DNA of 17,970 bases from a virus (taxonomy: Duplodnaviria; Heunggongvirae; Uroviricota; Caudoviricetes). Under the pieces are notes generated by a model that was not told where the DNA came from, did not search any database, and worked only from the letters and a program-made list of their open reading frames with translations. The position numbers were made by a program, and so were the translations under genes. How positions within the stretch are numbered: the first letter of the stretch is position 1; each line of letters starts with the position of its first letter. This document shows, piece by piece, positions 1 through 17,970 of the stretch. Location of the stretch: IMG/VR virus record IMGVR_UViG_2718218128_000004; one strand, 5' to 3'.

Positions 1-258
1 ATGCAAACCGTTATTTTTGGTCGTTCGGGTTGCCCTTACTGTGTGCGTGCAAAAGATCTGGCTGAGAAATTGAGCAATGAACGCGATGATTTTCAGTATC
101 AGTATGTAGATATTCGTGCGGAAGGGATCACTAAAGAAGATCTACAACAAAAGGCAGGTAAACCCGTAGAAACCGTGCCGCAGATTTTTGTCGATCAGCA
201 ACATATCGGCGGCTATACCGATTTTGCTGCATGGGTGAAAGAAAATCTGGACGCCTGA
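1..258 (+). CDS. grxA: Glutaredoxin 1
   Basis: 85-aa ORF whose translation (MQTVIFGRSGCPYCVRAKDLAEKL...) I recognise as E. coli GrxA with the CPYC active-site motif; full length from ATG at position 1 to TGA at 256-258. Confidence 0.93.
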   Translation: MQTVIFGRSGCPYCVRAKDLAEKLSNERDDFQYQYVDIRAEGITKEDLQQKAGKPVETVPQIFVDQQHIGGYTDFAAWVKENLDA

Positions 259-264
259 TCGTCT

Positions 265-300
265 GACAAGCCCTCGCGTTGAGGGCTTTACTGATTTTTT
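265..300. terminator. Bidirectional rho-independent terminator between convergent grxA and ybjM
   Basis: Hairpin gccctc-gcgtt-gagggc (270-286) followed by a T-rich tract (291-300) on the plus strand; it lies in the 3' ends of both convergent genes. Confidence 0.5.
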
Positions 301-665
301 CTGTGCTGTGGTTTAAACAAACTACTGATAAATAAGAAACACAGTGCCCCCAGCGCACACCAGAACACCGCGCTTAGTAACCATGCCAGCTCTTGCCAGA
401 ATGAGCGCGTCGGTGAAAAAAACAGCCGCATAATGAGCATCGAACAGGGTGCCGCCAGCATTGCGCCAAACAGAGGTTTCAGGACTTCTCTACGCTGTGA
501 AAAGAAGCTGGCCACTGCTCCAGGAAGAATGAAAAATAGCAAGCCGATTTCAGGATGCCCGGCAGCCCGAAAAGCGCCTTTCATGTGCGTCGCCAGAAAA
601 AGGCACACCACAATGAAGAGGACAAAACAGCAGATTGCCCCCGCCCAACGTTGTTTATGTTTCAC
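288..665 (-). CDS. ybjM: Inner membrane protein YbjM
   Basis: 125-aa ORF, strongly hydrophobic with several predicted TM segments; translation matches my recollection of E. coli YbjM, and its position between grxA and ybjL matches the K-12 gene order as I remember it. Confidence 0.8.
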   Translation of the reverse strand: MKHKQRWAGAICCFVLFIVVCLFLATHMKGAFRAAGHPEIGLLFFILPGAVASFFSQRREVLKPLFGAMLAAPCSMLIMRLFFSPTRSFWQELAWLLSAVFWCALGALCFLFISSLFKPQHRKNQ

Positions 666-934
666 TCGTTCCTCCTGACACTGCGTCTATCGAACACATT
701 TTTCGCCAGTGTGGCGTTCAGTAAGATAAAGCCGCTTCGCATTCCATGCTAATATAGGCCAACGCAATTCATATAGCCGTTGATACCTAATGTGATTACA
801 CTAGTAAAATATATTGTTACTTTACTATCGTTTAGGTGCGCTGAATGAATCTGCGCCCTGAATTCTGGTAAAAAACATTATCGTAAATTACCATTTCTTT
901 CAACAGCTTACTAGTAAACAAGAAGTTAGCCTCC

Positions 935-2620
935 GTGAATATAAACGTCGCCGAATTGTTAAATGGGAATTACATTCTGTTATTATTTGTGGTCCTCGCG
1001 CTTGGGCTATGTCTCGGAAAGTTACGACTTGGTTCGATCCAACTGGGTAATTCCATTGGCGTTTTAGTCGTATCGCTGTTATTAGGCCAACAACATTTCA
1101 GCATTAACACCGATGCGCTTAATCTTGGCTTTATGCTGTTTATTTTCTGCGTCGGGGTCGAAGCCGGACCGAACTTTTTTTCCATTTTTTTTCGCGATGG
1201 GAAAAATTACCTAATGTTAGCACTGGTGATGGTTGGCAGTGCGCTGGTGATCGCCTTAGGGTTAGGTAAGCTGTTTGGCTGGGATATTGGCCTGACGGCC
1301 GGTATGTTAGCAGGCTCTATGACGTCGACACCGGTTCTGGTCGGTGCTGGCGATACACTGCGTCATTCCGGCATGGAAAGCAGGCAGCTCTCACTGGCAC
1401 TGGATAATCTGAGCCTCGGGTATGCCTTAACCTATTTAATCGGTCTGGTGAGTTTGATTGTTGGTGCGCGTTACTTGCCGAAATTGCAGCATCAGGACTT
1501 ACAGACCAGCGCCCAGCAAATCGCCCGCGAACGTGGCCTGGACACTGATGCCAACCGTAAGGTTTATTTACCGGTGATCCGCGCCTATCGCGTCGGCCCG
1601 GAGCTGGTGGCCTGGACCGACGGCAAAAATCTGCGTGAACTGGGTATTTATCGACAAACCGGCTGCTACATTGAACGTATTCGACGTAACGGGATTCTGG
1701 CAAATCCAGACGGTGATGCCGTGCTACAAATGGGCGATGAAATAGCGTTGGTAGGCTATCCCGACGCCCATGCCCGACTCGATCCCAGCTTCCGTAACGG
1801 TAAAGAAGTTTTCGATCGTGACCTTCTCGACATGCGTATCGTCACTGAAGAAGTGGTCGTTAAAAACCATAACGCTGTAGGTAAACGTCTCGCACAACTG
1901 AAGTTGACCGATCACGGTTGCTTCCTTAACCGCGTCATTCGTAGCCAGATTGAGATGCCGATAGATGACAACGTCGTGCTTAACAAAGGTGACGTTTTAC
2001 AAGTCAGCGGTGATGCCCGTCGCGTAAAAACCATCGCCGATCGCATCGGCTTTATCTCGATTCACAGCCAGGTCACTGACCTGCTGGCATTTTGCGCCTT
2101 CTTTGTTATTGGGCTGATGATCGGGATGATCACCTTCCAGTTCAGCACATTCAGTTTCGGCATGGGGAACGCTGCCGGGTTGTTATTCGCCGGAATTATG
2201 CTGGGCTTTATGCGTGCTAACCACCCGACCTTCGGTTACATTCCGCAAGGTGCATTAAGCATGGTGAAAGAGTTCGGCTTGATGGTGTTTATGGCAGGCG
2301 TTGGTCTGAGCGCCGGTAGCGGTATTAATAACGGCCTGGGCGCGATTGGCGGTCAGATGTTGATTGCCGGATTAATTGTCAGTCTTGTGCCCGTGGTTAT
2401 CTGTTTCTTGTTCGGTGCTTATGTATTGCGAATGAACCGCGCACTGTTGTTCGGCGCAATGATGGGCGCACGCACCTGCGCGCCGGCAATGGAGATCATC
2501 AGTGATACAGCTCGCAGTAACATCCCTGCGCTGGGCTATGCGGGCACCTACGCAATCGCCAACGTCCTGCTGACGCTGGCAGGGACAATCATCGTCATGG
2601 TATGGCCAGGATTAGGATAA
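935..2620 (+). CDS. ybjL: Putative transport protein YbjL (aspartate:alanine exchanger-type membrane transporter with central cytoplasmic domains)
   Basis: 561-aa ORF starting at GTG 935; translation ([33 protein letters not shown]...) recognised as E. coli YbjL; hydrophobic N- and C-terminal halves separated by a soluble central region. Confidence 0.93.
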
Positions 2621-2732
2621 AACTGAAGTTGCCCTGAAAATGAAATTTTTTTGCACAACCGCAGAACTTTTCCGCAGGGCATCAGTCTTAATTAGTGCCA
2701 CTGCTTTTCTTTGATGTCCCCATTTTGTGGAG

Positions 2733-2776
2733 CCCATCAACCCCGCCATTTCGGTTCAAGGTTGATGGGTTTTTTG
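2733..2776 (+). terminator. Rho-independent terminator downstream of ybjL
   Basis: Perfect 10-bp stem cccatcaacc (2733-2742) / ggttgatggg (2760-2769) followed by TTTTTT (2770-2775); no T-run on the opposite strand, so it acts on plus-strand transcripts. Confidence 0.6.
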
Positions 2777-2855
2777 TTGCCTGAAATTTATGCCGTTTAA
2801 AATCATGACGTTAGGAGCACTGTTTTTTAACGATGGCGACAAAATGGCGGCAGCG

Positions 2856-3074
2856 TCAAAGAGAGAGCGCCACCTGTCCTGATTTCATTGGATGCGGCTG
2901 AACCGGATTTGACTCTTTTGGCGTTGCAATCGAACGAACAAAAGTTTCATGGGTAACAAAAGTATGGCTGCAGTTAATGTTCTGGCACTGGTTGTAACGC
3001 TCTTTGGTCAATGAAGATACCTGAAAACTGCTGCGAGTATGGGCGGCACTTCCACACAGTGGGCAAATCATCAT
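2856..3074 (-). CDS. ogr: Ogr/Delta-family zinc-finger late transcription activator
   Basis: 72-aa product from ATG at 3074 (MMICPLCGSAAHTRSSF...ERYNQCQNINCSHTF...) with the C-x2-C...C-x4-C zinc-binding pattern and clear similarity to P2 Ogr as I recall it; RBS GGGGAG about 10 nt upstream. The track ORF starts 11 codons earlier, which I consider less likely. Confidence 0.85.
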   Translation of the reverse strand: MMICPLCGSAAHTRSSFQVSSLTKERYNQCQNINCSHTFVTHETFVRSIATPKESNPVQPHPMKSGQVALSL

Positions 3075-3111
3075 TTTTCGAGTTCTCCCCATTTTTGCTA
3101 AATTCACAATA

Positions 3112-3139
3112 ATGATACCGCATTATTCCATTTTGAAAA
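3112..3139 (-). promoter_or_regulatory. Putative sigma70 promoter for ogr
   Basis: On the minus strand TTTTCA (3139-3134), 16-nt spacer, TATCAT (3117-3112), about 40 nt upstream of the ogr start codon. Read by eye only. Confidence 0.3.
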
Positions 3140-3274
3140 CTTAAAAGTTCTCCATTGCGAAGAATCACTCCATTTCGAAATCATCAATCTTCACTTCAAG
3201 CTCCAAACTGGTCGTAAAACCGTTATCCGGGCTGACAGTATGCGTCAGGGTGGTAATAGTCCATTCCGCATCAT

Positions 3275-3814
3275 CTACTGTGAATGCGGGTCCGGTGCGG
3301 CAAGATGTTTTGCCATCTTATCATCCACGAACACCTTCAGCTCCAGTACCTTGTCATCCACATACTTGCGGGTTGCCAGCACGACGGCAGGGTCGATTTT
3401 CAGGGTGATATTGTCCGTGCTGCTGGTAATCAGCACCATGCGCACGGTCTGGGTGCGCCCGCTGCCTTCAGCCAGTTGCGGCTTATAGCTTTCCGGGCAG
3501 TTGCCTACGGCAATCAATGCCCCGGACTCATCAAACAGACCCACTTCACGTATCCACCAACCACCCTCATTTTCAGGGATCACCTGTTCAGCAATAATCT
3601 GGCTGCTGTTCTGCGGGTCGATATAGAGCATATTCAGCGCAGCCCGGCGTTTCTCATTTACCAGTGCCGTCTGCTTTGCGTCCGGCGTCGGCAATGCTCC
3701 GCCGCCATCGCCCACCGCCATATGGGTAATTTTTAGCGGCACACCGAGCGCGGCGGCGCTGGCAAGTTTCGCCGCGCCAATATCCGTCAGCAGGGTATAA
3801 AATTTTGTGCTCAT
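3275..3814 (-). pseudogene. H: Tail fibre protein H, N-terminal fragment (truncated)
   Basis: 179-aa ORF whose translation (MSTKFYTLLTDIGAAKLA...MAVGDGGG...ESYKPQLAEGSGRTQT...) resembles the N-terminus of the P2 H tail fibre (about 670 aa as I recall); the ORF stops at 3275 and the downstream genes G to D are absent. Confidence 0.75.
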
Positions 3815-4416
3815 GGATTCACTCTCATTGTGTCAATAACATGGACCGCCCCGCCTTCATGCGCGGTGCCGCCGGAAATAATTGTTTCGTTGATATACGG
3901 ATAGATCGTGATTTCTTCGCCAAGATAACTGGCGGCTCCCACCCAATGCGGACCGCTGGTCTGCAGATTGATGGACATGCCGATCATGTGACGGCTACAT
4001 GGTTTGGCATCGCTTATCAGTCGCTCAAGTTCCAGATAGGTATCTTCAGTGATGCCCTGGTCCTGCACACCAATGTCCAGACGAAACGTGCCCGGTGTTT
4101 CTCCGGTCTGCCACCACTCAATAATGCGGATCAGGAAGCCGAACGGCTCCACCACCCGCCGTACGGCACTGGTGGTTCCTTTGTGCTGATGAATATAAAA
4201 AGCATCCTTCACTACCTGGCGTTTGACGCTTTCTGTCCAGCCCTCGTCCCAGCGATCCACAGAGAACGCCCAGGCGAGATAAGGCAGGAAACTGACCGGA
4301 CAGGTTGCCGGATTCCACAAGTCACGCAGTGACACCTGCAGATCAGAAATCCCGCTACAGGTTTGCGCCAGTCGGCGCTCCAGTGGCGTGGAACCCGGTG
4401 GCAGCAGACTATTCAT
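3811..4416 (-). CDS. I: Baseplate assembly protein I
   Basis: 201-aa ORF (…LWNPATCPVSFLPYLAWAFSVDRWDEGW…GTFRLDIGVQ…) similar to P2 gpI; its stop overlaps the start of the H fragment (ATGA overlap at 3811-3814), as in intact P2-like tail operons. Confidence 0.85.
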   Translation of the reverse strand: MNSLLPPGSTPLERRLAQTCSGISDLQVSLRDLWNPATCPVSFLPYLAWAFSVDRWDEGWTESVKRQVVKDAFYIHQHKGTTSAVRRVVEPFGFLIRIIEWWQTGETPGTFRLDIGVQDQGITEDTYLELERLISDAKPCSRHMIGMSINLQTSGPHWVGAASYLGEEITIYPYINETIISGGTAHEGGAVHVIDTMRVNP

Positions 4417-4855
4417 CCGTTCCCCCGTTGGTCACGCTCCACTGAGTACATGATGCCGCCTGCGTTTTGTTCAGGACCACATCAGCCAGCGGTGAAGCCA
4501 GCTCCACACGTTGAACACCCTCAACATGCAGCGCGGCAAAAATAGCACTACGGCGAATATCCCGACCGAGCCGCGTCTGACTGGCGATGTACCTCTGCAG
4601 GCTGACTTTTGCCGCTGCCATTACCGGCTCTGCTTCCGGTCCCGGATAAAGAAAAATGGTAGCTTCCACACGGTACGGGATGATTTCTGCGCTGCGAACC
4701 GTCAGACGGTCAGCCACCGGGCGGACGTTCTCACTGTTCAGGGCTTTCTCCACCACATCCAGCAAGTCTTTTTCTGCTGTTCCGTCGCCTTCACGACTCA
4801 GGACAGTCAGTACCACCTCTGCAGGTGCCGGACTGGTTGCACTGGCATCCGCCAC
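4409..4855 (-). pseudogene. J: Baseplate assembly protein J, C-terminal fragment (N-terminal half missing)
   Basis: 148-aa ORF matching the C-terminal half of P2 gpJ (…VRPVADRLTV…LYPGPE…LGRDIRRSAIFAALHVEGVQRVELASPLADVVL…); P2 gpJ is about 300 aa as I recall, and the genes normally upstream (W, V, S, R ... O, P) are absent. Confidence 0.75.
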
Positions 4856-4964
4856 CCGACCGTCGGCGCTTCGGGCATGAAATTCATAAGCGGCAGTTGG
4901 CCCCGCAACAGAAAGCCCTTCAACCCAGCCGTATCAGTTCACGAAAGGCAGCATTTTTCATCTG

Positions 4965-5504
4965 ATGGAACCGGACATCAACCAGGAGATCTACGGCTTG
5001 CCCGGCTATCTTTCTGCCATTCCATCCGCCCTGCTCAACGAATCCGCCACGCTGTTCCGCCGTAAGTATTACATCAACGGCAGCCATGCAGGCTTCATCA
5101 TGTACATGACCGACGCCGCGCAGAATCAGGAGGATGTGAACAACCTCCGCAACGCGATGAAAAGCGCCAAAGGTCCAGGCAACTTCCGCAACCTGTTTAT
5201 GTACTCGCCTAACGGCAAAAAGGACGGGCTTCAGATCATTCCTCTGTCAGAAGTCGCGGCGAAGGATGAGTTTCTGAATATCAAAAATGTCAGTCGCGAT
5301 GACATGATGGCAGCACACCGCGTACCGCCGCAAATGATGGGGATTATGCCGAATAATGTTGGGGGTTTTGGGGATGTGGAGAAGGCGAGTCGAGTTTTTG
5401 TGCGAAATGAATTGAGGCCACTACAAAAGAGCCTATTAGAGCTGAACAACTGGTTAAAGGAGGATGTAATACATTTTGAGGATTATAACTTAGATATTCA
5501 ATAA
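4965..5504 (+). pseudogene. Q: Portal protein Q, C-terminal fragment
   Basis: 179-aa ORF similar to the C-terminal half of P2 portal gpQ (…KGPGNFRNLFMY…LQIIPLSEVAAKDEFLNIKNVSRDDMMAAHRVPPQMMGIMPNNVGGFGDVEKA…); opposite strand to the tail genes, as expected for the P2 Q-P operon; N-terminal half and gene P are missing. Confidence 0.75.
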
Positions 5505-5508
5505 TCTT

Positions 5509-5532
5509 AAAAACCTGCATATGCAGGTTTTT
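5509..5532. terminator. Bidirectional rho-independent terminator
   Basis: Perfect palindrome aaacctgcat/atgcaggttt (5511-5530) flanked by an A-run upstream and T-run downstream; sits between the convergent Q fragment (+) and the three-gene cassette (-). Confidence 0.5.
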
Positions 5533-5567
5533 ACATTATATAGTTATAAAACTAACAAAAATCATAT

Positions 5568-6233
5568 TCAAAGCTCTGAGTCTACAGGCTCATGATAAAG
5601 GTTTACAGGGTAGTGTATAACCTCATAATTAAGTTGACTAACAGTGTGAGTATGTTGACTGTAAAAAACCAATGGGTTTCTCTTACAAGGAGTTATCGAG
5701 ATAGACTTACAAGCATGAATTCTTGGAGCCGATTTATCTAAATGAGCCTTCCACTTAGTCATCATTTCATTACATTTTTTATTACGCGTATATATAATTA
5801 ACCCACCACTTGCACTGTCTACAGTACCAGTGCTATATCGCTCAGTGAGTTGTGCATACCCTTTAAATAAATAACTATATGAACCAGTGTGTTTTTTGGC
5901 CTCGCCATGCCAAGTAAATCTATTCAACTTTATTGTTATATCACAATGACCTCGTTGATTATTTTCATGATATGCTTCAATTCCCATATCTTTATTTTTT
6001 ATATTTGCCAGTAAAATTAAAGTAAGCTGATCTTCTGTTAAATCAAAATTCAATTTATTTGAATTTTCCTCAATTGCCTGTACAGCAGAATCAAGCTCAA
6101 TTCTTACAAACTGTTTGAAGTTCTCATACGACTGGAGAGCAAACCTAACGCGAGTAATAGAAGCATTGATACGCTGAAGAAAAATATCATTATCAATTTC
6201 AGCTAAACTCATTGGTGCAGACATTTTTAACAT
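5568..6233 (-). CDS. Hypothetical protein, gene 3 of AT-rich three-gene cassette (221 aa); possible PD-(D/E)xK-like nuclease motif
   Basis: ORF with ATG at 6233-6231 overlapping the stop codon of the upstream gene by 1 nt (TGATG); strongly AT-rich; no family recognised by eye; segment HCDITIKLNRFTWHGEAKK contains a D...ExK arrangement. Confidence 0.6.
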   Translation of the reverse strand: MLKMSAPMSLAEIDNDIFLQRINASITRVRFALQSYENFKQFVRIELDSAVQAIEENSNKLNFDLTEDQLTLILLANIKNKDMGIEAYHENNQRGHCDITIKLNRFTWHGEAKKHTGSYSYLFKGYAQLTERYSTGTVDSASGGLIIYTRNKKCNEMMTKWKAHLDKSAPRIHACKSISITPCKRNPLVFYSQHTHTVSQLNYEVIHYPVNLYHEPVDSEL

Positions 6234-6667
6234 CAGACAATATCCTTTAATTTAGATTCATCTAATGTAAAAAAAGGAAAGACGAAGGACTTATAGTCAT
6301 ACATAATCTCCCCTGTAAATGGGTTTACTAAAGATTGATTAATTTCAGCCTCTATAACATCTTCTAACTCAAGCTCAATAGGATCATGAAAATCATCAAT
6401 AAACCAATAATTGAGTTTTAAAAACTCAACCTTTGGACTACAAAGAATTTGTATAGCTGGGTACACAACCTGCTCATATGCTTCAGGTTGTATACATCCT
6501 TTATAACCATTAACGATACTAAATAAATCTTTATAACTCAGAGCTATATTAGGCGATTTCTTTGCTCTCACACCAATTTCATCATACAAATAGCAAGCTA
6601 GCGCCCCTATATCAGGGCGCTCTGCACATATTTCTTTGATGATCTGGGGCATATCACCATCCTTCAT
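6233..6667 (-). CDS. Hypothetical acidic protein, gene 2 of AT-rich three-gene cassette (144 aa from ATG 6667)
   Basis: ORF in the track begins at TTG 6679; I prefer ATG 6667, which has GGAG 6 nt upstream. Acidic C-terminal stretch (DDFHDPIELELEDVIEAEINQ). No family recognised. Confidence 0.6.
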   Translation of the reverse strand: MKDGDMPQIIKEICAERPDIGALACYLYDEIGVRAKKSPNIALSYKDLFSIVNGYKGCIQPEAYEQVVYPAIQILCSPKVEFLKLNYWFIDDFHDPIELELEDVIEAEINQSLVNPFTGEIMYDYKSFVFPFFTLDESKLKDIV

Positions 6668-6679
6668 TGCTGACTCCAA

Positions 6680-7786
6680 TTATAATATCAGCTTTGTGAG
6701 GGTTTCGAAATCATCTTTGGATATACATTTGCTTAATATAGCATAATTGACAGGAGAGCACCCACTACCACCTAAATGTCTGCGTAATGTTCCTGGAATG
6801 ATAAGCTCTACACTATCCGCCAATTGCAATTTTGGATTATTCCTATCTACTCTAATTCCAATACGATATAAACCAATATTACCTACAGCTTTAATGCCCT
6901 CTTTATTAAACAGATCATCACGCAAGTCTTTCTTAGCCACATTTTTCTTTTCCTTATGAGTGGTTCCCTCATAAGTTAAAAATGACAAATCGAACACCTT
7001 ATAACTTAAACTTGAATATGGCATTACATTTTGCTTGAAAATTGGCTCAATTAATGGATAAAAATCCTTTTCCGATGAATTAAATTGATAACCTGCGCAA
7101 TTATATAACTCACGAATAAAATTCGTTTTCGCAAAAACGATATTATCACCAACAACATTACCATTAGTATCAATTAATACATGGATTTTATTTGAAGCTG
7201 AATCTAATATACACACATCAAAACACTGACGTTTTTCTTTTCTCTTCGCAATGATTTCATCAAACTGTTTGTATGCTGCTAACTTTGACGGAGGGACTTT
7301 CTCTCTTACAACCAGCTCCCTGATAGATGAAAATACCAAAATAGACTGAGTATTTTGCTTAGAGTAATTAACAAGCTCAAGTTGATTTTTAATAGCATGC
7401 TGTAATTGAACATCATCAACAATCGTTTCGACTAATGATGTTGGTTGCTTCATCATATTCCATTGGCGAGCATATCTATCATCAAGTAATTTAATTACTT
7501 GACTATCTACAGACAAACTAAATATTGCTTTTTCACCATAAACAACCTGCCCAAAGACTAAATCATTTACACTTGCAATGATTTTGTCAAATTTTTGCCT
7601 ATCTTTCTTTTTAAAATCAATGAGGCTTTCTAGTATTTTGTCGTTTGTTGCTTCACGCCCTCTACCTGTAGGTAGCCCTAAAGAAGCAATAATTGGTCTG
7701 GCGATATGCCACGTAAAACGTTCAGTTAAGGCTAAGATCGACTTTAACTCAAAGTCAGAAAGCACCACTGGGACACCACTTGTCAT
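6680..7786 (-). CDS. Hypothetical protein, gene 1 of AT-rich three-gene cassette (368 aa from ATG 7786)
   Basis: Track ORF starts at GTG 7795; ATG 7786 has AGGTG 6 nt upstream. Stop codon directly abuts the gene 2 start region. No Walker A, HUH or other motif recognised by eye. Confidence 0.6.
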   Translation of the reverse strand: MTSGVPVVLSDFELKSILALTERFTWHIARPIIASLGLPTGRGREATNDKILESLIDFKKKDRQKFDKIIASVNDLVFGQVVYGEKAIFSLSVDSQVIKLLDDRYARQWNMMKQPTSLVETIVDDVQLQHAIKNQLELVNYSKQNTQSILVFSSIRELVVREKVPPSKLAAYKQFDEIIAKRKEKRQCFDVCILDSASNKIHVLIDTNGNVVGDNIVFAKTNFIRELYNCAGYQFNSSEKDFYPLIEPIFKQNVMPYSSLSYKVFDLSFLTYEGTTHKEKKNVAKKDLRDDLFNKEGIKAVGNIGLYRIGIRVDRNNPKLQLADSVELIIPGTLRRHLGGSGCSPVNYAILSKCISKDDFETLTKLIL

Positions 7787-7849
7787 AACATGCACCTAGT
7801 CAACCCAAAAGCAATTGAAAATCGCTCTTGTCTTAATTTTTTCCATCAA

Positions 7850-7877
7850 TATCTAACAAATTACCTTAATGTTGAAA
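7850..7877 (-). promoter_or_regulatory. Putative promoter of the three-gene cassette
   Basis: Minus strand: TTGCAA (7877-7872), 16-nt spacer, GGTAAT (7855-7850), about 60 nt upstream of ATG 7786. Weak -10; by-eye prediction in AT-rich DNA. Confidence 0.25.
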
Positions 7878-7936
7878 AAGTTTGCAAGCCATTTGCGTCT
7901 AAAAAGTGACTTGACTCAATGTGTTACAAAGCTTAG

Positions 7937-7955
7937 CGAGCGCGCGCTCGTATCC
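7937..7955 (-). other. cos-like sequence (possible cohesive-end site of the P2/186 family)
   Basis: Minus strand reads GGCGTGGCGGGGATACGAG; the first 13 nt match the 186/P2 cohesive-end sequence as I remember it (GGCGTGGCGGGGAAAGCAT for 186). Orientation agrees with the prophage orientation. Recalled from memory, not verified. Confidence 0.3.
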
Positions 7956-8007
7956 CCGCCACGCCTGCCCGCTTTATGGAGCGATTTTCATGCACCTGCA
8001 TGACATA

Positions 8008-8034
8008 AGCAAAAGCCCGCCAGTTCTGGCGGGC
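8008..8034 (-). terminator. Rho-independent terminator for the leftward SOS-regulated transcript
   Basis: Stem gcccgcc (8015-8021) / ggcgggc (8028-8034) with loop agttct; on the minus strand the hairpin is followed by a T-run (plus-strand A-run at 8011-8014); about 70 nt downstream of the 88-aa ORF. Confidence 0.45.
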
Positions 8035-8101
8035 CTCAGCGAAAACGATCCTCAAACGATCATGCGATCTCATGCAGCATAGACATGCACCCAGCCGGTT
8101 G

Positions 8102-8368
8102 TCAGAAAAGCGGCATTTGTGGGGTGTATCCAACGGGTAAAGACCGTCTGAGCTGCTCGCCCTCATAATCAATGATGAAGACCATCGCCTCACTACCTGA
8201 TACAGGATGATCGGAGCCAAACAAAAACACATCATCCATGGTTCTTCCCATCCAGTACTTGCCGCCATACTCTACACGACGCTGAAACAAAACCCATCCA
8301 CCAAGTTCGTCACGTTCAAGCGCCTGCCCCTCATAAACGGTCTGGAATTTGCTGTTGGATTTACCCAT
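8102..8368 (-). CDS. Hypothetical small protein (88 aa), second gene of LexA-controlled operon
   Basis: ATG 8368 preceded by GAGG 9 nt upstream; in-frame TAG upstream confirms it is a separate cistron from the preceding small gene. Function not recognised; position corresponds to the tum/SOS operon of phage 186. Confidence 0.6.
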   Translation of the reverse strand: MGKSNSKFQTVYEGQALERDELGGWVLFQRRVEYGGKYWMGRTMDDVFLFGSDHPVSGSEAMVFIIDYEGEQLRRSLPVGYTPQMPLF

Positions 8369-8446
8369 GGCTAACGCCTCGTTGTACTCGTTGTTTAACC
8401 TTGCTGACGTAAGAAGCTAGTTCTCACGCCAGCAACGTTCCTGCTG

Positions 8447-8635
8447 TTAACTGGGAAGATCCATTGAGCGGTTGTATTCATGAGCACGAATCTTTGCCAT
8501 CAGCTCATCCGTTAACTCAGAAACCCACTGGATAGCCAGTCGCTTCTCTTCATCATCACACTCACTAGCCGCCACAAGCTTGACAAAAAAATCAATGCGC
8601 TGGAGCTTCAACGACTCCAAAAAATAGTCTTGCAT
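8447..8635 (-). CDS. Hypothetical small protein (62 aa), first gene of LexA-controlled operon
   Basis: I place the start at ATG 8635 (strong AGGAGG 4 nt upstream) because the track ORF start at 8758 lies upstream of the promoter; product MQDYFLESLKLQRIDFF... Confidence 0.5.
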   Translation of the reverse strand: MQDYFLESLKLQRIDFFVKLVAASECDDEEKRLAIQWVSELTDELMAKIRAHEYNRSMDLPS

Positions 8636-8665
8636 CTTCCCTCCTATCACCAAACACACAGAAAG

Positions 8666-16917: not shown

Positions 16918-17970
16918 ATGGCAGTACGAAAACTCACCACCGGAAAATGGCTTTGCGAATGTTACCCCGCCGGACGTAGTGGGCGTCGTGTGCGTAAACA
17001 ATTCGCCACCAAAGGCGAAGCTCTGGCTTTTGAGCGTCACACGATGGACGAAACCGAAGCAAAGCCCTGGCTGGGTGAATCAGTGGATCGTCGAACACTG
17101 AAAGACGTGGTTGAGCTATGGTTCAAACTACATGGTAAATCTCTGACAGCTGGGCAGCATGTCTATGACAAATTGCTGTTGATGGTTGACGCTCTGGGCA
17201 ATCCCCTTGCAACCGATCTCACATCTAAAATGTTTGCCCACTATCGAGATAAACGCCTGACAGGTGAGATCTATTTCAGCGAGAAATGGAAAAAAGGAGC
17301 AAGCCCGGTCACTATTAACCTGGAGCAAAGCTATCTAAGTAGTGTTTTTAGCGAACTATCCCGCCTGGGCGAATGGTCGCATCCGAACCCACTGGAGAAC
17401 ATGCGAAAATTCACTATCGCAGAAAAAGAGATGGCATGGCTTACCCATGAGCAGATTGTTGAATTGCTGGCTGATTGCAAACGTCAGGACCCAATTCTGG
17501 CACTGGTAGTTAAGATATGCTTAAGCACAGGCGCACGCTGGCGTGAAGCCGTAAATCTTACCCGCTCACAGGTGACTAAATACCGAATTACCTTTGTCAG
17601 AACGAAGGGGAAGAAAAACAGAAGCATCCCTATCAGTAAAGAGCTTTACGAAGAGATCATGGCGCTTGATGGGTTCAATTTCTTTACAGACTGCTATTTT
17701 CAATTTTTATCCGTGATGGAAAAAACGTCTATCGTGCTCCCTCGCGGTCAACTGACACACGTTCTGCGCCATACGTTTGCGGCGCACTTCATGATGTCGG
17801 GTGGAAATATCCTGGCCTTACAAAAAATTCTCGGGCATCACGATATAAAAATGACTATGCGTTACGCACATCTGGCACCGGATCATCTGGAAACGGCGCT
17901 CCGTTTCAATCCTCTGGCAACGCTGCCAAGTGGCGACAAAGTGGCGGCAGCGGTTGGCATTACCCCGTAA
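16918..17970 (+). CDS. int: Tyrosine site-specific integrase (P2/186 family)
   Basis: 350-aa ORF with tyrosine recombinase signatures: conserved HVLRHTFA box, LGH motif and catalytic Tyr in MTMRYAHL; N-terminus (MAVRKLTTGKW...GRRVRKQFATKGEALAFE) typical of P2-family integrases; stop codon is at the window end. Confidence 0.9.
   Translation: MAVRKLTTGKWLCECYPAGRSGRRVRKQFATKGEALAFERHTMDETEAKPWLGESVDRRTLKDVVELWFKLHGKSLTAGQHVYDKLLLMVDALGNPLATDLTSKMFAHYRDKRLTGEIYFSEKWKKGASPVTINLEQSYLSSVFSELSRLGEWSHPNPLENMRKFTIAEKEMAWLTHEQIVELLADCKRQDPILALVVKICLSTGARWREAVNLTRSQVTKYRITFVRTKGKKNRSIPISKELYEEIMALDGFNFFTDCYFQFLSVMEKTSIVLPRGQLTHVLRHTFAAHFMMSGGNILALQKILGHHDIKMTMRYAHLAPDHLETALRFNPLATLPSGDKVAAAVGITP

Follow-up and report, generated by a model that had tools for sequence, protein, structure and literature searches.

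A P2-like prophage remnant at rybB with two late-gene deletions, an intact ogr and a recurrent breakpoint in gene D

Gene content and breakpoints of the rybB prophage remnant

The window, by which the entire analysed stretch of 17,970 nucleotides is meant, begins in Escherichia coli chromosomal DNA. Positions 1-2791 matched the K-12 chromosome at 99.4% identity, and this homology stops at approximately 2783-2791, so that the right end (attR) of a prophage was placed from approximately 2784. The chromosomal flank and the late-gene remnants next to it carry the following features:

2700-2778, plus strand: rybB small RNA gene, complete (Rfam RF00110, 105 bits, model positions 1-79 of 79).
2856-3074, minus strand: ogr, encoding an intact 72-aa zinc-finger late activator of the Ogr/Delta type; span includes the stop codon (Pfam PF04606, E = 6.7e-22).
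3165-3277, minus strand: D', the 3' end of late gene D (2 nt, the final 36 codons and the stop), with no start codon (aligned to the intact D of strain C21 and of Cartapus).
3276-3279: junction A, broken between 3277 and 3278 within a TA microhomology (D ...CATCATCTA / CTGTGAATGCGG... H).
3275-3814, minus strand: H', the N-terminal 179 codons of tail-fibre gene H (Pfam PF12571, 1-150 of 150).
3811-4416, minus strand: I, a full-length baseplate/tail gene of 201 aa that has lost its promoter (Pfam PF09684; 199 of 201 residues identical to Cartapus gp18).
4409-4923, minus strand: J', the C-terminal 170 open codons of baseplate gene J (302 codons), with no start of its own (168 of 170 residues identical to the Cartapus J C-terminus).
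4921-4924: junction B, broken between 4923 and 4924 within a CAA microhomology (J ...GCCCTTCAA / CCCAGCCGTATC... Q).
4924-5504, plus strand: Q', approximately 193 C-terminal open codons of portal gene Q (344 codons), with no start (Pfam PF04860, 142-277 of 321; 180 of 193 residues identical to Cartapus).

Homology was collinear with P2-type structural and early genes at 73-96% identity to Cartapus (NC_070909), an intact P2-like phage that was used as the reference, and the blocks followed P2 order (D'/ogr, H-I-J, Q, cos, then gpA through the early genes). A P2-type cos at 7938-8090 matched both Cartapus termini (91-93%), and the rolling-circle initiator gpA was predicted as a 794-aa ORF (PF05840, Phage_GPA). 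As expected of Peduoviridae, integration was next to a small-RNA gene, rybB, with ogr at the attR end; attL lies beyond the window. We are therefore highly confident that the window from 2784 onward holds the wrecked late-gene half of a P2/186-like (Peduoviridae) prophage, located at the 3' end of rybB beside ybjL on an E. coli chromosome, in which two deletions have occurred and ogr is intact. Insertion of P2-like prophages at rybB has been published, and those found there in E. coli W, B and Crooks, termed 'Rybb*', are defective (PMC3032704).

When the window was aligned to Cartapus by BLAST, the region resolved into three adjoining blocks. Window 2944-3280 corresponded to Cartapus 22698-22384 (ogr and the 3' end of D), window 3276-4923 to Cartapus 12843-11196 (H N-terminus, I and J C-terminus; 95.8% identity) and window 4921-5453 to Cartapus 1452-920 (portal Q C-terminus; 91% identity). 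Cartapus intervals 12844-22383 and 1453-11195, together 19.3 kb, were absent. A loss of this size, which includes all four dyad-bearing promoter regions, is incompatible with a functional (inducible, virion-forming) prophage; the structural and late genes left are the fragments D', H', J' and Q' and the intact I.

At junction A, the last 36 codons of D are joined to codon 179 of H, and approximately 9.5 kb has been removed (H C-terminus, G, the invertible tail-fibre region, FI, FII, E, T, U, most of D and late promoter P_F). The stop codon of H' (TAG, 3275-3277) is a product of the junction itself. H' was identical to Cartapus H (473 aa) at 176 of 179 residues, and the same 179-aa sequence was encoded exactly on another contig (L005) with a complete late-gene run from O to I. 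Homology does not commonly end at the H-side break in phages or E. coli genomes. An initial sequence-only reading had H stopping after 179 codons and being followed directly by ogr; the codon count was correct, but the two genes are separated by the 113-nt D tail (3165-3277) and by 90 nt of D-ogr intergenic sequence. Given that the D tail was missed, the recurrent nature of the D-side breakpoint was missed as well.

At junction B, J codons ~132-302 and Q codons ~151-end are joined head-to-head (5' ends), with approximately 9.7 kb removed (J N-terminus, W, V, S, R, the lysis genes, X, L, M, N, O, P, Q N-terminus and late promoters P_P, P_O and P_V). The two fragments abut between 4923 and 4924. 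The gap of about 110 bp that was initially reported between them is J and Q coding DNA lacking an in-frame start codon: the GTG at 4855, used as the J' start by the ORF caller, is internal, as is the ATG at 4965 in Q'.

The late-gene fragments are all still open and 93-99% identical to Cartapus, which indicates that the deletions are recent and that the fragments are inert relics rather than new genes. Two separate illegitimate-recombination events, each at 2-3 nt of microhomology, would account for this arrangement, with losses of approximately 9.5 kb and 9.7 kb. About 30 genes for morphogenesis and lysis were lost in these deletions, as were all four late promoters that depend on Ogr; left behind were five pieces presumably without transcription (D', H', I, J' and Q') and an intact ogr with what appears to be its own sigma-70-type promoter.

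From bare ORF calls only, one could instead take the ORFs for complete proteins of shorter families, or the junctions for assembly artefacts. We give this reading almost no credence. Nucleotide identity to intact H, I, J and Q (91-96%) ends abruptly at both junctions, the Pfam matches of J' and Q' start mid-model (Baseplate_J 154-254 of 255; Phage_portal 142-277 of 321) while Ogr_Delta, Phage_tail_fib (1-150 of 150) and Tail_P2_I were also matched, and the H' stop codon was made by the junction. The Logan assembly of run SRR28568604, which may share the window's own source, has the identical arrangement (100% identity, 13.8 kb), and the same D-side breakpoint occurs in many finished genomes. 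The assembly look-up merged one further similar place, which may likewise share that source, into the SRR28568604 match. The block structure against Cartapus, Pfam and protein comparison thus bear out the truncation of H, J and Q proposed from sequence alone, and pairwise alignment to Cartapus mapped the breakpoints as true deletions with 2-3 nt of microhomology at the junctions.

The orphan ogr gene and the retained early region

Two further features bear on transcription around these relics:

3085-3139, minus strand: putative ogr signals in the D-ogr intergenic region, consisting of a -35 element TTTTCA (3139-3134), a 16-nt spacer, a -10 element TATCAT (3117-3112) and GGAG (3088-3085).
5509-5532: palindrome A5-CCTGCATATGCAGG-T5, read from the sequence, between Q' and the accessory cassette.

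Ogr scored 77.6 bits against PF04606 (cut-off 26.3) and retains the CxxC...CxxxxC zinc-finger cysteines, Cys4, Cys7, Cys30 and Cys35. It is identical to WP_000972391.1 of strain 13C1079T and matches Cartapus Ogr at 45 of 72 residues and K-12 OgrK at 37 of 72. The putative promoter matched 9 of 12 positions in a consensus scan, and GGAG lies 10 nt before the ATG. As had been suggested initially, ogr is therefore an intact gene with a plausible sigma-70-like promoter and ribosome-binding site, from which it may be expressed.

The same reading held that nearly all late-operon targets of Ogr were gone, and in fact all four late promoters are lost. Cartapus contains four TGT-N12-ACA dyads (3658, 3716, 9817 and 15568), every one of them inside the two deleted intervals, so that nothing is left for Ogr to activate in cis. 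The window has no suitably placed dyad, and any Ogr target must therefore be in trans. By analogy with the ogrK-D' remnant of K-12, Ogr would act in trans only, on an incoming or co-resident P2-like phage or P4-like satellite.

It had also been proposed that remaining Ogr activity could be redirected to the accessory cassettes. The intact ogr with its plausible expression signals, along with one perfect TGT-N12-ACA in the 8758-8874 intergenic region, would be compatible with such rewiring, which we nevertheless regard as very improbable. The window contains eight dyads where 4.6 were expected by chance (at least eight were obtained in 19 of 200 shuffles), and the 150 nt upstream of the three-gene cassette operon (7796-7945) contain none, even at one mismatch. 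The perfect dyad (8837-8854) shares positions with the -10/start region of an unremarkable sigma-70-like promoter, just 20 nt ahead of the ATG. It is not spaced as in the Cartapus positive control, in which the dyads of the four genuine late promoters are centred at approximately -55. Redirection to the cassettes thus found no backing in upstream dyads, and dyad counts were at chance level.

The palindrome at 5509-5532 is probably a bidirectional intrinsic terminator, as judged from its sequence, that would insulate the late-gene relics from cassette transcription. It was not reported by the terminator scan because its loop is shorter than 3 nt. The accessory-slot ORFs, including the cassette proteins, were the only proteins with no significant family match in Pfam, PADLOC and NCBIfam scans.

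A further reading holds that the deletions were not neutral and produced a domesticated or satellite-like element of ~15-16 kb, kept for its cargo or mobilised by a helper P2-like phage. Such an element would keep int, CI, cox, gpA/ori, cos, ogr and the cassettes, and Ogr would switch on helper late genes in the manner of P4 delta. All that a hitchhiker needs does survive: cos is 91-93% identical to Cartapus, gpA is 794 aa long, the early region is 93.5% identical, and the CI repressor is present. The same set is retained, with late genes lost, in strains 13C1079T, YJ1 and TW11681 (same D breakpoint) and in C21, and the Q-cos slots of these four remnants hold varied cargo (AIPR protein, P-loop NTPases, HsdR-like protein). 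In the assembly collection, 71,578 indexed blocks contain this exact Ogr protein.

We consider this reading unlikely, though well ahead of a rewired Ogr. The window-type double deletion occurred in 0 of 5,426 complete genomes and in only one or two assemblies in the look-up, which gives no sign of spread. Losses differ between remnants, some of which have no cos (contig L043), as random decay predicts, and the useless fragments H', I, J' and Q' have been retained. A P4-like satellite would be expected to carry int, a helper-compatible cos and an ogr/delta-type transactivator; the element has all three, but these are simply inherited from the parent phage (the int ORF begins at 16918, runs off the end of the window and has only weak similarity, ~72%, to the Cartapus integrase). 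Satellite-specific functions are missing, as replication is by a P2-type gpA, there was no Sid, Psu or alpha match, and no gene for capsid size or helper manipulation (sid or psu homologue) was among the Pfam hits. The P4 genome is 11.6 kb, compared with ~15-16 kb for this element. Differently deleted rybB remnants were found in strains 13C1079T, C21, YJ1, TW11681 and others, and this variety at one site fits random decay that spares the ogr end (and the early region in strains with the same D breakpoint).

Recurrence of the D-side breakpoint

At least five rybB remnants with different deletions have exactly the same D-side breakpoint, at single-nucleotide resolution, with H, T, lysA/N, L and P as partners and on at least three D alleles. 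The site lies 113 nt before the end of gene D, between ...CCATTCCGCATCATCTA and TCGG.... The sequence at this site is also given as CATCATCTATCGG.

Among complete-genome records, 1,190 of 1,310 were intact across the D site and about 120 were broken; all six rows sampled from the 120 broken records ended at query position 39-42. The common junction, P-type, is probably one clonal event (strains YJ1 and EcMAD1, both P-type, have identical flanking proteins), so that the 120 records overstate the number of events and the relevant count is the five junction types. A scan of metagenomes added one more L-type copy only, and a scan of genome contigs for the D site returned chance 18-mer matches only, in unrelated phyla.

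Shared ancestry was rejected as an explanation: the T, H, lysA and L types each keep junction-adjacent DNA that the others lost, and they carry different D' alleles. Four of the five junction types are strictly non-derivable from one another. The events lie on at least three D' haplotypes, each of which is also present in intact D genes; the window's own D' allele was found unchanged inside the intact D genes of eight complete genomes. At least four or five independent deletions thus start at the same nucleotide of D and run variable distances through the virion genes. The remnants with the D breakpoint that were examined always spare ogr, the early/replication module, cos and the accessory slots.

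Several other candidate causes were considered and rejected. Recombination by Int at a secondary site was discarded, as the att core, located at the rybB terminator, is unlike the D site. For a gpA pseudo-origin, there was no second match to the 16-mer in Cartapus at ≤ 3 mismatches, and gene A shares chance-level 8-9-mers only. The crossover repeats of the tail-fibre DNA invertase (Cartapus 13341-13415 and 14823-14897) resemble neither the D site nor the H site. Folding gave z = -0.8 for the plus strand and z = -2.5 for the minus strand, the latter a diffuse fold with no discrete stem at the break, which disfavors a hairpin or cruciform. CRISPR self-targeting was dismissed as no spacer-sized match to the D site was found in 5,426 complete E. 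coli genomes (E ≤ 10). The site is not a mosaic or module boundary, given that intact prophages are continuous across it and the ogr-type boundary coincides with the stop codon of D. A type IIS cut (GCATC N5, SfaNI-like) fits by eye, but a 5-bp site is expected dozens of times per prophage. There was no IS at any junction and no IS-interrupted copy in the sampled rows, which argues against IS-mediated adjacent deletion.

In strain TW11681, D' and N are separated by a 17-nt templated lysA insert, which suggests serial template switching and hints at a replicative mechanism. The most likely, though unproven, cause would be a fixed 3' end (a nick or replication arrest) at D ...CATCATCTA, which would then prime on a distant template 2-19 kb away via 1-3 nt of homology. 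That the D site is a site-specific start point of large one-directional deletions in rybB-type P2-like prophages is put forward tentatively, as a proposal that we judge possible but somewhat doubtful. Such a deletion hot spot was not described in the literature searched, the literature on P2 origin cleavage and replication direction yielded nothing usable, and to our knowledge there is no comparable hot spot.

The gene content of the remnant carries little weight in itself, as defective P2-like prophages at rybB and an orphan ogr are textbook prophage decay, the orphan ogr-D' pair is already known from E. coli K-12, and nothing points to new Ogr targets here. The mechanistic interest lies in the breakpoint. 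The usual model of prophage decay is random deletion with selection as the filter, and the reuse of one D nucleotide departs from such ordinary decay. If a nick, arrest site or enzyme is behind the hot spot, it would provide a concrete mechanism that disarms temperate phages while their cargo stays. Intact prophages would then repeatedly be turned into late-gene-less elements with ogr, cos, int and cargo, which would amount to a built-in path towards domestication or towards defective or satellite-like genomes of P2 descent, and the D-site sequence would be one to watch when P2-like prophages are engineered or induced.

Comparison with known systems

The K-12 remnant PR-X (ogrK and the yegZ D' pseudogene, at cyaR) is likewise an orphan ogr with a D 3' fragment attached, beside the small-RNA gene that serves as attachment site. 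It differs in that only 629 bp remain and all else is lost, its D' pseudogene is 219 nt rather than 113 nt, and its Ogr matches at 37 of 72 residues; in the window, five late-gene relics survive alongside the early region, cos and the accessory cassettes. Slettan et al. in 1992 reportedly found that the K-12 and B copies of ogr are expressed and complement ogr-defective P2.

Gene order is collinear with that of intact Peduoviridae such as Cartapus, to which H-I-J, Q and the early genes are 91-96% identical. E. coli A12 (NZ_CP028762) has an intact prophage at rybB with the same D allele, and identity to it is 99.6% over ybjL, rybB, ogr and the D tail (window 1-3277). The window differs from both in the missing 19.3 kb and in the different genes held in its accessory slots. 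The 'Rybb*' prophages of E. coli W, B (with retron Ec86) and Crooks share the site (rybB next to ybjL), the phage family and the defective state (PMC3032704, Archer et al. 2011). They differ from the window in breakpoints and cargo, and B-lineage strains keep ~400 nt of D beside a recombinase gene. In our data, ogr adjoins ybjL in 10 of 10 neighbourhoods from the exact-Ogr look-up and in all complete genomes examined.

Nested deletions with a fixed end, produced by site-specific nicking or recombination, are known from lambda, where Int promotes the att-adjacent 'b' deletions, and Michel and Ehrlich are said to have described, in 1986, illegitimate recombination at the origin nick sites of M13 and pC194. 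Unlike in these cases, no att-like, ori-like or recombinase-site sequence was recognised at the D site, but the deletions resemble them in that one endpoint is fixed to the nucleotide, the partners vary, and the joined ends share little or no homology.

Deletion junctions in the late region

Junctions were mapped by BLAST of the window against the intact P2-like Escherichia phage Cartapus (NC_070909), which resolved window 2944-5453 into three abutting blocks.

Blocks of the window aligned with Cartapus
2944-3280 (Cartapus 22698-22384, 73% identity): ogr and the 3' end of D
3276-4923 (Cartapus 12843-11196, 95.8% identity): N-terminus of H, I, and C-terminus of J
4921-5453 (Cartapus 1452-920, 91% identity): C-terminus of the portal gene Q

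These blocks establish that the deletion junctions proposed by the sequence-only reading are real, and its overall anatomy was essentially right. At junction A, D (...CATCATCTA) is joined to H (CTGTGAATGCGG...) at 3277|3278; because the parental sequences (H ...GGTGCATA|CTGTG and D ...CATCTA|TCGG) otherwise differ there, microhomology is limited to TA. The join generates a TAG stop in the H frame, leaving the H fragment (H') with exactly 179 of the 473 codons. This fragment had been described as running directly into ogr with G to D missing; its length was correct, but a D' tail (last 36 codons plus stop, 113 nt, 3165-3277) and the 90-nt D-ogr intergenic region lie between the two, so D is not wholly missing. 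At junction B, J (...GCCCTTCAA) meets Q (CCCAGCCGTATC...) at 4923|4924 with CAA common to both. J' (170 open codons, minus strand) and Q' (193 open codons, plus strand) are joined by their 5' ends. What was taken for a 110-bp gap consists of coding sequence of J and Q without an in-frame start codon, the fragments themselves abutting. Truncation of H, J, and Q is proven, given the shortened H' and the start-less J' and Q' fragments matching Cartapus.

The deleted DNA corresponds to Cartapus 12844-22383 (9,540 bp) and 1453-11195 (9,743 bp), and the same genes prove absent in a comparison with strain A12, whose intact rybB prophage has an identical D' allele. Lost at junction A is the whole invertible tail-fibre module, comprising a segment bracketed by 75-nt inverted repeats (Cartapus 13341-13415 and 14823-14897) and the adjoining Gin-like invertase gene. 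Identity to Cartapus was 199/201 for I, which is full length, 176/179 for H', 168/170 for J', and 180/193 for Q', with frameshifts in none of the fragments; the exact 179-aa H' sequence also occurs on a public contig (L005) beside complete J and I genes. Together, near-identity, open frames, and the L005 match indicate that the deletions are recent and the pieces inert leftovers. The relics have no promoter of their own, and an A5-CCTGCATATGCAGG-T5 palindrome (5509-5532) probably shields them from cassette transcription.

This pair of junctions is private, being found in 0 of 5,426 complete genomes and in just one or two public assemblies. The H-side break is not a common boundary, unlike the D-side break. 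Six Logan contigs (L005-L010), mutually different and 96.5-99.6% identical to the window, end exactly at the H-side break nucleotide (...CCGCATTCACAGTA; window 3276). These shared ends may reflect assembly-graph branching in samples holding both the window remnant and an intact relative, and are partly an ascertainment effect, the look-up query having been the exact 179-aa product.

ogr and the accessory slots

Features of ogr and the accessory slots
3139-3112: putative sigma-70-like promoter of ogr (TTTTCA, 16 nt, TATCAT), in the D-ogr intergenic region
3074-2856: ogr, intact 72-aa zinc-finger protein (PF04606, E = 6.7e-22)
5568-6233, 6233-6679, and 6680-7795, minus strand: three-gene operon (221, 148, and 371 aa) in the variable Q-cos slot
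8874-9248 and 9245-9703, plus strand: two AT-rich ORFs (124 and 152 aa) between cos and gpA
14897-15841, plus strand: CI-type repressor ORF, 314 aa from a TTG start
15853-16830, plus strand: 325-aa ORF between CI and int, another accessory slot

The window Ogr is identical to the annotated product (WP_000972391.1) of strains 13C1079T, C21, TW11681, and A12, and matches K-12 OgrK at 37/72 positions. The assembly collection has 71,578 indexed blocks with this exact protein. With GGAG 10 nt before the ATG, also in the intergenic region, the plausible promoter and ribosome-binding site noted earlier both stand. As a positive control, Cartapus was scanned for the TGT-N12-ACA dyad, recovering 4/4 expected late promoters (3658 and 3716 between P and O, 9817 before V, and 15568 before FI). 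Each of these promoters falls within one of the two deletions, which leaves the window Ogr without cis targets. By chance 4.6 dyads would be expected in the window, and 8 are present. None, allowing up to one mismatch, falls within 150 nt upstream of the three-gene operon, and the sole intergenic dyad (8837-8854) overlaps the -10 of an ordinary promoter, 20 nt upstream of the ATG at 8874. With dyads at chance level and none suitably upstream, the proposed redirection of Ogr to the accessory cassettes is unsupported.

Searches of Pfam, PADLOC, and NCBIfam gave no match for the three operon proteins. Elsewhere among rybB remnants, the Q-cos slot carries an AIPR protein, P-loop NTPases, or an HsdR-like protein, on which basis window 5568-7795 may be an undescribed defence cassette. 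The two AT-rich ORFs follow a sigma-70-like promoter and have no family match; the sole match, of ORF 9245-9703 to the RADAR accessory protein RdrD, was sub-threshold (18 bits versus a cut-off of 230). The CI ORF contains two Phage_CI_repr helix-turn-helix stretches and a CI C-terminal domain, and its counterparts at the same position have 189 aa (strain C21) and 292 aa (strain YJ1). The length differences and paired stretches suggest that it may be a tandem-helix-turn-helix variant. The only match of ORF 15853-16830 was weak and sub-threshold (DUF2207_C).

A recurrent breakpoint in D

The only feature surprising to a specialist is the D-side break. Prophages with other deletions occupy this locus in other complete genomes, and several of these match exactly as far as ...CCATTCCGCATCATCTA before running into a different gene.

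Partners joined at the D site, with shared nucleotides
This window: H codon 179; TA
13C1079T: tape-measure gene T; CTATCGG
YJ1 and EcMAD1: terminase gene P; A
TW11681: capsid gene N, reached through a 17-nt copy of lysA sequence; TA, then CCA
L017, L019, and L031 (contigs from IMG/VR and metagenomes): head-completion gene L; A

The lysA copy in TW11681 (L013 14480-14496, one mismatch), which separates the D' stub from the fragment of N, is a templated insertion of the kind typically left by serial template switching. Probing complete genomes with 81 nt centred on the site gave matches in 1,310 records, 1,190 of them continuous across it; among the remaining 120, all six sampled rows stop at probe position 39-42, the exact site. 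With a longer probe, the sampled rows also showed other D endpoints (692, 769, 778, 867, and 1123), none of them more than twice. D-site junctions occur on at least three D' haplotypes, every one also found in intact D genes. Junction types T, H, lysA, and L each retain adjacent DNA absent from the others, and thus none can be derived from another. Five of about ten types fall within 4 nt, for which P is estimated at roughly 1e-7, assuming D-side ends uniform along the 1.1-kb gene.

Several sources of the recurrence were considered and rejected. The att core, gene A, and the invertase crossover repeats have no similarity to the D site, no discrete hairpin lies at the break, no CRISPR spacer in 5,426 complete E. 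coli genomes matches the site, and intact phages show no mosaic boundary there. No IS element was present at any junction.

At the D site one junction end stays constant to the nucleotide and only the other side varies in its partner; terminal homology is 1-3 nt, and one junction contains a templated insert of 17 nt. We infer from the resemblance of this pattern to fixed-3'-end deletions that a nick or arrest would leave a 3' end at the D site that seeds the deletion, followed by template switching. The breakpoint merits a proper census and experiment.

The rybB locus and related remnants

Chromosomal context of the prophage
1-2783: E. coli chromosome (grxA, ybjM, ybjL, rybB), 99.4% identity to K-12
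2700-2778: rybB sRNA gene, complete (Rfam match)

Homology to K-12 ends just past the rybB terminator, and a P2/186-like prophage begins at about 2784. All complete genomes examined, and 10/10 neighbourhoods retrieved with the exact Ogr protein, have the ybjL-ogr arrangement. Across the rybB prophages at loci L043, L047, L052, and L003, the late region has been lost in many different ways with ogr kept throughout: L043 has gpA joined to the end of T and cos lost, L047 has Q-P'-H'-T' patchworks, and IS5- and IS66-family insertions occur near the portal gene.

The rybB gene is a published insertion site of P2-like prophages, and defective 'Rybb*' prophages are known in E. coli W, B, and Crooks (PMC3032704). 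The window element belongs to a known kind of object, the decayed P2-like prophage of Rybb* type whose ogr is left orphaned. The combination of an orphan ogr and a D' stub was already known from K-12 PR-X (ogrK and yegZ at cyaR), whose ogr is functional in trans.

Follow-up and report, generated by a model that had tools for sequence, protein, structure and literature searches.

The segment between gpA and gpQ of P2 is a published defence hotspot, and many of the cargoes found there are validated defences (PMC9122126; bioRxiv 10.64898/2026.02.27.708500). One system from this hotspot, Rst_3HP (hp+hp+hp; Rousset 2022, pFR109), has been validated against P1. Another described system relevant to the locus analyzed here is lambda phage exclusion: RexA has been reported to belong to the RdgC/IML3/CHL4 fold family, RexA homologues bind DNA non-specifically, and RdgC from E. 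coli is a recombination-associated DNA-binding protein (PMC11077077). Here we consider a cassette of three genes, A, B and C, that occupies the gpA-gpQ hotspot in a decayed P2/186-like prophage of E. coli S3, which has lost most of its structural genes and retains the cassette intact.

The analyzed window is the whole stretch of 17,970 nt in the IMG/VR record IMGVR_UViG_2718218128_000004. The cassette is located between a portal remnant, whose end is at position 5504, and the P2/186-type cos core (7953-7965, minus strand, GGCGTGGCGGGGA), as the initial annotation had stated, and its span (5568-7952) holds A, B and C as the sole genes. The cos core occurs once in the window (none of 200 shuffles matched it) and forms the upstream boundary of the variable cassette; megablast matches of the flank to phage and E. 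coli sequences start at window position 7940. All three genes are on the minus strand. Gene A (6680-7786, WP_073507419) encodes 368 aa counted from an ATG that follows an AGGTG ribosome-binding site at a distance of 7 nt, while the longest ORF begins at a GTG in position 7795. Gene B (6233-6667, WP_021580614; 144 aa counted from the ATG) has GGAG 6 nt upstream and is separated by 12 nt from the stop codon of A, and its own stop overlaps by one base with the start of gene C (5568-6233, WP_021580615, 221 aa), forming TGATG. The same three CDS are annotated in RefSeq, which together with the ORF coordinates confirms the tightly packed minus-strand ORFs described initially. The GC content of the triad is 34.2% (34.1, 34.3 and 33.9% in A, B and C, respectively) versus 53.6% in gpA; hence the compositional contrast noticed earlier is real, while the value of 27% given then fits only some of the 60-nt lines of the cassette, which range from 22% to 47%.

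Gene C is followed by an intrinsic terminator (5509-5533, minus strand, AAAAACCTGCATATGCAGGTTTTT), found by RNA folding and not called by a simple terminator scan. Its hairpin (dG -15.7 kcal/mol, z -5.1, with no equally stable structure among 200 shuffles) is followed by U5, and since the element is symmetric (A5-hairpin-T5), it can also halt the convergent portal fragment. The promoter of the cassette should be located in the non-coding leader that separates gene A from the cos core (7787-7952, minus strand, 37% GC according to sequence inspection). The sigma-70 scan of 7796-7952 yielded no consensus match and no convincing site upstream of A; a promoter-like site was detected on the cassette strand at 8709-8682, from which transcription could read through into the cassette. 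No non-coding RNA was identified by the Rfam scan of 5300-9900. The three products match PHROG families, all of unknown function (A with E 2e-113, B with 3e-48 to phrog_11490, C with 2.5e-83), and the gene order is kept down to about 25-35% identity, showing that these ORFs are genuine genes and did not arise by chance.

The cassette travels as one unit among unrelated temperate phages. Its flanks are present in 1277 of the 5426 complete E. coli genomes (24%), while the cassette itself is found in 21 (about 0.4%), and thus it is dispensable; together with the published status of the site, these counts bear out the initial suggestion of foreign cargo near cos of a P2-like prophage. The A-B-C order is intact in all but one of about 60 distinct related loci, and the complete triad was recovered in 18 of 18 loci in the C-anchored search and in 17 of 17 in the A-anchored one. 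The carriers include P2-like, Stx1a-converting and other prophages with GC content from 32% to 62%. P2-like prophages with the triad occur in E. coli, Salmonella and Klebsiella, and the order and coupling of the genes are kept in P2-like phages whose gpA proteins are 34-93% identical. In lambdoid Stx1a-converting phages of STEC the triad is situated between Q and stx1AB, whereas other neighbours include integrases, gpD and type I HsdR, and in a Citrobacter island, a non-phage setting, it adjoins a WYL regulator and a pyocin/CdiI pair. An example of an inducible carrier is Klebsiella phage KP12. In the INPHARED phages megablast matched the cos flank alone, while tblastn revealed carriers; species-representative genomes yielded 3 loci only. 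The C family comprises about 450-580 clusters at 50% identity, and all standalone C homologues with examined neighbours (about 60 distinct loci) belong to A-B-C triads, bar one linked to a TIR protein. Moreover, A, B and C diverge in parallel, as expected for co-inherited genes, with B evolving fastest.

This distribution bears on the possibility that the module serves the life cycle of the phage itself, either as a recombination or replication accessory or as a selfish homing-type nuclease cassette accounting for its own spread. RdgC proteins modulate RecA. Lambda RexA, besides its role in exclusion, biases the lysis-lysogeny switch (PMC11077077). The position next to cos, or to Q and stx in lambdoid phages, would also fit, and PD-(D/E)xK homing nucleases exist. 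However, a dispensable cassette that is kept intact in a defective prophage and also resides in non-phage islands is difficult to reconcile with such a role, three co-evolving genes exceed the needs of a homing nuclease, and both the NACHT fusions of the C domain and its TIR adjacency (see below) point to immunity. We consider this explanation highly improbable.

According to the predicted structure and the conserved residues, the product of gene C is a nuclease of the PD-(D/E)xK superfamily and the predicted effector. It contains the alpha-beta-beta-beta-alpha-beta core of restriction endonucleases, with an N-terminal three-helix region, and the signature D98 ... E111-A-K113, with E-x-K as the third catalytic element. 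Glu in position 67 (in the upstream helix), Asp98, Glu111 and Lys113 are invariant in 38 members of the C family, and 61 distant representatives all keep the equivalents of these residues. The initial annotation had reported no assignable motif in the three products, which was wrong for C and, given the fold described below, incomplete for A. The best structural neighbours of C are type II endonucleases of the BamHI family (OkrAI, BamHI, BstYI, BglII), at about 8% identity, and McrC; its neighbours thus include, with McrC, a set of defence or toxin nucleases (HamA, McrC, NucC, Can2, CdiA-CT). The PDB sequence profile search retrieved no relatives of either C or A. Distant homologues of the C domain form the C-terminal module of STAND NTPases with NACHT and HEAT repeats and of NB-ARC proteins with TPR, and some C homologues have Lys/Ala-rich tails of the DNA-binding type.

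Sequence-specific type II enzymes being structurally closest to C, the cassette could work by restriction instead of triggered activation. In particular, it could be a restriction system of the type IV kind, lacking a methylase. In this case C would cut DNA directly, and A, with B, would recognize some property that marks DNA as foreign, for instance base modification, with neither triggered activation nor cell death. The matches of C to BamHI-family enzymes and McrC, the DNA-binding fold of A and the lack of a methyltransferase in the cassette, which is expected for type IV systems, are all consistent with this scheme; still, we find it distinctly unlikely. Type II restriction-modification systems, in contrast, have an adjacent cognate methyltransferase, and 5568-7952 contains none; a Dam-type methylase (12156-13073) is about 6 kb away from gene C and adjoins gpA among replication genes.

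The predicted structure of A has the RdgC fold with its base and centre domains (two methods), matching RdgC, CENP-L, CENP-N and CHL4, with Foldseek TM-scores that are low (0.35-0.43). Additional to this fold is an N-terminal four-helix extension of about 85 aa. The structural comparison proposed in the initial annotation, which here covered A and C, thus placed A in the RdgC fold and C among nucleases. RexA is not among the top fold matches of A. By sequence, with matches considered up to an E of 1, the RdgC Pfam model fitted neither A nor any of 20 divergent A homologues, and the hhalign probabilities were 0.2% for A with RdgC and 0.1% for A with RexA. A local motif resemblance between residues 263-297 of A and 246-272 of RdgC had no statistical support (hhalign); a SAP-like helix-extended-helix element, seen by eye in residues 26-55 of A, had no Pfam support and was not relied on. 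The pI of A is about 9, and its family is mostly basic, with some acidic homologues. We propose that A may act as a DNA-binding sensor or clamp, as its modelled fold would allow.

Gene B encodes a small acidic protein (family pI values of 4.3-5.7). Its C-terminal part contains a motif, FIDD ... hP-x-T-G-E ... PYF, that is conserved in the alignment of 20-25 divergent loci. Pfam, NCBIfam and PADLOC assign the window protein to no family, and Pfam and PADLOC show nothing recurrent for its divergent homologues. Transmembrane segments are absent from B, as well as from A and C (maximum 19-residue Kyte-Doolittle hydropathy 1.1 or less). The one locus that departs from the A-B-C order has, in place of A, a TIR-transmembrane protein directly before the C homologue, and the C terminus of this protein is homologous to the C-terminal half of B (BLASTP 1e-7; HMM 3e-6). 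Our guess is that B couples A to C as an adaptor, or else inhibits C.

The same features of B need to be weighed for a tripartite toxin-antitoxin (addiction) module stabilizing the prophage, with C as the toxin nuclease, acidic B as the antitoxin and A as a DNA-binding regulator or chaperone, so that any effect on phages would be secondary. Gene B immediately precedes the nuclease gene and is translationally coupled to it, and its product is small and acidic and evolves faster than A and C; moreover, the toxin nuclease CdiA-CT is a structural neighbour of C, many toxin-antitoxin modules occupy such loci, and the cargo remains intact in a prophage stripped of most structural genes. On the other hand, a 368-aa protein with the RdgC fold is atypical as an antitoxin, repressor or chaperone, STAND NTPases equipped with the C domain, like its placement beside TIR proteins, are immune architectures, and the site is a defence hotspot. 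This makes the addiction module unlikely as the primary function, though toxin-antitoxin and defence functions are compatible with each other.

Based on the hotspot location, mobility, co-inheritance of A, B and C, nuclease features of C, fold of A and fusion of the B-type domain to the TIR-transmembrane protein, we believe that the cassette is probably an undescribed anti-phage defence system, cargo of the P2/186 gpA-gpQ hotspot, with the phenotype predicted computationally. The earlier view, in which the operon was a strong candidate for a defence system or an abortive-infection system not yet described, thus gains support from all computational tests run, as no model in PADLOC v2, Pfam or NCBIfam matches the triad, gene C encodes a nuclease of the type employed as an immune effector and the unit is mobile. 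Had the products been homologous to ordinary structural or metabolic proteins, this would have spoken against that view, but no such homology was found.

As for the mechanism of the proposed defence system, we infer DNA binding by A, contacts between A, B and C, a trigger, and either an abortive or a direct outcome. A would bind DNA and detect some feature of infection, possibly incoming linear DNA ends or intermediates of phage replication or recombination. B would link A to C and/or keep C inactive. On sensing, C would be released or activated and would cut DNA, stopping phage replication directly or via abortive infection. This specific wiring of sensor, adaptor and nuclease is a possible arrangement that we put forward tentatively. 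A broader generalization, which appears rather doubtful, is that RdgC/RexA-fold proteins are general infection sensors responding to the topology of DNA or to nucleoprotein intermediates, e.g. as a clamp on incoming linear DNA ends, and are combined with effectors that can be exchanged. In lambda this would be the RexB channel and in the triad a PD-(D/E)xK nuclease acting via the B adaptor domain, with the B-C pair alternatively placed on a TIR-membrane protein and C alone on NACHT-HEAT NTPases. If this were true, the triad would provide a soluble system for establishing which signal is perceived by Rex-type sensors, a question that dates from the 1950s.

Confirmation of the phenotype would add a widespread defence system, the triad being unrecognised by the databases searched. 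A new adaptor domain would connect the RdgC/RexA fold with a nuclease effector, all three proteins being soluble. In addition, a nuclease effector domain that is absent from Pfam and common to the triad and bacterial NLR-like proteins would become defined. Carriage by medically relevant temperate phages would have a bearing on phage therapy and prophage competition.

Comparison with known systems started from profile databases. The window proteins have no match in PADLOC-DB v2.0.0 (E up to 1), so that the PADLOC check suggested initially identified no known system, nor in Pfam and NCBIfam (June 2026). For divergent homologues (20-61), Pfam and PADLOC produced scattered single PADLOC matches for A and B and nothing recurrent, and the sole PADLOC model sharing a domain with the C representatives is PDC-S54. 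The shared region is the nuclease domain of C, matched in 20 of the 61 distant representatives (best E 1.4e-10, approximately profile positions 249-324 of 410), whereas the window C itself does not reach E of 1; moreover, PDC-S54 is a single-gene candidate with no counterpart of A or B. In the literature, no description of the triad was found by WP accessions, by RdgC combined with defence or by PDC-S54, and no paper on PDC-S54 itself was retrieved. WP_021580614 and WP_021580615 are listed beside an allele of A (WP_021580613) in Table S5 of Rousset 2022, all as hypothetical proteins, and the triad is not among the cloned systems in Table S2 of the same study.

Rst_3HP resembles the triad in being a system of the gpA-gpQ hotspot whose three genes have no predicted domains. 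However, its proteins are of about 336, 355 and 226 aa, and identity of the two systems was ruled out, as the profiles of A, B and C scored at most 2.2 bits against Hp1, Hp2 and Hp3 of pFR109 (hmmsearch). Hachiman consists of the HamA nuclease, a structural neighbour of C, and the HamB helicase, while the triad lacks a helicase, HamB is related to neither A nor B, and the PADLOC models of HamA and HamB fail to match. STAND/NLR proteins (Avs, bNACHT) carry the C-type nuclease domain at the C terminus after repeats; unlike them, A, B and C have neither an NTPase family match nor a repeat sensor. RdgC from E. coli (PDB 2owl) is ring-shaped, and A differs from it by the N-terminal helical region, the linkage to B and C and the mobile carriage. 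Finally, lambda RexAB is similar to the triad in being encoded by a prophage, expressed in lysogens and built on the logic of a separate sensor and effector, and it shares the fold family with A via RdgC only (PMC11077077). The differences are the lack of sequence similarity between A and RexA, the four transmembrane segments of RexB, as opposed to B and C with none, and the use by the triad of a nuclease effector together with a third, acidic protein.

Three minus-strand genes, here called A, B and C and together the triad or cassette, are packed between the end of a portal gene fragment (position 5504) and the P2/186 cos core GGCGTGGCGGGGA (7953-7965). Gene A (6680-7786, 368 aa from its ATG) has AGGTG 7 nt upstream; gene B (6233-6667, 144 aa), with GGAG 6 nt upstream, starts 12 nt past the stop of A; and the ATG of gene C (5568-6233, 221 aa) shares one base with the TGA of B. 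The packing described in the initial annotation is thus reproduced, with all three ORFs present at the spacing and overlap claimed. A symmetric hairpin at 5509-5533 (dG -15.7 kcal/mol, z -5.1), followed by U5, forms the operon terminator. The contrast in base composition is also real, with 34.2% GC in the triad and 53.6% in gpA, while the earlier value of 27% fits only some 60-nt lines, which range from 22 to 47%.

The 2.7-kb region is 100% identical (megablast) to a region of E. coli strain S3 (NZ_CP010228.1), annotated in RefSeq as part of a decayed P2/186-like prophage flanked by ybjL and rcdA. This prophage retains ogr, fragments of gpD, of a tail gene, of baseplate J and of the portal gene, the three hypothetical genes, small genes, gpA, a Dam-type methylase, a cII-like gene, the CI repressor and the integrase; genes for capsid and terminase are missing from the RefSeq annotation. 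The deletion is heavy, with partial gpD, tail, baseplate J and portal genes abutting each other (about 2850-5504; 9766-12105 in the fetched locus L001). Since all cargo ORFs are intact in such a heavily deleted prophage, the data suggest that the cargo was kept after phage inactivation.

By megablast, 1277 of the 5426 complete E. coli genomes contain sequences flanking the cassette (the portal end and the cos side), and only 21 have it in full, in two alleles (about 99% and about 84% identity); the match in the phage collection is limited to the cos flank (7940-8090). As the flanks are widespread, the cassette is rare and phages match only at the cos flank, the interval from 5568 to about 7940 constitutes a cargo slot of variable content. 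In line with patchy, mobile carriage, a close relative turns up in only 3 of about 100,000 species-representative genomes. The gpA-gpQ interval has been defined as a hotspot of anti-phage systems (Rousset et al. 2022, PMC9122126), and a preprint covering 1511 P2 elements confirms the hotspot, about half of the elements being without a recognised system (2026, bioRxiv 10.64898/2026.02.27.708500). Table S5 of the former study lists WP_021580614 (B) and WP_021580615 (C) as neighbours of WP_021580613, evidently an allele of A, all "hypothetical"; B and C of the window are not among the systems cloned there (Table S2). The triad is not Rst_3HP, the validated "hp+hp+hp" system from the same hotspot, as the proteins are different and the A, B and C profiles score at most 2 bits against them.

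The window carries further AT-rich cargo. Two overlapping plus-strand genes at 8874-9703 (34% GC), at the old/tin position of the same hotspot (gpA side of cos), encode a 124-aa protein (phrog_18061) and a 152-aa membrane protein (phrog_16940, Kyte-Doolittle peak 2.97) with a faint match to RdrD in NCBIfam (1.7e-3); they may form another small defence or exclusion pair. A 325-aa plus-strand ORF at 15853-16830 (35% GC, one hydrophobic segment) matches phrog_2628, a PHROG of unknown function, at 1.4e-95; its position, between CI repressor and integrase, is described as another accessory slot of P2-like phages (bioRxiv 10.64898/2026.02.27.708500).

The triad behaves as a unit. The order A-B-C is identical in all but one (L004, see below) of the first 36 loci, including 25-40%-identity versions from GC-rich, AT-rich and Pseudomonas-like contigs. 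It is also found in 18 of 18 further viral contigs retrieved via a distant C motif (GC 32-62%) and in 17 of 17 loci anchored on A, many of the latter being the same contigs, so that the total is about 60 distinct loci. Identities of the three proteins drop in parallel, C being the most conserved and B the fastest evolving. In the P2 hotspot the triad is always convergent with the portal gene, next to gpA only 34-93% identical; other contexts are prophage ends beside integrases or gpD, a Citrobacter island with a WYL regulator, a pyocin/CdiI pair and a transposase, and Klebsiella phage KP12. In the Stx1a-converting phage Stx1_499 (LC567825.1; locus L058, 3475-5582), antiterminator Q and stx1AB enclose a diverged triad on the opposite strand (350, 130 and 221 aa; 33.7% GC compared to 45.9% for the locus). 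Seven Stx1a phage records and 23 of the 5426 complete E. coli genomes, O145:H28 included, have this type, and strain TUM9812 has it together with the P2-type triad. Triads sometimes adjoin other defence genes, since the type I restriction gene HsdR is the neighbour in locus L041, and a gene beside a distant triad (L054, 5530-6432) weakly matches Pfam Beta_protein (E 8.9e-6, which misses the curated cutoff); the beta gene of P4's gop-beta-cII defence system belongs to this family.

By fold and motif, C is predicted to be a PD-(D/E)xK nuclease. The confident AlphaFold2 model (pLDDT 90) has an alpha-beta-beta-beta-alpha-beta nuclease core, strand 2 beginning at D98 and strand 3 carrying E111-x-K113. 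A word-based search yields 38 clusters, all from Enterobacterales, with invariant E67, D68, H96, D98, E111, A112, K113, Q128, R132 and Y133; searching 1.84 billion representatives exhaustively with a profile yields 578 clusters at E<=1e-3 (458 at <=1e-10), mostly of 200-230 aa, where the catalytic residues are likewise invariant. About ten homologues are C-terminal domains of STAND NTPases (NACHT + HEAT or NB-ARC + TPR), and one has a LexA-type S24 peptidase as fusion partner (fusion proteins P0108, P0138, P0151, P0162, P0168, P0174, P0224, P0220, P0130, P0211). No Pfam model covers this domain, and 20 of 61 C representatives match the PADLOC single-gene candidate PDC-S54 (best E 1.4e-10). We conclude that the C family serves bacteria as an immune effector module; C itself would act as a nuclease. 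In some standalone homologues (P0091, P0123, P0219), long Lys/Ala/Pro-rich, histone H1-like tails suggest added non-specific DNA binding. The name "metal-binding protein ZinT", given to C or its fragments in some public records, finds no backing in fold or family analysis and looks like a propagating annotation error.

Homologues of A (40 clusters) have as narrow a host range as those of C and share contigs with them. The good model of A (pLDDT 86, pTM 0.84) retrieves by Foldseek, as an independent line, RdgC of two species (E 3e-6 and 2.7e-5, prob 1.0), followed by CENP-N and CENP-L; A is thus modelled as an RdgC-fold protein with an additional N-terminal helical region. The same RdgC/IML3/CHL4 fold family includes lambda RexA, whose homologues bind DNA non-specifically (Adams et al. 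2024, PMC11077077). Given the fold and the mostly basic charge, A is predicted to bind DNA. Sequence kinship is seen neither with RdgC nor with RexA (hhalign probabilities 0.2% and 0.1%), and A has no match in Pfam, PADLOC, NCBIfam or PDB, even with 20 divergent homologues. Its most conserved stretch, residues 263-297 (G-x-V-x-x-L-x-F ... D-L-R-x-D-x-F), aligns locally with RdgC 246-272 (DDGSLKRLKF ... LRDQNEDIDREDF), non-significantly (hhalign E 0.27), and may retain a trace of true remote homology.

A word search finds only 11 close clusters of B, and profile searches recover it in every triad of the fetched loci. It is acidic throughout (pI 4.3-5.7), has no transmembrane segment and shares the C-terminal motif FIDD ... 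hPxTGE ... PYF. The exception, L004 (2765-4764), lies on a GC-rich JGI metagenome phage contig (Ga0604934_0015514) that also has terminase and S78 protease genes. Here a 458-aa TIR_2 + transmembrane protein takes the place of A, and a C homologue (37% identity) comes next, with start/stop overlap. As roughly the last 75 aa of the TIR_2 protein show homology to B (BLASTP 1e-7), B is a domain travelling with C and attachable to a different partner.

We regard the cassette as a fairly probable anti-phage system, a computational candidate. Its rivals, all less probable, are a methylase-less restriction system, a toxin-antitoxin or addiction module of three parts, and a module for recombination that benefits the phage or for a selfish nuclease. 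In the best-supported model, held only tentatively, A would be a DNA-binding sensor or clamp (by analogy of its fold to RdgC and the Rex exclusion protein), C the nuclease effector (from its fold, conserved active site, defence-nuclease structural neighbours and place as terminal module in STAND NTPases), and B an adaptor and/or inhibitor linking them (from its obligate position, charge and the TIR-transmembrane-B fusion); the interactions, trigger and outcome are part of this proposal. The triad is recognised neither by PADLOC v2 (2023), Pfam (2025) and NCBIfam (June 2026) nor among PDB sequences (2026), a full-text literature search gives no account of it, and, apart from the occasional ZinT misnaming of C, all public records call its products "hypothetical". 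Still, its building blocks, namely a DNA-binding sensor fold, a PD-(D/E)xK effector and a hotspot location, are familiar from known systems, and therefore the triad is not categorically new.

Follow-up and report, generated by a model that had tools for sequence, protein, structure and literature searches.

A 186/Fels-2-type cos site and a Q-side cargo slot with a candidate defence cassette in a deleted prophage

The sequence at 7947-7965 is the cos (DNA-packaging) site of a decayed P2/186-family prophage, and the stretch between this site and the portal gene Q is a cargo hotspot in the 186/Fels-2 lineage, occupied here by a three-gene cassette (5568-7786, minus strand). We consider it highly probable that the complete picture holds, namely a 186/Fels-2-type cos, a Q-side cargo hotspot and a cassette that is most likely a prophage anti-phage system. 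The window, by which we mean the whole stretch of DNA analysed (17,970 nucleotides from IMG/VR), is a deleted 186/Fels-2-like (Peduoviridae) prophage, reversed and adjoining ybjL. The prophage genes detected are Ogr, H', I, J', Q', DinI, A, Dam, CII, CI and Int; the head genes and most tail genes have been lost. As terminase and capsid genes are absent, cos is non-functional here without a helper phage. Recognising it fixes the anatomy of the remnant and accounts for an otherwise odd low-GC island. The backbone features around the site are as follows, the position and strand of gene A fixing the orientation of the prophage.

4921..5504, plus strand: truncated portal gene Q, of which the 3' part remains (ORF 4965-5504)
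8102..8368, minus strand: DinI/Tum-like gene, A side of cos (DinI in the annotation of matching phages and E. coli prophages)
8874..9703, plus strand: pair of small ORFs low in GC, situated between A and the DinI operon, cargo of the A (old/tin) side
9775..12159, minus strand: replication gene A, GPA family (Pfam Phage_GPA, E 9e-127)

The Q fragment matches Pfam Phage_portal over profile positions 142-277 of 321. Homology to intact Q starts at 4921 and homology to J ends at 4923, which places the J'/Q' deletion junction at about 4921-4923. The two ORFs at 8874..9703 have a GC content of 0.33, compared with 0.54 for A, and match only PHROG families of unknown function; the distance from cos to A is 1810 bp here, compared with a minimum of about 792 bp in relatives.

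The cos site and its immediate surroundings comprise the following elements.

7937..7950, no strand: perfect 14-bp palindrome CGAGCGCGCGCTCG, comprising 3 bases of the junction, then the conserved 7-mer, then the 19-mer's last 4 nt
7940..7946, no strand: conserved GCGCGCG block, +20 to +26, directly after the 19-mer
7947..7965, minus strand, read 7965 to 7947: cos, 19-nt cohesive-end sequence GGCGTGGCGGGGATACGAG, identical to Fels-2 and SEN8
7953-7965: 13-mer TCCCCGCCACGCC, whose reverse complement GGCGTGGCGGGGA reads on the minus strand
7966..8095, minus strand: conserved right-end flank of cos, presumed terminase-recognition side
8011..8034, minus strand: terminator-like hairpin GCCCGCCAGAACTGGCGGGC followed by TTTT, read from the sequence, closing the DinI/tum-like operon

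The initial annotation had noticed a minus-strand match to the start of the 186 cohesive end next to a GC palindrome. Both strings exist, but about 10 nt from where it had put them: the palindrome lies at 7937-7950 rather than 7927-7940, and the 13-mer extends past the proposed end at 7959, to 7965. The match itself is borne out, the 13-mer agreeing with the start of the 186 cohesive end as annotated (GGCGTGGCGGGGAAAGCAT) at 13/13 positions and with that of P2/P4 (GGCGAGGCGGGGAAAGCAC) at 12/13. Alignment to the cos regions of P2 (NC_001895), 186 (NC_001317) and P4 (NC_001609), all annotated with 19-nt 5' cohesive ends, sets the 19-mer in register with the annotated ends and reveals conserved flanks. 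The full sequence is a P2-family (Peduoviridae) cohesive end of the GGCGNGGCGGGG... type and agrees with Fels-2 and SEN8 at 19/19 positions; the SEN8 record annotates it, at 1-19 and under the label 'putative cos site', and the end of that record corresponds to window position 7966. The top-strand nick would accordingly fall between 7966 and 7965, and the sequence predicts that terminase would cut here into 19-nt 5' overhangs. At cos positions 14-19 the window reads TACGAG, the Fels-2/SEN8 variant, whereas 186 has AAGCAT and P2/P4 have AAGCAC.

Tolerating up to 3 mismatches, the 19-mer occurs once in the window (expected 0.00 from 200 shuffles), a count that covers the window only, the prophage beyond int not lying wholly within it. 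No better cos candidate was found elsewhere in the window, where the runner-up site for the 13-mer has 2 mismatches and is within chance. Among related loci in IMG/VR, 74 of 75 carry the identical 19-mer. The gene order Q'-cassette-cos-DinI-A leaves the site flanked by A/DinI on one side and by the 3' end of Q on the other; in P2, 186 and P4, cos likewise stands between A and Q.

In an anchored comparison of 8 cos regions, the conserved P2/186/P4 context spans about -45 to +26, and both of its parts are present in the window: the upstream block ATGCAnnTGCAT ... AAAGCGGGCA, common to the window, P2, 186 and P4, and the downstream YGCGCGC, which directly follows the 19-mer on its 3' side in P2, 186, P4, Fels-2, SEN8 and a Serratia prophage. 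The GCGCGCG of the window represents the final conserved bases, with variable cargo starting immediately beyond them across 75 loci. On the other side, the right-end flank is 90-94% identical to Fels-2, SopEPhi, RE2010 and Yersinia/Klebsiella P2-like phages, and it contains an inverted repeat TCATGCAcctGCATGA at 7988-8003 plus GCATG repeats upstream. From -120 to +26, 133 of 146 positions are identical to Fels-2, including all of the 19+7 nt. The hairpin at 8011..8034 is the positional equivalent of the annotated 186 terminator t95b. A consensus scan for promoters and terminators gave no excess over shuffles and missed both this hairpin, for which a stricter T-run criterion was in force, and the one beside Q described below; the two were then read by eye.

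The palindrome is real, but it does not stand as an independent feature. The window contains 5 perfect 14-bp palindromes (shuffle mean 1.15), and this one is statistically unremarkable. Its outer CGA (7937-7939) is seen only in loci with the same cassette (L008 and L012), and conservation is limited to GCGCGCG (7940-7946) and the final 4 nt of the 19-mer. The palindrome thus arises mostly from the conserved 7-mer and the junction sequence, and, its outer bases being cassette-specific and such palindromes unremarkable in the window, we dropped it as a functional element.

The initial annotation had described the cassette as lying on the unexpected side of cos. This holds only relative to P2; in the 186/Fels-2 lineage it is the usual site. 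Among IMG/VR loci with at least 88% identity to this Q fragment, a biased sample that includes near-duplicates, the cos motif was found in 75 of 80, and 64 of these 75 carry Q-side cargo. In the 11 short loci, the Q stop lies 152-168 bp from the first base of the cos 13-mer and 138-154 bp from GCGCGCG, with a GC content of 0.52-0.61 and no ORF of at least 70 aa; in the other 64, the distance to the 13-mer is 525-3535 bp and the GC content 0.32-0.45. The expected distance of about 100 bp between the end of Q and cos in P2 proved approximately right, the Q stop lying at nt 187 (P2) and nt 196 (186) from the left end. Divergence among the loci begins exactly 7 nt past the 19-mer, within the variable interval between gpA and gpQ of syntenic phages, and the comparison with related prophages that the initial annotation had proposed shows many different cargoes at precisely this position. 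Their proteins fall into 59 clusters, and 109 of 110 cargo ORFs run from cos towards Q. PADLOC models were matched by 13 of 20 representative cargo proteins, the types being retrons I-A, I-C and II-A, AbiU, HEC-06, IetS, ShosA and PD-T7-1 as well as PDC-M03A, PDC-S33, PDC-S49, a helicase and a pAgo model. The C-terminal tail of Q and the terminator hairpin vary with the cargo, each cargo type bringing its own hairpin. The flanks have matches in 1287 E. coli genomes, the cassette in only 20. The layout of the cassette is therefore ordinary, because related phages commonly fill this slot with anti-phage genes.

A mechanism can be proposed on this basis. P2-family terminase would recognise the conserved A-side flank, from 7966 to about 8010 and beyond, and staggered nicks would leave the 19-nt 5' overhang GGCGTGGCGGGGATACGAG, after which, towards the left end, come just 7 more conserved bases (CGCGCGC). 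Because little appears to be needed left of cos, the interval from cos+26 to the 3' end of Q would be free for accessory DNA. Cassettes seem to be exchanged through homologous recombination anchored at cos on one end and in the last ~25 codons of Q on the other, and each would be transcribed from its own promoter, away from cos, ending at a hairpin shared with convergent Q.

Two alternative accounts of the site were weighed against these observations. One holds that 7947-7965 is a chance or decayed cos-like string and that the true cos is or was elsewhere, a view to which the defective state of the prophage and the limited reach of the 186 match (13 of 19 nt) lend some colour. The full-length identity to Fels-2 and SEN8 together with about 150 bp of conserved flank, the expectation of zero chance matches in a window without a second candidate, and the correct placement between A/DinI and Q leave it with practically no probability. 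The other has the cassette inserted by a site-specific or transposable element that targets the cos-adjacent GC palindrome, and a perfect 14-bp palindrome does lie exactly at the junction. However, 5505-7940 contains neither a recombinase nor a transposase, and terminal repeats, whether inverted or direct, are absent. The palindrome's three outer bases are specific to the cassette, and in loci with other cargoes it is unrelated sequence that adjoins this GCGCGCG. The far junction, moreover, lies inside Q and shifts with the cargo, and therefore points to homologous exchange. We regard insertion by a palindrome-targeting element as very improbable, and retain a genuine cos with exchangeable cargo on its Q side.

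Comparison with known systems places the slot more precisely. Fels-2 and SEN8 (Felsduovirus) share the 19-mer and the 7-mer identically and the right-end flank at about 90% identity, and in both, accessory genes occupy the interval from cos to Q: Fels-2 has STM2723.1 there, SEN8 a hypothetical protein and an HNH endonuclease. These genes differ from the cassette of the window. Each of the two phages has, in addition, a gene between DinI and cos, where the window has none. The gpA-gpQ hotspot of P2-like phages, which includes P2 old/tin, has been described as one locus from A to Q in which the sides of cos are not separated (Rousset et al. 2022, PMC9122126). That hotspot is variable, low in GC and rich in defence genes, and it includes the cassette of the window, whose proteins are already catalogued among its loci (WP_021580613, WP_021580614 and WP_021580615 in Table S5 of the same study); the cassette, a candidate for defence, is absent from the systems tested there (PMC9122126). 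The old-tin and DprA-PRTase (APECO1) clones of that study have a P2-type cos and cargo on the A side, whereas the cassette lies on the Q side. Assignment of the cassette to the P2 old/tin (TO) locus was consequently rejected: it lies on the left-end side, after the 19-mer, and P2 old/tin on the right-end (A) side, in agreement with the initial proposal of a distinct site between cos and Q.

A positional parallel is the hotspot of the P4 satellite (gop-beta-cII and its replacements), where cargo likewise starts on the left-end side right after the 19-mer and YGCGCG(C), so that the breakpoint is the same as in the window; P4 and six P4-like clones all diverge directly after YGCGCG(C). The far anchors differ, being the cII/int side in P4 and Q in the window. 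A relative of the cassette in a P4-like element (L089) lies elsewhere, between primase and psu, away from cos.

The cassette differs from the backbone in composition (GC 0.34 compared with about 0.5), runs on the strand opposite to Q and is accompanied by a terminator hairpin and a putative promoter of its own. Its parts, with the three genes named c1 to c3 in the order of reading, are the following.

5509..5532, no strand: perfect hairpin AAAAACCTGCATATGCAGGTTTTT between convergent Q and c3, bidirectional-terminator-like
5568..6233, minus strand: c3, 221 aa, PD-(D/E)xK candidate (phrog_9664)
6233..6667, minus strand: c2, 144 aa, small acidic protein (phrog_11490)
6680..7786, minus strand: c1, 368 aa, ATG at 7786 with an in-frame GTG upstream at 7795 (phrog_12777)
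7787..7936, minus strand: non-coding leader with putative signals, promoter-like TTGCAA-18 nt-TAATTT and Shine-Dalgarno AGGTG

The leader is conserved between the window and a variant locus (L012) whose c1 protein is 84% identical. A consensus scan of the leader found no significant promoter, and an alignment of distant cassette leaders no conserved one; the promoter is accordingly listed as putative. The same collinear order, c1-c2-c3, recurs in 8 other loci, which come from seven genera, c2 always standing between c1 and c3. In 5 of these 8 loci the cassette and Q converge, and a recognisable cos, where there is one, lies 170-190 bp upstream. A scan of the genome collection with a c3 profile returned only 5 loci, and the taxonomic picture thus rests on few examples. 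Against the phage GenBank collection, the cassette DNA gave one distant match, Klebsiella phage KP12 at 66% identity. A P4-like satellite also has the cassette, as does an island next to a WYL regulator.

None of the three proteins matches Pfam, PADLOC or NCBIfam, neither single-sequence nor profile searches of PDB sequences linked them to solved structures, and their PHROG families are all of unknown function. The c1 protein is basic (pI 9.0). Its structural model (pLDDT 86.5) retrieves RdgC (2owl, E 4e-6) in Foldseek, followed by CENP-N and CENP-L, at low TM-scores of 0.3-0.44, and c1 also matches phage RdgC-like proteins (E 2e-6). We propose from the model that c1 has an RdgC/RexA-type fold and may be a DNA-binding component. 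The small c2 protein has a pI of 4.4 and is without a transmembrane segment. In c3, a D...(D/E)xK motif is present, with D98, E111 and K113 invariant in 30 homologues and falling within GHCD-x12-EAKKH. The c3 model (pLDDT 88) has the order helix-strand-strand-strand-helix-strand, and its Foldseek matches, mostly PD-(D/E)xK nucleases, are weak and non-significant (all E >= 0.01). From this motif, c3 is probably a PD-(D/E)xK nuclease.

Two described systems resemble the cassette in part. Lambda RexA, the DNA-binding sensor of a prophage exclusion system, shares the RdgC-type fold (PMC11077077). It belongs to the fold family that the c1 model matches (RdgC, CENP-N/CENP-L), with no detectable sequence similarity and low TM-scores. 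No transmembrane segment was found in c1-c3, where no hydrophobic 19-residue window exceeds 1.1, and a RexAB-type exclusion system was rejected for want of a RexB-like membrane partner and of a PADLOC Rex match. The 'hp+hp+hp' (3HP) system of the P2 hotspot, which protects against P1 (Rousset et al. 2022, PMC9122126), is like the cassette in having three genes without annotated domains in the same hotspot. It is nevertheless a different system: the 3HP proteins have 339, 357 and 226 aa and unrelated sequences, PADLOC found no match, and a check of the supplements of that study for three peptides of c1-c3 was negative.

On the preferred reading, the cassette is a candidate defence system in which c1, with its RdgC/RexA fold, would act as a DNA-binding sensor, c3 as a nuclease effector and c2 as a small acidic partner. 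It could instead be a moron of another kind in a genuine cargo slot beside a genuine cos, either a lysogenic-conversion or virulence factor like ctx of phiCTX, a module that counters defence or modulates recombination, or an addiction module of toxin-antitoxin-like type. RdgC inhibits RecA, and by fold c1 comes closest to bacterial and phage recombination proteins of the RdgC type; c1-c3 match no defence model, 7 of the 20 neighbouring cargo proteins lack a PADLOC match, and phiCTX holds a cytotoxin gene in the same slot. Against this, most typed cargo of the slot is defence-related, a predicted DNA-binding protein with a predicted nuclease from a prophage is a typical defence pairing, and the P4-like satellite and the WYL-regulator island in which the cassette also occurs are contexts often associated with defence. 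We therefore judge a function other than defence rather unlikely. The retention of cos itself might be explained if the remnant of about 15.4 kb (ogr to int) were a helper-dependent, satellite-like element, excised, replicated and packaged by an incoming 186/Fels-2-type phage with its cargo genes carried along. It retains int, cI, apl, cII, A, dam, ogr and cos, the loss of structural genes has left all regulatory, replication and integration ORFs at full length, the cos core is intact, and two copies would come to about 31 kb, near the 30.6 kb of the 186 genome. A recent deletion without selection predicts the same picture, however; the J'/Q' junction, found in none of 5426 complete E. coli genomes, gives no sign of spread, and a Sid/Psu-like capsid-size gene is absent. 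A satellite-like existence thus appears improbable, and we retain the description of a deleted prophage.

Taken with cos as the dividing point, the published gpA-gpQ hotspot of P2-like phages comprises at least two slots. In the 186/Fels-2 lineage the busy one is on the Q side, starting at a fixed base, +27 from the left end, and its boundary is the same as in P4-like satellites; with the catalogued loci sorted by cos side, the movement of defence cassettes between helper phages and satellites would be modelled more sharply. A more far-reaching reading, which we put forward tentatively and hold to be possible but doubtful, is that the cassette represents an uncharacterised anti-phage system (RdgC/RexA-fold sensor, acidic partner and PD-(D/E)xK nuclease) carried by P2-like phages left of cos across at least seven enterobacterial genera. 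On this reading it is the left-end slot, and not P2 old/tin, that corresponds in phages to the P4 satellite hotspot, and their shared breakpoint, 7 nt beyond the cohesive end, would be a common docking point at which phages and satellites swap defence cassettes.

The Pseudomonas P2-like phage phiCTX (NC_003278) offers a further example of Q-side cargo. According to the annotation of its record, ctx has a promoter and terminators of its own; like the cassette, it lies between cos (here cosL) and convergent Q, and its transcription leads away from cos. Unlike the window, phiCTX has a 21-nt cos of different sequence, followed by about 220 bp of annotated repeats, and its cargo is a pore-forming toxin rather than a three-gene cassette. 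The slot can thus contain a toxin instead of a defence gene.

The prophage in the window is 186/Fels-2-like, lies reversed and adjoins the host gene ybjL. Its features are as follows.

935-2620, host gene ybjL
2856-3107, ogr
3275-3814, tail-fibre gene H, N-terminal part
3811-4416, I
4409-4855, J, C-terminal part
4965-5504, plus strand, portal gene Q, C-terminal half
5509-5532, perfect hairpin with A5 and T5 flanks, between the Q stop (5502-5504) and the c3 stop (5568-5570)
5568-7786, minus strand, three low-GC genes (the cassette c1, c2 and c3)
7937-7950, palindrome CGAGCGCGCGCTCG
7947-7965, cos
7953-7965, cos 13-mer TCCCCGCCACGCC, reverse complement GGCGTGGCGGGGA
8011-8034, minus strand, terminator-like hairpin of the DinI operon
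8102-8758, DinI/Tum-like operon
8874-9703, plus strand, two small low-GC ORFs
9775-12159, A
12156-13073, dam
14051-14814, cII and apl
14897-15841, plus strand, cI
15853-16830, plus strand, further low-GC gene
16918-17970, int
5514, 9646, 16147 and 16229, four other perfect 14-bp palindromes

Homology to Q starts at 4921 and homology to J stops at 4923, indicating that a deletion took the terminase and capsid genes along with the remainder of Q and some tail genes; this J'/Q' junction occurs in 0 of 5426 complete E. coli genomes. The remnant measures about 15.4 kb, with a 2-3 bp overlap at the junction (4921-4923), and a second deletion cuts H after 179 codons, near ogr (junction near 3275). 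Intact are int, cI, apl, cII, A, dam, ogr and cos. The 314-aa CI repressor has two tandem Phage_CI_repr helix-turn-helix domains (two matched stretches in Pfam) followed by a C-terminal domain, which looks like an internal duplication.

The initial annotation had recognised a cos-like 13-mer, matching the start of the 186/P2 cohesive end, beside a GC palindrome. Both strings exist but lie about 10 nt from where it placed them. The 13-mer matches 186 exactly, since the cohesive end annotated in the 186 record reads GGCGTGGCGGGGAAAGCAT; the P2 and P4 records give GGCGAGGCGGGGAAAGCAC. On the minus strand, the window reads ...AAAGCGGGCA / GGCGTGGCGGGGATACGAG / CGCGCGC / tcgctaag... across cos. The 19-mer running from 7965 to 7947 is the same in the window, Fels-2 and Salmonella phage SEN8, whose record begins with it under the label 'putative cos site' and whose opposite end maps to window 7966. 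Allowing up to three mismatches, the window contains the 19-mer a single time (0.00 expected), and no second credible cos site was found there. On these comparisons, the early reading of a cos site here holds, and the site is 7947-7965.

In an alignment of eight cos regions anchored on the 19-mer (window, P2, 186, P4, Fels-2, SEN8, a Serratia prophage and a Providencia P4-like element), a conserved block starts at about -45 (ATGCAnnTGCAT, then AAAaCCg...AAAGCGGGCA), covers the 19-mer and ends with YGCGCGC at +20 to +26, and the window site shares this block with P2, P4 and 186. Past +26, similarity is lost among all eight. Within the Fels-2 group, flank conservation reaches about -130 and includes the hairpin at 8011-8034, the positional equivalent of 186 t95b; window and Fels-2 are identical at 133 of 146 positions over -120 to +26, so the cos site shows no decay. 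The adjacent palindrome is composite: its right 4 nt come from the 19-mer, its middle 7 are the conserved GCGCGCG, and its left 3 (CGA) form the junction and were seen only in loci with the same cassette. As it is one of five perfect 14-bp palindromes in the window (about 1.15 expected from shuffles), we treat the GCGCGCG block alone as a feature, and this block marks the final conserved base of cos. The palindrome at 5514 is the Q/c3 terminator, and the remaining three lie inside low-GC cargo genes. On the right-end side of cos, an inverted repeat TCATGCAcctGCATGA at 7988-8003 and repeated GCATG/CATGC motifs at about 8060-8090, conserved in 186, P4 and the Fels-2 group, are candidate terminase-binding elements.

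The cassette had been described as lying on the unexpected side of cos. It does sit opposite old and tin of P2, which are on the A side whereas the cassette is on the Q side, but its position is not unusual. Among 80 IMG/VR loci with a close relative of the window Q fragment (phages with Q at least 88% identical, near-duplicates included), the cos motif was found downstream of Q in 75. The Q stop lies 152-168 bp from the first base of the cos 13-mer in 11 of these, as in P2 and 186 (Q stop at nt 187 and nt 196, respectively), and their stretch from the Q stop to GCGCGCG (138-154 bp, GC 0.52-0.61) is free of ORFs of 70 aa or more. In the other 64 loci the distance is 525-3535 bp, with a GC of 0.32-0.45. 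The relatives, to which the initial annotation had pointed, carry different cargoes at the same position, comprising 59 protein clusters. Of their 110 ORFs with 70 aa or more, 109 lie on the strand running from cos towards Q. Judged from these sequences, Q-side cargo is a common arrangement in the phage lineage of the window and not an anomaly.

Every surveyed locus carries the 19-mer (mismatched at one position in one locus) and then (G/A/C/T)(C/T/A)GCGCG, after which divergence is immediate. The final ~25 codons of Q and the hairpin after its stop vary with cargo type, which places the Q-side breakpoint within the 3' end of Q and implies that cargo swapping also alters the end of an essential structural gene. 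Neither a recombinase nor terminal repeats were found at the slot, and the pattern fits cargo exchange through homologous recombination, with cos and Q serving as the two anchors, and not mobile-element insertion. Throughout the compared loci L008-L087, the portal C-terminal tail (~25 codons), the 80 nt past the stop and the terminator hairpin change jointly with cargo type. PADLOC models were matched by 13 of 20 representative cargo proteins of the slot, namely retron types I-A, I-C and II-A, AbiU, HEC-06, IetS, ShosA, PD-T7-1, PDC-M03A, PDC-S33, PDC-S49, a defence helicase and a pAgo model.

Like the cassette, STM2723.1 of Fels-2 and two genes of SEN8 occupy the slot between Q and cos, and in phiCTX the cytotoxin gene ctx lies between cosL and convergent Q and has a promoter and terminators of its own; gene content beside cosL is also reported to vary in Ralstonia (PMC5694545). 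For Rousset et al. 2022 the P2-like hotspot, 'adjacent to the cos site', spans the whole gpA-gpQ interval, with no separation of the sides (PMC9122126), and a 2026 study does likewise (PMC13586616). The Rousset old-tin and DprA-PRTase clones have a P2-type cos with cargo on the A side, among them clone pFR105 (Rousset Table S2) with the validated DprA-PRTase of E. coli APEC O1. A Fels-2-type phage (L083:10566-11540) carries a ShosA/DprA and PRTase (phosphoribosyltransferase) pair on the Q side of its cos, and therefore the same kind of system fits either slot. In P4, the hotspot genes gop-beta-cII start directly after the left end, and the P4-derived clones of Rousset Table S2 all diverge straight past YGCGCG(C). 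With the P4 hotspot on the left end and old/tin on the A side, the cassette position is the equivalent of the P4 hotspot and not of P2 old/tin. This position already falls within the published hotspot, with the annotated phiCTX genome as long-standing precedent; modestly new are the fixed +26 breakpoint, which P4-like satellites share, and the resolution of the 'gpA-gpQ hotspot' into several slots.

The hairpin at 5509-5532 would end both convergent transcripts, Q and cassette. The 150-bp cassette leader contains TTGCAA-18-TAATTT, with AGGTG ahead of the ATG at 7786. As the leader is kept in variant cassette locus L012 (c1 protein 84% identical) and not in more distant variants, and a consensus promoter scan of it was not significant, this promoter is only putative.

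The cassette lies between Q and cos in 20 of 5426 complete E. coli genomes (11 at ~99% and 9 at ~85% identity). Homologues form 38-40 clusters, almost all assigned to Enterobacterales, and c1-c2-c3 occur together in the same order in eight more loci (Klebsiella, Plesiomonas, Rosenbergiella, Pantoea, Providencia, Citrobacter, Serratia and a mis-binned MAG contig). The cassette is convergent with Q in five of the eight, and cos lies 170-190 bp upstream of c1 where its motif is recognisable, despite a differing cos variant. In Providencia (L089) it resides in a P4-like satellite between primase and psu, in Citrobacter (L090/L091) in a chromosomal island by a WYL regulator and a pyocin S/immunity pair, and in Serratia (L092) in another decayed P2-like prophage, likewise adjoining a ybjL homologue.

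In RefSeq, c1, c2 and c3 (368, 144 and 221 aa) are WP_021580613, WP_021580614 and WP_021580615, all 'hypothetical'; their PHROG matches are confined to unknown-function families, and Pfam, PADLOC, NCBIfam and PDB sequences gave no match. The proteins are listed in Rousset Table S5 (hotspot loci), and the cassette is absent among the systems tested there; identity with the validated 'hp+hp+hp' system was rejected, the two not being the same. The c1 model (pLDDT 86.5) matches the fold of E. coli RdgC (E 4e-6, probability 1.0, TM 0.32-0.44), followed by CENP-N/CENP-L and phage RdgC-like proteins, a family to which lambda RexA, the sensor that binds DNA in the Rex exclusion system, also belongs (PMC11077077). 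c1 is basic (pI 9.0) and c2 acidic (pI 4.4). c3 (pLDDT 88) has an invariant motif GHCD...EAKKH (D98, E111, K113), and its fold matches, mostly PD-(D/E)xK nucleases, are non-significant. No membrane segment was found in c1, c2 or c3. As a working model, we infer that a DNA-sensing protein would control a nuclease and that the acidic protein would serve as an adaptor or inhibitor; whether the cassette is a defence system we regard as evenly balanced.

Two further cargo positions occur in the window, one at 8874-9703 on the A side of cos and the other at 15853-16830, flanked by cI and int. The former comprises ORFs of 124 and 152 aa between A and the DinI operon, convergent with A, the second hydrophobic; their sole family match is a non-significant one to RADAR RdrD (E 0.0017, with 18 bits where the cut-off is 230). 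The latter, a 325-aa gene (GC 0.35, phrog_2628, function not annotated), encodes a protein that has hydrophobic segments and whose N-terminal half resembles a coiled coil. It marks a third cargo position of the prophage, in agreement with the minor 'integrase-primase' hotspot (PMC13586616).
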